Below, piece by piece: positions 1 to 64,000 of a stretch of DNA of 64,000 nucleotides (the first letter of the stretch is position 1; the number at the start of each line of letters is the position of its first letter). The stretch lies in the NCBI GenBank assembly GCA_944376205.1, contig CALWBV010000003.1, positions 101,678 to 165,677 on the forward strand, read 5' to 3'. The position numbers and the translations under genes are program-made. The stretch is from an uncultured Christensenellaceae bacterium. GTDB taxonomy: Bacteria > Bacillota > Clostridia > Christensenellales > UBA3700. The notes under the pieces are model-generated. The model made no database searches, was not told where the DNA came from, and saw only the letters and a list, made by a program, of their open reading frames with translations.

Positions 1-1
1 C

Positions 2-409
2 GATTTTGCGCATACGCCCGACGGAATATACAATCTTCTCAAAGAGGGAAGAAATATGACAAAAAACAAAATCATAACGATATTCGGATGCGGCGGAGAC
101 AGGGATGTCGGCAAGCGTCCTATTATGGGCAAAATTGCAAGCGAAATGAGCGACGTTGTAATAATAACGTCAGACAATCCTCGCACCGAAAGCAGAGAAT
201 CTATTGCCACGGACATACTTCAGGGCGTCAATCCCAAAGGCAAACTCTACGTTGAGCTTGACAGATCAAAAGCCGTAAAACTCGGTATCGAACTTGCCGA
301 AAAAGGAGACGTGGTCTTTATTGCGGGAAAAGGAAGCGAAAATTATATTGACGAAAACAATGTAAAGACTCCTTACAGCGATATGCAGGAAGTTATGCGT
401 TGGCTATAA
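2..409 (+). CDS. murE: UDP-N-acetylmuramoyl-tripeptide synthetase MurE, C-terminal fragment (5' end upstream of window)
   Basis: The frame is open from base 2 (DFAHTPDG...). TIFGCGGDRDxGKRP and ITSDNPR motifs are typical of the MurE C-terminal domain. It lies directly upstream of mraY, as in Bacillus-type dcw clusters. Confidence 0.8.
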   Translation, partial: DFAHTPDGIYNLLKEGRNMTKNKIITIFGCGGDRDVGKRPIMGKIASEMSDVVIITSDNPRTESRESIATDILQGVNPKGKLYVELDRSKAVKLGIELAEKGDVVFIAGKGSENYIDENNVKTPYSDMQEVMRWL

Positions 410-421
410 TCGGAGTTGAGT

Positions 422-1429
422 ATGAGTGTAGAAATTAAGTTGATTTTGGCAGTACTGTTTCCTTTTGTCGTGGGATTGTTGTTGTCTCCGCTGATTATAA
501 GAGTTATGAGGGCGCTCAAAGCCGGGCAGCCCATACTCGAATACGTGGACAAGCACGAGGGAAAGAGCGGAACTCCTACTATGGGCGGATTGATTTTTCT
601 TTTGCCGATGGCGCTCACGAGCGTGATTTTCAATATAGGCGGCGAGAGGAGCGGTATCGTCGCTATGGCAGTAACATTAAGCTATGGCGCCGTAGGTTTG
701 CTTGACGATTTTCTAAAAGTAAAACTTCACCACAATATGGGCTTAAAAGCTTATCAGAAAGTAATAGGACAGGTGGGAATTGCGATAATCGCTACCGTGT
801 ATTGCTATAGGAATTTTTTTATCGGCACTCAAATTTCTTTACCTTTTACGGACAAGACTATTGATTTGCAGTGGTGGTATATTCCTCTTTGTCTTTTGGT
901 ATATCTGGCTACGACGAATGCGGTTAATCTTACGGACGGTCTTGACGGTCTTGTGGCAAAGTCTTCATCGGTCAATTTTGTTTTTCTTACCGTTATTGTC
1001 TATGTGTTATATTACAATACTAAAGTAATGGGGCAAACGTTTTATGCAGGGCATCTGCTGTCGCTTTGTTTTTTCTGTGCGGCGATGCTTGGCGGCATGC
1101 TTGCTTTTTTATGGCAAAACAATTATCCTGCAAAAATATTTATGGGAGATACAGGATCGCTGGCGACAGGCGGAGCTATTGCAAGTATAGCATTGTTCAG
1201 TTCGCAACCTCTTATTATTCTTTTTGTAGGCATAATGTATATAGTATCGTGCATATCAGTAATAGTGCAGGTGATAAGTTTTAAGGTCAGGAAAAAACGT
1301 GTGTTTTTGATTGCGCCTTATCATCATCACCTCGAATATAAAGGTGTGCACGAGAACAGAATTACGGGCTTTTATGCTTTGATAACGTTTTTGATGAGCG
1401 GAGTTGCTTTGATATCTGTCCTCGTATAG
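422..1429 (+). CDS. mraY: phospho-N-acetylmuramoyl-pentapeptide transferase MraY
   Basis: Polytopic membrane protein with MGGLIFL, NAVNLTDGLDGL and FMGDTGSLA motifs. ATG 422 sits 6 nt after GGAG; the track's TTG 416 abuts the SD. Confidence 0.9.
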   Translation: MSVEIKLILAVLFPFVVGLLLSPLIIRVMRALKAGQPILEYVDKHEGKSGTPTMGGLIFLLPMALTSVIFNIGGERSGIVAMAVTLSYGAVGLLDDFLKVKLHHNMGLKAYQKVIGQVGIAIIATVYCYRNFFIGTQISLPFTDKTIDLQWWYIPLCLLVYLATTNAVNLTDGLDGLVAKSSSVNFVFLTVIVYVLYYNTKVMGQTFYAGHLLSLCFFCAAMLGGMLAFLWQNNYPAKIFMGDTGSLATGGAIASIALFSSQPLIILFVGIMYIVSCISVIVQVISFKVRKKRVFLIAPYHHHLEYKGVHENRITGFYALITFLMSGVALISVLV

Positions 1430-1437
1430 GAGGATAT

Positions 1438-2745
1438 GTGAAAAAAGTACTTGTCGTAGGTTACGGTATCAGTGGCAGAGGTGCGGCAAAACTTCTCAAT
1501 GCAAAAGGTTATTCGGTAAGTGTATATTCGGATAAGCCCGTAGAAAATACCGAGTTTGTCGAAGACGTAAGTTCGCTTACGGAGTTTGAGGCGATAGCGG
1601 ACAAGGAGTTTATTGTTGTGAGTCCGGGCATCGATCCAGACCATAAAATCGTAAGCTGTGCGAGACGTTTAGGAGTGCCCGTAATAGGCGAACTCGAACT
1701 CGGATACAGATATTGCAAAGGCAAAATCATTGCCGTTACGGGAACAAACGGAAAGACTACCACTACCAAACTTATCGGAGAGATAATAGCAAAAAGCGGT
1801 AAAAAAGCATATACGCTCGGAAATATCGGCAATTCTTTTTGCGAAAACGTTTTACATATAAATTCTGACGATACGGTCGTCTTGGAAGTTTCGTCTTTTC
1901 AGTTGGAGACGATAAAGGACTTTTGTCCGCACGTCGCGACATGTCTCAATATTACGCCTGACCATTACGAGAGACATAAGAATTTCGAAAATTACGCATA
2001 TCAAAAATTCAAGATATTCATTAATCAAAAGGACAGCGATTTCGCTATCCTCAATTACGACGATCCTACGGTAAGGGATTTTTACGACGCTGTAAATTCT
2101 AAAGTTTATTTTATAAGTACGAAAAGCAAAGTCAAAGGAAGTTATTTGGAGGACAACAAAATCATGGTGGATTTAGACGGAGCATATCCTCTTATGTCGA
2201 TTGACGAAGTTCCGCTTAAGGGTGGCTACAATTATCAAAATGTAATGGCTGCCGTTGTTGCGGCAAAGCTTGTCGGCATAGCCGACGACAGTATTGTCGA
2301 GGGTATAAAACAGTTCAGTTTGCCCAGATACAGGAATGAATTTATTACGCAAATCGACGGCAAGAATTATTACAACGATTCCAAGGCGACAAACATTGAC
2401 AGTACTCTTAAAGCTTGCGAATCCATGCAAGGGGACACGGCGTTGATAGTCGGAGGATATGACAAGGGAATAGCTTATGACGGATTTTTCTCCAAATTAC
2501 CCGCACAGATAAAGCATATAATTGCTACCGGCGACAACGTATATTCGATAATGTCTTTTTTACCTACATACAGGGATTATACTTTTGAGATAACGTCTTC
2601 GCTAGAAAGAGCGGTTGAACTTGCAGGACAAAAACCTGTCAAGAATATTCTGTTTTCTCCCACTACTTCGAGTTTTGACAGATATTCTGGCTATGAAGAG
2701 AGGGGCGCACATTTCGATATGATAGTAAAAAGCATTATGAGTTGA
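1438..2745 (+). CDS. murD: UDP-N-acetylmuramoylalanine--D-glutamate ligase MurD
   Basis: GTG start after TAGGAGGA. VVGYGISG Rossmann N-terminus, GTNGKTTT P-loop, and dcw cluster position. Confidence 0.9.
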   Translation: MKKVLVVGYGISGRGAAKLLNAKGYSVSVYSDKPVENTEFVEDVSSLTEFEAIADKEFIVVSPGIDPDHKIVSCARRLGVPVIGELELGYRYCKGKIIAVTGTNGKTTTTKLIGEIIAKSGKKAYTLGNIGNSFCENVLHINSDDTVVLEVSSFQLETIKDFCPHVATCLNITPDHYERHKNFENYAYQKFKIFINQKDSDFAILNYDDPTVRDFYDAVNSKVYFISTKSKVKGSYLEDNKIMVDLDGAYPLMSIDEVPLKGGYNYQNVMAAVVAAKLVGIADDSIVEGIKQFSLPRYRNEFITQIDGKNYYNDSKATNIDSTLKACESMQGDTALIVGGYDKGIAYDGFFSKLPAQIKHIIATGDNVYSIMSFLPTYRDYTFEITSSLERAVELAGQKPVKNILFSPTTSSFDRYSGYEERGAHFDMIVKSIMS

Positions 2746-2752
2746 GGTTGAC

Positions 2753-3868
2753 GTGAAAAAGAGGTTAAGTCTTGAAAGTACAGGGGTCATCGTCTGTGCG
2801 ACAGTCCTTTCCCTGATAGGTCTCGTGATGCAATACAGCGCCAGTTGTTATGCCGCCGAAACACAATTCGGAGATGCTTTTTACTATGTAAAAAAGCAGG
2901 CGATTTCACTTGTTGTCGCAATTGTCGTTATGGTTGGGGCGAGATATATTAAGACGGATTATCTTTACAAAGCGAGATATATTATACTTGCCACATCGTG
3001 CATGCTTCTTGCGATGGTATTTATACCGGGAATAGGTGTAGAGAATTACGGCGCTACTAGATGGATAAATCTCGGATTTACTACTTTTCAGCCCTCTGAC
3101 ATAGCGAAATTCGGTCTGGTGATTTTTATTGCTTCGTGTCTGAATAAGAAAAGTGCACTTACTTTTAGAAACATGATGCCTATACTTTTGGCGACGTTGG
3201 CGGTTTGCGGACTTATTATGCTTGAACCAAACATGTCTGTCACTATGTGCGTAGGATTGAGTGTGATTATCATGCTGTTTGCGGGCGGATGCAGGTTGAA
3301 ACATTTTGCTATAATGGCGATTCCCGTAGTCATAGGAGTAGTGGCGCTTATATTTATGGAGCCTTACAGACTCAAAAGACTTATGGCTTTTGTCGATCCG
3401 TGGGCGTCTCCTTTGGGAGAAGGTTATCAGCTTATCCAGTCATATTATGCTTTGGGAAGCGGAGGCCTTTTCGGGTTGGGACTTTTTAATTCGCGCCAAA
3501 AGTATCTGTTTCTGACTTTTTCCGAGAGCGATTTTATACTTTCGATAATAGGAGAGGAATTAGGTTGGGTAGGAGTTGTGATATTGCTTCTGATATTTAT
3601 CGCACTGATAATATGCGGCGTTCGTATTGCCATGCGGGCAACCGACAGATTCGACGGATATCTTGCCGTAGGTATTACTGCGGTAATCGCAGTGCAAACA
3701 TTGTTGAACGTTGCGGTGGTGTCGGGAAGCATACCTCCAACGGGATTGCCTTTGCCGTTTGTGAGCAACGGCGGAACTTCACTCGTGTGTTTTATGGCAA
3801 GCATAGGTATCCTTGTCAATATTGACTCTAAATCACAACAAAGTTTTGCAAATCATAAGATATATTGA
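2753..3868 (+). CDS. ftsW: SEDS-family peptidoglycan polymerase FtsW/SpoVE
   Basis: About 10 TM segments with FQPSDIAKF, GLGxGxS-like and PFVSNGGTS motifs. It lies between murD and the division genes. Confidence 0.85.
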   Translation: MKKRLSLESTGVIVCATVLSLIGLVMQYSASCYAAETQFGDAFYYVKKQAISLVVAIVVMVGARYIKTDYLYKARYIILATSCMLLAMVFIPGIGVENYGATRWINLGFTTFQPSDIAKFGLVIFIASCLNKKSALTFRNMMPILLATLAVCGLIMLEPNMSVTMCVGLSVIIMLFAGGCRLKHFAIMAIPVVIGVVALIFMEPYRLKRLMAFVDPWASPLGEGYQLIQSYYALGSGGLFGLGLFNSRQKYLFLTFSESDFILSIIGEELGWVGVVILLLIFIALIICGVRIAMRATDRFDGYLAVGITAVIAVQTLLNVAVVSGSIPPTGLPLPFVSNGGTSLVCFMASIGILVNIDSKSQQSFANHKIY

Positions 3869-3921
3869 GAGCGCTTTCGGCGAAGAAAGCATGCCTAGGC
3901 TTATTACAACGGGAGAGAAAT

Positions 3922-5172
3922 ATGAAAGAATACATAATAGACGGAGGCTTGCCACTCGACGGCCAAGTAAATATTTGCGCTGCCAAGAACAGTGTGTTAC
4001 CGTTGATGGCGGCAAGCATTTTGACAGATGAAATCATAGTCCTGCACGATTGCCCCGATATAAGCGACGTGGAAAGTATGATTAAAATACTCGAAGGATT
4101 GGGAAGTAAAATAATAAAAAACGGCAGAGATCTCGTAATAGACAATTCGGCGGTAAACAATATGCAGATACCGGGAAGTCTTGCAAAAGAACTGCGTTCG
4201 TCTGTTTTTTTGTTGGGGTCTTTGTTGTCAAGACTCAAACAGGCAAAAGTCGCATATCCCGGAGGTTGCGACATAGGATTAAGACCTATAGACATACATA
4301 TAGCGGGACTTCGTGAACTCGGCATTGACATACAGGAGCTGGGTGGATACATAATATGTAATTCGCAAAACGCAAGCAGTGCGGATATAGTCCTCGATCT
4401 TCCCAGCGTAGGCGCAACGGAAAATCTTATGATGTCGGCGGTATTTCTCAAAGGTAAGACCGTCATCAGGAATTGCGCAAAAGAGCCCGAAATATCAGAT
4501 CTTCAGCGTTTTCTCAATACTATGGGCGCAAAGGTCAGAGGAGCGGGAAGCAGCGTCATAGTGGTAGAAGGAGTAGATAAACTTCACGGCACGGAGTACA
4601 CGCCTATACCCGACAGAATAGTTGCGGGAACTTATCTCATAGCGACGGCAATGTGCGGCGGAAACGTCGAGCTTATCAACGTCAACGCAGAGCATATATC
4701 TTCGCTTATATCTAAATTATCCAAAACCACTTGCAAAATATATATAAAAAATGATAGAATATTAATCAAGAGCAGAGGACGGCAAAAAAGTCTCGATTGC
4801 ATAGAAACTATGTATTATCCGGGATTTCCTACCGACCTTCAGTCCCAGATGATGGCGATGCAGTCCATATCCAAAGGTACGAGCGTTATAGTCGAGAATA
4901 TATTCGAGACGAGATTCAAGACGGCGGGCGAGCTCAAGAAACTCGGCGCAGACATTACCATAAAAGGAAGAGTGGCAGTCGTCAGAGGAGTCAAAGAGCT
5001 TGTCGGAGGAGAAGTCGTAGCCACAGATTTGAGAGGCGGCGCTTCACTCGTGCTTGCAGGGCTTGCGGCAAAAGGACAGACGATAGTCAAGGACATTCAT
5101 CATATAGACAGAGGTTACGAGGATATGTCGAGAATACTCGCCAGCCTCGGAGCAAACATAAGAAGGACATAG
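3922..5172 (+). CDS. murA: UDP-N-acetylglucosamine 1-carboxyvinyltransferase MurA
   Basis: GGGAGAG SD precedes ATG 3922. N-terminus ...GQVNICAAKNSVLPLMAASIL and active-site context YPGGCDIGLRPID are present. The track's longer ORF (3865) lacks an SD. Confidence 0.9.
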   Translation: MKEYIIDGGLPLDGQVNICAAKNSVLPLMAASILTDEIIVLHDCPDISDVESMIKILEGLGSKIIKNGRDLVIDNSAVNNMQIPGSLAKELRSSVFLLGSLLSRLKQAKVAYPGGCDIGLRPIDIHIAGLRELGIDIQELGGYIICNSQNASSADIVLDLPSVGATENLMMSAVFLKGKTVIRNCAKEPEISDLQRFLNTMGAKVRGAGSSVIVVEGVDKLHGTEYTPIPDRIVAGTYLIATAMCGGNVELINVNAEHISSLISKLSKTTCKIYIKNDRILIKSRGRQKSLDCIETMYYPGFPTDLQSQMMAMQSISKGTSVIVENIFETRFKTAGELKKLGADITIKGRVAVVRGVKELVGGEVVATDLRGGASLVLAGLAAKGQTIVKDIHHIDRGYEDMSRILASLGANIRRT

Positions 5173-5174
5173 AG

Positions 5175-5903
5175 ATGCACAAAAGGCTTTTGATTATTTT
5201 CGGAATAATTGCTACGGTAGTGTTGTTGGCAGTATTGCTGTACATTGTCTTTGCTGTAGGCAACGTAAGCGTCAATACTACCAACAATATTGCTTTAACC
5301 GAACAGCAAAAATCCGACATAATCAAGTTGAGCGGCATAAAAAGCGGCAATAATATTTTTGCAATCGACGAAGATATCGCAATTGAAAATATCGAAATCA
5401 GTTATCCCAAACTTAAAGTTCTTTCAATAGAAAGAAAATTCCCCAACAACGTTTATATTTATGTTACCGACCGAACAGGAATATTTTCTTTAAGACTTGC
5501 CGACGGAAGATATGCCGTACTGGACAGGGAACTTAAAGTTACCGAAATTTTGGCTGAAAACGACGATAAGCTTTGCGTTCTCGACGGCGTTGCTGTCACC
5601 AATGTAAAAGAAGGCTACGTGCTTGACGATTCGCAGATTCTTCTCACAATGATGAAGGGTGCAGAGAGATGTTCGTTTATCAATGCGAGATATTATTCGT
5701 TTATCCGCAAGACGCAGGTGTTTGACAAAGAAATATGGCTCACTACAAACACGGGTGTTATAATTTGTCTTCCTATTTCTTCCAATATAGACCAAAGCAT
5801 GATCAATGCATACGGTTATTATCTCGAACATACCAGCGATACTGGAAAAACAAGCGGAAAAATCGTGCTTTCTGAAGACGGTTGGGTATGGCAAAACAGT
5901 TGA
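5175..5903 (+). CDS. cell division protein DivIB/FtsQ-like (single N-terminal TM plus POTRA-like region)
   Basis: ATG 5175 comes 2 nt after the murA stop. One TM helix (LLIIFGIIATVVLLAVLLYIVF) is followed by an extracytoplasmic domain. The position just upstream of ftsA fits. The track's 4797 start overlaps murA out of frame. Confidence 0.6.
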   Translation: MHKRLLIIFGIIATVVLLAVLLYIVFAVGNVSVNTTNNIALTEQQKSDIIKLSGIKSGNNIFAIDEDIAIENIEISYPKLKVLSIERKFPNNVYIYVTDRTGIFSLRLADGRYAVLDRELKVTEILAENDDKLCVLDGVAVTNVKEGYVLDDSQILLTMMKGAERCSFINARYYSFIRKTQVFDKEIWLTTNTGVIICLPISSNIDQSMINAYGYYLEHTSDTGKTSGKIVLSEDGWVWQNS

Positions 5904-6000
5904 TTTAAGACCCTTTGCGTCTAAAAAAGTCAAGATAAATATTTTTTAATAAAATTTAGACATATTTTTGTATAATTTTTTTAAAGTTTTTGCATTCTTA

Positions 6001-6029
6001 TTGACAACTTATTATTATAATATTATAAT
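6001..6029 (+). promoter_or_regulatory. consensus sigma-A promoter of ftsA-ftsZ
   Basis: TTGACA (6001-6006), 17-nt spacer, TATAAT (6024-6029). The -10 ends 6 nt before the ftsA ATG. It is embedded in a 20-bp perfect AT palindrome (6012-6031). Confidence 0.7.
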
Positions 6030-6035
6030 AAAATT

Positions 6036-7229
6036 ATGAGAGAAGAGATTGCAGTATTGGATATCGGTTCAGGCAAAATCGTATTCGCCGTAGGTCAAAA
6101 ATCCTCCGACGAAATATTCAATATAAAAAATTTTGCGTCCGTACAATATCCCGGATACTATAAAGGCGAATGGGTAGACAAAGAATCTCTCGCTACTTAT
6201 ATCGCAGAAGCGGTCTCGAAAAGCGGGTATAATCTAAAAAACAAAACTCTCTATGTATCCGTTCCTGCAGAATTTACTTTTGTAAAAACCAACGGACTTC
6301 TCACTAATCTCAAAAAGAAGAAGACTATCGGCGAAAAAATGATAAAAGATATTCACAACAAAGCCGACAGCTTCAAGGTTGCGGATTACAGCGTATTGTG
6401 TTCGTCGGCTATCGAGTATGTTCTCGACGGAGAAACGCATACCATTACGCCTATCGGCGAGAGTGCAAGCAGTATATATGCAAACATGTCATATATTTTC
6501 TGCAAAAACGATTTTATACGTACTGTGTGCGATATCTCTGCAAAAGTAGGATTCAAATACGTCAAGTTCATCGACGGCCTATGGGCAGAGGGTACACAGC
6601 TTATAGACGAACAGGCGAGAGTAAACGGAGCCGTTTTGATTGATGTCGGATATGCTTCGACGACATTTGCTTTTGTCAAGGGCGATGGCATAAAATATAA
6701 AAACAGCGCTTCTTTCGGTTACGGATTTATGGTCGACGCTTTAGCCGGTGCGCTCAACGTAAATTACTATATCGCCGAAAATATGCTTGGTCAAATCACT
6801 CTCAATATTGACAGCGACGAGACCAGTACATATCAATACACGGTAGGCAACGTGCAGTACGAGTGCAGAGCGAGAGATATCAACAATCTTTTGCATTGTC
6901 TTATAGCAGATAATCTCGTGGATTTTGTCAATTCCAATATCTACCGCATTAAGGAGTTGGACGATATGACGAATTCACGTTCGGGCTATTCGGGAAAACC
7001 CGTCAGCTCGATAAACTATCTCACTGACTTTTATCTCACGGGTGGCGGTTTAAGCGAGATAAGAGGTGCGGTAAAATATTTTGAGCGACTTCTTGCCAAA
7101 GAAGTAAAAATGCTCAAAGGCAAAACGGCAGGTTGGGACAAGCCTTACTTTGCTTCTACGTTCGCAACACTCGAGGTAGCGGACAAGCTCAATACGAAAA
7201 ACAGTTTATTACAAAAAATATTTGGTTAA
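6036..7229 (+). CDS. ftsA: cell division protein FtsA (actin/Hsp70-fold)
   Basis: N-terminal phosphate-1 motif VLDIGSGKIVFAVG, later LIDVGYASTT and LTGGGLSEI motifs. It lies immediately upstream of ftsZ. Confidence 0.8.
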   Translation: MREEIAVLDIGSGKIVFAVGQKSSDEIFNIKNFASVQYPGYYKGEWVDKESLATYIAEAVSKSGYNLKNKTLYVSVPAEFTFVKTNGLLTNLKKKKTIGEKMIKDIHNKADSFKVADYSVLCSSAIEYVLDGETHTITPIGESASSIYANMSYIFCKNDFIRTVCDISAKVGFKYVKFIDGLWAEGTQLIDEQARVNGAVLIDVGYASTTFAFVKGDGIKYKNSASFGYGFMVDALAGALNVNYYIAENMLGQITLNIDSDETSTYQYTVGNVQYECRARDINNLLHCLIADNLVDFVNSNIYRIKELDDMTNSRSGYSGKPVSSINYLTDFYLTGGGLSEIRGAVKYFERLLAKEVKMLKGKTAGWDKPYFASTFATLEVADKLNTKNSLLQKIFG

Positions 7230-7244
7230 TCGGAGGTGCATATT

Positions 7245-8504
7245 ATGCCAGAGGAATACAAGTTGCAGACAGCAACAAAAATTAAAGTCGTAGGTGTAGG
7301 CGGTTGCGGCGCAAATGCGGTCAACAGTATGATCGATTTCGGCGTTACCGACGTTGATTTTTACGTAGTAAATACCGATCTTCAACACCTTAACATGTCA
7401 AAGGTTGACGAAGACAAGAGAATACAGATTGGCGTTGAACTCACAAGAGGTCAGGGCGCAGGAGCTAAACCCGAAATCGGTGAAAAAGCCGCAGAGGAAT
7501 CGAGAAAAACTTTGATGGATATGCTCGAGAATACCGACCTTTTGTTTATCGCTGCAGGTATGGGCGGCGGTACGGGTACCGGTGCTTCTCCCGTTATAGC
7601 AAAACTTGCGAGAGAACTCAATCCCGACATGCTCATAATTGCAATCGTAACAAAGCCTTTCAGATTCGAAGCAGGCAAGATGTCAGTTGCAGAAGCAGGT
7701 ATCGAAAAACTCAAACAGTATGTCGATTCGCTTATCGTTATTCCCAACCAGAAATTGCTCGAATACGACAAAAACATTCTCATGACGGAGGCTTATTCTA
7801 AAGCCAACGAAATCCTTAAGAATTCAATCAAGAGCATAAGCGATCTTATCAACTATCCTAGTCTTGTAAATCTTGACTTTGCAGACATCAAGACTATCAT
7901 GAAAGGTAAAGGCTATTCGCATATGGGAATAGGCGAGTGTGAAGGCGACAGCTCGTCAGACAGAATGCTCAAAGCAGTAAAGATGGCTGCAAATGCAGAT
8001 ATTCTCAATACGAGTATTGCAGGAGCAACAGGAATCATCTTCAGCATTCAGACAGGTTATGACCTTACCAACGGCGAACTCGAAGATGCAAACAATTATA
8101 TCTCCAGTCTTATTTCAAAAGACGTGACCTATATTTTCGGTCACAGCTTTGATAAGAATATGAACAATAAGGTAGTCGTTACGTTGATTGCAACGGGTTG
8201 CAAGGCGGACAATCTCCCTCCTCAACAGCAGCAGCCTGTGCAAGGTCAGATGCAGGGACAGATGAGACCTAATTTCAGCAATATTGCTCAACAGCAGATA
8301 AGACCCCGCATTTTCGATAATGCTCAACAGGGAGCAAATCCTTCGGGTATGCAACCTCAAGCTCCCAGACCTCAGCAAATGCCCAATCAACAACCTATGC
8401 AGCAGCCTGTTCAGCCCAGAATAGATTCTGTGCCCAAACAACAGGAAAATAATCCCGAACCTCCTTCTTTCATGAAGAGACTTTTCGGTAAAAGAAACGG
8501 CTGA
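7245..8504 (+). CDS. ftsZ: cell division GTPase FtsZ
   Basis: GGAGGTG SD then ATG 7245. GVGGCGANAV and the tubulin signature GGGTGTGA are present. A Q/P-rich linker is followed by the conserved C-terminal peptide PSFMKRLF. Confidence 0.95.
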   Translation: MPEEYKLQTATKIKVVGVGGCGANAVNSMIDFGVTDVDFYVVNTDLQHLNMSKVDEDKRIQIGVELTRGQGAGAKPEIGEKAAEESRKTLMDMLENTDLLFIAAGMGGGTGTGASPVIAKLARELNPDMLIIAIVTKPFRFEAGKMSVAEAGIEKLKQYVDSLIVIPNQKLLEYDKNILMTEAYSKANEILKNSIKSISDLINYPSLVNLDFADIKTIMKGKGYSHMGIGECEGDSSSDRMLKAVKMAANADILNTSIAGATGIIFSIQTGYDLTNGELEDANNYISSLISKDVTYIFGHSFDKNMNNKVVVTLIATGCKADNLPPQQQQPVQGQMQGQMRPNFSNIAQQQIRPRIFDNAQQGANPSGMQPQAPRPQQMPNQQPMQQPVQPRIDSVPKQQENNPEPPSFMKRLFGKRNG

Positions 8505-8553
8505 TAAAGCAGTTGTCAACGGTAATATCAATCAGATTTTATCTTAAAACACA

Positions 8554-8614
8554 TAACGAAAAAAGTTTCAATCGACAAGATTGGAACTTTTTTTTGTGCG
8601 TTAAAAGTTATAAT
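8554..8614 (+). promoter_or_regulatory. spoIIG-type promoter with 22-bp spacer and Spo0A-box-like heptamers
   Basis: TTGGAA (8581-8586), 22-nt spacer, TATAAT (8609-8614). 0A-box-like TAACGAA (8554-8560) and ATCGACA (8571-8577, reverse complement TGTCGAT) each match 6/7. Confidence 0.5.
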
Positions 8615-8620
8615 ACGCAT

Positions 8621-9394
8621 ATGCAGGTTTACATAGAATACGTTGTGCTTAATAATCTGTTGATAAATGCGCTCGTACTTGTACTTACGCTGAAGTTCTG
8701 CAGATGGAAAATCAATAAGATCGCAGTGTTTTTTGCCTCGGCAATAGGCACGGTATATGCAGTATTTTTACCTCTGTGCGATTTGTTGAATTTTTTTATA
8801 TTCAAAATAATTTTATCGGCTGTTATGGTAGCGGCAACGACAGGAAAGTGTAAACCGAAAAAATACCTGACAATATATGCGGTTTTTCTTTCTCTTACTT
8901 TTGCGCTAGGCGGCATAACAGAAGGATTGACGAGTTTGTTTGGCAAAGGACTCGATACAAATGCTTCATTGTTACCTTTTTATGTGGGTGCGGCAGGTAT
9001 TTGTCTTGTATGCTTGCAACAGCTTCTTTTTAAGTATATAGTACTCGCACGGCGTAAAAACATGTACGTCAGCGACGTGGAAATAGCGGCAAACGGAAAA
9101 ACGGTAAAATGTAAAGCGTATTTTGATAGCGGCAACCGTCTATATTATCACAATAAACCCACTGTGATAGTTGACGAAAGCGTAGCTTTACAACTATACC
9201 GCCCGGAACAGCTTTCCGATATTCACAGCGATACGTACGTCGGTACGGTAGCGGGACAAAAAAAAGTTAAAGTCTTCCCACTCGAATACTTGTGCGTAAA
9301 AGGTACTCAAGATAAAATTTACGGCGTAATGGCAGCTATCTCCGATCATCTGAACGGAGAATATAAAGTTGTCCTTCACTGTGATTTGCAATAG
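8621..9394 (+). CDS. spoIIGA: sigma-E processing aspartic protease SpoIIGA
   Basis: N-terminus [22 protein letters not shown] parallels B. subtilis SpoIIGA. Membrane N-domain and DSG active-site motif (YFDSGN) are present. It is followed by pro-sigE. Confidence 0.85.
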
Positions 9395-9407
9395 TGCGGA
9401 GGTGCCT

Positions 9408-10109
9408 ATGTGGGAAAAAATTAAAAGATTGCTTGCAAAGATATTCCATATACAAGAATCTACAGTCGATTTTATCGGAGGAGGAGAGGCATTGCCCGAA
9501 CCTCTTGATCCCGAAGAAGAGAAAACTCTTGTTGCTAAATATATTGCCGGTGACAGTAATGCGAGAACAAAATTGATCGAACATAATCTGCGCCTTGTCG
9601 TATATATTGCAAAAAAGTTTGAAAATACAAATGTTGACATAGAGGATTTGATTTCCGTGGGAACAATCGGTCTTATAAAGGCGGTAAATTCTTTCGATGA
9701 CAGCAAGCAGATAAAATTAGCGACCTACGCAAGTCGTTGCATAGAGAACGAAATTCTCATGCATTTGAGAAAAGTAGTCAAAACCCGCAACGAACTTTCC
9801 CTCGACGAACCTCTGAATGTCGACGGAGAGGGCAACGTGCTTCTTTTGTCTGACGTATTGGGAACGGAAAGTGACGTCATATATAAGGATCTCGAAAACG
9901 ATGTCGAAAAAGACATCCTCATTGCATCTTTCAACAAGTTGCCTCCAAGAGAAAGACAAATCGTAAAAATGAGATTCGGAATACTCGGGGCAGAACAAAA
10001 AACGCAAAAAGAGATTGCCGATATGTTCGGAATAAGCCAATCGTATATTTCGAGACTTGAAAAAAAGGTTATCAATAAACTCAAAAAAGAAATGTCGAAA
10101 ATGGTTTAG
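9408..10109 (+). CDS. sigE: sporulation sigma factor pro-sigma-E
   Basis: GGAGGTG SD then ATG 9408. Pro-sequence followed by [11 protein letters not shown], then region 2 ([42 protein letters not shown]) and region 4. Confidence 0.9.
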
Positions 10110-10116
10110 TTTTTTT

Positions 10117-10845
10117 GTACCGCCGAGAAGGGATGCTCACTGTATGTAAGTGTGTCTTTTGCGCTCTTTTTATTTCGTCGTCATCGTAATACAACAAGTA
10201 TTACTTCTTCCTTCTCGACAAAAATCATCGCAAAATCCGCTACTTACATACTAGTTCGCCCCCCTTCTCGGCGGTACTGTGTTATATACTATGTATTCAG
10301 TTTAAAGTTTGCGCCCTTTTTATTTCGTCGTCATCGTAATACAACAAGTATTACTTCTTCCTTCTCGACAAAAATCATCGCAAAATCCACTACTTACATA
10401 CTAGTTCGCCCCCCTTCTCGGCGGTACTGTGTTATATACTATGTATTTAGTTTAAAGTTTGCGCCCTTTTTATTTCGTCATCATCGTAATACAACAAGTA
10501 TTACTTCTTCCTCTCGACAAAAATCATCGCAAAATGCGCTACTTACATACTAGTTCGCCCCCCTTCTCGGCGGTACTAGGTTATATACTATGTATTTAGT
10601 TTAATGTTTGCGTCCTTTTTATTTCGTCGTCATCGTAATACAACAAGTATTACTTCTTCCTTCTCGACAAAAATCATCGCAAAATCCACTACTTACATAC
10701 TAGTTCGCCCCCCTTCTCGGCGGTACTGTGTTATATACTATGTATTTAGTTTAATGTTTGCGTCCTTTTTATTTCGTCATCATCATAATACGGCAAGTAT
10801 TACTTCTTCTTTCTCAACGTAAATCATCGAAAAATCAATAGTTTG
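10117..10845. repeat. tandem array of a 150-bp unit (about 4.6 copies) preceded by an inverted partial copy
   Basis: Copies lie at 10161-10310, 10311-10460, 10461-10609 (1-bp deletion) and 10610-10759, with a decayed copy at 10760-~10845. Copies 1 and 2 differ at 3/150 positions. The left arm (10117-10151) is the reverse complement of each unit's 3' end. Confidence 0.9.
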
Positions 10846-11043
10846 CAGCAATTTGTATTGTCAAGCGGCAGTATAGCGTAATTTTGCATTGTATAACACG
10901 CAATGCCGATGCCGATACAAGATTGCATGCGGTATAAAATTTTCTAAAATTTGTATCAAAAATCTTCGTATATTTTACAAAATTCTGCAAATAATACCAT
11001 TAATCTCAATTTACCTTCTGTACATACAAATGCGGAGGTGATT

Positions 11044-11808
11044 ATGCATAAAGTTGTGATCAACGGTATTGATACCCATTCTCTTCCAAAACTAAAGGCA
11101 AAGGAGTGCGATGAGTTGCTTGCTTTGGCTAAAAAAGGCGATAAAGACGCAAAAGACAAGCTTGTTGTGGCAAACATCAGACTGGTATTGTCAATAGTTC
11201 AGAGATTTTCTAACAGAGCAGGAAGCGATGATTTGTTTCAATCGGGTATGATAGGACTTATGAAAGCGATAGACGGTTTTGATCCTAAATTCAACGTACG
11301 CTTTTCGACTTATGCAGTGCCTATGATTTCGGGAGAAATAAGGCGCTTTATTAAGGACAGTACGGGAATAAAAGTGAGCAGAAGTATGAGAGATACTGCA
11401 TATAAGGCATTAAAAGCAAAAGAGATGCTCGAACTTAAAAACGCTACTTCGCCTACAATGCTTGAAATTGCAGCAGAAATAGATTTGCCTGTAAGAGAAG
11501 TCGTATGCGCACTCGATGCGGTAAGCGAAACGGTATCTTTGCAAGAATGCGTATATAATGACGGCGAGGACGGATTGCTATTGATGGAACAGATTGCCGA
11601 TAGCGGTCAAAGCGAAGAGGTATGGTCCACAAATCTTGCTTTAAGAGAGGGGATAAAAGCTCTTCCCGAAAGAGAGAAAAACGTATTGACAATGAGATAT
11701 TATCTCGGTAAGACACAAATGGAGATTTCTGACAGCTTGGGGATATCTCAAGCACAAGTAAGCCGACTCGAAAAAAACGCACTCGGAAAAATAAGAGAAT
11801 GTCTTTAA
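11044..11808 (+). CDS. sigG: sporulation sigma factor sigma-G
   Basis: GGAGGTG SD then ATG 11044. N-terminus ...INGIDTHSLPKLK, VVANIRLVLSIVQRF, and group-3 sigma regions 2-4. It lies downstream of sigE. The track start 10951 has no SD. Confidence 0.85.
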   Translation: MHKVVINGIDTHSLPKLKAKECDELLALAKKGDKDAKDKLVVANIRLVLSIVQRFSNRAGSDDLFQSGMIGLMKAIDGFDPKFNVRFSTYAVPMISGEIRRFIKDSTGIKVSRSMRDTAYKALKAKEMLELKNATSPTMLEIAAEIDLPVREVVCALDAVSETVSLQECVYNDGEDGLLLMEQIADSGQSEEVWSTNLALREGIKALPEREKNVLTMRYYLGKTQMEISDSLGISQAQVSRLEKNALGKIRECL

Positions 11809-11862
11809 TAAAATCCGTCATATTTCCTGCTATAGCGAATATGTTATACAAGAGAGGTAAAT

Positions 11863-12150
11863 ATGACGGATTTATCATTTTGTACTTTGAGAGAAAAAGT
11901 CGTAGTCAACGTATGTGACGGAAAAAGACTCGGGCACATTATTGATATTAATTTTAATTCTCACGGACAAATATTGGGTATGATAGTGCCGGGTGACAGA
12001 AAGTTTATGAAAAGCCTTTCTGCGGGGGACAGTATCTATATACCTTGGAGATGTATCGTAAAGATAGGAGAAGACACCATTTTAGTAGAATTAAAGGGCG
12101 AAATTCCTCCTTCTTCATGCGGTAAAATATGCTCGGGAAACTGTCGTTGA
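11863..12150 (+). CDS. YlmC/YmxH-family sporulation protein (PRC barrel)
   Basis: A 95-aa protein with VVNVCDGKRLGHIIDINF...IPWRCIVKIGEDTILVE, typical of YlmC/YmxH. It follows sigG as in B. subtilis. It has a short Cys-rich tail. Confidence 0.75.
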   Translation: MTDLSFCTLREKVVVNVCDGKRLGHIIDINFNSHGQILGMIVPGDRKFMKSLSAGDSIYIPWRCIVKIGEDTILVELKGEIPPSSCGKICSGNCR

Positions 12151-12192
12151 AACAATATATAGTTGTTTAAGCTACAAAATATCATCAAAATG

Positions 12193-12221
12193 TAGACAAA
12201 TTTTTCTTTTTGTAATATAAT
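12193..12221 (+). promoter_or_regulatory. sigma-A-type promoter of nrdR
   Basis: TAGACA (12193-12198), 17-nt spacer, TATAAT (12216-12221). GGAGG SD lies before ATG 12250. Confidence 0.55.
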
Positions 12222-12249
12222 TTACGTAGAGATATTTTGGAGGCAGTGT

Positions 12250-12729
12250 ATGAAATGTAGCTTTTGCGGCTGTCTTGACAGCAAGGTCGTAGATAGCAGA
12301 CAAAACGAAGATGGTACGTCTATCAGAAGACGTCGTGAGTGCATGAATTGCGGAAAAAGATTTACCACATACGAGACGATAGAAACGACTCCCGTAATGG
12401 TTGTCAAGAAAAACGGCGGACGTCAACAATTCTCGGCAGCAAAACTCAAGGCGGGAATATTGAGAGCGTGCGAAAAGCGACCTGTACCTATGATGCTTAT
12501 AGACAGACTTGTCGAGGATATCGAACGTAAAATCGCAAACAACCTTTCACAAGAAGTTACTTCCAAGCAGATAGGCGAATACGTTATGGAAGGCTTGAAA
12601 AAGATAGACGAAGTAGCGTACGTAAGATTTGCGGCGGTATACAGAGAGTTTAAGGATATCGAAAGCTGGCTCAGTGAAATCAATACGATTCTTAAAGATA
12701 AAAACAACGATTCTGCAGAAAATAAATAG
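12250..12729 (+). CDS. nrdR: transcriptional repressor NrdR
   Basis: MKCSFCG...SKVVDSR...RRRRECMNCGKRFTTYE zinc ribbon followed by an ATP-cone. Confidence 0.95.
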   Translation: MKCSFCGCLDSKVVDSRQNEDGTSIRRRRECMNCGKRFTTYETIETTPVMVVKKNGGRQQFSAAKLKAGILRACEKRPVPMMLIDRLVEDIERKIANNLSQEVTSKQIGEYVMEGLKKIDEVAYVRFAAVYREFKDIESWLSEINTILKDKNNDSAENK

Positions 12730-12750
12730 TTTAATAGATTTTTGAATAAA

Positions 12751-12780
12751 AAAAGACGCTTTTAATGAGCGTCTTTTTTG
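12751..12780 (+). terminator. intrinsic terminator after nrdR
   Basis: AAAAGACGC (12751-12759) pairs with GCGTCTTTT (12769-12777), a 9-bp stem followed by a T run. Confidence 0.8.
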
Positions 12781-12794
12781 TTAAGTTGTCGATA

Positions 12795-12823
12795 TTGACA
12801 AAAACTATTAATTATGTTAACAT
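12795..12823 (+). promoter_or_regulatory. sigma-A-type promoter upstream of the small TM ORF
   Basis: TTGACA (12795-12800), 17-nt spacer, TGtTAACAT extended -10 (12815-12823). Confidence 0.45.
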
Positions 12824-12897
12824 CGAATTAATCAATATTTTTAGTTACGAAAGTTTTATTTAACATTTCAAAAAAACTTTATGAATAGGGGGCTAAA

Positions 12898-13107
12898 ATG
12901 ATAAATACGGAATTGCAAAACAATAATGATCGAATAAATAAAAGCATTGACGATAATACGCAAAATGACGCAAAAGTAATAAAAGACGATATAAAGGACA
13001 TAAAAAGAGACGTTAAAGTTCTAAAAATCTTTAGTATCATTACAGCTTTGTCTACAACTTTGATAGCAATTATCTGGATATTGTACTTTTTCATAATTCA
13101 GTATTAA
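12898..13107 (+). CDS. hypothetical small tail-anchored membrane protein (69 aa)
   Basis: AGGGGG SD sits 6 nt before the ATG. The N-terminal half is charged and coiled-coil-like; the C-terminal part is a single TM (IFSIITALSTTLIAIIWILYFFII). No family was recognised. An overlapping minus-strand ORF lacks an SD. Confidence 0.4.
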   Translation: MINTELQNNNDRINKSIDDNTQNDAKVIKDDIKDIKRDVKVLKIFSIITALSTTLIAIIWILYFFIIQY

Positions 13108-13249
13108 TATCTAAAAGAATGCAAATACAGCTTAAATAAAGCTATTTAGATGATTTGTGTCTGATAGGATTTAATAAAAAACGACGATTATTTGTAATTA
13201 TTCGACAATATTCTGCATAAAATTTAGCGTATCAATTCAGAGGTGAGCT

Positions 13250-13951
13250 ATGATTTTATCGGGACTTTTGGCGATTTTAAGCAATATTTTTTTCTTTACG
13301 GGATACATTCAGAATACCAATGCTTTTCCTAAACCACTCGATCCGCAAAGAGAAAAAGAGCTTCTCGAAGAAATGTTTAAGGGAAGCAAAACTGCAAAAG
13401 ACGAACTTGCAAAGCACAATATGCGACTTGTAGTACATATCGTCAAAAAGTATTCTAACTATCATGACAACGACGAGTTGATAAGCGTAGGATCAATAGG
13501 ACTCGTAAAAGCCCTCAACAGTTATTCTAGCGATAAAGGTACGCAGTTTGCGACATACGCTGCCAGATGTATAGAAAACGAAATCCTTATGACTTTGAGA
13601 GCCAACAAAAAAAATATGAACAATAAGTCTCTTTATGAGCCGATAAGTTTCGATAAAGAAGGAAACGAGGTTACTCTCATCGACCTGATAGGACAGGACG
13701 AAGAGAGCGTTATCGGAATAGTAGAGAATAAGTTTGCTACACAAAAACTTATGGAAGTTATAAAAACTCAACTTACCGAAAGAGAATATCAGATCATCTC
13801 AATGCGATACGGTTTGGATAATAAAGAGCCTATGACGCAAAAACAAGTTGCGCAGAGATTTGAGATATCAAGATCTTACGTATCCAGAATAGAGACAAGG
13901 GTACTTGCAAAATTAAAGGCGTATATGATAAAAGAAAAAATATTTTTCTGA
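13250..13951 (+). CDS. sigK: sporulation sigma factor pro-sigma-K (uninterrupted)
   Basis: GAGGTGA SD. Hydrophobic pro-sequence ending ...GYIQNTNAFPKPL (compare B. subtilis SYVKNNAFPQPL), then HNMRLVVHIVKKY and [14 protein letters not shown]. It is one continuous ORF with no skin-like insertion. Confidence 0.85.
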   Translation: MILSGLLAILSNIFFFTGYIQNTNAFPKPLDPQREKELLEEMFKGSKTAKDELAKHNMRLVVHIVKKYSNYHDNDELISVGSIGLVKALNSYSSDKGTQFATYAARCIENEILMTLRANKKNMNNKSLYEPISFDKEGNEVTLIDLIGQDEESVIGIVENKFATQKLMEVIKTQLTEREYQIISMRYGLDNKEPMTQKQVAQRFEISRSYVSRIETRVLAKLKAYMIKEKIFF

Positions 13952-13964
13952 AAATATGCGATGT

Positions 13965-13993
13965 TTGACAAGATATGCGGCTTGTGATATAAT
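13965..13993 (+). promoter_or_regulatory. consensus sigma-A promoter of RNase P RNA
   Basis: TTGACA (13965-13970), 17-nt spacer, TGaTATAAT extended -10 (13985-13993). Confidence 0.75.
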
Positions 13994-13998
13994 CACTG

Positions 13999-14324
13999 TG
14001 CAAGACAGCCAGACTATCGCAGACCGTAAGGGATGAGGAAAGTCCGAGCACCACAAGGCAGAGTGCTGGCTAACTACCAGTCAGGGTGACCTGAAGGAAA
14101 GTGCAACAGAAATAGACCGCCTGCCTATGCAGGTAAGGATGGAAAGGCGAGGTAAGAGCTCACCGTCCCTGCGGCGACGCGGGGAGCCATGTAAACCCCA
14201 CTCGGTGCAAGAGAAATCGACTATAAGTAGCCTGCTTGTCGTAAAATCGCTTGAGCATAACGGCAACGTTATGCCTAGACAGATGATAGTCTAATACAGA
14301 ACTCGGCTTACAGACTGTCTTGCA
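13999..14324 (+). ncRNA. rnpB: RNase P RNA (bacterial type A-like)
   Basis: P1 pairing TGCAAGACAG (13999-14008) with CTGTCTTGCA (14315-14324). P4 strands GAGGAAAGTCCGAGC and ACAGAACTCGGCTTA are present, plus GGTAAGAGCTCACCG and GTAAACCCCACTCGG conserved blocks. Confidence 0.9.
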
Positions 14325-14375
14325 TTCTATATCGCATTTATTATCATAAACAGATAAATTTCTATACATTCGTAG

Positions 14376-14400
14376 AATACACCGCAGGGTGTATTTTTTT
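14376..14400 (+). terminator. intrinsic terminator after rnpB
   Basis: ATACACC-gcag-GGTGTAT hairpin (14377-14394) followed by T7. Confidence 0.75.
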
Positions 14401-14433
14401 GTCGTTTTGCATATTTATTATTGCTAAAGATTT

Positions 14434-14464
14434 TTGATTAAATACTAAATTATGCGTCCATAAT
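14434..14464 (+). promoter_or_regulatory. possible promoter of the giant glucan-synthase-like gene
   Basis: TTGATT (14434-14439), 19-nt spacer, CATAAT (14459-14464). The -10 ends 6 nt before ATG 14471 and no SD is present. Confidence 0.35.
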
Positions 14465-14470
14465 CAAGAT

Positions 14471-17400
14471 ATGTTGTACGCTATAATTGTTGTATTGTTT
14501 ATAATATTGATTATTTTGATTCTTCTTGCCAAGAGACCGACAAGAAGAGAAGACATGCTGTCTCAAATGAATGAAAAAGATTTTGAAGACAATGTCAAAA
14601 GACTTGCCGTTAGTTTAAGGAGCGGTGAAGTCGTAGGGAATATCCCCAATATTGCCAAATATTTGAAGAAGATAAAAAGAGCATATAAAGTAACGCTTTC
14701 CAAAGTCGATTCAAAAACTCAACTGTACGAGTGTGAAAGATGGCTTTATGAAAACTATCATTCGCTTACGCTTGACGTAAAGCAAAGCGATTATAAGAGT
14801 TTTGCAAGACTTACGCATCATAAAAACAACGTGAGAATAATTCAGCTTGCACGTTTTTGCGTTGCGGCTTCAAACTGTAACGTGACAGGAGAAATTGTCG
14901 AAAAGACAATAAAGGAGTTTAATTCTTATACGCCGTTACATTACGATGAAGTATTGAATCTCGATAAGGCTTTCACGTATGCGCTTATTGAAAGAATTGC
15001 AGACATCTGCGATAAAATTACGCTGTGGGATAAACTCAAAGCCAATGCAATAGCGGATGCAGAACCTGTAAAAAGGCTGTGCAAATACGACGCATACCTT
15101 TATTTTTACAAACATACAGGCAAATATCTTGACGAAAAATATTTTTATAAAATCAATGATATCAATCCTGATAATATTGATTTGACTTTTACCGACGATC
15201 TAGTTGATTACAGCGTCATTATTTCTAATTGCATCAATTCTGCAAAGTCGGTAAAAGATATATTCAGAGACGATTTCAAGATAAAACTTTGTTCTGTCTA
15301 CGATATTATGTGTGAGGACGAAATTTATAATAATATGGATCTTTGTTCTCAATACGCTTACATCGGAGCCGTTGAAAAATTGTCGTCGCTTTACGGCGCA
15401 AGCGAAAGGTCGATAGCAGAAATTTCGCTTCGACTTGCAAAAGCTTACGGCGTGCACTTCGGAGAAATAATCTACGATTACAGATATGCCATAAAAGGAT
15501 ATTTGCATTCGTTTACGCCTCAAGTCCTTAAAAAACCTACTACAAAGGTCGATCAGAGACTTTATGCGACTGTTACGGCGCTATTGTCATTGGTGTTTAC
15601 CACAGTGTCAGTATTGATATTTATTCCCGAAATAACTTATATGGTATTTTCCGGAATACTTTCTTTGTTCGGAAGCGTTCCGACTGCGAGATTCATTGTA
15701 AAAATGATAGTCGGACGTATTCTTCCCGAAAGAAACGTGGCAAGAATGAATTATGAAAAGCTGCCGCACGAAGGCAAGACTATGTGTGTGGTAAGTCAAT
15801 ATATATCCACTTTGGAGCAAGCAGAAGAAGCCTGTCAAAAAATCAGTGCGCTTGCGGCAGTCAATGAGGACGATATGCTGTCATATGCGATTCTTGCAGA
15901 TTTCAAAACTTCAGATAAGGAAATCGACGATAGCGACCTTGATATCGTTATGCATATGCGAAAAATGCTTGAAGGCAAAGAAAACATCAACTTGTTTGTA
16001 AGAAAACGTATTTTGAAAGACGGTAAATGGATTGCAAAGGAGCGCAAAAGAGGAGCAATAGAAGCACTAAACAACGCTTTGATTTCAGATGACTTCAAAG
16101 AGTTTGCCTATGTCGTGAATCCTGTCGAAAAGCCTAATTTTATATTGCTTCTGGACGATGACAATATCTTGGCTCCCGGAAGCGTAAAGCAAGCAGTCAA
16201 CACAATGTTACATCCGCTCAACGCAAAATACTCGATAATGTCATTCGATTGCAAATACAGACTTTCGTCTCTCAAAACGATATGGTCAAAGCGATATTTG
16301 TCAGACAGCGGAGCGGACGAATATTGTCAGTATGGCGATTTTTATTATAAATTGTCAGGAAGAAGTATTTTCTGCGGCAAAGGTATATACAGATTAGACG
16401 ATTTTACGACTCAACTCAAAAATAAATTGCCTGAAGGAAAAATTTTGAGTCATGATATAATAGAGGGAGCAATGGCTGAATGCGGAAGTTTGGGTATTGT
16501 CACTTACGAAGATGCTCCCGACAGCTTTGTGAGTCATATTACAAGAGAGGAAAGATGGCACAGGGGAGATATACTTCTTATGCCTTACGTATTCTCTAAA
16601 AACGTAAAACAGCCTTTTTATAAGTATGTTATGTCCTACAACATTCTTGCTACTATTCTGCCGCTTGTCAACATTGTTGTTCTCATTGCCGCAATGTTGA
16701 CGTCAAAAGCCTTGTTTTTAGTTCCGTTCGGCATTTCTTTCGGAGGTACGTATCTTATAAGATACGGGCTTTGTCTCAATGCGTTGAATTACGACAAAAG
16801 ATTAAGGTATGTAGTCAAAGACTTTATCGGCGAGATCGTTGCGACTGTTTACGACTTTCTGATGTTACCGTTTTATGCGGTATTCGCAATTGTATTATGG
16901 GTAGGACTGGCAATAAAAGCTTTGTTTGATAAAGGACGTCTTACAGAATGGAAAACGTTTTATTCTTCTCAAAAGACTGCTAACGCAAACAGACATTTCG
17001 CGATGATATTGCCGTCGGTATTTGCATGTGTGATATTAGGCGCTTTGACAATGAATATCTATCTGATGCTGTATCTCGGGGCTTACGTTGCGACAGTTTT
17101 ATTGACGGCATTGTCGACGAAAAAAGTCGATAATACTGCGTATGTCTTTGCGGAGTCAGACAGAGAAATTCTTGAAAATATTGCCAACAAAACTCTCAAA
17201 TATTTTGAGACTAATCTTGAAGAAAACGCACTTATTTGCGATAATTATCAAGCTTTTCCTCATAAACAGGCAAATACTTTTACTTCGCCTACAAACATAG
17301 GATTTGCTTTGCTTTCGCATATTGCAGGGTATAGAATCGGCAGAAAAAGTATCGAAGATTGCCTTTTAGGATTGTCTAAATCCGTCGAGCTTATCGAAGA

Positions 17401-20400
17401 ATTAAAAAAATACAAGGGCAACCTTTATAATTGGTATTCGTTGGTCACAAAACAGCCTCTTGCGCCTTATTTCGTGTCGAGTGTGGATAGCGGTAATTTT
17501 GTGGCTTGCATGATATGCGCAAAACAGTTCGTAAAACAGTATGACGATAAACTTTATCGCAGAATGGCTGCTATCGTAAATGAGACGGATTTCGATACGC
17601 TGTTTGATAAAGAAGCGGGTAGATTCTATATAGGCTACAACGGTCAGGATGACAGATTCGAAGGACACTACGATATGCTTGCGTCGGAGTCGAGAATACT
17701 TTGTTATATTGCAAGCTGTCTATTGGGAAATGCGAAATATTGGAGAGGACTTGCGCAAAATATAGTTTCACTCAAAGGAAATACACTCGTTTCTTGGTCT
17801 GGTACGGCATTTGAATACCTTATGCCTCAACTTTTCATACCTGATTGCGATTATAGCGTTATTACGCAAAGCGTAAAAAACGCAGTAAATTTGATGTGCA
17901 ATACAAAATGTTCGGGACTGTGGGGTATAAGCGAAAGCTGTTATTACGAATTTAACGAAGAAAATCATTACAAATACAATGCGTTCGGTATAGGAGCATT
18001 GAGCCTAAGAGCGGCTGATGACAGATGTGTAATAAGTCCTTATTCCAGTGTACTGGCTTTAAGATATGCCCCCGAGAAAGTTATGGAAAATCTAAAAGCG
18101 CTGATATCTGACGGGATGCTTTCTACTATGGGATTTTACGAAGCATTGGATTTGTCAAAAGGTAAAGATACGGTTGCTTGTATGATGTCGCACCATCAAG
18201 GAATGATATTGTGTTCGATCATCAATGCATTGTATGACGATTATTTCGTAAGGCTTTTTATGTCTGACGATGCTATGAGAGGAGGCAGACTTTTGCTTGA
18301 AACTAAAATGCCTCAAAACAGAGCTAAAAAAGCTCAAAAAAGCGATTTTGTGTACGATACAGGCAATGAAAATTGCTATCAATACGGAGGAGAATGCAAG
18401 GGGTTTCCTGTCGTCAATGCGCTGTCAAACGGGCATTTTTCTACCGTAACAGATTCTTTCGGAAACGGTTATTCGTATTCTAAAGGAAAGTATCTAAACC
18501 GTTTTTTGGGAGATATATACCAAAATCAAGGCGGATATTTTTATATCAAAGACGATAAAGAACTTTATTCGCCCACGTTTGCGCCGTTCAGAAAAGATAA
18601 ATGTACTTTTTCATTCAGACCTTACGAAAGTGTGTATGAAAATCTCGATAAAAATTGCAAAATGAGCGTGTATATACCTCAAAATTCAAATTGCGAAATA
18701 AGAAAAATAACGGTTTATAACAAGGACAGCTACGCCAAAAAGTTTACGGTAGGATATTGCGAAGAGACGGCTTTAGCCGATTACGGCGGAATGTTTTCTC
18801 ATCCTGCGTTTGCAGATATGTTTGTATCGACTTCGTATTATCTGCCTTTGGACACTCTTATTGCAAAACGCACGTCAAGAAGTTTTGGCGGAGATTGTTA
18901 TTGTTCGCTTACCGTACTAGGAACAGACAAACATTCTTACGAGAGCAATCTTTTTAACTTCATAGGACGGGAAAGAAATTTTGATAATCCTTTGATCTTC
19001 GACACATACAAAGAAAATCCTGACGCTAGAGAATACGTAAGTATAGGCGACGTCCTCAATCCGTGTCTGGGATTTATAGGGGAAGTGGAGATTGCGGCAT
19101 TCTCTTCAAAGGACATTTATTGTATCAAATTTTTTGATACCGATCTTAATGCACTTCACAGCTCGATAAGGGAAAGTCGCAAAACCGATTTCGTAAAATA
19201 CGCATACGAAAGCGCAAGACTGACTCTTTTGTCAAAGACTTACAAGTATCAGCTCAATGACGAGATAAGCGATATTATATGCAAACTTGCGACTTCTGTA
19301 ATTTATCGCAATTACGACAGAGATAAACTGACTGCAATGGCGGACAGAAGCGGCGAGATATTGCCTATGGGACTTGACAGGGGCGTAAAATATATCTATT
19401 TTGAATATTACAATCAGGATATAATCTTGAAAAATTTGATATATGCGACGATATATCTGAATATGGCGTCCGTTAAATATACACTCGTAATAGCTTACAG
19501 ATTAAAAGGTCAGGACAATGACAGTATGCTGAAATCTTTCATTGATATTACGGGAGTCGGAGATATACTTGAGCTTGAGCAGATAAAATTCCTGCACCTC
19601 AACGGCGTAGACGAAAGTACCGTAAATTTTATAAAGACAAATGCGTTTGCCGTATATGACGAAAAACCTGTAAAAGGGGAGAAGGCTCCTTCAAAACTGA
19701 ACATTGTTCTACCTTCGGTTTGCGACGATAGGAACAGTGTTCGAATTGCTCCCGTATTTGGAAAAATTCAACCTGATATAGATATCGATTGCACATACGG
19801 CGGATTTGATGCTAAAGGAGATTTTATCGTCACAAAACAAACAAAATTGCCTTATTCAAACGTGATTTGCGGAGAATACGGCGGCTTTGTAGTTACTGCA
19901 AACGGCGGTGGATTTGATTATTTTTCAAACAGCAATTTATCTCGCTCTACAACATGGCAAAACAATCCCGTATTAGACAGCCCTTGTGAAGAAATCTATA
20001 TGTATGACGGTATGTTTGTAAGATTAAACAAGCTTAACGACGGCGGATACGTAAAACATGCGGCAGGATACACCGTTTTCAAGGGGATTGCCAACGGTAC
20101 GGAATATTCGGTCGAAGAAGATATAATTGCTGACGGAAAAGGTAAATCTATTCAAATTAATATTGCGAAATCGACACATAACAGTGATTTTGAGATAATT
20201 TTCAAACTCAATGCTATGCTTGGAGATCTGCCTAAACCGCATTTGTTATTCGATACGGCGATAGACAGCAATACCGTCAAAATTACCAATGCTTTCAACA
20301 ACAAATGCATATATATACGCACGGAATTACCGTGCGAACTTATACCTGACAAGGCTTTTTTGTGCGGAATTCGCAATGATATGAGATTGTGTGAATGCAA

Positions 20401-22042
20401 TACGGGATTTTATAATCCGTCGCATACAGTAAGAATTGCTTTTAACGGCAAAAAAACGCATAGAATAAGGATAATTCTTGCAGAAAGTTATGAATTTATC
20501 AAATCTGTCGATTTTGCAAAAGTCGATACGATGTGTAATGAAAGCAGATTGAAATTTACGTCCCTCAATAAGTTTGAACTTTGTTCAAAAAATAAAGATT
20601 TGAATATATTGTTCAACAAATGGTTGCCGTATCAAGTCGTGTCATCGAGACTCAACGGAAGATGCGGCTACTACCAGGCGGGCGGTGCAATAGGATTCAG
20701 AGATCAGCTTCAGGATTGTCTTACGATGCTTTATATAGACAGTGAAAAAGTTAGAAAGCATATTCTCGATTGTGCAGCGCATCAATATCTCGAAGGCGAT
20801 GTGCAGCATTGGTGGCATCCCGAACGGTTTGGCGTGCGTACACATATCATGGATGACAGAGTTTTTCTCGGATTTTTGACGTTTGAATATATAGAGTTTA
20901 CGGGAGACGAAAGCATACTTGACGAAAGAATAAAATACCTTATTTCGTCACCTCTTAATGCGGTCGATGAAGGAAGACTCGAAATACCTTCTGTAAGCAA
21001 AATGGGCGAAAGTCTTTTGAGTCATATTAAAAGGGCGCTCGATTCGGTATTGAGATACGGCAAAAACGGTCTGCTCCTTATCGGAGGAGGAGATTGGAAC
21101 GACGCTCTCAACGAGATAGGAATGAGGGATAAAGGCGAAAGCGTATGGCTTAGTATGTTTTGCGTGTATGTTTTGAGAAAATACGTAAAATATGTCGATT
21201 ATGAGCAGCGAAGACCGTATATAAATCATATAGATAACCTTCAGAAAGCTCTCGATAACGCTTTCAAAGAAGGTGCGTTTATTAGGGCGGTTACGGATGA
21301 TGGCGAGGAGTTGGGACGTCAGAGTTGCAAGCATTTTGCTCTCGATCTTTTATGCCAGAGTTGGAGCGTGATTGCGAATATTTCATCCAAGCAAAAACAA
21401 CGAATTGCTATGCAAAAAGCCGCTGAACTTATCGATTGCGACTATAAAATAATCAAATTGCTCGATCCGCCGCAGACTAAAAACAGATATTACGGGTATA
21501 TATCGTCTTATCCTCGAGGCGTAAGAGAAAACGGCGGTCAATATACGCATGCGGCAGTGTGGTATGCAAAGGCTTTGGCGATATCGGGAGAAAAAGTCGA
21601 TAAAGACGGGAAGAAATTGTCTGCAACAGATATTCTCGATATGCTCAATCCGATATCGAGATGTCAAAACCGAGATTTGATGCAAGCTTATATGGGTGAA
21701 CCTTACGTTTTGGCAGGAGATATCTATACTAATGCCGATAATTACGGTCGCATGGGCTGGAGTTGGTACACAGGATCGGCATCGATATTATACGATACGC
21801 TTATCCGAGATTATCTCGGCATACGCTTTTACGGCGAAAGAATGGTATTTTCAAAACCTCAACTTGACGATTGGTCGGGTACCTCGCTTATCTACAGATA
21901 TAAGGGCAGTATCTATCACTTGACATTTGTCAAGAGTCGGGAAAACGCAGTAAAGATCAACGGACTTACCGTCAAAGGCGAGATGTCGCTTAAGCTGGAG
22001 GCGGATAAGGGCAAATGCGAAGTGCTTGTTTGTTTCAGATAA
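14471..22042 (+). CDS. giant multidomain membrane glycosyltransferase/phosphorylase resembling cyclic beta-1,2-glucan synthase (GT84-like, alpha-helical glucanase-like and GH94-like domains)
   Basis: 2523 aa with N-terminal and internal TM clusters. GT motifs LLLDDDN, SHDIIEG and EERWHRGD. Middle block FTSPTNIGFALLS, VDSGNFVA, WSGTAFEYLMPQLF. C-terminal GH94-type motifs GGAIGFRDQLQD, HWWHP, GGGDWNDALN and RENGGQYTHAAVW. Confidence 0.75.
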   Translation: MLYAIIVVLFIILIILILLAKRPTRREDMLSQMNEKDFEDNVKRLAVSLRSGEVVGNIPNIAKYLKKIKRAYKVTLSKVDSKTQLYECERWLYENYHSLTLDVKQSDYKSFARLTHHKNNVRIIQLARFCVAASNCNVTGEIVEKTIKEFNSYTPLHYDEVLNLDKAFTYALIERIADICDKITLWDKLKANAIADAEPVKRLCKYDAYLYFYKHTGKYLDEKYFYKINDINPDNIDLTFTDDLVDYSVIISNCINSAKSVKDIFRDDFKIKLCSVYDIMCEDEIYNNMDLCSQYAYIGAVEKLSSLYGASERSIAEISLRLAKAYGVHFGEIIYDYRYAIKGYLHSFTPQVLKKPTTKVDQRLYATVTALLSLVFTTVSVLIFIPEITYMVFSGILSLFGSVPTARFIVKMIVGRILPERNVARMNYEKLPHEGKTMCVVSQYISTLEQAEEACQKISALAAVNEDDMLSYAILADFKTSDKEIDDSDLDIVMHMRKMLEGKENINLFVRKRILKDGKWIAKERKRGAIEALNNALISDDFKEFAYVVNPVEKPNFILLLDDDNILAPGSVKQAVNTMLHPLNAKYSIMSFDCKYRLSSLKTIWSKRYLSDSGADEYCQYGDFYYKLSGRSIFCGKGIYRLDDFTTQLKNKLPEGKILSHDIIEGAMAECGSLGIVTYEDAPDSFVSHITREERWHRGDILLMPYVFSKNVKQPFYKYVMSYNILATILPLVNIVVLIAAMLTSKALFLVPFGISFGGTYLIRYGLCLNALNYDKRLRYVVKDFIGEIVATVYDFLMLPFYAVFAIVLWVGLAIKALFDKGRLTEWKTFYSSQKTANANRHFAMILPSVFACVILGALTMNIYLMLYLGAYVATVLLTALSTKKVDNTAYVFAESDREILENIANKTLKYFETNLEENALICDNYQAFPHKQANTFTSPTNIGFALLSHIAGYRIGRKSIEDCLLGLSKSVELIEELKKYKGNLYNWYSLVTKQPLAPYFVSSVDSGNFVACMICAKQFVKQYDDKLYRRMAAIVNETDFDTLFDKEAGRFYIGYNGQDDRFEGHYDMLASESRILCYIASCLLGNAKYWRGLAQNIVSLKGNTLVSWSGTAFEYLMPQLFIPDCDYSVITQSVKNAVNLMCNTKCSGLWGISESCYYEFNEENHYKYNAFGIGALSLRAADDRCVISPYSSVLALRYAPEKVMENLKALISDGMLSTMGFYEALDLSKGKDTVACMMSHHQGMILCSIINALYDDYFVRLFMSDDAMRGGRLLLETKMPQNRAKKAQKSDFVYDTGNENCYQYGGECKGFPVVNALSNGHFSTVTDSFGNGYSYSKGKYLNRFLGDIYQNQGGYFYIKDDKELYSPTFAPFRKDKCTFSFRPYESVYENLDKNCKMSVYIPQNSNCEIRKITVYNKDSYAKKFTVGYCEETALADYGGMFSHPAFADMFVSTSYYLPLDTLIAKRTSRSFGGDCYCSLTVLGTDKHSYESNLFNFIGRERNFDNPLIFDTYKENPDAREYVSIGDVLNPCLGFIGEVEIAAFSSKDIYCIKFFDTDLNALHSSIRESRKTDFVKYAYESARLTLLSKTYKYQLNDEISDIICKLATSVIYRNYDRDKLTAMADRSGEILPMGLDRGVKYIYFEYYNQDIILKNLIYATIYLNMASVKYTLVIAYRLKGQDNDSMLKSFIDITGVGDILELEQIKFLHLNGVDESTVNFIKTNAFAVYDEKPVKGEKAPSKLNIVLPSVCDDRNSVRIAPVFGKIQPDIDIDCTYGGFDAKGDFIVTKQTKLPYSNVICGEYGGFVVTANGGGFDYFSNSNLSRSTTWQNNPVLDSPCEEIYMYDGMFVRLNKLNDGGYVKHAAGYTVFKGIANGTEYSVEEDIIADGKGKSIQINIAKSTHNSDFEIIFKLNAMLGDLPKPHLLFDTAIDSNTVKITNAFNNKCIYIRTELPCELIPDKAFLCGIRNDMRLCECNTGFYNPSHTVRIAFNGKKTHRIRIILAESYEFIKSVDFAKVDTMCNESRLKFTSLNKFELCSKNKDLNILFNKWLPYQVVSSRLNGRCGYYQAGGAIGFRDQLQDCLTMLYIDSEKVRKHILDCAAHQYLEGDVQHWWHPERFGVRTHIMDDRVFLGFLTFEYIEFTGDESILDERIKYLISSPLNAVDEGRLEIPSVSKMGESLLSHIKRALDSVLRYGKNGLLLIGGGDWNDALNEIGMRDKGESVWLSMFCVYVLRKYVKYVDYEQRRPYINHIDNLQKALDNAFKEGAFIRAVTDDGEELGRQSCKHFALDLLCQSWSVIANISSKQKQRIAMQKAAELIDCDYKIIKLLDPPQTKNRYYGYISSYPRGVRENGGQYTHAAVWYAKALAISGEKVDKDGKKLSATDILDMLNPISRCQNRDLMQAYMGEPYVLAGDIYTNADNYGRMGWSWYTGSASILYDTLIRDYLGIRFYGERMVFSKPQLDDWSGTSLIYRYKGSIYHLTFVKSRENAVKINGLTVKGEMSLKLEADKGKCEVLVCFR

Positions 22043-22056
22043 GTATTATCGACTTG

Positions 22057-22086
22057 TTGACTTGTGCGTGCGCATTAGGCTATAAT
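22057..22086 (+). promoter_or_regulatory. sigma-A promoter of rarA
   Basis: TTGACT (22057-22062), 18-nt spacer, TATAAT (22081-22086). The -10 ends 6 nt before ATG 22093. Confidence 0.6.
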
Positions 22087-22092
22087 CGAAGT

Positions 22093-23400
22093 ATGGATTT
22101 ATTCGATTTGATCAACAAAGACAAAGCGCCTCTTGCGGAAAGAATGAGACCCAAAACCCTCGACGATTTTGTGGGTCAGAGTCACATTGTCGGTAAAAAC
22201 AGTCTTTTGCGCAGGGCAATACTCACGGATTCGCTCGGAAGTTGTATATTTTACGGAGCGCCAGGATGCGGAAAGACTACTTTAGCCAACATAATCGCAA
22301 ATACTACTCATTCTAATTTTGTAAAACTGAACGCTGTTTCATCGGGTATTTCTGATGCGAAAAAAGTAATCGAGGACGCAAAACTCGAAAAAGAACGCTA
22401 CGGAATCAAGACCTATCTTCTTCTTGACGAATGTCACCGTTGGAACAAAGCACAGTCTGATTGCATGCTTGAAGCAATTGAAAAGGGCGATATTATATTT
22501 ATCGGTTCGACGACAGAAAATCCCTTTGTTTCGATGACGAGGGCTATAGTTTCACGTTGCAGAATTTTCGAATTCAAACCTTTGAGCGACGATGATATCA
22601 AAAAGACGCTTATAAAAGCAATCGGCGACAAAGAAAACGGACTAGGCGACTATAATCTCAAAGTAAGCGATGAAGCTATCAATCATTTCGTATGGGCGAG
22701 CGACGGCGATTTGCGCAATGCGCTCAACGCTCTCGAATTGGCTTGTTTGAGTACCGAAGCGGATAAGGACGGCGTAATAAACGTAGACCTCACGGTAGCG
22801 GAGCAGTCGGCTCAAAAGAAATCAATGAGTATCGACGAGAGTATGTATTACGATATGATTTCTGCATTTTGCAAGTCGTTGAGGGGAAGCGACAGCGATG
22901 CCGCTTTATATTGGGCAGAGAGACTTATACAGGCAGGTTGCGATCCGATGCTCATCTTCAGAAGGCTTATAGTTCACAGCAGCGAAGACGTGGGAATGGC
23001 AGATCCTCAGGCTTTAGTCGTAGCGGTATCTGCAATGACGGCATTTCAAAATATAGGTTTACCCGAAGGCAAAATCCCTATGTTCAATGCGATAATTTAT
23101 GTTTGCGAAGCACCTAAATCCAACAGTGTAGTCGAGGCAAAATATGCCGTTGAAAGGATTGTTTCGGAGAAAAAAGACGACGTTGTTCCCGTATATTTGA
23201 GAGATACCAATTACAAAGCTCAAAAAATTCAGGGATATAAGTATCCCCACGACTACGGCGGCTGGGTAGAACAGCAATATTTGCCCGATTCTCTTAAAGA
23301 CGAAAAATTTTATAAGCCTTCTACCAACGGCTTTGAAAAATATCTTATCCGTGCAAAAGAAATCAAAGCAAACAAGCCCGAAAACAAAAAACGCAATTGA
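22093..23400 (+). CDS. rarA: replication-associated recombination protein A (AAA+ ATPase RarA/MgsA)
   Basis: N-terminus ...APLAERMRPKTLDDFVGQ, Walker A GAPGCGKTT, LLLDECHRWNK, and the C-terminal MgsA domain (YLRDTNYKAQKIQGYKYPHDY). Confidence 0.9.
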   Translation: MDLFDLINKDKAPLAERMRPKTLDDFVGQSHIVGKNSLLRRAILTDSLGSCIFYGAPGCGKTTLANIIANTTHSNFVKLNAVSSGISDAKKVIEDAKLEKERYGIKTYLLLDECHRWNKAQSDCMLEAIEKGDIIFIGSTTENPFVSMTRAIVSRCRIFEFKPLSDDDIKKTLIKAIGDKENGLGDYNLKVSDEAINHFVWASDGDLRNALNALELACLSTEADKDGVINVDLTVAEQSAQKKSMSIDESMYYDMISAFCKSLRGSDSDAALYWAERLIQAGCDPMLIFRRLIVHSSEDVGMADPQALVVAVSAMTAFQNIGLPEGKIPMFNAIIYVCEAPKSNSVVEAKYAVERIVSEKKDDVVPVYLRDTNYKAQKIQGYKYPHDYGGWVEQQYLPDSLKDEKFYKPSTNGFEKYLIRAKEIKANKPENKKRN

Positions 23401-23656
23401 CTTGGGATTTGTTGACAGCCGACCGCATTATTTTATACGAAATGTTTTTTAATTACATGTCGAGTGTAAAACGTTATTGACCTCAATAAAGCGGACGTAA
23501 TGATAAAGTCATTCGTTCGCTTTTCTGATAGAAAGGGGCTTTTTTAGATTAAAATAATCAGCCTGAATTAGATAAAAAATAGACTTATTGAATATAAAAA
23601 TATTGGATTTTATGCAATTTTTACATAAAATCGCTATACATTGCAAAATATCGGTA

Positions 23657-23685
23657 TTGATTTCATCTTTACTATTATGTATAAT
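23657..23685 (+). promoter_or_regulatory. sigma-A promoter of the ABC transporter pair
   Basis: TTGATT (23657-23662), 17-nt spacer, TGtTATAAT extended -10 (23677-23685). Confidence 0.55.
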
Positions 23686-23728
23686 CAATGTAAAGGAAAG
23701 AGCTTTCCTAAAACAAAAAGGAGCATTT

Positions 23729-24529
23729 ATGTCAAATAAAATACTGTCAATAGACAATTTAAGCAAAAAATACAGAGGTAACGAAAAATACTCTGTAAAA
23801 GATCTTTCGTTTGAAGTCAACGAAGGAGAACTCTACGCATTTCTCGGACCTAACGGAGCAGGTAAGAGTACTACGATAAAATGTATAGTCGGAGCTCTTC
23901 CTTATTCCGAAGGAAATATAAGCGTATGCGGCTATAATTTGCACGATAATCCCGTAGCGGCAAAGAAAAATATAGGATATGTTCCGGATAATCACTTCCT
24001 GTATGAAGGTATGACGGCGAATGAATATATTGATTTTATGGCAGACATATACGGAGTAGGAGTCAACGACCGAAACGCTAGAAGAAAAAAATATCTCGAA
24101 CTGTTTTCTCTTGAAGATTCTCAAGATAAACTTTTGAGCAGTTTTTCTCACGGTATGAAACAGAAAGTTTGCGTTATCGGCGCTTTGATTCACAATCCTA
24201 AACTTTGGATATTGGATGAGCCTCTTACCGGTCTCGATCCTATGTCGGCATACAATCTAAAAGAGCTTATGAGAGAACATTGCAAAGAGGGTAACAGCGT
24301 ATTCTTCTCATCGCACATAATCGAAGTCGTTGAAAAACTTTGCGACAAAGTCGCAATCATAGATAAAGGAAGACTTTTGGTTAGCGGAAGCATGGAGGAA
24401 ATCAGGGCTAAAGACGACGACAACAGTCTCGAAGATTTCTTTATTTCCGTTACGCAAAAAGAAAGCGATGCGCAAAAAGTCGCTTCTCTCGGGATTGATG
24501 AGGAAAGCGGCAAAGACTTTATTGACTGA
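23729..24529 (+). CDS. ABC transporter ATP-binding protein
   Basis: AAAGGAG SD then ATG 23729. Walker A GPNGAGKST, signature FSHGMKQK, Walker B LWILDEP. Confidence 0.9.
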   Translation: MSNKILSIDNLSKKYRGNEKYSVKDLSFEVNEGELYAFLGPNGAGKSTTIKCIVGALPYSEGNISVCGYNLHDNPVAAKKNIGYVPDNHFLYEGMTANEYIDFMADIYGVGVNDRNARRKKYLELFSLEDSQDKLLSSFSHGMKQKVCVIGALIHNPKLWILDEPLTGLDPMSAYNLKELMREHCKEGNSVFFSSHIIEVVEKLCDKVAIIDKGRLLVSGSMEEIRAKDDDNSLEDFFISVTQKESDAQKVASLGIDEESGKDFID

Positions 24530-24540
24530 AGGAGCAGAGT

Positions 24541-26259
24541 ATGAGTACCTTTTTATGTCTTACCAAAAGATTGGCGAAAAATACTCTCAAACCGACTTTT
24601 GCAGACGATAAAGAAAAGAAAAAATATATTGCTACGGTCATAGTGCTTATAGTGTGTTTCGGCATACCTGTGGTAATGAGCATTATCGGAGCATACGGAC
24701 TTATAAAGTCCGCAGTTGAACTCGGCTATATTGAGGAAGTATATTCGCTCATTTTTCTTTCGGCGCAGATAGTAACGATATTTTTCGGACTTTTCGCATA
24801 CGTCAATGTGATGTATTTTAGCAAAGATAACGAGTTTTTGTTTACCTTACCGATTAAGAGCGTAACGGTATTCTGGGCGAAATTATTTGTGGTGCTTATA
24901 TACGAATTGTTGTTTTCGGCTATTATCATTTTGCCGATGTGCGTTGTCGGTGCCGTTGCGATAATTTCATCGGGTATGTCGTTGAGTGCGGCTTATGTCG
25001 TGATGACTGTTTTGGCGGTATTCCTTTTACCGCTCATGGCGATATTGGTAGTTGCGCTTCTGTCATATCCGCTTATGCTGATATTCAGATTTTTCAAAAA
25101 ACATCCGACAGTCGGAGCCGTAATAGCTATTTTGTTTGTTGTTGCAATATATATGATTATATATATTCCTATACTCGTGAATACGCAAAGCGTGGACGTA
25201 ACGGATAGCTCGGGAGATATAAGCGGCGAGATAAGCGGAGACGCTTCAACAGACGATAATATAAGCGCTACAGAACTTTATTCTAAAATTTTGCCTACGA
25301 TAAGTAAGGTCGGAAATTATTCGTATCATACATTGTTTTTGGCAAAATCCATGCTGGGCGGAGACGGTATCCGCGCATTCGGATATGCGATGGCATTTTT
25401 AGGAATCGTCGCAGGCTTGACTGCGCTCGGAACACTTTTTGCCATGCTTCTCTATAAAAAACTTTCATACGAAGTACTTGAAAGCGGCGGAAGCGTAGGT
25501 AGTAAAAAACAGAAAAAACCTGCGGTGCAGTTGAGTGCAGACAAGGCTTTGTTCAGACGTGAAGTAAAGAGTGTATTCAAAAATACCACGTTGCTCATTC
25601 AGGCAGGTATGATAACCGTTTTGCCTCCTATTCTCGTATTTTTCTTGTGCAAAATGAGTTTTTCATCGGCAGAACAATCCGCAAATTCGGTTTTTGTCGC
25701 CGTCGGTATTGCAGAAATGCTTATCAAGTTGATGGGCGTATCCAACTTGTCGGCAACAATAGCGATATCGAGAGAGGGCGAAGGTATATTTATGCTCAAG
25801 ACGTATCCGGTCGACTACGATAAACTCGTTGACGTCAAATTGCGTTTTGCAAATATAATGTCATGGGTCACGGTAGGATTGTCAACGGTTGCCTTTATGC
25901 TTACGGGTGTCGCCAATATAGTTTCGGTAATAGGACTTTTCGCAGGAAACATGCTGTATATGGCGGCAATGAACAGATATTCTTTGTATCGTGATCTCAA
26001 AAAACCCAAGGTGCATTGGAAAAATATCGTAGAAATTACCAACAACAACATCTCGACGCTCATACCTATGTTGGTCGGAAGTGCGGGCGGAGTATTCATA
26101 ATGATCGCTGCGGTAGCTGTGGCTCTTTTGCCGATAAACACATATCTTGTCGCATTGATTTACTGTGTGATTACTGTCGGGGTCAGTCTGATTTATTATT
26201 TTGCGATAAAGGCAAAGACAAAAGACAATATTGCAGAATTGTTCGAGCGTATAGAGTAA
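24541..26259 (+). CDS. multi-pass membrane protein, putative ABC exporter permease partner
   Basis: 572 aa with 10 or more hydrophobic helices. It starts 12 nt after the ATPase gene. A central Ser/Asp-rich loop (SSGDISGEISGDAS) is present. No specific family was recognised. Confidence 0.55.
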   Translation: MSTFLCLTKRLAKNTLKPTFADDKEKKKYIATVIVLIVCFGIPVVMSIIGAYGLIKSAVELGYIEEVYSLIFLSAQIVTIFFGLFAYVNVMYFSKDNEFLFTLPIKSVTVFWAKLFVVLIYELLFSAIIILPMCVVGAVAIISSGMSLSAAYVVMTVLAVFLLPLMAILVVALLSYPLMLIFRFFKKHPTVGAVIAILFVVAIYMIIYIPILVNTQSVDVTDSSGDISGEISGDASTDDNISATELYSKILPTISKVGNYSYHTLFLAKSMLGGDGIRAFGYAMAFLGIVAGLTALGTLFAMLLYKKLSYEVLESGGSVGSKKQKKPAVQLSADKALFRREVKSVFKNTTLLIQAGMITVLPPILVFFLCKMSFSSAEQSANSVFVAVGIAEMLIKLMGVSNLSATIAISREGEGIFMLKTYPVDYDKLVDVKLRFANIMSWVTVGLSTVAFMLTGVANIVSVIGLFAGNMLYMAAMNRYSLYRDLKKPKVHWKNIVEITNNNISTLIPMLVGSAGGVFIMIAAVAVALLPINTYLVALIYCVITVGVSLIYYFAIKAKTKDNIAELFERIE

Positions 26260-26277
26260 TTTCCAAAGCGCAAAGAC

Positions 26278-26306
26278 TTGACAAAAGCAAAACTATTTAG
26301 GATAAT
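26278..26306 (+). promoter_or_regulatory. sigma-A promoter of ruvX
   Basis: TTGACA (26278-26283), 17-nt spacer, GATAAT (26301-26306). The -10 ends 6 nt before ATG 26313. Confidence 0.6.
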
Positions 26307-26312
26307 TTACGT

Positions 26313-26717
26313 ATGAAATATTTGGCGATAGATTTAGGCGACAGCCGAACGGGTATAGCGATAAGCGAAAGCGGTATAATCGCAAGCGGTTACGAGACGT
26401 ATAAAAGAGTCGATATGCAAAAGGACCTCGAGCATATTGCGCAACTTGTCAAACAGTTCAAAATTGACGTCGTAGTATTCGGACTTCCTCTCAATATGGA
26501 CGGAACAAAGGGAGACAGAGTGCAGAAAACTTACGATTTCGCAGAGGCGCTCAAACCTTTGATTGACGCAAAAATAGACTATGAAGACGAGAGACTTACC
26601 ACTGTTGTTGCAGAAGAAATGCTTATCGACAGCGGTATGAGAAGAGATAAGCGCAAAAAAGTTATCGATAAGATTGCGGCTACTATAATACTTCAGGCTT
26701 ATCTCGACAGACAATAG
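26313..26717 (+). CDS. ruvX: Holliday-junction-resolvase-like nuclease RuvX/YqgF
   Basis: MKYLAIDLGDSRTGIAISE N-terminus, ...VVFGLPLNMDGT..., ...DERLTTV...; 134 aa. Confidence 0.9.
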   Translation: MKYLAIDLGDSRTGIAISESGIIASGYETYKRVDMQKDLEHIAQLVKQFKIDVVVFGLPLNMDGTKGDRVQKTYDFAEALKPLIDAKIDYEDERLTTVVAEEMLIDSGMRRDKRKKVIDKIAATIILQAYLDRQ

Positions 26718-26758
26718 TTTTCGGTATCGATAACATTTGTCGTATAAAAAACATTCAA

Positions 26759-26790
26759 GGCGGGTATGAATTTACCCGTCTTTTGTATTT
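26759..26790 (+). terminator. intrinsic terminator after ruvX
   Basis: GGCGGGTA (26759-26766) pairs with TACCCGTC (26773-26780) with one G-U, followed by TTTTGTATTT. Confidence 0.65.
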
Positions 26791-26824
26791 GCGAATACAA
26801 GATTTGTTTGCTTTGTCAAAACAC

Positions 26825-26853
26825 TTGCAAATTCTTATTAAATAATATAAAAT
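26825..26853 (+). promoter_or_regulatory. possible sigma-A promoter of the yebC operon
   Basis: TTGCAA (26825-26830), 17-nt spacer, TAAAAT (26848-26853). Confidence 0.4.
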
Positions 26854-26897
26854 ACTTATGTAAATATTTGTAATTTTATAATTTTTCGGAGGTAGTT

Positions 26898-27641
26898 ATG
26901 TCAGGACATAGCAAATGGGCGAATATCAAAAATAAAAAAGGCAAGAGTGACGCTAAAAGAGCGAGTATCTTTACGAAGATAGGAAGAGAAATTGCGGTCG
27001 CAGTAAAACAGGGCGGCCCCGATCCTAATTCCAACTCCAGATTGAGAGACGTCATTGCCAAGGCGAAAGCAAACAACATGCCCAATGACAATATCGAAAG
27101 AGGTATCAAAAAAGCGAGCGGAGAACTCGGAGCGGTAAACTATGAGGAAAACGTTTACGAAGGTTATGCAGCCGGAGGCGTTGCCGTAATCGTAGAGACT
27201 CTTACCGACAATAAAAACCGTACCGCAGGAGATGTAAGACATATTTTCGATAAGTGCGGCGGTTCAATGGGTACCACGGGTTGCGTGTCATATATGTTCG
27301 ATACGAAGGGCGTTATAGTTGTAGACGCTGAAGGCGTTGACGAAGACGAACTTATGATGATTGCTCTTGATTGCGGAGCTGAAGATATCGCAAACGATGG
27401 AGACGTATTTGAAATTTATACCGATCCTAACAGCGTAGGACAGGTCAGAGAGCAACTCGATAAACAAAAAACTCTCAAGATTTTGTCTGCAGAAGTCGAC
27501 AGAATACCCAGCAATACGGTTAAGCCCGATGCTGAAACTCAAGCAAAGGTAATAAGACTTCTCGATATGCTTGAGGATAACGACGACGTTCAGAATACCT
27601 ATCACAATGCAGAACTCGACGAGGAAGAGGAAGATGATTGA
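26898..27641 (+). CDS. yebC: YebC/PmpR-family DNA-binding transcriptional regulator
   Basis: [27 protein letters not shown]... is the canonical family N-terminus. GGAGGT SD. Confidence 0.95.
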
Positions 27642-28878
27642 TTTGAAAGAAATTTGCCATAAGGCAAAGGATGCGTCTTACAGACTGGCTTTTACGTCCA
27701 GCGAAGACAAAAACAAAATGCTCGGTGCGATTGCAGATAAAATTCTTGCGAGCAGACAAATTATAAAAGATGCCAATGCCGTAGATATCAAAAATGCGCA
27801 AGGCGTTCTTTCCAACGCAATGATCGACAGACTTACTATGACCGACGCCAGAATCGACCTTATGGCGGAAGGAGTAAGACAAGTTGCATCTTTGGCAGAT
27901 CCTGTAGGTAAAGTCGTAAACAGCTGGACTACTCCCAACGGACTTCAATTCAGAAAGGTGAGAGCGCCTTTGGGCGTAATTGCCGTTATATACGAATCGC
28001 GTCCCAATGTTACGATAGACGTAGCGAGCCTTTGCATCAAATCTGGCAACTGCGTAATACTCAAGGGCGGAAAAGAAGCTATAAATTCCAACAGAGCGCT
28101 TTTCAATATCATTCAAAGCGCACTCGAGGAAAACGGCTACGATAAGGACGTCGTAGGTTTTGTAGACGACGTGACCAGGGAAGCCACATACGAGCTTTTG
28201 CAACAGTCGCAATATATCGACGTAATTATCCCCAGAGGAAGCGAAACGCTCAAGAAGTTTATTTTAAGCAATTCGCAAATACCCGTTATCGCATCGTCAG
28301 GCGGCAATTGCCACGTTTATGTTGAGAAAACAGCCGATCTCAAAATGGCTGAAGATATTCTTTACAATGCAAAGATGCAGAGACCTTCGACATGCAACGC
28401 TTGCGAACAACTTCTTGTAGACGCTGATATAGCAGATAAGTTTTTGCCTCACGCACTCAAGAGACTTATGGACAACAAATGCGTTGTTTTGGGTTGCGAA
28501 CGTACCAGAGCGATCGTACCTGAAGTTACTCCTGCAAAAGAAGAAGACTACAAGACGGAAAAGAGCGACTATATACTCACGGTAAGAGTCGTCGATGACT
28601 ACAAGCAGGCTATCGATATAATCAATTCCAACAGCACTCATCACAGCGAAGCTATCGTTTCTCAAGACGAAAATATTATAGATACTTTCGATAAAATGGT
28701 AGACAGCGGTTGCGTTTATACTAATACTTCTACGAGATTTACAGACGGATTCGAATTCGGATTCGGTGCTGAAATAGGTATTTCTACGCAAAAGCTTCAC
28801 GCAAGAGGACCTTTGGGACTCGAACAGCTTACCAGCGAAAAATATCTGGTAAGAGGACAAGGACAGTTGAGAAAATGA
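27634..28878 (+). CDS. proA: glutamate-5-semialdehyde dehydrogenase (gamma-glutamyl phosphate reductase) ProA
   Basis: ATG 27634 overlaps the yebC stop (ATGATTGA). Motifs [32 protein letters not shown] and HHSEAIV are present. The stop overlaps the ruvC ATG. Confidence 0.9.
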
Positions 28879-29369
28879 TTATTCTCGGTATTGACCCCGG
28901 ACTTGCGATAGTCGGTTACGGCGTTATAGATACAGTCAAGGGAAGCAGCACCGTAATTGATTACGGAGTAATCAACACTCCTAAAGAAGACAGTGTGCCT
29001 GTGCGTCTCGAAAAAATTTTCAACGGCATGATAAGCCTTATTGAAAAATACAAACCCGATTGTATTGCAATAGAAGAATTGTTTTTCAATACCAATACAA
29101 CGACGGGTATCAACGTTGCGCAGGCAAGAGGAGTAATCCTTCTCGTATGTCAACAAAAGGGGCTTAAGATGTACGAATATACTCCTTTGCAGATAAAACA
29201 AGCGCTTACAGGATACGGTAAAGCAGAAAAAAAGCAAATTCAGTTTATGGTAGCAAGGCTTCTTAAACTCAAATCCGTGCCCAAACCCGATGACGCTGCG
29301 GACGGACTTGCAGTAGCCCTGACGCATGCACAGACTGCAAGACTCGGCGGACTTTTTTCTATACGTTGA
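28875..29369 (+). CDS. ruvC: crossover junction endodeoxyribonuclease RuvC
   Basis: [18 protein letters not shown]..., IAIEELFF, DAADGLAVALTH. Confidence 0.95.
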   Translation: MIILGIDPGLAIVGYGVIDTVKGSSTVIDYGVINTPKEDSVPVRLEKIFNGMISLIEKYKPDCIAIEELFFNTNTTTGINVAQARGVILLVCQQKGLKMYEYTPLQIKQALTGYGKAEKKQIQFMVARLLKLKSVPKPDDAADGLAVALTHAQTARLGGLFSIR

Positions 29370-29463
29370 ATTTGATGGTGCGAATATATATTCAAATCTG
29401 AATATTCGGCGGTTTGATACTCAAATTTATTGTATGTCTTATTGACTATATAAGGAAAAAGCT

Positions 29464-30069
29464 ATGTATTATTCTATTACAGGTAAAGTCGTTTTTTATG
29501 AAGAAGGCAGACTTGTACTCGAAAACAACGGTATAGGTTATGACCTCGGAGTGTCTGCAAATACTCTTGCAAAGTTTGCAAAAAAAAGCGAAATTGTGAC
29601 CGCATATACCTATCTTCATGTACAGGAAGACGCTTTGAGATTATTCGGCTTTGCCACTAAAGAAGAAAAAGCAATGTTTATCAACCTTATAAGTATAAGC
29701 GGCGTAGGTCCCAAGATTGCTTTGCAGATTTTATCGGGAATAGATTTACAAAGGCTTGCGATTTGTATCGTCAACAGCGACGTAAAGACTTTGGCAAAGG
29801 TCAAGGGTATAGGAAGAAAAACAGCTGAAAGAATTATTCTCGAACTCAAAGAGAAAATCGACCTTGAAAGCAGTGAAGACGATTCATTCTTCGGACTTAT
29901 CGGCACGGGCGTTGAAATTAAGGACGATACTTCGTCCGACGCAGTGCTTGCTTTGGTAAGTTTGGGAATATCAAAGACAGAGGCGGTAAAGGCTGTAGCA
30001 TCAGCAAGACAAAAGAGCTCCAAGCTCGAAGATATAATTACCATCGCATTAAGGAGTTTTGACAGATAA
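29464..30069 (+). CDS. ruvA: Holliday junction branch migration protein RuvA
   Basis: MYYSITGKV...GIGYDL..., HhH motifs [10 protein letters not shown] and [12 protein letters not shown]. Confidence 0.95.
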
Positions 30070-31121
30070 TGGAATTCGAAGACGAAGAGCGTTTTATGTC
30101 CTCAATGGAAGGCATATCCGATAGCGAAAGCGAAAATACGTTGCGCCCCAAAACGATGGCGGACTATGTGGGACAGGAAAAGATAAAAGAAAATCTTGAA
30201 GTCTACATAAAAGCAGCAGTTGCAAGAAACGAGGCACTTGACCACGTTTTGCTTTACGGACCTCCGGGACTGGGAAAGACAACTCTTGCACACATTATTG
30301 CAGGCGAAATGAACAGCCAGATAAGAATAACTTCAGGACCGGCAATAGAAAAAGCAGCAGATCTTGCCGCAATTCTCACAAATCTCAATGAAAAGGACGT
30401 GCTGTTTATTGACGAAATTCACAGACTTAACCGCAATGTCGAAGAAGTATTGTATCCGGCAATGGAAGATTATGCGCTCGATTTTATGGTAGGAAAGGGA
30501 CCCAGCGCAAGAAGTATAAGACTTTCGTTGCCGAAATTTACGCTTATAGGAGCAACTACCAAAGCGGGAATGCTTACGTCCCCTTTGAGAGACAGATTCG
30601 GCGTCAATTGCAGACTTGAGATGTACACGCCCGACGAACTTGCAAAAATCGTTAAGAGAAGTGCAGGACTTCTCAATGTCGAAATAAGCGAAGACGGAGC
30701 ATACGAGATAGCGAGACGAAGCAGAGGAACTCCTAGAATTGCCAACAGAATACTTAAGAGAGTAAGAGACTACAGCGAAGTAATGGGCAAAGAGATCATT
30801 GACGCTTCAGTGGCAGATCACGCATTGAGTAAAATGGAGATAGATAAGCTCGGACTCGACTCGATTGACAGAAAGTTGATTTTGACTATTATCGATAAGT
30901 TCAACGGCGGCCCCGTAGGACTCGATACGCTTGCCGCTTCTATAGGTGAGGATGCAGGTACTATCGAAGACGTTTACGAACCTTATCTTATGCAGATAAC
31001 TTTTATAGCACGTACTCCAAGAGGCAGAATTTGTTTGCCTGACGCATACAAACATTTCGGCAGAAAAGCTACGCAATTGGCATACGAACAGCTGTCGATG
31101 TTGGATGAGGATAATAATTGA
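30069..31121 (+). CDS. ruvB: Holliday junction DNA helicase RuvB
   Basis: [12 protein letters not shown], Walker [36 protein letters not shown]. Confidence 0.95.
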
Positions 31122-32155
31122 TGAATACAAGCGATTTTTATTACGATTTGCCTAAAGAGTTGATTGCACAGACTCCTTTGGAACCGAGAGATTCGTCAAG
31201 AATGTTGGTTTATCACAAAGAGAACGGAAAAATCGAACACAGACATTTTTACGATTTGTGCGATTATCTCAAAAAAGGAGACGTACTCGTAATTAACAAT
31301 ACAAAAGTAATTCCTGCGAGAATTTTTGCTACACGTCTGCCCAGAACGGAAAAGACGCAGGAGCATAATACAGAGGTGCTTTTGCTCAAACGACTCGATT
31401 ACGATACCTGGGAATGTATTACGAGACCTGCAAAAAAACTCAAAATAGGCACAAAACTCGACTTCGGAAAAATGCAAGGCGAAGTGACGGGATTTAAGGA
31501 TGAGGGTATAAGATTTATAAAATTCACCTTTGACGGCGTGTTTGAAAATATCCTCGACGAGATAGGAAATATGCCGCTTCCGCCGTATATTACTAAAAAA
31601 CTCGAAGATAAAAACAGATATCAGACGGTTTACAGCAAAGTTAACGGCTCGGCAGCCGCACCCACGGCGGGACTGCATTTTACTCCAGAACTTCTTAAGA
31701 AAGTCGAAAATTGCGGCGTTCAGATTGCAAAAGTTTTGTTGCATGTAGGGCTCGGCACTTTCAGACCTGTAAAAGAAACCGATGTGCTTAAACATAAAAT
31801 GCACAGCGAATATTACGAAGTCGACGAAGAAAACGCAGAGATTATAAATGCCGCTATAAGAGAAGGCAGAAGAGTTATCTGCGTGGGGACTACGTCGGTA
31901 AGAGTCGTTGAGAGTGCAAGCGATGAAAACGGATTTATAAAACCTTGTAAAGGAGATACTCAAATATTTATATATCCCGGCTACAAATTCAAGGTTGTCA
32001 AAGGACTGATTACAAACTTCCATTTGCCCGAATCCACGCTTATAATGTTGGTAAGTGCTTTTATAGGCAGAGAAGAGACATTGAGAATGTATAATCTTGC
32101 AGTCAAAGAAAAATACAGATTTTTCTCATTCGGTGACGCAACTTTGTTGATATAA
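31118..32155 (+). CDS. queA: tRNA preQ1(34) S-adenosylmethionine ribosyltransferase-isomerase QueA
   Basis: [49 protein letters not shown] overlap with ruvB. Confidence 0.95.
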
Positions 32156-33427
<1,272 letters not shown>

Positions 33428-33572
33428 AATATCGGTCAAATCATGTATTTTTTTGTAAATTATATATAAATTTAATAAAAATTCATATAAACACTTGATA
33501 TTTGATGATAAATTATATAAAATTGAAGAGTCGATTGTCAGATATATGGACAACGACTATAAAGGAGAATTT

Positions 33573-34076
33573 ATGACAAACGTATTTTTGGCAGCTATGG
33601 ATGGCGGCACAATAGGAATGATAGTTGTACTCGTAGTATTGATGGTTTTAATGTTTGCTATGTCAATTATCCCTCAAAAAAAGCGTCAGAAAAAGGCACA
33701 GGAAATGATGAACAGCATCACTGTCGGAACAAAAGTTAAGACAATCGGCGGATTTGTCGGCGAAGTAAAGAAAATCGATAATATGACAAACACTTTTACG
33801 CTCGATCTCAGCGCAGAAGGCGACGGAAGCACTCTCGTAGTAATTGACAGATCTGCTATCTATACCGTTATGGAAATGACGAAGAATGCAGAGGGCGAAA
33901 CAACTTTGCAGGAAAAACCCGAAGTTACCGCTATGGATGATATCGAAGCTGATAAAGTTGCAGAAGAGAAGAAGTCCTCAAAGAAAGCAAAGAAAGAAGA
34001 AGAATCTAAAGAAGAAACTGTTGAGCAGAACGATTCTTTGGAAAAGAAAGATAACGAAACTCTTCTTAAGGACTGA
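33573..34076 (+). CDS. yajC: preprotein translocase subunit YajC with a long charged C-terminal tail
   Basis: AAAGGAGA SD then ATG 33573. TM followed by PQKKRQKKAQEMMNSITVGTKVKTIGGFVGEVKKID (YajC core). About 70 extra E/K-rich residues follow. Confidence 0.8.
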   Translation: MTNVFLAAMDGGTIGMIVVLVVLMVLMFAMSIIPQKKRQKKAQEMMNSITVGTKVKTIGGFVGEVKKIDNMTNTFTLDLSAEGDGSTLVVIDRSAIYTVMEMTKNAEGETTLQEKPEVTAMDDIEADKVAEEKKSSKKAKKEEESKEETVEQNDSLEKKDNETLLKD

Positions 34077-34100
34077 TTTATTTATATAATATAGAACGTA

Positions 34101-34133
34101 AAAAGCTCTGAATATTCAGAGCTTTTCTGTTTG
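34101..34133 (+). terminator. intrinsic terminator after yajC
   Basis: Perfect palindrome AAAAGCTCTGAA/TTCAGAGCTTTT (34101-34126) followed by a T-rich tract. Confidence 0.8.
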
Positions 34134-34200
34134 TATGATCCTTTGAGAATAAAAGCGGCTTTTGCGACATATTCTCTTATTAGACAGAGGAGGTATGACA

Positions 34201-34596
34201 ATGGCTGTAAAACTCAATAAAAAAGATTTTTTTGAAATGTTCAAGGGGGTTGTTTTTTCCGTAATAATATCCGTGTTAACGGTTATTTTATTTGCTATAG
34301 TCGTAAAATTTGCAAATCTTTCTACAAAAACTGTTGAAATCGTCAATATCGCACTCAAAATATTGAGTATTTTTCTCGGAACTCTTATCGCTATAAGTTC
34401 GGGCAGACAAGGCTTGTTCAAAGGTGGAATAATAGGACTGTTTTTCGTATTGATAAGTTATCTTGTATTTTCACTCGTAAACGGTTCGTTTTCTGTCAAT
34501 CCGTTGACGGCATTTGATGTGATTTTCTGTCTTGTAGCGGGACTTTTGAGCGGAGTCTTTACCGTAAACGTAAGAAAAGGAAAAGACAATGTATAA
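34201..34596 (+). CDS. small integral membrane protein, YrzE/TIGR04086-like
   Basis: Four predicted TM helices. GGAGG sits 7 nt before ATG 34201. A membrane gene follows yajC in B. subtilis too (yrzE). The family assignment is from memory only. Confidence 0.5.
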   Translation: MAVKLNKKDFFEMFKGVVFSVIISVLTVILFAIVVKFANLSTKTVEIVNIALKILSIFLGTLIAISSGRQGLFKGGIIGLFFVLISYLVFSLVNGSFSVNPLTAFDVIFCLVAGLLSGVFTVNVRKGKDNV

Positions 34597-34673
34597 ATTA
34601 TCACTCTATTGAGATTGTAGATTACGTTATATAGAGTATAATCTGTGATAAATCAATTTATATTCAAAAACAG

Positions 34674-34702
34674 TTGCCAAAATTCTCATTTTATTATATT
34701 AT
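34674..34702 (+). promoter_or_regulatory. sigma-A-type promoter of the SCIFF precursor
   Basis: TTGCCA (34674-34679), 17-nt spacer, TATTAT (34697-34702). The upstream AT-rich block is nearly identical to the one before rpsB. Confidence 0.5.
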
Positions 34703-34734
34703 ATAGATAATAAACCGTCTATTTTGGAGGAGAT

Positions 34735-34908
34735 ATGAAACATATTAACAGTATCGTTACTAATTCTATGAAAAAGTGCGGCAACATCGGTTGCGGCGAA
34801 TGTCAATCCAGCTGTCAGTCCGCTTGCAAGACTTCTTGCACTGTAGGCAACCAGAGCTGCAAAAATCGCGACGAAAAAATCAACGCAACAAGAAAGCCTT
34901 TGATTTAA
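34735..34908 (+). CDS. scfA: SCIFF (six-cysteines-in-forty-five) ranthipeptide precursor, 57 aa
   Basis: Not in the ORF track (under 60 aa). GGAGG SD then ATG 34735. Translation is MKHINSIVTNSMKKCGNIGCGECQSSCQSACKTSCTVGNQSCKNRDEKINATRKPLI, which contains the SCIFF core GCGECQxSCQSACKTSCTVGNQxC. The maturase gene starts 36 nt downstream. Confidence 0.9.
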   Translation: MKHINSIVTNSMKKCGNIGCGECQSSCQSACKTSCTVGNQSCKNRDEKINATRKPLI

Positions 34909-34944
34909 TCGACACATATCAATAAAAATTATTCTGAATACAAA

Positions 34945-36309
34945 ATGGTACACGCTTTTAGTTTTAATTATCACTCAAGAGCTTATCATTTTATTTGGGA
35001 CAATGAAAGTGGCAGTCTGCATAACGTGGATTATGTCGCTTTTTTGTATGCCAAAGTCAAATACGATCTTCCTATGAGTCAACAGGAAAAGAACGATTTT
35101 GATAAAATAGATAAGCAAGAAATCTATCAACTCGAAGAAGAATTTACTCAACTCGAACAGGCAGGTGTCCTCAACTCTCCTTGCGGGGATTATCCCACGA
35201 GCAAGCGCATAGGCGAAATCAAGGCACTTTGTCTGCATATTTGCAATGACTGCAATTTGCGTTGCAGATATTGTTTTGCAGACGAAGGCACTTACCATAC
35301 GACCGAAAGAGCGTACATGAGTGAAGAAGTCGGCAAAAAAGCAATAGATTTTCTTATTGCAAATTCCGGAAAGAGACATAATCTCGAAGTCGACTTTTTC
35401 GGCGGCGAACCTTTGATGAATCTCAAGGTTGTCAAGGCTATCGTGGAATATGCGCGTCAAAGAGAGAAAGAAAGCGGCAAAGAATTCCATTTTACTATGA
35501 CAACTAATTGCGTGCTTCTCAATGACGAAACTATAAAATGGCTCAATGACGAGATGTACAACGTAGTTTTGAGCATTGACGGTAGAGAATGTGTACACAA
35601 TGCAGTGAGAAAAGCGGTAAACGGGAAAGACTGCTATTCGCTTATTGCGAAAAACGCATTGAATTTTGCAAAAGTCAGAGGTAACAAGTCTTATTACGTA
35701 AGAGGTACGTTTACGGCAAAGAATCTTGATTTTGCGTCGGATGTTCTTGCCCTCAACGATATGGGATTCGATCAGATTTCAATCGAGCCTGTCGTTACAG
35801 AGATAGAAGATCTTAAAATTACTAAAGAACATATTCCTGCCATACTCAAAGAGTATGACAGACTTGCCGAAAACTATATCGACAGAAGAAAAACGGATAA
35901 GTGGTTCAACTTTTTCCATTTTATGATAGATCTCGAGGGCGGTCCCTGTCTCGTAAAAAGACTTACAGGATGCGGTTCGGGATGCGAATATCTTGCCGTA
36001 ACGCCTACCGGCGGAATATATCCTTGTCATCAGTTTGCCGAAAATAAAGACTATTATATGGGCAACGTTTTTGACGGTAAAATAAATTTGGATATATCCA
36101 AAAAGTTTGCCAAAAATATTGTTACGAATAAGCCGGATTGCGCTAATTGTATGGCAAAATATTATTGCAGCGGCGGTTGTGCGGCAAACAATCTCAACTA
36201 TGCAGGCAGTATGGACAAGCCCTACGATATATCTTGCGAGATGATGAGAAGAAGACTCGAATTGTCTCTTGCAATAAACGCTATCGAGGGTGCGGAGCAA
36301 AATTCTTAA
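34945..36309 (+). CDS. scfB: radical SAM/SPASM thioether-forming SCIFF peptide maturase
   Basis: CNLRCRYC radical-SAM cluster motif, GGEPLMN, and SPASM cysteines CGSGCEY...YPCHQF and CANCMAKYYCSGGC. It is adjacent to the precursor. Confidence 0.9.
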   Translation: MVHAFSFNYHSRAYHFIWDNESGSLHNVDYVAFLYAKVKYDLPMSQQEKNDFDKIDKQEIYQLEEEFTQLEQAGVLNSPCGDYPTSKRIGEIKALCLHICNDCNLRCRYCFADEGTYHTTERAYMSEEVGKKAIDFLIANSGKRHNLEVDFFGGEPLMNLKVVKAIVEYARQREKESGKEFHFTMTTNCVLLNDETIKWLNDEMYNVVLSIDGRECVHNAVRKAVNGKDCYSLIAKNALNFAKVRGNKSYYVRGTFTAKNLDFASDVLALNDMGFDQISIEPVVTEIEDLKITKEHIPAILKEYDRLAENYIDRRKTDKWFNFFHFMIDLEGGPCLVKRLTGCGSGCEYLAVTPTGGIYPCHQFAENKDYYMGNVFDGKINLDISKKFAKNIVTNKPDCANCMAKYYCSGGCAANNLNYAGSMDKPYDISCEMMRRRLELSLAINAIEGAEQNS

Positions 36310-36423
36310 TTAAAAATTTTGTTTTGCAGTGAAGTAATGAAGATATGTCGGCGTTTTAACGTTTATGATGAGTCGTTTTATTAATTATTAAATAATAAAA
36401 GTCGTATTTATATTGAAAAACGT

Positions 36424-36452
36424 TTGCCAAAACATATTTTTTATGTTAGAAT
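36424..36452 (+). promoter_or_regulatory. sigma-A promoter of rpsB-tsf
   Basis: TTGCCA (36424-36429), 17-nt spacer, TGtTAGAAT extended -10 (36444-36452). Confidence 0.65.
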
Positions 36453-36471
36453 ATCATTCGGTTAATAAACA

Positions 36472-36534
36472 CCCGAGGTCAGCTCAGGCAGTTGCCTGTT
36501 TGCCAACAGGTTGCCGATAAGCGCAAACTTCGGG
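36472..36534 (+). promoter_or_regulatory. structured 5' leader of rpsB (candidate autoregulatory element)
   Basis: Outer stem CCCGAGG (36472-36478) with CTTCGGG (36528-36534). Inner hairpin CAGGC-agtt-GCCTG (36485-36498). Inner stem TTTGC (36499-36503) with GCAAA (36523-36527). Pairings were found by eye only. Confidence 0.35.
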
Positions 36535-36565
36535 GAAGAATAAACAAAAAAAGGAGAATAAAAAA

Positions 36566-37342
36566 ATGGCAGTTGTAACAATGAAGAGCCTCTTGGAGGC
36601 AGGTGTACACTTCGGACACCAAACAAAAAAATGGAACCCTAAGATGGCTAAGTACATCTATGCGGCAAGAAACGACATTCATATTATCGACCTTCAGATT
36701 TCTGTTGAACAGGTTGAAAAAGCTTACGCTTTCGTAAGAGACATTGCAAAATCCGGCAAGAGCATTTTGTTCGTCGGCACAAAGAAGCAGGCTCAGGAAG
36801 CTATCAAAGAAGAAGCAACCCGTTGCGGAATGTTCTACATGAACCAGAGATGGCTCGGCGGCACGCTCACCAACTTCTCGACAATCAGAAGCCGTATCGA
36901 TAAACTCAATAAAATCAATCAAATGGAACTCATTGGTCAGTTTGAGCTTTTGCCCAAGAAAGAAGTAGCAATGCTCAAGGCTGAAAGAGATAAGCTCGAA
37001 GCAAACCTCGGCGGTATCAAGGATATGACCCAGCTTCCCGGATGTATGTTTGTAGTTGATATCAACAACGAAGACATCGCAGTTAAAGAAGCTCGCAAAC
37101 TCGGTATCCCCGTTGTCGGTCTTGTAGATACAAACTGCAATCCCGAACTCGTTGATTACGTAATTCCCGGCAACGATGACGCTATCCGTGCTATCAAATT
37201 GATCGCAAGCATCATTGCAAACGCTGTTATCGAAGCAAACGAGGGTATTACTTTCTCCGTAGAAGAAGAGAGCGAAGAGGAAGGCAAAACCAAAGAAGAA
37301 GCTGCTCCCCAAGAAGAAGTTGCAGCTCCCGTAGAAGAATAA
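36566..37342 (+). CDS. rpsB: 30S ribosomal protein S2
   Basis: [19 protein letters not shown]..., with an acidic C-terminal tail. Confidence 0.97.
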
Positions 37343-37361
37343 TTTTGGAGGACTACTACAA

Positions 37362-38237
37362 ATGGCATTTACAAATAAAGACGTAATGGATTTGCGTGCA
37401 AAGACCGGCGTTGGTATGATGGATTGCAAAAAGGCACTTATCGAAGCTGACGGCGATATGGAAAAGGCAGTTGAAATTCTCAGAGAAAAGGGCATGGCTA
37501 CCAGCGCTAAACGTGCAGGTAAAATTGCTTCTCAAGGTATCGTAGAAGCATACTGCGACGGAAAATACGCAGTACTCGTAGAAGTAAACTGCGAATCCGA
37601 CTTTGTTGCACGTGGAGAACAATACAAGGCTTTTGTAAACGAAGTTGCTAAATATATCGCTGAAAACGACGTAAAGACTGCTGAAGAAGTTACGGAAGGA
37701 ATGAGTGTTGCACTCGCAGAAGCAGTTGCTAAAATCGGCGAAAAGATTGCTATCCGCAGATTCGTTAAATACGAAGTAAAGGATAATACCATCGAAAGCT
37801 ATATCCATATGGGCGGCAAGATCGGTGTTCTCGTTGAACTTTCTGCAAATTGCGATAAAGAAGTGGCTCACGACGTTGCAATGCAAATCGCTGCAGCTAA
37901 CCCTTCTTACGTAAAGATCGACGAAGTTCCTCAAGAAGAAGTTGAGAAAGAAAAAGAAATTCTCAAAGTTCAGGCTCTCAACGAACCCAAGCCCAAGCCC
38001 ATGAACATCATCGAAAAGATGATCGAAGGACGTATCAATAAGTATTACAAGGAAGTTTGCCTTGTAGAACAGCCTTTCGTCAAAGATCCCGACAAGACTA
38101 TCAAAGCATTGCTTAAAGAAAGCGGTGCAGACGTTAAGAAGTTCACCCGTTTTGTAATGGGCGAAGGTCTTGAAAAGAAAGAAGAAAATCTTGCAGACGA
38201 AGTACAGGCGCAAATCGCAAGTGCTAAAAAAGCCTAA
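37362..38237 (+). CDS. tsf: translation elongation factor Ts
   Basis: LRAKTGVGMMDCKKAL...AVEILREKG, IHMGGKIGVLVEL. Confidence 0.97.
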   Translation: MAFTNKDVMDLRAKTGVGMMDCKKALIEADGDMEKAVEILREKGMATSAKRAGKIASQGIVEAYCDGKYAVLVEVNCESDFVARGEQYKAFVNEVAKYIAENDVKTAEEVTEGMSVALAEAVAKIGEKIAIRRFVKYEVKDNTIESYIHMGGKIGVLVELSANCDKEVAHDVAMQIAAANPSYVKIDEVPQEEVEKEKEILKVQALNEPKPKPMNIIEKMIEGRINKYYKEVCLVEQPFVKDPDKTIKALLKESGADVKKFTRFVMGEGLEKKEENLADEVQAQIASAKKA

Positions 38238-38243
38238 TTGATT

Positions 38244-38276
38244 AAAAAGGAAAACAGTTTTGTTTTCCTTTTTTTT
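38244..38276 (+). terminator. intrinsic terminator after tsf
   Basis: AAAGGAAAACA-gttt-TGTTTTCCTTT stem followed by T8. Confidence 0.85.
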
Positions 38277-38278
38277 GA

Positions 38279-39016
<738 letters not shown>

Positions 39017-39034
39017 TAAAACATAATCAACCGG

Positions 39035-39071
39035 TGAGGATATACGAAAGTATGTCCTCATTTTGTTTTTT
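39035..39071 (+). terminator. intrinsic terminator after pyrH
   Basis: GAGGATATAC-gaaa-GTATGTCCTC, a 10-bp stem with one G-U and a GNRA loop, followed by TTTTGTTTTTT. Confidence 0.8.
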
Positions 39072-39149
39072 CTCGCAAGTTTGTCTTGTAGCAAAATGTA
39101 AAAAATAAATAATTGTGCCTATAATTATATAAAAATATAATAAAAAGCA

Positions 39150-39178
39150 TTGTATTTGATTTTAACTTTTGATATAAT
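39150..39178 (+). promoter_or_regulatory. sigma-A promoter of frr
   Basis: TTGTAT (39150-39155), 17-nt spacer, TGaTATAAT extended -10 (39170-39178). Confidence 0.55.
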
Positions 39179-39207
39179 TATTGTAGCAAATTGCAAGGAG
39201 AAATACT

Positions 39208-39783
39208 ATGGCATACGAACTTATGGAAGTATTGGAAGTCTTTGACGAGTTTGAAACAAAAATGAGCAAAAGTATCGCAAGTCTTCAATACGAGTTCAAC
39301 AATATGAAAGCAGGCAGAGCAAATGCGCATTTGCTCGATAAAATTACCGTTGATTACTACGGCACGCCCACACCGCTCAAGCAGATCGGCAACATTCAGA
39401 CTCCCGAAGCAAGAATGCTTTTGATCACGGTATGGGATACTTCTATTCTCAAAGAAGTAGAAAAAGCAATTATTGCGGCAAATATCGGAATCACTCCCAA
39501 CAACGACGGTAAAGTCATCAGACTCATATTCCCCGAATTGACGGAAGAGAGAAGAAAAGAACTCTGCAAGAGTATCAAAGCTTTGGCTGAAAATACAAAA
39601 GTCGCTTTGAGAAATGCAAGAAGAGATATAAATGACAGTATCAAAAAGTTCAAGAAGGACAATCTCATTAGTGAGGACGAAGTCGGCGTATACGAAAAAG
39701 ACGTCGATAAAAAACTTGCAGAACAGGTTGATATAGTCGACAAGATGACTAAAGAAAAAGAACAAGAAGTTCTTTCAGTATAA
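39208..39783 (+). CDS. frr: ribosome recycling factor
   Basis: ...MKAGRANAHLLDKITVDYYGTPTPLKQ..., IPELTEERRKEL, RNARRD. Confidence 0.95.
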   Translation: MAYELMEVLEVFDEFETKMSKSIASLQYEFNNMKAGRANAHLLDKITVDYYGTPTPLKQIGNIQTPEARMLLITVWDTSILKEVEKAIIAANIGITPNNDGKVIRLIFPELTEERRKELCKSIKALAENTKVALRNARRDINDSIKKFKKDNLISEDEVGVYEKDVDKKLAEQVDIVDKMTKEKEQEVLSV

Positions 39784-39794
39784 TTATAAAGCAG

Positions 39795-39821
39795 GTCGGC
39801 TGCAAAAGCCGACTTGTTGTT
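39795..39821 (+). terminator. hairpin/terminator after frr
   Basis: GTCGGCT-gcaaa-AGCCGAC 7-bp stem followed by TTGTTGTT (an interrupted U tract). Confidence 0.55.
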
Positions 39822-39836
39822 AGATAAAGGTAAACT

Positions 39837-40532
39837 ATGGCAAACAATTTGAAAATACCTCGTCATATAGCATTTATAATGGACGGCAACGGCAGATGGG
39901 CGCAACAAAGAGGGCTTCAGCGAAGCGACGGACACCGTGCAGGTGCGGAAGCTTTGAAAAAAATGCTTATTGCCTGTTCCAAAAAGGGTATCGAAGCGGT
40001 AAGCGTATATGCTTTTTCATGCGAGAATTGGTCGAGACCGCAGGCGGAAATCAAGTTTTTGTTTTCGCTTATCTCGCAGTTTGCCAAAAAAGAATTAAAA
40101 ACCTACGCTGATCAAGGTTTCAGGGTAAGATTCAGCGGGGATTTGTCTCAATTGCCCAAAAATACTCTCAATGCGATAAATAAGGTGATTGATTACAGTA
40201 AAAACAATACGGGGATGATTGTAAATATTGCCTTGAATTACGGTTCGAGACAGGAGATTGTCAGAGCAGTCAATTTGATTCTTCAAAGCGGTATCAGATC
40301 TGTAGACGAACAGATGGTTGAAGATTGCCTTTATACGGTAGGTCTTCCTCCGCTCGATTTGGTCGTACGCTCCAGCGGAGAAAAACGTTTGAGTAACTTC
40401 ATGCTTTGGCAATGCGCTTACAGCGAATTGATTTTTTTGGATAAGTTTTGGCCTGACTTCGATGAGAATACGCTCGAGGAAATTCTTAAAGAGTATTCTT
40501 TACGTGACAGGCGTTTTGGAGGGATAAAATAA
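39837..40532 (+). CDS. uppS: isoprenyl transferase (undecaprenyl diphosphate synthase) UppS
   Basis: PRHIAFIMDGNGRWA, AFSCENWSRP, RSSGEKRLSNFMLWQ. Confidence 0.95.
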   Translation: MANNLKIPRHIAFIMDGNGRWAQQRGLQRSDGHRAGAEALKKMLIACSKKGIEAVSVYAFSCENWSRPQAEIKFLFSLISQFAKKELKTYADQGFRVRFSGDLSQLPKNTLNAINKVIDYSKNNTGMIVNIALNYGSRQEIVRAVNLILQSGIRSVDEQMVEDCLYTVGLPPLDLVVRSSGEKRLSNFMLWQCAYSELIFLDKFWPDFDENTLEEILKEYSLRDRRFGGIK

Positions 40533-41413
40533 TGTTGAAGAGGATACTGACCGCTACGGTATTGCTGGTACTTGTATTTGCCGCAATTCTTGGTTTCAGA
40601 CAGATTTTCGTAGAATTTGCAGATATATTGGGAATAATAATTTGTTGCCTCGGTGTCTATGAAATGGCGTGTGCTTTCAAAAAAGCCGAATACAACTCTA
40701 TGAAAACAAGTCTGATTTTCGGTTGTATTTTGATATATCCGCTTACCTTGCTTTTTGAAAAAACGATAGGTAAAGGTGAGGTTGGAATTATCGTAACGCT
40801 TGTTTTGAGCGTAATGATAGCTATAGTAGAATTTACTTTTGTACATAAATACGAACTTAAGGATTTGCTTGCGACGATTTTTATTCTGATATATCCTTTG
40901 TCTATGTTTTCGATATTCTTTATCGTCAATCACAGTCAATACGGAATGCTCGGAATTTTCCTCGCCCTTTTGATTCCCGTAATGTCCGATACAATGGCAT
41001 ATTTTATAGGAATTACTTTCAAAGGCAAAAAATTGTGTCCCGAGATAAGTCCTAAAAAGACTATAAGCGGTGCAATAGGCGGACTTTTCGGAGGAATTAT
41101 CGGCGCTATGCTTGTTTACGTTTTGTTTGACGTAACAGGCTTGTTCGTAAACTTCAACAACGTCGGCATAATGCATTTGTCCGACAGTCTGCTTGCGTCG
41201 GCGTTTATTTATCTTGCGATAGGATTAGTCGGCGGAGTATTGAGCGAAGTCGGAGATTTAGGCGCTAGCTGGATAAAGAGAAAAGCCGGCATTAAAGATT
41301 TTGGCAAGATATTCCCCGGACACGGCGGAATGATGGACAGACTTGACAGTATACTTTTTGTCTTGCCGTTGGTATATTTAGTAATAAATATAGTCAGTGC
41401 GGTAAACGCATAA
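40532..41413 (+). CDS. cdsA: phosphatidate cytidylyltransferase CdsA
   Basis: Polytopic membrane protein with SDTMAYFIG, PKKTISG and the C-terminal signature GDLGASWIKRKAGIKDFGKIFPGHGGMMDRLDS. Confidence 0.9.
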   Translation: MLKRILTATVLLVLVFAAILGFRQIFVEFADILGIIICCLGVYEMACAFKKAEYNSMKTSLIFGCILIYPLTLLFEKTIGKGEVGIIVTLVLSVMIAIVEFTFVHKYELKDLLATIFILIYPLSMFSIFFIVNHSQYGMLGIFLALLIPVMSDTMAYFIGITFKGKKLCPEISPKKTISGAIGGLFGGIIGAMLVYVLFDVTGLFVNFNNVGIMHLSDSLLASAFIYLAIGLVGGVLSEVGDLGASWIKRKAGIKDFGKIFPGHGGMMDRLDSILFVLPLVYLVINIVSAVNA

Positions 41414-41438
41414 TACATAATATAATAAGGACGATACG

Positions 41439-42572
41439 ATGAAAAGAATTTGCATTTTAGGCAGTACGGGGTCAATCGGTACGCAGGCTTTGGAAGTCGT
41501 GGATAAATATCCCGACAAATTCAAAGTCGAGGCACTTGCTTGCAATTCAAACAGATTGATTCTTTCGCAAATCGCAAAATATATGCCTAAATATGTTGCC
41601 GTCGTAGACAGGTCGTTGGCAGATGACATACAAAGCAAATATCCAGATATCAAGGTCTTGCAAGGATATATCGGTATATGCGCTCTTGCCGAAATTAAAT
41701 TTGATTTACTTCTCAATTCGCTTGTCGGAATAAGCGGACTTAAGCCCACGCTCAATGCCATAAGAGCACACAGCACAATAGCTTTGGCGAACAAAGAAAC
41801 ACTTGTGGCAGGCGGCGATTTGGTTATGCCTCTTGCAAAGCAAGAGGGGGTGGAAATTCTTCCTGTTGACAGTGAGCACAGCGCTATATGGCAATCGCTT
41901 ACAGCCAAGAACGTTTCGAAGATATTGCTTACCGCCAGCGGAGGGGCGTTCAGAGATAAAACGAAAGAGGAGCTTAAGACGGCAAAGGCCGTCGACGCAC
42001 TCAAACATCCCAACTGGGATATGGGAGCAAAAGTCACTATTGACAGTGCAACTTTGATGAACAAAGGTCTTGAAATTATCGAAGCTATGCACCTTTTCGG
42101 TGTAAGCAGCGAAGATATCAAAGTCCTTGTGCACAGACAAAGCGTAGTTCACAGTATGGTTGAATACGCCGACGGAAGCGTAATTGCACAACTCAGTTAT
42201 CCGGATATGCGTCTTCCTATTCAGATAGCTATGCTGTATCCCGAAAGAGGAGACGTCGCTTTCAACAAATACGATTTTATCGGGAAATCTCTGACTTTTG
42301 AAGATGCGGACGAAGAAAGGTTCCCTTGTCTTAAAATAGCAAAATATTGCGCAAAAGAGAGAGGATTGGCTCCCGTTATCATGAATGCGGCAAACGAAGT
42401 TCTCGTAAAAGCCTATTTGGATAATAAAATAACTTTTTACGACATACCTTATTATATAGAACTTGCACTCGACAAATTCTACCACGGTCAAAGGATTGTC
42501 GACGAGCAGTCAATTTACGATACGGACGACGACGTGCGTAAATACGTAGTCGGACTCGTAGAGTCGAGGTGA
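41439..42572 (+). CDS. dxr: 1-deoxy-D-xylulose-5-phosphate reductoisomerase
   Basis: ILGSTGSIGTQAL, LANKETLV, PVDSEHSAI, HPNWDMGAKVTIDSATLMNKGLE. Confidence 0.95.
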   Translation: MKRICILGSTGSIGTQALEVVDKYPDKFKVEALACNSNRLILSQIAKYMPKYVAVVDRSLADDIQSKYPDIKVLQGYIGICALAEIKFDLLLNSLVGISGLKPTLNAIRAHSTIALANKETLVAGGDLVMPLAKQEGVEILPVDSEHSAIWQSLTAKNVSKILLTASGGAFRDKTKEELKTAKAVDALKHPNWDMGAKVTIDSATLMNKGLEIIEAMHLFGVSSEDIKVLVHRQSVVHSMVEYADGSVIAQLSYPDMRLPIQIAMLYPERGDVAFNKYDFIGKSLTFEDADEERFPCLKIAKYCAKERGLAPVIMNAANEVLVKAYLDNKITFYDIPYYIELALDKFYHGQRIVDEQSIYDTDDDVRKYVVGLVESR

Positions 42573-42574
42573 AA

Positions 42575-43750
42575 ATGGTTTTTTGTATGGCGGTAAGCGC
42601 AGTCGAAGTTTTCAAATGGATAGGCTACTTCATAGTGGCTTTGCTGTGCCTTATGCTCATGATAATGCTTCACGAGTTGGGACATTATACTTTCGGCAAG
42701 ATTTTTAAGTTCAAAATAAACGAATTTTCAATAGGTTTCGGGCCTAAAATTTTCAGTAAGACAAACAGTAAAACAGGTGAAGTTTTTTCGATAAGGTGTA
42801 TTCCTCTCGGCGGTTATTGCGCATTTGCCGGAGAAGATGAGGAAGTTCCCGAAGAAAAAGATATCCCGGAGGGTGAAGACGCTTCAAAATACGATCATTA
42901 TTTCAACAAACGGCCCGTTTGGCAGAGAATAATAGTGCTGTTTGCAGGTGCAGGCTTCAATTTTATTTCGGCACTTATAGTTATTACTATATTTTTCTCG
43001 GCATACGGAGAATATTTCCCCGTAGTCGGCAACGTATATCAGCACGTCGAGTACAATGAGGACGGAAGTTACGAAGTTATAGAGGGATCGCAGAAGTTGC
43101 AGGAAGGCGATATAATATATTCGGTCAACGGCAAATACTGTTACAGCCTTCTTGAATTCAACAAACTCAATCAGCTTGTTGCGCAATCTGACGTACTCGA
43201 TCTCGTAGTAATAAGAGACGGTGAAAAAATTAATATTCAACTTGAAAAAAACTATTATTTGACCTATGAAACTAACGATGAATCGGGTGAAGATACAGAA
43301 ATAATCAGTCAAAATAAAGGCGTCGGTATGTCTTTGGCAACCTTCAGTGTACAGAAATTGCCTTTCGGAAGGGCTATCGCTCACGGCTTTACATTCGGTT
43401 ACGATATTTTGCGTGTGACTTTCAGTACGTTGGGACAGGTATTCACTGGAAGTGTGGCGGTCAGCGATTCGCTTGGCGGCACCGCTACGGCAATTTACTC
43501 TTTGGCTCAACTTGTACAGGCGGGCATTCCTGCGATAATTTACGGCTTTTGTCTGTTGTCTGTTTCAATAGGTATTATGAATATTCTGCCGCTTCCCGCT
43601 TTGGACGGATCGAGAATAGTTTTTGCAATAATAGAAGGTATCAGAAAGAAGCCTGTCAACAGAAAAGTCGAGGGAATGATTCACTTTGTAGGTATCATAG
43701 TGCTTTTTGCGCTTGCAATAATACTCGATTTATTGCATTTTTTCGGTTAG
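42575..43750 (+). CDS. rseP: RIP metalloprotease RseP
   Basis: HELGH zinc motif in the first TM, a PDZ-like middle region, and C-terminal NILPLPALDG. Start is ambiguous (GTG 42569, ATG 42575 or ATG 42587). Confidence 0.85.
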   Translation: MVFCMAVSAVEVFKWIGYFIVALLCLMLMIMLHELGHYTFGKIFKFKINEFSIGFGPKIFSKTNSKTGEVFSIRCIPLGGYCAFAGEDEEVPEEKDIPEGEDASKYDHYFNKRPVWQRIIVLFAGAGFNFISALIVITIFFSAYGEYFPVVGNVYQHVEYNEDGSYEVIEGSQKLQEGDIIYSVNGKYCYSLLEFNKLNQLVAQSDVLDLVVIRDGEKINIQLEKNYYLTYETNDESGEDTEIISQNKGVGMSLATFSVQKLPFGRAIAHGFTFGYDILRVTFSTLGQVFTGSVAVSDSLGGTATAIYSLAQLVQAGIPAIIYGFCLLSVSIGIMNILPLPALDGSRIVFAIIEGIRKKPVNRKVEGMIHFVGIIVLFALAIILDLLHFFG

Positions 43751-43763
43751 CTCGGAGGTTTAT

Positions 43764-44810
43764 ATGGCGAACAAAAGAATAGTTAATGTAGGAAACGTGC
43801 AGATAGGAAACGGAGTAGTGACGATACAGTCGATGACTAATACAAAGACCAGCGATATCGACGCTACGACAGAGCAGATTTTGCAATTGGAAAAAGCCGG
43901 ATGCGAGCTTGTAAGAAGTTCCGTTCCCGACGAAGAAAGCGCTATCGCACTCAAAGAAATAATAAAAAATATTCATATTCCGATGATTGCGGATATTCAT
44001 TTTTCGCATAAGCTCGCCATCATGGCAGCTGACGCAGGAGTGCATAAGATAAGGATTAATCCCGGCAATATCGGCGGAGTAGATAAGGCAAAATATCTTG
44101 CCGACTATTTGAGAGAGAGAAATATTGCTTTGCGAATAGGCGTAAACGGCGGTTCTTTGGATGCGAAATACAAAGGTATGCCGCTTGCCGAAGCTATGTG
44201 TAAAAGTGCGCTCGAATACGTATCGGTACTTGAAAAATGCAATTTTTACGATATAGTAATATCTGCGAAATCTTCCAATGTTAAGACTATGGTCGATACC
44301 TACAGACTTTTGGACAAGTCATGCGATTATCCTTTGCATCTCGGAGTTACGGAGGCGGGAATTTATCATACCGGACTTGTAAAGTCCGCAGTAGGAATAG
44401 GCGCATTGTTGCTTGAGGGCATAGGAGATACCATAAGGGTTTCTTTGAGCGACGATCCCGTACGAGAGGTCGAAGCTGCAAAAGATATTCTTAAAGCTTG
44501 CGATAAATATACAAAACCTTATTGCGAAATAATTTCGTGTCCTACATGCGCCCGTACAAATATCAGAGTTAAAGAACTTGCCGAACAGGTTGAAAAAATG
44601 TGCGAAAACATAGACAAACCTCTCAAGGTTGCAGTTATGGGCTGTGTAGTAAACGGCATAGGCGAGTCGCAAGGTGCAAATCTGGGAGTAGCGGGAGGTA
44701 AGGATAAATCGGCTATTTTTGTAGACGGAGAATATGTCTGCAATGTCGAAAACGACGATATTCTGCCCACACTCAAAAAATATATACTCGAATACAAGAT
44801 AAAGAAATAA
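43764..44810 (+). CDS. ispG: 4-hydroxy-3-methylbut-2-en-1-yl diphosphate synthase IspG
   Basis: VQSMTNTKT, RINPGNIG, GVNGGSL, ISCPTCART...MGCVVNGIGE. Confidence 0.95.
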   Translation: MANKRIVNVGNVQIGNGVVTIQSMTNTKTSDIDATTEQILQLEKAGCELVRSSVPDEESAIALKEIIKNIHIPMIADIHFSHKLAIMAADAGVHKIRINPGNIGGVDKAKYLADYLRERNIALRIGVNGGSLDAKYKGMPLAEAMCKSALEYVSVLEKCNFYDIVISAKSSNVKTMVDTYRLLDKSCDYPLHLGVTEAGIYHTGLVKSAVGIGALLLEGIGDTIRVSLSDDPVREVEAAKDILKACDKYTKPYCEIISCPTCARTNIRVKELAEQVEKMCENIDKPLKVAVMGCVVNGIGESQGANLGVAGGKDKSAIFVDGEYVCNVENDDILPTLKKYILEYKIKK

Positions 44811-44829
44811 TTAACACATATAAAGAAAA

Positions 44830-46425
44830 ATGCAGTTTTTAGACAGATTAAATCAAGCAACCGACAATAAATATTCATTTTTAAGAGTGAGTAATCTTAA
44901 TCTCGACATCGGAACAAATTCGTTGTCCGTAGTCTGTCTTTTGCCTCCCGATATCACGGATAAAGAATTTTCCGAGGAGGACAAGCTCAAAGTAGAGGAG
45001 TTTTGCAGACAGGAAATACCCGAACAGTTTTCTCTTAAAATCGTATTTATAAAAAACAAACTCAACAAAGAAGCACTTCTCAAACAGGTTCTCACGTTTA
45101 TGTCCAACAAGCACAAGACTCTTGCCGGACAATATGACGCAGGTATGACGGATATAGATATCGAAGATAAAAAGATAATTATCAATCTTTATATGACCAG
45201 TGCCGTTATCGACTATTGCGAGAGAAGCGGACTCAAAGAAAACCTTGCTAAATACATATATTCGCAGAATTGTACGGATAAAGTAATAGTTAAGTTGAAC
45301 GTATCCAAACAAGTGGATTCAGAGGAATTGCTTACCGACAGAGAAAACGTCAAATACGTCGATATGGGAGAAGTCGATATTATAGGCAGCTACCATTATT
45401 ATATCGGCAAGGATATTCTTAAGAAACCCAGATACATAGAAAAATACAAAAAAGAGATGGACGGAGTATGCGTTTGCGGCACCGTCAGAGAACTTAAATC
45501 CTTTAATATAACGGACAAAAATTCTCCTGATAAAAAACTGAAAAAAGTCCTGTATAAGTTTATTATAGACGATACGACGGGTACAATGGACTGTCTTTAT
45601 TTTGCACGTCCGCGCAAGTCCAAAAATCATGAAAGCGATAAGCCTTACGTAACTTGTCTCGACGGACTTAAAGACGGCGACGATGTTGTCGTTTTCGGAA
45701 ACTACCGAAAGAGCGATTATTCCGGTAAAAACGAACTTATGGTGGTAAAACTCGCTGCGTGCAAGATAAATTATCAGGGACTTGAAGACAGGCGGGAAAG
45801 CATTAAAAAGGCAAATAAAATCAAGGTATTCCAAAAGCCTCAACCTTATAAAGAAGAGATAAAAGACAATCTTTTCGATATACTAGGACATTGCGACTAT
45901 ATAATGCAAAATAAGTTTATAGTCTTCGACCTTGAGACGACCGGTACAAGCATATCCAACGATGAAATAATAGAAATCGGAGCCGTAAAATTGGTTGAAG
46001 GAAAAATCACAGAGTATTATAATACTCTGGTTGACCCCGACAGACATATACCGGACGAAGCTTCCAACGTAAACCATATATACGATGACGACGTCAAAAA
46101 CGCACCGTATATCGAAGACGTTTTTCCTTTCTTTATGCAGTATTGCAAAGGTTATATACTTATAGCTCACAACGGAAGCGGTTTTGACTTCAGATTTTTG
46201 GAAAGGTATTGTAATAAATACGGAATCCCTTTTGAAAACGAACTGATAGATTCTCTTACAGAAGCGCGTAAAATTCTCAAAAAACAACGCTCGCATAGTC
46301 TGGCTTCGCTTTGTAATTATTACAATATTGTCAATAAAAACGCTCACAGAGCATATGAAGATGCTGAAGCGACGGCAAAAGTGTTTGTAAAACTCATGGA
46401 CGAATTATACCGAAAAGACGAATAA
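44830..46425 (+). CDS. PolC-N-terminus-like/OB-fold protein fused to a DEDDh (DnaQ-type) 3'-5' exonuclease; no polymerase or PHP domain
   Basis: Exo motifs FIVFDLETTG, IAHNGSGFDFRFL and HRAYEDAEATAKVF lie in the last ~170 aa. The preceding ~340 aa include an OB-like block (YKFIIDDTTGTMDCLYF...VVVFGNY). It occupies the slot between ispG and rimP. Confidence 0.7.
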   Translation: MQFLDRLNQATDNKYSFLRVSNLNLDIGTNSLSVVCLLPPDITDKEFSEEDKLKVEEFCRQEIPEQFSLKIVFIKNKLNKEALLKQVLTFMSNKHKTLAGQYDAGMTDIDIEDKKIIINLYMTSAVIDYCERSGLKENLAKYIYSQNCTDKVIVKLNVSKQVDSEELLTDRENVKYVDMGEVDIIGSYHYYIGKDILKKPRYIEKYKKEMDGVCVCGTVRELKSFNITDKNSPDKKLKKVLYKFIIDDTTGTMDCLYFARPRKSKNHESDKPYVTCLDGLKDGDDVVVFGNYRKSDYSGKNELMVVKLAACKINYQGLEDRRESIKKANKIKVFQKPQPYKEEIKDNLFDILGHCDYIMQNKFIVFDLETTGTSISNDEIIEIGAVKLVEGKITEYYNTLVDPDRHIPDEASNVNHIYDDDVKNAPYIEDVFPFFMQYCKGYILIAHNGSGFDFRFLERYCNKYGIPFENELIDSLTEARKILKKQRSHSLASLCNYYNIVNKNAHRAYEDAEATAKVFVKLMDELYRKDE

Positions 46426-46511
46426 CGGTATTAATAATTTCGCAATATGTGCCATTTTACGACGAAATTTGCTTAAAAATAAATATAATAAATATTTATT
46501 GTATAAAAAGG

Positions 46512-46540
46512 TTGCATATGGTGAATAAATATGGTATATT
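46512..46540 (+). promoter_or_regulatory. sigma-A promoter of the rimP-nusA-infB operon
   Basis: TTGCAT (46512-46517), 17-nt spacer, TGgTATATT extended -10 (46532-46540). Confidence 0.55.
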
Positions 46541-46561
46541 ATTAGTGCAATAGTTGATACT

Positions 46562-46588
46562 AGAGCGACTGCAAACCGCAGTCGCTCT
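46562..46588 (+). promoter_or_regulatory. perfect 11-bp leader hairpin upstream of rimP
   Basis: AGAGCGACTGC-aaacc-GCAGTCGCTCT with no U tract after it. It lies between the promoter and the rimP SD. Confidence 0.5.
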
Positions 46589-46609
46589 CAAACTATACAA
46601 AGAGGTTTT

Positions 46610-47083
46610 ATGTCAAAAATAACTGAAATAGTGAAAAATACGGTTGAACCTATCATCGAAGAAAAGGAGATGGAGCTTGTCGACGTTGAGTTCAAAAAAC
46701 TTTACGGAGAAGACACTTTGATCGTATATATCGACAAAGCAGGCGGAGTAAGTCTGGACGATTGCGAAATAATTCATAATGCAATCGACGCACCTTTGGA
46801 TGACCTCGATCCTACGGAGGGAAAGCCTTACAATCTCAACGTATCTTCACCGGGTATTGACAGACCGCTCAAAACCGCAAAAGATTTCAACAGAAAACTC
46901 GGTCTCGATATGGAAGTTTCGCTTTATAAACCTTGCGTTGAGACGGGAAAAACTAAAAAATTCGTCGCAAAACTCATCGGATACGATGATGAAAGCGGCA
47001 CAATCGAACTCGAATACAAAACAAAAAATATAAAACTTAATATCAAGGACGTGGCACTTATAAGAGAAGCCATAGTCTTTTAG
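46610..47083 (+). CDS. rimP: ribosome maturation factor RimP
   Basis: 157 aa with ...ELVDVEF..., LIVYIDK.GGVSLDDCE and SSPGIDRPLK. It lies upstream of nusA. Confidence 0.9.
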   Translation: MSKITEIVKNTVEPIIEEKEMELVDVEFKKLYGEDTLIVYIDKAGGVSLDDCEIIHNAIDAPLDDLDPTEGKPYNLNVSSPGIDRPLKTAKDFNRKLGLDMEVSLYKPCVETGKTKKFVAKLIGYDDESGTIELEYKTKNIKLNIKDVALIREAIVF

Positions 47084-47092
47084 GAGGACAAA

Positions 47093-48172
47093 ATGTTAAA
47101 CAAGGATTTCTTTGCCGCACTCGAAGCGCTGGAAAATGAAAAGAAAATCGAAAAGGCTCAATATATTGAGTCTCTCGAAGCAGGACTCGCTGCCGCATAT
47201 AAGAAAGAGACGGGCGAAAACAGACCTGTAATGGTTGTGCTCAATCCTCAACGTTCAGAGATAAAGATATATGCTTATAAGACGGTTGTGGAAGAAGTAG
47301 TAGACAGCGAAAAAGAGATTTCTCTCGAAGACGCTAAAGCCATTAAATCCAGCTATAAGGTTGGCGATTTGGTAAAAGAGGAACTTTCTCCCAAGACGCT
47401 CAGCCGTATTTCCGCACAAAATGCAAAGCAGGTTATTACGCAAAGAAACAACGAAATCGTCAAAGAACTTATCAAAGACGAAATGAACAATAAAGAAGGC
47501 GAAATCGTCAAAGGTATCGTCAGAAGAATCGAAAACAACACGGTTTATCTCGAAATGACGGGAACCCAGCTCGAAGGCGTTATGCTTCCTTCCGAACAGA
47601 TAAAGGGCGAAAGATACAACGTAAACGACGTAATCAACGTATATGTCAAGAACGTACGTACAACCTTTAAGGGTAACACGCAGGTTATGGTTTCGAGAGC
47701 CAGTATAGGATTTGTCAAGAAGCTTTTCGAAATGGAAGTTCCTGAAATCAAGGCAAATCTCGTCAATATCAAAAAGATCGTCAGAGAACCCGGTTACCGT
47801 ACAAAGATGGCTGTATATGCAGAGGACAGTTCGATTGACGCTGTAGGTAGTTGCATCGGTCAGAAAGGTATGAGAATCAACAGTATCGTTCAGGAACTCA
47901 ACGGCGAAAAAATAGATATTATTGGTTACAGCCAAGACATGGGCGAATACATTTCCAGAGCGCTTTCTCCTGCAAAGGTTATTGCAGTTATGCTTAAGCC
48001 CGAAGAAAAGAGCGCAAAGGCTATCGTCGAAGACGATAAACTTTCTCTCGCTATCGGCAAAGCAGGTCAGAACGTAAGACTTGCTGCAAAGCTTACAGAG
48101 TGGAAAATCGACGTAAAGCCTTATTCCTCCATTGCCGGACAGGAAGGTATGGAGCATATAACGCAGGAATAA
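47093..48172 (+). CDS. nusA: transcription termination/antitermination factor NusA
   Basis: S1 and KH domains: VSRASIGFVKKLFEMEVPEI, GSCIGQKGMRINSIVQELNGEKIDII, AIGKAGQNVRLAAKLTEWKIDV. Confidence 0.95.
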   Translation: MLNKDFFAALEALENEKKIEKAQYIESLEAGLAAAYKKETGENRPVMVVLNPQRSEIKIYAYKTVVEEVVDSEKEISLEDAKAIKSSYKVGDLVKEELSPKTLSRISAQNAKQVITQRNNEIVKELIKDEMNNKEGEIVKGIVRRIENNTVYLEMTGTQLEGVMLPSEQIKGERYNVNDVINVYVKNVRTTFKGNTQVMVSRASIGFVKKLFEMEVPEIKANLVNIKKIVREPGYRTKMAVYAEDSSIDAVGSCIGQKGMRINSIVQELNGEKIDIIGYSQDMGEYISRALSPAKVIAVMLKPEEKSAKAIVEDDKLSLAIGKAGQNVRLAAKLTEWKIDVKPYSSIAGQEGMEHITQE

Positions 48173-48181
48173 TTTACTGAT

Positions 48182-48448
48182 ATGAAAAAACCGCCTGTAA
48201 GAATGTGTATCGCGTGTCGCGGTGCTTTCGAAAAAAAACAGATGCTTCGGATAGTAAAGGACAAAGACGGCAATATTTCTTTGGACTTTACGGGAAAGAA
48301 GTCGGGAAGAGGCGCATATATTTGCGATAATCCCGCTTGCATAGATAAATGCGTTAAGAATAAAATCTTAAACCGTGTATTCGAGCAGGAAATCGGCGCA
48401 GAGGTTTACGATGCAATTAAAAAACAATATACCGATAAGCAAAATTGA
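48182..48448 (+). CDS. ylxR: YlxR/RnpM-family RNA-binding protein (DUF448)
   Basis: PVRMCIACRGAFEKKQMLRIV...GRGAYIC. Confidence 0.9.
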   Translation: MKKPPVRMCIACRGAFEKKQMLRIVKDKDGNISLDFTGKKSGRGAYICDNPACIDKCVKNKILNRVFEQEIGAEVYDAIKKQYTDKQN

Positions 48449-48725
48449 TTGCTACATACATTTTGCCGTAAAATCGGGAAAAGTTATTTGGGGCATTGAC
48501 AACCTGAAAAGAAGTGCTTCACAAAAAATAAAAATTGTTTTGTACGACGAGACTCTCGGACAAAACAGTATAAAAGAACTGGAACGGTTTATTCAGGAAA
48601 AACAAGTAAAGGCTTTGGCTTTGCCTGAAAACTATCTGAATAATCTTCTACGAAGAGAAAATGTAAAAGTTTTGACGATTACAGACGATTCTCTCGGTGC
48701 AGCAATACTCAATTATTGCGAATAA
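48411..48725 (+). CDS. L7Ae/YlxQ-family ribosomal-protein-like RNA-binding protein
   Basis: About 100 aa with AVKSGKVIWG... It lies between ylxR and infB, as ylxQ does in Bacillus. The start is uncertain (ATG 48411 overlaps ylxR). Confidence 0.6.
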   Translation: MQLKNNIPISKIDCYIHFAVKSGKVIWGIDNLKRSASQKIKIVLYDETLGQNSIKELERFIQEKQVKALALPENYLNNLLRRENVKVLTITDDSLGAAILNYCE

Positions 48726-48748
48726 CATAATAAATCGGAGGTGTTTTT

Positions 48749-51259
48749 GTGAGCAACAACGAAAACAAGAATGAACAATTCAAAAATCTTAAGGAGATAG
48801 ACGGCTTTATCAGAGAAGTTTCTAAGCCTTTTCTTTCCAATATCGCACAGGAAAAATCCCGTATAAAGGATATTCTGGGCAAAATTGCCGCACTCAAGCA
48901 GGAGATAATCCAGCAGTCGCTCAATTTGCCCGAAGAAGAGAGTGCACACGAAGAAGAAGTTAAGAACGCAGCTGAAGCCGAAGAAGCGGTTGTCGCAGAA
49001 AACGAAAAGCCTCAAGAAGAGTCTGTTGAATCTCAACAGCCTCAACAAGAGACGCAGAAACCTGTCGAACAAACAGCTTCTGTTCAACAACCCAAGGAGA
49101 GTGCTACGACGACTTATATCAATCCCGAAATGATAAGACGTCCAAACAGACAAGACGGCAATCGTCCTCAAGGTTTTGACAGAAACAAACAGGGAATGCA
49201 AAACAGAAATACCCCCAATCAGAAACCTATGGGTATCAATAAGGGCAAGACGGAGACTGTTGCACCTCCTCCTGCCGCTAATAACAACTTCAAAAACGAT
49301 AAAAAGAAAAAGGATGCAGGAAAGAATGCTTTCTCCAAGGACGAAAACAAAAAATCCTTGAACAAGAGAGATCTTTTCAAGAAGGGATATGCCTACGACT
49401 CTACGCTTGAAAGCGATGACGATATGGCAAGATATGTCAAAGTCAAAAAGGCTAAAAAAGAGACCAATGCGCCTCAATACGTCAAAATCGACCATGCTGT
49501 TATCAACAGCGAAAATATCGCTATAAAAGCATTCAGCGAAAAGATAGGTAAGTCGGCTACCGAAATAGTCAAAAAATTGTTCGATATGGGCAAATTCGCC
49601 ACTATCAACGACAGTATAAGTTTTGAAGAAGCCGAACTCGTAGCTGCAGATTACGATATTTCGCTTGAACTCAAGGTAGACAAAACTGCCGAAGATAAAC
49701 TTAAGGATATTATCGCAGACAACAAAGACGCAGCTAAACTCGTAAAGAGACCTCCTATCGTTACGATAATGGGTCACGTTGACCACGGTAAAACTTCCTT
49801 GCTTGACTACATCCGTAAAACTAACGTAGTTAAGAGCGAAGCCGGCGGTATTACACAGCACATAGGCGCTTATACCATCGACCTCAACGGCGAAAAGATA
49901 ACATTCCTCGATACTCCCGGACACGAAGCTTTTACCGCAATGAGAAGAAGAGGTGCAAACGTTACGGATATTGCAATAATCGTTATCGCAGCCGACGACG
50001 GTATAATGCCCCAGACTGTTGAAGCAATTAATCATGCTAAAGAAGCAGGAGTTGCAATCATTGTTGCGGCAAACAAGATAGATAAGACTGACGGAAATCT
50101 CGATAAACTCAAACAGCAGATGACAAATTACAATTTGCTTCCCGAAGATTGGGGCGGCGACGTTATCGTATGTCCTGTGAGTGCAAAAACAGGTCAGGGC
50201 GTTCAGGAATTGCTTGAAAACGTGCTTCTCGTAGCCGAAGTTCTCGACCTCAAGGCTAATAAAAAATGTCCCGCAACAGGTTCGATCATCGAAGCGAGAC
50301 TCGACAAAGGTAAAGGTCCTGTCGCAACCGTACTCGTTCAGAACGGTACTCTTAAAGTATCCGATTATGTAGTTGCGGGTACAGCTATCGGTAAGATAAG
50401 AGACATGACGGACTATTCGGGTAAACGAGTAAAAGAAGCGTTCCCTTCTTATGCTGTACAGGTGCAGGGATTTTCAGAAGTTCCTAATGCCGGCGATATA
50501 ATGGTTGCCGTTAAGGACGAAAAACTTGCCAAGAAGGTTGCTCAAGAGAGAGCCGATAAAGAAAGAGCAGAAATGCAAAGCCGTAGTAATGCTCGCAGTC
50601 TTGACGATATGTTCAGAAATGTCGATTCCAAGGATACCAAGGTATTGACGCTTATCGTCAAAGCGGACGTTCAGGGTTCAGTCGAAGCTGTAAAACAGTC
50701 TTTGCTCAAGCTCAATGACGAGATGAAAGACGACAACGTTAAGATCAATATCATTCACGGTGCAGTCGGCGCTATCAACGAATCTGACGTAATGTTGGCG
50801 GATACTGCAAATGCGGTAATTATCGCTTTCAACGTAAAACCCGAAGCAAAAGCCGCTACGCTTGCAGAGAGAAGCGGTATCGAAATCAAACAATATTCGA
50901 TTATTTACGATGCTATCGAAGATATAACGAGAGCGCTCAAAGGCATGCTCGAACCCACTTATAAAGAAGTCGTTATCGGTCACGCCGAAGTTCGTGCAAC
51001 GTTCAAAATATCCAATGTCGGTACTATTGCGGGTAGCTATGTAACCGACGGTAAAGTTGCAAGAAATTCGAAAGTCAGACTCATGAGAGGTAAAGACATC
51101 GTATACGAAGGCACGCTTTGTTCGCTTAAGAGAGAAAAAGACGACGCCAAAGAAGTTGCCGCCGGATACGAATGCGGTATCGGTCTCGAAAAATTCAACG
51201 ATGTCAAAGTGGGCGATATCATAGAAAGCTACATTATGGAGCGAATTGAAAATGAATAG
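48749..51259 (+). CDS. infB: translation initiation factor IF-2
   Basis: GGAGGTG SD then GTG 48749. [34 protein letters not shown]. The N-terminal region is low-complexity and E/Q/K-rich. Confidence 0.95.
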
Positions 51260-51608
51260 AATTGACAGAATAAACGCCGAGCTTAAAAAACAGCTTTCCG
51301 TTGTTTTGAGAGACGGTGTGAACGATCCCAGAGTAGCAGGAAAGATGGTTTGCGTTACCGATTGCAGTGTGGACAGAGATCTTACTCTTGCGCAGGTTTA
51401 CGTAAGCGTACTCGGGGTCGAAGAAGGCAAACAACAGGAAGTGATCGACGGTCTTAACAATGCAGAAGGCTATATCAAATCCTGCCTTAAGACGAAGATC
51501 AAATTGAGAGCTATGCCGGAATTGAGATTTTTCTATGACAACAGTCTTAATTACGGTATGAAGATTTCCAAAATAATCGATGAAATCAACTCAAAACAGA
51601 ACAATTAA
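51252..51608 (+). CDS. rbfA: ribosome-binding factor A
   Basis: [19 protein letters not shown]...VTDCSVDRDLTLAQVYVS... ATG 51252 is preferred over the track's TTG 51246. Confidence 0.9.
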   Translation: MNRIDRINAELKKQLSVVLRDGVNDPRVAGKMVCVTDCSVDRDLTLAQVYVSVLGVEEGKQQEVIDGLNNAEGYIKSCLKTKIKLRAMPELRFFYDNSLNYGMKISKIIDEINSKQNN

Positions 51609-51618
51609 TCGGTGAAAA

Positions 51619-52584
51619 ATGTACAGAGATTTTATAAATGCCGTTCAAAAAGCGAATATCGTATCAATAATCAGTCACCAGAATCCCGACGGTGACACTT
51701 GCGGCAGCGCTTTAGCGCTGTATAGGGCTTTGAAGTTATTCGGAAAACAAGTTTATATTTATTGCGACAGTGTTATAAAAGACTCTCTTACGGTTTTGAA
51801 AGGTTATGAAAACTACAATGCGAGCGAGGCCGTGAAATGCGACCTCGCTATTGCATGCGACTGCGCTGACGCTGACCGTATGGGCGTATATCTCGACATG
51901 TACAAAAAAGCCAGAATCAAAGTCGATATCGATCATCACAAGACAAATAACAATTACGGCAATATCAATATTATCGAAGCGGGAGTCAGTGCAACGTGCG
52001 AGGTTATGTACAAGGTAATAAAAGCACTCGACGAAGTTAAACCTTGTTTTGACGACACTGTGGCAGAACTTCTTTACAGCGGACTTGTCACAGACAGCGG
52101 AGGTTTTACTTTCTCAAGCGTATCCTCACAAACGCACGCAATTGCGTCTGAACTTAAAAAATACAACTTCGATTCATCTGCAATATGCGAACATTTTCTT
52201 AAAAACGTACCTTTCAATACATTCAGATTGAGGGCAAGGGTATGGTCGCAGGCAAAGTTTTTCTGCGATAACAAAATCGGTATGATTGTATTTACCCAGC
52301 AAGATTTCAAAGAGACTTCGACTTGCCCCGACAATACTGAAGGCGCAATTAATTTTATAAGAGATATAGAAGGCGTAGAAGTAGCTGTTGCAATCACCGA
52401 ACTTGAAAGCAAAAACAGTTTTAAGGTAAGTATCCGTACCAGCGACAGAGTCGACGCTTCAAGAATAACTATGATATTCGGCGGCGGCGGACATAAAAAT
52501 GCCGCAGGTTGCAGGATATCAGGCTTTTTTGAAGATGTAAAGGACAAGCTTATCAAAGCTTGCAGAGACGAGTTGGGTGTATGA
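51619..52584 (+). CDS. DHH/DHHA1-family phosphoesterase (NrnA-like)
   Basis: HQNPDGDTCGSALAL, DCADADR, DIDHHKTN, GGGGHKNAAG. Confidence 0.85.
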   Translation: MYRDFINAVQKANIVSIISHQNPDGDTCGSALALYRALKLFGKQVYIYCDSVIKDSLTVLKGYENYNASEAVKCDLAIACDCADADRMGVYLDMYKKARIKVDIDHHKTNNNYGNINIIEAGVSATCEVMYKVIKALDEVKPCFDDTVAELLYSGLVTDSGGFTFSSVSSQTHAIASELKKYNFDSSAICEHFLKNVPFNTFRLRARVWSQAKFFCDNKIGMIVFTQQDFKETSTCPDNTEGAINFIRDIEGVEVAVAITELESKNSFKVSIRTSDRVDASRITMIFGGGGHKNAAGCRISGFFEDVKDKLIKACRDELGV

Positions 52585-53459
52585 ACGGATTTGCAGTTAT
52601 AAACAAACCTTCGGGAATTTCCTCGAGCGATGCTGTTATAAAGTGCAGAAACGCTTTATCTAAAGCTATCGGCTGCAAAATCAAATGCGGTCATATGGGG
52701 ACATTGGATCCGTTGGCAAGCGGAGTTTTATTAGTGGCTTTCGGCAATACAAACAGGCTCTTCGATTTTTTGCTTAAAAAAGAAAAATCGTATGTAGCAA
52801 CCTTTGAATTCGGAGAAGAGAGAGATACTTTGGATGCTGAAGGCACAGTGACTGAAAAAAGCGAATTGCCACAATTGGACAAAATTCTAGCATGTACAAA
52901 CGAATTTATCGGCGAGATAGATCAGATTCCCCCAAAATACAGCGCCGTTAATATCAACGGTAAAAGAGCTTACGATCTGGCACGAGCAGGAAAAGAATTC
53001 GAAATACAATCCAAGAAAGTTTATATCAAAGATATAAAAATACTAGGATATGACTGCGAAAAAGATAAATGCAAACGAATTAAACTCAATATCGTTTGCG
53101 GCGGCGGAACATATATCAGAAGTCTATGCAGAGACATTGCTTACAAAGCTGAAACGCTCGGGTATATGTCGTCTTTGGTAAGAACGGAATGCGGTGGATT
53201 TAGTCTTGACGATGCTGTCGTCATTGACGAATTTATAGCAAATCCTCTTTCAAATATCAGAAGCGGTGAGGAGTTGCTGTCAAAGATTATGCCGCTGAAA
53301 GATATTGACAAAGAAGAATATAAAAAAGTGCGCAACGGACAGAGTATTGCGGTAAATGTACAGGACGGTAGTTACGGCGCAAAGTTTGACGGAAAACTCT
53401 GTTTTATTTTGAAGGTTGAAAACAATACCGCAAAATCGGTATGTTATTTAGAAGATTGA
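52581..53459 (+). CDS. truB: tRNA pseudouridine(55) synthase TruB
   Basis: ATGA overlap with the preceding gene. NKPSGISS, GHMGTLDPLASGVL, IPPKYSAV, YIRSL. Confidence 0.95.
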   Translation: MNGFAVINKPSGISSSDAVIKCRNALSKAIGCKIKCGHMGTLDPLASGVLLVAFGNTNRLFDFLLKKEKSYVATFEFGEERDTLDAEGTVTEKSELPQLDKILACTNEFIGEIDQIPPKYSAVNINGKRAYDLARAGKEFEIQSKKVYIKDIKILGYDCEKDKCKRIKLNIVCGGGTYIRSLCRDIAYKAETLGYMSSLVRTECGGFSLDDAVVIDEFIANPLSNIRSGEELLSKIMPLKDIDKEEYKKVRNGQSIAVNVQDGSYGAKFDGKLCFILKVENNTAKSVCYLED

Positions 53460-53460
53460 T

Positions 53461-54384
53461 ATGAGCAGATGGAAAGGAATACAGACTTTAGAATATTGCG
53501 GCGATTATACTCCTACACTAGTGATAGGACTCGGCTTTTTCGATTGTCTGCATATTGGACATATAAAACTTATCGGTGAGGTAAAAAGACTTGCCAACAA
53601 ATATTCTTGCCTAAGCGCAGTTTTTACCTTTGAAAATTCGCCTTTTACGGTATTGGGAAAGGACACAAAACAAATTCTCGATTTTGAGGAAAGATTGTTC
53701 AAACTCAACGAACTTCAGGTTGATTATTGTATAAAATCTAAATTCGATAAAAACTTTTCTCAGATCGAACCCGAAGAATTCCTGAATGCTTTTATCGACG
53801 GAAAGTGCGTAAAGGCAATCGTTGTAGGCGAAGATTATACATTCGGCAAACAGGGAAAAGGAAATGTGACTTTTCTTAAAAATTGGTGCGATGCTCACTC
53901 AATAGAGCTGTCTGTAGTCGATTTTGCTACCGATAACAATATTAAAATCTCTTCTACCACAGTAAGAGAACTTCTTATCGAAGGAAATCTTAAAAAAGCA
54001 AATACTTATCTCGGACAACCTTATTTTGTTATTGGCACTGTCGAAAAAGGCAGAAAAGAGGGAAAAAATATCGGTTTTGCCACAGCTAATATCTTTTATA
54101 GCGAAGATAAGTTGAGAATCAAACCGGGAGTGTATTATACAAGAGTATTGGTTGACGGGATATGGTACAAAGCCGTTACTAACGTAGGCAATCATCCTAC
54201 GTTCGACGATTACAATTTTAATATTGAAAGCCATATTCTTTATTACGACAATGTCCTTTACGGAAAAAAGATCGTAGTAAAATTTTTGGAATATATAAGA
54301 GATATCAAAAAATTTTCTTCTAAAGAAGAACTTGCTCGCCAGATTTCGCAGGATATAAATTTTGCGATGGAGAGTAAAATGTGA
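53461..54384 (+). CDS. ribF: bifunctional riboflavin kinase/FAD synthetase RibF
   Basis: IGLGFFDCLHIGHIKLI, then the kinase part GRKEGKNIGFATANI...GNHPTF. Confidence 0.9.
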   Translation: MSRWKGIQTLEYCGDYTPTLVIGLGFFDCLHIGHIKLIGEVKRLANKYSCLSAVFTFENSPFTVLGKDTKQILDFEERLFKLNELQVDYCIKSKFDKNFSQIEPEEFLNAFIDGKCVKAIVVGEDYTFGKQGKGNVTFLKNWCDAHSIELSVVDFATDNNIKISSTTVRELLIEGNLKKANTYLGQPYFVIGTVEKGRKEGKNIGFATANIFYSEDKLRIKPGVYYTRVLVDGIWYKAVTNVGNHPTFDDYNFNIESHILYYDNVLYGKKIVVKFLEYIRDIKKFSSKEELARQISQDINFAMESKM

Positions 54385-54391
54385 GGTATTT

Positions 54392-55243
54392 ATGATAAAA
54401 TTCGGTCCTAGCGGTCTGTGTATGCAATTTGCCGAACAAGGATACAAACATACGGCGCAGGCTGCGGCATGGTTAAAAAGTTTGGGGCTTGATTGTTTTG
54501 AATATTCTTTCGGAAGAGGAGTACAGATCAAACCTGCTACGGCAGAAGAAATAGGTAAAGAATTTGCCGCTTGCGGCATCGAATTGAGCGTGCATGCTCC
54601 TTATTTTATCAATCTTGCAACGCAGGAAGAAGAAAAAGCGCAAAATAATCACAGATATATTCTCGATTCGCTTGCCGCACTCAAAGCATTCGGCGGCAAC
54701 AGATGCGTTTTTCATCCCGGCAGTCCGCTCAAAATGCCGAGAAACGAAGCCGTTGCATTAATGCTCAAAAGATTCGAAACGGTGCTCAAGCTTAAAGAGG
54801 AATACGGATTTCAAGATTTATTGCTTTGTCCCGAAACAATGGGTAAAAAAGCGCAGCTTGGTGATCTCGAAGAAATCATCGCTATGTGCAATCTGGGCGA
54901 TGATAACATCGTTCCTTGCATTGATTTCGGACATCTGAACAGTCGAGATCAGGGCATATATCACAATAAAGACGACTACAAACGCACTATTGACAGACTT
55001 CTTGAGGGGGTTGGAGAAAGCAAAACGGACAGAATGCATGTGCATTTTTCCAAAATTCAATATACTTCCAACGGCGAATTGAGACATCTTACTTTCGATG
55101 ACGAGATTTACGGTCCCGATTATCAACCGCTTATGGAGGTATTTAAGGAGTACAAACTCAATCCGTATATTGTGTGTGAATCCGCAGGAACGCAAACGAG
55201 AGATGCGCTTGCAATGAAAACCTACTACCAAAGCATAAAATAA
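54392..55243 (+). CDS. TIM-barrel protein of the AP-endonuclease-2/xylose-isomerase-like superfamily
   Basis: GAGGT SD then ATG 54392. ...ELSVHAPYFINLA..., CVFHPGS, CPETMG, IDFGHLN and HVHFS metal-ligand-like pattern. The exact function cannot be assigned. Confidence 0.6.
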   Translation: MIKFGPSGLCMQFAEQGYKHTAQAAAWLKSLGLDCFEYSFGRGVQIKPATAEEIGKEFAACGIELSVHAPYFINLATQEEEKAQNNHRYILDSLAALKAFGGNRCVFHPGSPLKMPRNEAVALMLKRFETVLKLKEEYGFQDLLLCPETMGKKAQLGDLEEIIAMCNLGDDNIVPCIDFGHLNSRDQGIYHNKDDYKRTIDRLLEGVGESKTDRMHVHFSKIQYTSNGELRHLTFDDEIYGPDYQPLMEVFKEYKLNPYIVCESAGTQTRDALAMKTYYQSIK

Positions 55244-55296
55244 ATATAATTATAATAAAATTAAGTCAAAAGACTGCTTGTGATTGAATTTTGACT

Positions 55297-55324
55297 TTAC
55301 ATATAAACAAAACTATGGTAGAAT
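55297..55324 (+). promoter_or_regulatory. extended -10 promoter of the M24 peptidase-efp unit
   Basis: TTACAT (55297-55302), 16-nt spacer, TGgTAGAAT (55316-55324). The -10 ends 6 nt before ATG 55331. Confidence 0.5.
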
Positions 55325-55330
55325 AACACT

Positions 55331-56365
55331 ATGGATATATGCAGAAAACTGTACGATGACGCCAAAGTCGACACTCTTGTTTTGCTTTTGCCGTCGAACA
55401 CTTTGTATTTATCGGGATATTCCTCTACGAATTGTCAGATTATCATAACTGATAAGAAGTCTTATTTTCTTACCGATATGAGATATTTTCTCGAAGCATC
55501 CGACAAACTTGGCGACAGGTTTGAGGTTGTATGCGGTTCGCTCGAGGATAATGAAGAACTCATAAAGGGCGATACAATCGGATTTGAGATAGGAATATCT
55601 TATATTGAATATCTTTCGCTGGAAAAGATTTGTCAAGGCAAACGTCTTGTAGATATAAGCGATAAGATAGCCGCTATAAGAGATATAAAATCCTCGGATG
55701 AAATCGATAAAATTTTGAAAGCACAGTCTGTGACAGAACTGGCTTTCAAAGAAGCGCTGGCTTATATCAGAGAGGGTATTTCGGAATACGAACTTGCGGC
55801 ATATATCGAATATATAATGTTAAAAAACGGCTGTTCGCTGGCGTTTGACAGCATTGTCGCATTCGGAGAGCATACTGCAAGCCCTCATGCGCACAGAAGC
55901 GACAAATTGTTGAAGACGGGTGAGTTTATCACCATGGATATCGGAGCAAAATATCAAGGATATTGTTCTGATATGACAAGAACGGTATGTTTCGGAAATC
56001 CTTCTTCAGAACAAACCGAAATATACAATGCCGTGTTAAAAGCGCAACTTGAAGTTTTAGATAAGCTGAAAGCAGGCTTTACGGGACGACAAGGCGATGC
56101 TATCGCACGTGATTATTTTGCTTCGTTAGGACTCGAAAAATACTTTACGCATTCTTTGGGACACGGCGTCGGCATCGATATTCACGAGGGAACAGGCATG
56201 ACCCCCAGAGAAGATCGCATTCTCAAAAAGGGTATGGTCATTACAGTCGAACCGGGGCTTTATCTTGAAGGTAAGTTCGGCGTGCGCATAGAAGATATGG
56301 CGCTTATTGAAGAGAATTCAGTCAAGTCATTGACTAATGCTAATAAACAATTAATTATACTTTAA
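55331..56365 (+). CDS. M24-family Xaa-Pro aminopeptidase/dipeptidase
   Basis: Metal ligand pattern [34 protein letters not shown] and RIEDM. It lies upstream of efp, as yqhT does in Bacillus. Confidence 0.9.
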
Positions 56366-56385
56366 CAAAAAACCGGAGGTATTTT

Positions 56386-56952
56386 ATGGCTGATTTTGTA
56401 TTGGCAGGAGATTTCAGAAAGGGAGTTACGTTTGAAATGGACGGCAAAGTAGTTACCGTAGTTGACTTCTTGCACGTTAAACCCGGCAAGGGCGCAGCAT
56501 TCGTACGTACCAAATTGAGAGACGTTATCAACGGCGGTACCGTAGAAATGACTTTTAACCCTACTGCAAAATTCCAAACGGCTCATATCGAGCACAAAAC
56601 AATGATATATTCTTACAATGACGGCGATCTTTATTATTTTATGGATCCCAACACGTTTGACATGCTTCCTATCAACAAGGAGTATGCTGAAGACGCATTG
56701 ATGTACGTAATGGAAAACGGTGAAGTTACCGTATCTTTCTACAACGGCAATCCTTTTGAAGTAGAAGCTCCCAACTTTGTAGAACTTCTTATCACTCACT
56801 GCGAACCCGGTGCAAAGGGTAACACCGCACAGGGCGCTACAAAACCCGCAACTCTCGAGACCGGATATACCTTGCAGGTACCTCTTTTTGTAAACGAAGG
56901 CGATACAATCAGAGTCGATACCCGTACCGGTTCTTATATGTCCAGAGTATAA
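56386..56952 (+). CDS. efp: translation elongation factor P
   Basis: [35 protein letters not shown]. Confidence 0.97.
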
Positions 56953-56961
56953 TGCCTTTTA

Positions 56962-56985
56962 TCGGCGGCGGGAAACCGCCGCTGA
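56962..56985 (+). other. GC-rich GNRA-capped hairpin after efp (no U tract)
   Basis: GCGGCGG-gaaa-CCGCCGC (56965-56982), extendable to about 10 bp. It is followed by TGAATCGG, so it is not a canonical intrinsic terminator. Confidence 0.4.
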
Positions 56986-56999
56986 ATCGGTATGGATAA

Positions 57000-57821
57000 G
57001 TGGCAAAAAAGAAATTCGATTATTACTTTTTAAGATTTATTTTCAGGGCAACAGTTTTTGTTGTCATGGTTTCTTTTACTTTATATGAGATTTTCAGCGG
57101 CAACGAGATTTTCGGAATAAGTCGCATCATAGACAGTAACTATTATAAAGACGGCTTCAAATCAGACGGATTCTGGCACGGTTTTTCACCTTTGCATATC
57201 GTTTGGACATGCATGATGCTATATATGTTGTCGCATCTTATAAATTTCAAGTTTGTATCCAAAGGAAGTACTAAAAAATTTGCAAGCCGCTATGTAGAGA
57301 GCCAAAGAAACAATAAAGAAGTCATTCGTCTCACAAGAAAATTTTATCAGAAAGGCGCTATTAAAACAGGGCTTGTTTATGCCGCATTAAATCTTGTAAT
57401 CTTTATATTATATATGATCGACCGCTATTCGAAATATAAAATTTTCGGCGGACATTCCGGTCAGATAATAATCATTGTACAAATGTTTTTCTATGTGAGC
57501 GACTTTATCTGCATAATATTTTTCTGTCCTTTTCAAAAATGGTTTATGCATAATAAATGTTGCAAAACATGCCGTATTTACGATTGGGGAGCAATCATGA
57601 TGCAGGCTCCGATGTTCTATATCCCTAATTTCTACGCTACGACGCTTTCGCTGTTTTCTTTGATAGTATTTATTCGCTGGGAGGTTTCATACTATCGTCA
57701 TCCCGAGCGTTTTATAGAATATACGAATTGTTCGCTGTCTTGCAAAAACTGCGATGAAGAATGGTGCAGAATCAAAGGAAAAATAATCAATACAGAAAGA
57801 AAAGAGAATCATATTCTCTGA
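57000..57821 (+). CDS. hypothetical polytopic membrane protein with Cys-rich motifs
   Basis: About 6 hydrophobic segments. CCKTC and CSLSCKNCDEEWC clusters lie in the C-terminal third. GTG start without a clear SD, so the start is uncertain. No family was recognised. Confidence 0.5.
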   Translation: MAKKKFDYYFLRFIFRATVFVVMVSFTLYEIFSGNEIFGISRIIDSNYYKDGFKSDGFWHGFSPLHIVWTCMMLYMLSHLINFKFVSKGSTKKFASRYVESQRNNKEVIRLTRKFYQKGAIKTGLVYAALNLVIFILYMIDRYSKYKIFGGHSGQIIIIVQMFFYVSDFICIIFFCPFQKWFMHNKCCKTCRIYDWGAIMMQAPMFYIPNFYATTLSLFSLIVFIRWEVSYYRHPERFIEYTNCSLSCKNCDEEWCRIKGKIINTERKENHIL

Positions 57822-57881
57822 AATATCAATTATTAAAAATCCTTCGATGGCTGATTTATAATTAATTATAAAGATTTTCCG

Positions 57882-57907
57882 ATCCGACTTTATAGTCGGA
57901 TTTTTTA
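57882..57907 (+). terminator. intrinsic terminator before the spoIIIA operon
   Basis: ATCCGACT-ttat-AGTCGGAT 8-bp stem followed by T6. Confidence 0.8.
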
Positions 57908-57988
57908 TTGAAATTGTCGAAAAAACGATATTTAACAGTAAATTTTTGCTATAGTCATAGCTTCAGATTACGAGTCTTAATATATTGT

Positions 57989-58855
57989 ATGGAAACATTA
58001 TTGGCACGACTTCTACCTATTGCGCTATACAACGAACTTTACAAAGAATGCAAAGACTTGTCATGTCTTACAGAATTAAGACTGCGCAGGGACAAACCTT
58101 TGTATTTTGCGATAAACGGTATATACAAAAAGTTGTCCGAAGAATACACAGTAAGCGGCGAAGATATTTCTTATATACTCTCTGCGGCGACAAAATCTTC
58201 TTTGTATGCCTACAATTCCAGCATTCTTGAAGGATATATAAGTTATGACGGAGGTATAAGGATAGGCTTGAGCGGAGAAGGAGTACTAAAAAGCGGAACG
58301 TTGTCAGCTGTCAAAAATATAAACTCGCTTTGCATAAGATTGCCGCATTTCGTGACTATCAACGATAGTCGGTTGAATAGTCTGATAGATGATTTTGATA
58401 ATACTCTTATCATTTCAAAACCCGGATACGGCAAGACGACTTTGTTGCGGTATATGATAAAGAGATTATCGGACAAGGGGTACAATGTTCTGGTACTTGA
58501 CGAAAGAGGAGAGTTATCGGGTGCAAGTCAAGGCAAATTCTACGTCGATTTAGGAGAATGTTGCGACGTAGCATTAGGAATACCTAAACTGAAAGCATAC
58601 GAATCGCAAGTAAGGAGCATGCGTCCTGACATAATCGCAAGCGACGAAATCTTCGGCGAAAGCGAAGTCGATTGCATCGCCGATTGCGTAAGATGCGGTG
58701 TAAAAGTCATAGCAACGTTGCACGGCTCCGCTTTAGACACCGTAAACCGTATGAAGATATATGACAGATTGCTGGGTTACATGAGATATGCTGTGTTAAT
58801 AAAAGATATAGGAAATATAGGTCGTATTGTCGACCTGAAAGGAAAGTATGCTTGA
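57989..58855 (+). CDS. spoIIIAA: stage III sporulation protein AA (AAA-type ATPase)
   Basis: N-terminus METLLARLLP...ELRLRRDKPL, Walker A SKPGYGKTTLLRY, Walker B VLVLDE. It is the first gene of an AA-AH series. Confidence 0.85.
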   Translation: METLLARLLPIALYNELYKECKDLSCLTELRLRRDKPLYFAINGIYKKLSEEYTVSGEDISYILSAATKSSLYAYNSSILEGYISYDGGIRIGLSGEGVLKSGTLSAVKNINSLCIRLPHFVTINDSRLNSLIDDFDNTLIISKPGYGKTTLLRYMIKRLSDKGYNVLVLDERGELSGASQGKFYVDLGECCDVALGIPKLKAYESQVRSMRPDIIASDEIFGESEVDCIADCVRCGVKVIATLHGSALDTVNRMKIYDRLLGYMRYAVLIKDIGNIGRIVDLKGKYA

Positions 58856-59348
58856 TCTTGTATTCGGGGGAATTCTTTGTGCGCTATGTACTTATCTCGG
58901 TATGGTTGCAAAGCAGTATTACGACAAAAGATACGCTTATCTCAAAGATTTTGCCGACTTTTTGAGTGTACTTTTAGATAACATGACATACACGAAGGAC
59001 AATATCGTCTATGTTATAGAAAAATACACGGGGCAAAATAAAGGGCAGTTTTGCAAAGATATCAACGAATACGCATCGATAGTAAAAAGCGGCAGTGTCG
59101 ATGCTAAAGATATTTCGGATATATTTGCTTGCAAATATTTGAAAAAAACCGAAAAAGCATACATTTCGACTTTTTTTTCGACTTTGGGAACTATGGATTA
59201 CGACAGTCAGCTTGCAAGGACAAAACTGTCTTTGGCAGAAAGCGAAAAACTTCGCGACAAAGCGTATAAAGATAGTAAATCAACGGGAGTTATGTTTTCA
59301 AAATTAGGATTATTGTTGGGAATAGCAATAATGATTATCCTGGCGTAG
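58848..59348 (+). CDS. spoIIIAB: stage III sporulation protein AB
   Basis: 166 aa with N- and C-terminal TM segments. It overlaps spoIIIAA by 8 nt and is second in the operon. Confidence 0.75.
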   Translation: MLDLVFGGILCALCTYLGMVAKQYYDKRYAYLKDFADFLSVLLDNMTYTKDNIVYVIEKYTGQNKGQFCKDINEYASIVKSGSVDAKDISDIFACKYLKKTEKAYISTFFSTLGTMDYDSQLARTKLSLAESEKLRDKAYKDSKSTGVMFSKLGLLLGIAIMIILA

Positions 59349-59360
59349 CGAGAGGTAAAT

Positions 59361-59558
59361 ATGGGAATAGATATAATCTTCAAAATTGCCGGTATAGGTC
59401 TTTTGACCGCAATCGTCAACATTATTCTTAAAAAAAGCGACAAGGACGAAATCGCAAATTTCGTAACAATTGCAGGTCTTGTTCTTGTGCTGGTACTCGT
59501 TCTCGATATGTTAAGCGGATTGTTTGACACACTCAAGTCGCTGCTCAATCTCTATTAG
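59361..59558 (+). CDS. spoIIIAC: stage III sporulation protein AC
   Basis: 65-aa two-TM protein: IFKIAGIGLLTAIVNIILKKSDKDEIA... Confidence 0.85.
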   Translation: MGIDIIFKIAGIGLLTAIVNIILKKSDKDEIANFVTIAGLVLVLVLVLDMLSGLFDTLKSLLNLY

Positions 59559-59571
59559 GCGAAAAAATACT

Positions 59572-59955
59572 ATGGATATATTCAAAATAATAGGCATTGC
59601 AATCGTTGGAGCGATATGTACGCTTATCCTTAAAAACACTCAATCGCAATATGCGGCATTGTCTACGCTTGCGACAGGCATAATCATACTTATAATAGCG
59701 CTTTCGTCGTTTACCAAAGTCATATTGTCCTTTCAGGCTATAATCGACAAAACAGGAGTTGACAACGAAATCTTTGCCAGTCTTTTGAAAATCATCGGAA
59801 TAGGGTATCTTACCGAATACAGTCAAAGCGTTTGTGTGGATCTCGGATGCGAAAGCATAGGTAAAAAGCTCTCTTTTGCAGGTAAAATAGCGATTTTTCT
59901 ATTGGCGTTGCCTATAATAGAAAGCCTGATAAACGTGGTAATAGAAATATTATGA
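59572..59955 (+). CDS. spoIIIAD: stage III sporulation protein AD
   Basis: 127-aa membrane protein: MDIFKIIGIAIVGAI...LKIIGIGYLTEY... Confidence 0.85.
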   Translation: MDIFKIIGIAIVGAICTLILKNTQSQYAALSTLATGIIILIIALSSFTKVILSFQAIIDKTGVDNEIFASLLKIIGIGYLTEYSQSVCVDLGCESIGKKLSFAGKIAIFLLALPIIESLINVVIEIL

Positions 59956-61169
59956 TAAGACAAAGACAAACAACACATATCGCATATTTTTGTATATTAA
60001 TACTGATTTTTTCATTGGTATCCGTGTTATTTTCGGATACCAAAGCTGTATGTCTTGCCGAAAGCGAAAAAGACGCCGAAGAAATATTGGGAGAAAACGT
60101 CGACGACAACCTCGAAAATATAGATATGTCTCAACTAGACAAGCTTCTTTCGACTCTGACTGATGATTTTAAGACGCTTTTCGGAGACGACGTCGCAAAC
60201 ACTGCAAAAGAGATAATTCACGGCAACTATACAGGCGATTTCAACGAATTTTTTGCAGTACTTTTAAGCGGGATATCCAAGAGCGTGCTCGACATATTGC
60301 CGACAATATTAACCATAGTGGCAATTGCAGTATTATATAGTCTTTTAGGCGGATTTACTTCAGGATTTATTCAAAAACCTACCGAAAAACTCATATATTT
60401 CGCTACTTACAGCACAATGATACTTATCGTTATGGTCGAGGTTGGGGGAGTAATTAAACTCACTACTGATACTATAACTAATGTAAAGACGCTGATGGAA
60501 GGAATTTTTCCAATTCTTCTTACACTTACAACTTTGTTGGGAGGAGTAACCTCGTCTGCGGTATTCAAGCCAATGATGACAACGCTTGTAACTTTTATTA
60601 CCGTGTTTGTCTCGAATATAGTCATTCCTATGTTTATTGCGGCTATATCTTTCAGTATTGTAGGTAATTTGACAAAAAGCGTAAAATTAGATAAGTTGAC
60701 AGACTTTTTCAAATCTTCAGCGACTTATATACTCGGAGGAGTATTCGGCATTTTCATAGCATTTCTAACTTTTCAGGGACTTACAGGAGGAGTAATCGAC
60801 AGCATATCCGTCAAAACCGCTAAATTTGCCATGCAGAGCTATATACCTATTTTAGGAGGATATTTGTCTGACGGATTCGATCTTATGATGGCAAGTATTG
60901 TGCTAATAAAAAATTCGATCGGAGTCATAGGACTTTTAATGCTGCTTTCTATCATTGCTTTGCCTACGGTAAAGATAATATTGTTATCTTTAGGACTTAA
61001 ATTGGCAAGCGGCATAATCGAACCTATAAGCGACAGCAAGTTCAGCAAGATGTTGTCGAATATATCATCTAATATGACTTTACTTATAATTTCTCTTGTC
61101 GGAGTAGGTTTTATGTTTTTACTTACGGTAATGATGGTCATCTATACTTGCAACGGAGGAGTATTATGA
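59952..61169 (+). CDS. spoIIIAE: stage III sporulation protein AE
   Basis: 405 aa with a signal/TM segment, a soluble segment and then about 7 TM. ATGA overlap with spoIIIAD. Confidence 0.85.
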   Translation: MIRQRQTTHIAYFCILILIFSLVSVLFSDTKAVCLAESEKDAEEILGENVDDNLENIDMSQLDKLLSTLTDDFKTLFGDDVANTAKEIIHGNYTGDFNEFFAVLLSGISKSVLDILPTILTIVAIAVLYSLLGGFTSGFIQKPTEKLIYFATYSTMILIVMVEVGGVIKLTTDTITNVKTLMEGIFPILLTLTTLLGGVTSSAVFKPMMTTLVTFITVFVSNIVIPMFIAAISFSIVGNLTKSVKLDKLTDFFKSSATYILGGVFGIFIAFLTFQGLTGGVIDSISVKTAKFAMQSYIPILGGYLSDGFDLMMASIVLIKNSIGVIGLLMLLSIIALPTVKIILLSLGLKLASGIIEPISDSKFSKMLSNISSNMTLLIISLVGVGFMFLLTVMMVIYTCNGGVL

Positions 61170-61621
61170 GTACGTGGCTTTTGAGTATAGTGGGAGTGGT
61201 TTCTCTCGGCGTGCTGATTGAGATAATCATGCCGGAAGGTGAGCATAGCAAATACATAAAAGGTATTTTTTCACTGGTAGTCGTATTCGTAATAATCTCG
61301 CCTTTTCCAAAGCTTATCAAAGGAGAAAGTACGTCCGATTTTTTCAGCAGTGAAAGCGTGCAGATATCACAAGACGAAGACAGTTATGAAGCTATTAAAA
61401 ACAATTACCGCAAAAAAGTGGAAAACGGATTCGATTCGATACTTGAAGAATACGGTTTTGAAGACTTGCAGTTTACGATTGAATATGACGAACGGTATAT
61501 ATTGAAAGCCACGACCGTTAAATTTAATAACACAGACGATTACAACGAATCGGATATCGATCAAATAAAACAATTGACTGAAGGATACTTTGGAACAATT
61601 AAAATAGAAAAAGGGGTGTGA
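61166..61621 (+). CDS. spoIIIAF: stage III sporulation protein AF
   Basis: ATGA overlap with spoIIIAE. N-terminus WLLSIVGVVSLGVLIEIIMPEGEHSKYIKGIFSLVVV parallels B. subtilis SpoIIIAF. Confidence 0.8.
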   Translation: MSTWLLSIVGVVSLGVLIEIIMPEGEHSKYIKGIFSLVVVFVIISPFPKLIKGESTSDFFSSESVQISQDEDSYEAIKNNYRKKVENGFDSILEEYGFEDLQFTIEYDERYILKATTVKFNNTDDYNESDIDQIKQLTEGYFGTIKIEKGV

Positions 61622-61622
61622 A

Positions 61623-62039
61623 ATGGTAGAAAAATTAAAAAATTTTGCAAAAAAATGTAAAAAAATAAAAGGTTTTGAAATTATTTGCGCACTGGTCATA
61701 GCCGTGATTGCCATATGCATATATTTTAGTGTAAATGTCCTGAAGGCTAGTCCGCAAGAACAGACAAGCGTATCTGCGAGCGACAGCAAAATTGTAGTCA
61801 GCATCAAAAATCTGTTGTCGCAGATAGACGGAGTAGGAGAGTGTGACGTCCTCGTAACATACAAGCCGTCAGACAGCGAAAATACCGGTGACGATATGGA
61901 TTCAACGGACAATATTCAAGGCGTTGTGGTCGTCGCTCAAGGCGGACAAGACGTACTTGTAAGGATAAAAATAGTCAATGCTTTGTGTACACTTCTGAAT
62001 ATACAGGCAGACGACATACAAATATTTGAAAAGAAATAA
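61623..62039 (+). CDS. spoIIIAG: stage III sporulation protein AG
   Basis: Single TM, then C-terminal GVVVVAQGGQDVLVRIKIVNALCTLLNIQADDIQIF, which is typical of SpoIIIAG. Confidence 0.8.
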   Translation: MVEKLKNFAKKCKKIKGFEIICALVIAVIAICIYFSVNVLKASPQEQTSVSASDSKIVVSIKNLLSQIDGVGECDVLVTYKPSDSENTGDDMDSTDNIQGVVVVAQGGQDVLVRIKIVNALCTLLNIQADDIQIFEKK

Positions 62040-62053
62040 TTTTGGAGGTCATT

Positions 62054-62584
62054 ATGGCAAAAACAGAAAAAGCCGAAAAGGCAAAAAAACTTTCCGCAAA
62101 CGCTAAAAAAGTGTTGGTATTGTGTTGTATGGTAGCACTTTTGGTGGTTACGGGAGTACTCAATTACGTGCTCAACACCCGTCTCAACAATGAGGATCAG
62201 AACGTAATCAACAACAATGAAGAAGACGCTGTCGCAACATTCTTCAGTTCGTACAGAAGCAACAGAGAGACAGCAAGAGCAGAAGAATTCAACTATCTTG
62301 ACGCAATAATCGCTTCTGAAAGCACTAGTGCAGAAGTCAAGGCTACTGCAGAAGAAAAGCAAGTCGAACTTCTTTCTTTCATTGAAAACGAACTTGTACT
62401 CGAAAGCCTTATCAAAGCAAAAGGTTACGACGATGCGGTAGTAACTATGAGCACCAACAATCTCAATGTTATTGTAAACAAAGCAGAACTCACGAGTGAA
62501 GAGGTTTCTAAAATTCTCGGTATCATTCTTGAAGAAACCGATTACACTGCGAGCGAAGTATATATCGTACCTTACACTGTCTGA
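62054..62584 (+). CDS. spoIIIAH: stage III sporulation protein AH
   Basis: GGAGGT SD then ATG 62054. N-terminal TM, then FFSSYRSNRE...ENELVLESLIKAKGYDDAVV (SpoIIIAH/YscJ-like). Confidence 0.8.
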   Translation: MAKTEKAEKAKKLSANAKKVLVLCCMVALLVVTGVLNYVLNTRLNNEDQNVINNNEEDAVATFFSSYRSNRETARAEEFNYLDAIIASESTSAEVKATAEEKQVELLSFIENELVLESLIKAKGYDDAVVTMSTNNLNVIVNKAELTSEEVSKILGIILEETDYTASEVYIVPYTV

Positions 62585-62612
62585 TAGTCAAAATTTTTGC
62601 AATAACCAATAT

Positions 62613-62650
62613 AATGTCGGTCCTTAAAAGCCGACATTTTTCTTTTTTAT
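62613..62650 (+). terminator. intrinsic terminator after spoIIIAH
   Basis: AATGTCGG (62613-62620) pairs with CCGACATT (62631-62638), followed by TTTTCTTTTTT. Confidence 0.75.
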
Positions 62651-62691
62651 ATTATAAATACAACATTGCATATTAATAATTAATATATAAC

Positions 62692-62720
62692 TTGTCAAAA
62701 AGAGTTTGATGTGTTAGAAT
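62692..62720 (+). promoter_or_regulatory. sigma-A promoter of asp23-nusB-folD
   Basis: TTGTCA (62692-62697), 17-nt spacer, TGtTAGAAT extended -10 (62712-62720). Confidence 0.55.
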
Positions 62721-62744
62721 AATATTGGCAAAGGAGGTATTAGT

Positions 62745-63086
62745 ATGGCAAGAGAAGCTAGACCAAACGAAACCTATATCAATATAATATCATCCATTAC
62801 CGGCAGTGCGGCGTCTCAGGTAGAGGGCGTCGTATCCGTGAATTACGGAAGCGATTCGAAAAAAGAGTCTGCGGGCAGGAGAAAAAGAAACAAGGCGATA
62901 GATGTCATTTTGTATGATAACAGATTCGTTAAAATAGAAATATCCGTCAATATATATTACGGATACGTGATTCCTGTCGTAGTCTGCAAACTGCAAGAAA
63001 AAATCAAACAGGAAATAGAAAATTCAACTTTTTATAAAGTCAGCAGCGTAAATGTCAACGTAGTCGGCATTATCGCAAGCAACTGA
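62745..63086 (+). CDS. Asp23/Gls24-family envelope stress protein
   Basis: 113 aa with ...SITGSAASQVEGVVS... and YGYVIPVVVCKLQEKIKQEIE. It lies upstream of nusB, as yqhY does in Bacillus. Confidence 0.8.
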   Translation: MAREARPNETYINIISSITGSAASQVEGVVSVNYGSDSKKESAGRRKRNKAIDVILYDNRFVKIEISVNIYYGYVIPVVVCKLQEKIKQEIENSTFYKVSSVNVNVVGIIASN

Positions 63087-63104
63087 CATACAAAGGATGT
63101 ACAT

Positions 63105-63518
63105 ATGAGCAGAAGAAGTGCAAGAACCAGCGCATATCAATTGATTTTCGAATATCTCTTTACAAGAGAGCTCGATCAAAAAACCTATGAAAAAATGATA
63201 GGTGCCGAAGACATTACCGACGCAGACGTCGATTATATCAAAAAGGTAGTGGACGGCGTACACGAAAATTACGACGAACTTATACAAATTATCGCAGACA
63301 ACAGCAAGAATTTCAGACTTGACAGAATATTCAAGCCCGATCTTGCCGCTTTGCTTCTGGCTACATACGAAATGAAATATATGGACGATATTCCTCTCGC
63401 AGTATCTATTAGCGAAGTCATTGACCTTGTAAAAACGTTCTCTACGGAAAAGAGTAGCGTGTTTGTCAACGGGGTATTGAAAGGCGTATATAATTCACTT
63501 ACAAAAAAAGAGGCGTAA
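63105..63518 (+). CDS. nusB: transcription antitermination factor NusB
   Basis: MSRRSARTSAYQLIFE..., ...DIPLAVSISEVIDLVKTFS...FVNGVL. Confidence 0.9.
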   Translation: MSRRSARTSAYQLIFEYLFTRELDQKTYEKMIGAEDITDADVDYIKKVVDGVHENYDELIQIIADNSKNFRLDRIFKPDLAALLLATYEMKYMDDIPLAVSISEVIDLVKTFSTEKSSVFVNGVLKGVYNSLTKKEA

Positions 63519-63522
63519 CAAC

Positions 63523-64000
63523 ATGTTGATTTTAGGAAAAGAAGTAGCAGCAAAAACTCTCGAAAAAATAACAGAAAATACAATCGAATTTGAAAAAAAA
63601 TATTCCAGAAAACCCACTTTGGCAGTCATTATCGTAGGCGACGATCCCGCATCGCAAACCTATGTTAAAAACAAAATAAACGGTTGCAAACAAGTGGGCT
63701 TCAATTCACTCTCATACGAGTACGAAAACGGCACTCCCGAAGATGAAATAGTAGCAAAAATAAAAGAACTTGCCGATGATAGAAACGTTGACGGCATTCT
63801 TGTTCAATTGCCTTTGCCGAAGGGATACAATGAACAGAGAATTTTGGCAAATATTCCCGACAGCAAGGACGTTGACGGATTCAATGCTTCTAATATCGGC
63901 TGTTTGTGCCTTAACAGACCCCGTACGGTATCTTGTACGCCTTTAGGCGTAATGCACATGCTCGAAAGTACGGGTATCGATCTTGCAGGTAAAAATGCAG
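63523..64000 (+). CDS. folD: bifunctional methylenetetrahydrofolate dehydrogenase/cyclohydrolase FolD, N-terminal fragment (runs off window)
   Basis: Not in the track because there is no stop inside the window. The ATG 63523 frame reads MLILGKEVAAK...PTLAVIIVGDDPASQTYVKNK...VDGILVQLPLP...DVDGF. Confidence 0.9.
   Translation, partial: MLILGKEVAAKTLEKITENTIEFEKKYSRKPTLAVIIVGDDPASQTYVKNKINGCKQVGFNSLSYEYENGTPEDEIVAKIKELADDRNVDGILVQLPLPKGYNEQRILANIPDSKDVDGFNASNIGCLCLNRPRTVSCTPLGVMHMLESTGIDLAGKNA

Follow-up and report, generated by a model that had tools for sequence, protein, structure and literature searches.

The tandem array that separates sigE from sigG in the 64-kb stretch of DNA analysed here (the window) probably represents the local clustering of a dispersed intergenic repeat that forms hairpins and belongs to a family restricted to one subclade of uncultured Christensenellaceae. 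This family is undescribed and absent from Rfam, and its hairpin is kept by compensatory change. Since the same repeat occurs at unrelated sites in sister species and its copy number varies among strains, the array most likely represents selfish or neutral DNA rather than a switch dedicated to sporulation. A required regulator is argued against by equally close relatives that lack the element and by contigs with identical SigG that differ in copy number and in the integrity of the arms. An earlier note on this DNA had offered two kinds of interpretation, a locus-specific RNA insulator, processing site or protein-binding platform on the one hand and an amplified MITE-like element on the other. 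The latter is favoured by our data, whereas the former does not agree with the copies at unrelated loci and with the empty site in close relatives.

Locus and flanking genes

The features of the locus are as follows.

9408-10109, plus strand: sigE (pro-sigma-E)
10117-10277, plus strand: copy 1, a complete 161-nt imperfect palindrome, the basic element
10117-10151, plus strand: outer left arm GTACCGCCGAGAAGGG...GTATGTAAGT, present once only
10158-10836, no strand assigned: tandem array
10186-10204, plus strand: tip hairpin GTAATAC-aacaa-GTATTAC
10278-10427, 10428-10576 and 10577-10726, plus strand: three truncated units of 150, 149 and 150 nt
10727 to about 10874, plus strand: fifth unit, full-length, old and degenerate
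10968-10996, plus strand: candidate sigG promoter GTATA-N15-CAAATAATA
11044-11808, plus strand: sigG

The upstream gene matches the NCBIfam model for SigE (NF006158) with 354.8 bits at a cut-off of 339 and is called as a protein of 233 aa (L001). Its stop codon is TAG at 10107-10109, followed by seven T residues. For the downstream gene the best NCBIfam match is SigG (NF006071), but the score of 333 bits is below the equivalog cut-off of 372. Despite this score we take the gene to be sigG, based on the top match and the fitting gene order. The gap between both genes comprises 934 nt (10110-11043). The genes are arranged in the order sigE, sigG, ylmC/ymxH, nrdR and sigK, followed by the RNase P RNA, and the order from sigE to sigK is conserved. 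The SigG protein places the window in an uncultured member of the Christensenellaceae. The window itself is core chromosome, with the dcw cluster, ruvAB, queA-tgt, rpsB-tsf, infB and spoIIIA. No transposase was found among the genes of the 64-kb window, and no RAYT gene in the sequence covered.

The candidate sigG promoter is located 3' of the array. It was recognized by conservation just upstream of sigG, where a motif of the form G(A/T)ATA-N15-CAAATAATA is kept in relatives with and without the element. From its resemblance to the consensus we take it to be a putative promoter, probably of the sigma-F/G type.

Architecture of the array

Tandem Repeats Finder reports the array with a period of 150, 4.5 copies, 95% matches and a score of 1204, which makes it by far the strongest repeat in the window. 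Its units are head-to-tail copies and form a true tandem repeat; the 150-bp array seen by the earlier note in the 934-nt gap was found again. Two further details were reproduced as well: the units at 10161-10310 and 10311-10460 differ at 3 of 150 positions, and the third unit has 149 nt. All sequences considered here come from short-read metagenome assemblies, in which the exact copy number of a 150-bp repeat is uncertain.

The 16-mer CCCTTCTCGGCGGTAC is present four times on the plus strand (starting at 10262, 10412, 10561 and 10711) and once on the minus strand (10117-10132), each time as a perfect match. Five matches were reached in none of 100 shuffles, in line with the earlier observation of a single 16-nt left arm that is complementary to four right arms. 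A second pairing segment had been given a length of 9 nt; it does pair, but measures 10 nt, with 10142-10151 complementary to 10242-10251 and its three repeats. Moreover, these arms are not isolated as had been assumed. They continue inward, and 10117-10277 is one 161-nt palindrome that folds into a single long hairpin. We regard this palindrome (copy 1) as the basic element, which is also the lone copy in two sister strains (L095 and L097, one palindrome each). As an imperfect palindrome with conserved inverted ends it has the form of a dispersed palindromic repeat. Throughout the family the ends GTACCGCCGAGAAGGGG ... CCCCTTCTCGGCGGTAC and the tip GTAATAC-N5-GTATTAC are conserved. In the window the tip hairpin described previously is perfect in the full units, where it is repeated at 10336, 10486 and 10635, and degenerate in the fifth unit (at 10785).

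In each of the three truncated units a 33-nt linker takes the place of the outer left arm. It is followed by the inner left arm, by the tip and by a complete right arm with GGCGGTAC at its end. The right arms of these units are located at 10392-10427, 10541-10576 and 10691-10726, and the sequence directly after the right arms is TGTGTTATATAC. The fifth copy was correctly described as decayed. However, it does not end at about 10845 but is a full-length degenerate copy that extends to about 10874. Its identity is 87.7% over 73 nt, with decay beyond, and its right arm (10840-10874) has decayed to AGTTTGCAGC...TCAAGCGGCAGTAT.

The sigE-sigG spacer in strains and related species

Among contigs with identical SigG the spacer ranges from 485 bp (L006) to the 934 bp of the window, corresponding to 1.5 to at least 4.5 copies. 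The shortest version comprises the full palindrome and the old degenerate fifth unit, i.e. 1.5 copies. L003 has at least 3.5 units and L002 at least 4, interrupted by an N gap, while L005, L007 and L010 show a variant right end of the array. A break within the array was seen in many contigs, and N gaps there in two scaffolds. Copy number thus varies within the species, as in a variable-number tandem repeat (VNTR), with exact numbers that are uncertain from short-read assemblies.

Sister species, with a SigG that is about 91% identical, carry diverged homologues of the element at the same place. Their spacers measure 273, 315, 425, 437, 630, 649, 797, about 806 and 951 bp. The outer left arm is lost in one sister strain (L098); in several sister strains this arm has two mismatches (CTCGAAGGG) or is deleted. 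In L094 a deletion joins sigE at about codon 226 to the inner arm, which changes the C-terminus from KKEMSKMV to RGAHCL. In several sister strains a unit is interrupted by a nested insertion of about 200 nt, itself a palindrome. In total, the element is retained at the sigE-sigG site in at least three species.

In species with a SigG that is 89-90% identical and with the same gene order the spacer has 108-110 bp and the element is absent. At these empty sites the candidate sigG promoter, here GAATA-N15-CAAATAATA, begins very shortly after the sigE stop codon. In more distant relatives the spacers measure about 90-180 bp and likewise lack the element, with the exception of L028, in which a spacer of 265 bp contains unrelated repeats of its own.

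Copies at other loci

A BLAST search with the element against all fetched loci revealed copies outside the sigE-sigG spacer, in sister species. The documented loci are three, namely the sigE-sigG spacer and, in sister species, both flanks of an unrelated gene that encodes an RsgI_M domain. Upstream of this gene, element copies are present at L123:659-960. At L126:3253-3732 an array of three units lies between the gene and a cobalamin riboswitch on the minus strand (3069-3250), hence in a divergent promoter region. On the other flank, an array follows directly after the terminator of the gene (L126:5509-6095), and in L131:2172-2333 a single, nearly perfect palindrome of 162 nt is located after this terminator. 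One contig (L127) ends in the element on both sides of the gene, and in L128 both flanks are empty. The arrays at these loci share a common architecture: a single full palindrome comes first, and the units after it lack the outer left arm. A unit variant with an insertion of about 200 nt was found at two loci. Most close homologues of the RsgI_M-domain gene are on contigs of only about 1.8-2 kb, which is expected if repeats flank the gene.

In a 458-kb scaffold of a sister strain (L123) it is not sigE that precedes the element and sigG, but a lipoprotein gene with an RsgI_M domain together with its canonical terminator. This junction results either from a real recombination between element copies or from a chimeric assembly through the repeat. 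Either origin requires element copies at both loci.

For the window's own species the sigE-sigG spacer is the only site at which the element was seen, and the 64-kb window contains no other copy; the element may be dispersed in this species, too. The pattern ACTTACATAC-N6-14-CCCTTCTCGGCGGTA, which is specific to this species and too narrow for sister genomes, had no matches in GTDB genomes and JGI metagenomes. A relaxed pattern that covers all three species, GTATTACTTC-N40-70-CCTTCTCGGCGGTA, had none in JGI metagenomes and viral contigs. The zero matches suggest that the JGI set does not contain this lineage. A blastn search with the element against plasmid and phage collections gave no match and no parent insertion sequence.

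According to the earlier note, an ordinary MITE would be revealed by many unrelated intergenic sites with target-site duplications. Unrelated intergenic sites were found in sister species. Direct target-site duplications were not seen at six insertion sites, which were read by eye and whose filled and empty versions have diverged too far to be compared cleanly. The label of a classical MITE is therefore not assignable. The left flanks are mostly T-rich, often with a T-run followed by G (TTTTTTT, TTTTTGGG, TTTTTTGGTG, TTGTG), and the right flanks are unrelated to each other.

Hairpin fold and covariation

The complete element (10117-10277) folds with -69.6 kcal/mol (z -11.1) on the plus strand and with -78.8 kcal/mol (z -12.6) on the minus strand, while the fold of a lone truncated unit is weak (-22.6 kcal/mol, z -2.5). 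When the whole region is folded, the minimum-energy structure joins the left arm to the right arm closest to it. Copy 1 folds slightly better on the minus strand, which is not so across the family.

The alignment used for covariation analysis contains 11 full elements from 3 loci, with a mean column identity of 87%. RNAalifold predicts a long hairpin of 49 pairs for these elements. Compensatory double changes are present in 13 of the 49 pairs, compared with a mean of 6.4 in shuffled alignments, and none of 500 shuffles reached 13. When the partners were slid by 1-3 columns, 0-4 double-change pairs were obtained. In addition, 97.7% of the cells are paired in the 11 full elements versus 92.6% in shuffles. 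Examples of compensatory sets are TAAGT/ACTTA, TAAGC/GCTTA and TAAAC/GTTTA as well as TTTTGCG/CGCAAAA and TTTTCCG/CGGAAAA. In L131 the segment GTAG...GAGACGG is matched by CCGTCTC...CTAC, and the tip stem is GCAATAC/GTATTGC. Covariation of the arms in relatives, on which the earlier note had made its structural idea depend, is thus present. Since both the compensatory changes and the paired-cell counts exceed those of the shuffles, the long hairpin is, judged from these alignments, a maintained property of the element family.

Counts of wobble versus A-C pairs gave no clear strand preference. There are 13 plus-only cells, of which 7 belong to one marginal pair, and 5 minus-only cells. Hence, the constraint on the hairpin could act on single-stranded DNA during transposition or replication, on double-stranded inverted repeats or on RNA.

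Coding, terminator and RNA-family assignments

In a scan of the window against Rfam 15 at the gathering threshold, the only match was RNase P at 14001-14326. A permissive scan of 10050-11050 (E up to 5) gave E-values of about 1 or worse, with scores far below the gathering scores. This covariance-model check, which had been suggested for the array, thus yields no family match, and the element shows no sequence homology to named repeat families. The plus strand of 10110-11043 has no terminator-like site and no U-tract, as stated previously. An intrinsic (Rho-independent) terminator was ruled out, since the right arms are not followed by a U-tract.

Open reading frames run through the array because the period of 150 is a multiple of three. 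Those on the plus strand, for example an ORF of 133 aa (10152-10553) and hydrophobic peptides of 31 aa, have no ribosome-binding site, in agreement with the earlier statement on SD-led ORFs, and have no conserved counterparts in sister species. Every frame is interrupted by a stop codon in at least one variant, one unit has 149 nt, and the gene callers placed no ORF inside any fetched array. A protein-coding repeat or type I toxin was ruled out by the missing codon periodicity (variable columns by phase 24, 20 and 21; chi-square p = 0.84). Resemblances, noted by eye, to the SpoIIIE recognition sequence SRS (GAGAAGGG) and to Spo0A boxes (TGTCGAG, TTCGTCA) are not conserved across the family and are regarded as coincidence.

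Origin of the array and alternative explanations

We propose that in the ancestor of the subclade one element of about 161 bp inserted downstream of the sigE stop codon and upstream of the sigG promoter. A segment without the outer left arm would then have been duplicated in tandem. Unequal recombination or replication slippage would expand, contract and homogenise the array, resulting in a minisatellite (VNTR). The earlier note had proposed that one left arm may pair with any of four right arms. The complementarity is indeed present, but the arrangement would be a by-product of the duplication, because the duplicated segment lacks the outer left arm; in several sister strains this arm is mismatched or deleted. 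Spread between loci may have occurred in trans, by a transposase acting on the hairpin or the inverted-repeat ends in a REPIN/RAYT-like, IS200-like or MITE-like manner. Alternatively, block transfer or recombinational copying may have distributed the element.

For B. subtilis it is documented, as the earlier note had mentioned, that spoIIG read-through transcripts reach sigG without being translated (PMC5942855). On such a read-through RNA, copy 1 would form a very stable hairpin and could act as an incidental barrier for 3'-exonucleases or as a substrate of RNase III. With regard to spoIIG read-through RNA, comparison of the sequences suggests that such an effect is probably incidental and represents neither a required nor a locus-specific function, since close relatives do without the element, its arms are readily lost, and arrays are also located within a promoter region and after a terminator.

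The persistence of the element at the sigE-sigG site in at least three species and the structural covariation would also be expected for a selected cis-acting RNA. It would serve as an insulator, an RNase III/exonuclease processing site or a partial terminator on spoIIG read-through RNA and uncouple sigG from mother-cell or pre-divisional transcription, with an effect tuned by copy number. The very stable hairpin of the full element (z -11), its maintenance by compensatory changes and its precise location, with the sigE stop codon on one side and the conserved sigG promoter on the other, fit such a role. So does the example of B. subtilis, where transcripts that read through from spoIIGA-sigE into sigG are shielded from translation by a large hairpin (PMC5942855). 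We nevertheless consider a selected cis-acting RNA unlikely. Equally close species with the same gene order are without the element, and strains have lost the outer arm or even the end of sigE while retaining the locus. At an unrelated gene, arrays are also found at sites that read-through RNA would hardly cover, namely a divergent promoter region and the sequence following a canonical terminator. A U-tract is absent, and the wobble pairs do not clearly prefer one strand. A related and quite improbable view is that the sigE-sigG copy was co-opted, with its hairpin or hairpins as an insulator or processing barrier and the length-variable array as a copy-number-tunable, contingency-type modulator of sporulation timing. 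If this were true, strains or subpopulations would differ in the shielding of sigG from pre-divisional and mother-cell transcription, and repeat instability would be linked to variation in sporulation timing in a gut anaerobe. Covariation of the long hairpin and its presence at several loci, as in multicopy sRNAs, would also be compatible with an array of independent small-RNA genes or with a trans-acting structured non-coding RNA. This is very unlikely, given that no Rfam family matches, that convincing promoters or terminators are missing inside the units on either strand, and that internal units are without half of the hairpin and fold weakly. Furthermore, copy number, deletions and nested insertions vary freely among strains.

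A platform for protein binding at the DNA level would be conceivable, for example if a cluster of inverted SpoIIIE/FtsK-orienting motifs slowed chromosome translocation just before sigG. The arm contains GAGAAGGG, which corresponds to the SRS octamer of B. subtilis, and each unit also carries a reversed GAAGAAG; the SRS and the motif of L. lactis are documented (PMC3936747, PMC5869595, PMC3384302). In the 64-kb window, GAGAAGGG is found only inside the element, once on the plus strand and four times on the minus strand. GAAGAAG is skewed 32:8 to the plus strand, and five of the eight minus-strand copies lie in the array. However, the absence of GAGAAGGG from the rest of the 64 kb argues against a polar motif of this organism. 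Nor is the motif conserved in the family, since many left arms have CTCGAAGGG and L131 has GAGACGGGG, and unrelated loci carry the same arrays. Consequently, a platform of this kind is extremely improbable. An assembly artefact, i.e. a collapsed or inflated repeat in place of a real array, could be suspected from the use of short-read metagenome assemblies, the many contigs that break in the array and the two scaffolds with N gaps. Yet multi-unit arrays with distinguishing substitutions were obtained in independent assemblies from several projects, and the diverged multi-unit arrays of sister species are not explicable by repeat inflation, so that we give an artefact hardly any credence.

Implications

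The array, interpreted as a cluster of dispersed repeats, represents no new regulatory principle. Its use is in assembly, in strain typing and as an example of structured repeats. What appeared to be a sporulation-specific oddity leads to a small, structured and dispersed repeat family of the uncultured Christensenellaceae, a group that is poorly studied. Because of the element, short-read assemblies break both at sigG and at the RsgI-like gene, and chimeric joins are possible, perhaps including the scaffold L123 described above. The array provides a hypervariable marker for typing of strains. Furthermore, long palindromic repeats maintained by compensation, which are best known from Proteobacteria, persist also in gut bacteria of the class Clostridia, and the sigE-sigG junction tolerates a structured insert of up to about 1 kb.

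Comparison with known systems

The 5' end of the element, GTAC (GTAG in L131), resembles the conserved GTAG of REPs. Like REPs and REPINs (RAYT, TnpA-REP; PMC3116915, PMC8266576), it is non-coding and extragenic and has two inverted ends and a long hairpin. Further common properties are the preservation of the hairpin by compensatory changes, the clustering and the vertical inheritance within a lineage. In contrast, REPINs are usually shorter, are present in tens to hundreds of copies and have been described mainly in Proteobacteria, while three loci are documented here. The clusters differ as well, since those described here are direct tandem arrays of truncated units and those of REPINs are inverted doublets. 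With no RAYT gene seen and a low documented copy number, the label REPIN is not assignable.

ERIC (IRU) and Correia elements (PMC2649163, PMC2229807) are likewise imperfect palindromes of 100-160 bp in intergenic regions that are often co-transcribed. They can fold in the mRNA, where RNase III can bind or cut them, and the expression of neighbouring genes is then altered as a side effect (PMC2649163, PMC2229807). By analogy, read-through RNA could be stabilised or cut at the hairpins of the array. Unlike the present element, ERIC and Correia elements are high-copy and not usually amplified in tandem. There is no sequence similarity, and a TA target duplication was not seen here.

The array shares with VNTRs and MIRUs a period in the range of tens to about 150 bp, the location between genes of the same orientation and a copy number that varies among strains of one species. 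The units of MIRU, the VNTR of Mycobacterium, are not long palindromes, and some contain short ORFs that overlap the flanking genes. In contrast to MIRU, the unit described here is derived from a hairpin and has no coding signal.

In B. subtilis, a large hairpin at the ribosome-binding site prevents translation of the read-through RNA that extends from spoIIGA-sigE into sigG (PMC5942855); this, too, is an RNA structure between sigE and sigG. That hairpin, however, sequesters the adjacent ribosome-binding site of sigG, whereas the array is located upstream of the sigG promoter and excludes this site. The array is also missing in close relatives. Among the systems compared, the element is most like the palindromic repeats of the REPIN, ERIC and Correia type and, in its arrangement at the sigE-sigG site, a VNTR.

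Sequence motifs within the element arm

The arm of the element, the basic palindrome of the sigE-sigG array, contains GAGAAGGG, an exact match to the recognition sequence of SpoIIIE from B. subtilis, and no further occurrence of this octamer outside the element was found in the whole 64-kb window. The FtsK motif of L. lactis, GAAGAAG, has a 32:8 strand skew favouring the plus strand of the window, and the array holds five of the eight minus-strand copies.

Window 10125-10132, plus strand: GAGAAGGG
Window 10262, 10412, 10561 and 10711, minus strand: GAGAAGGG
Window 10204, 10354, 10504, 10653 and 10803, minus strand: GAAGAAG

Since the SpoIIIE-like motif varies among members of the element family, its resemblance to the recognition sequence is probably a coincidence.

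Variants of the repeat unit and possibly rearranged loci in relatives

One variant of the unit carries a nested insertion of approximately 200 nt, which is itself partly palindromic (GGATAAG...ATTTGAGAG / CTCTCAAAT...TTATCC). This same composite unit is present at two places, between sigE and sigG and 3' of the RsgI-like gene. Fragments similar to it (GTATTGTCAAG, GCAATGCCGAT) are located right of the array at window ~10856-10915.

L012:2414-2630, insertion-bearing unit (fetched locus of a relative)
L091, L093, L096, L115 and L116, insertion-bearing unit (further fetched loci)
L126:5850-6040, insertion-bearing unit

At the RsgI-like locus, the minus-strand operon adjoining the upstream element array is headed by a cobalamin riboswitch, which scores 89-99 bits against Rfam RF00174.

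L126:3069-3250, minus strand: cobalamin riboswitch RF00174
L123:475-660, minus strand: cobalamin riboswitch RF00174
L131:246-428, minus strand: cobalamin riboswitch RF00174

At L123:1184-3003 (ERZ16268194 scaffold_4, from a sister strain) the gene for an RsgI_M-domain lipoprotein, its terminator and the element precede sigG in place of spoIIGA-sigE; either copies of the element have recombined and rearranged the locus, or the scaffold is a chimera assembled through the repeat. At L094:9540-9580, in another sister strain, a deletion brings codon ~226 of sigE up against the element's inner left arm; SigE then has the C-terminus RGAHCL instead of KKEMSKMV, with a stop codon supplied by the element. 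This fusion may be genuine or may be a fault of the assembly.

In the more distant Christensenella sp. UBA7571 (L028:2740-2880), the 265-bp sigE-sigG spacer contains three repeats of ~45 bp (GTGTAGAACGCACGCAAC.GTCGTT) unrelated to the element. The sigE-sigG junction may thus accommodate repeat insertions on more than one occasion.

Neighbouring genes in the window

An uninterrupted sigK lies ~1.4 kb downstream of sigG, and therefore three sporulation sigma genes are found within 4.6 kb.

Window 13250-13951: sigK (NCBIfam SigK subfamily, 286 bits, cut-off 252)
Window 14001-14326: RNase P RNA (272.8 bits), directly after sigK
Window 14471-22042: 2523-aa protein with Glycoamylase, GH94 beta-supersandwich and Glyco_hydro_94 domains

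Two sizeable ORFs, window 24541-26259 (572 aa) and window 57000-57821 (273 aa), had no Pfam match at E <= 1e-5. The gene for the 2523-aa protein keeps its place beside the sporulation sigma genes in every fetched relative whose sequence reaches far enough downstream, and the domain architecture of its product resembles that of cyclic beta-1,2-glucan synthases.
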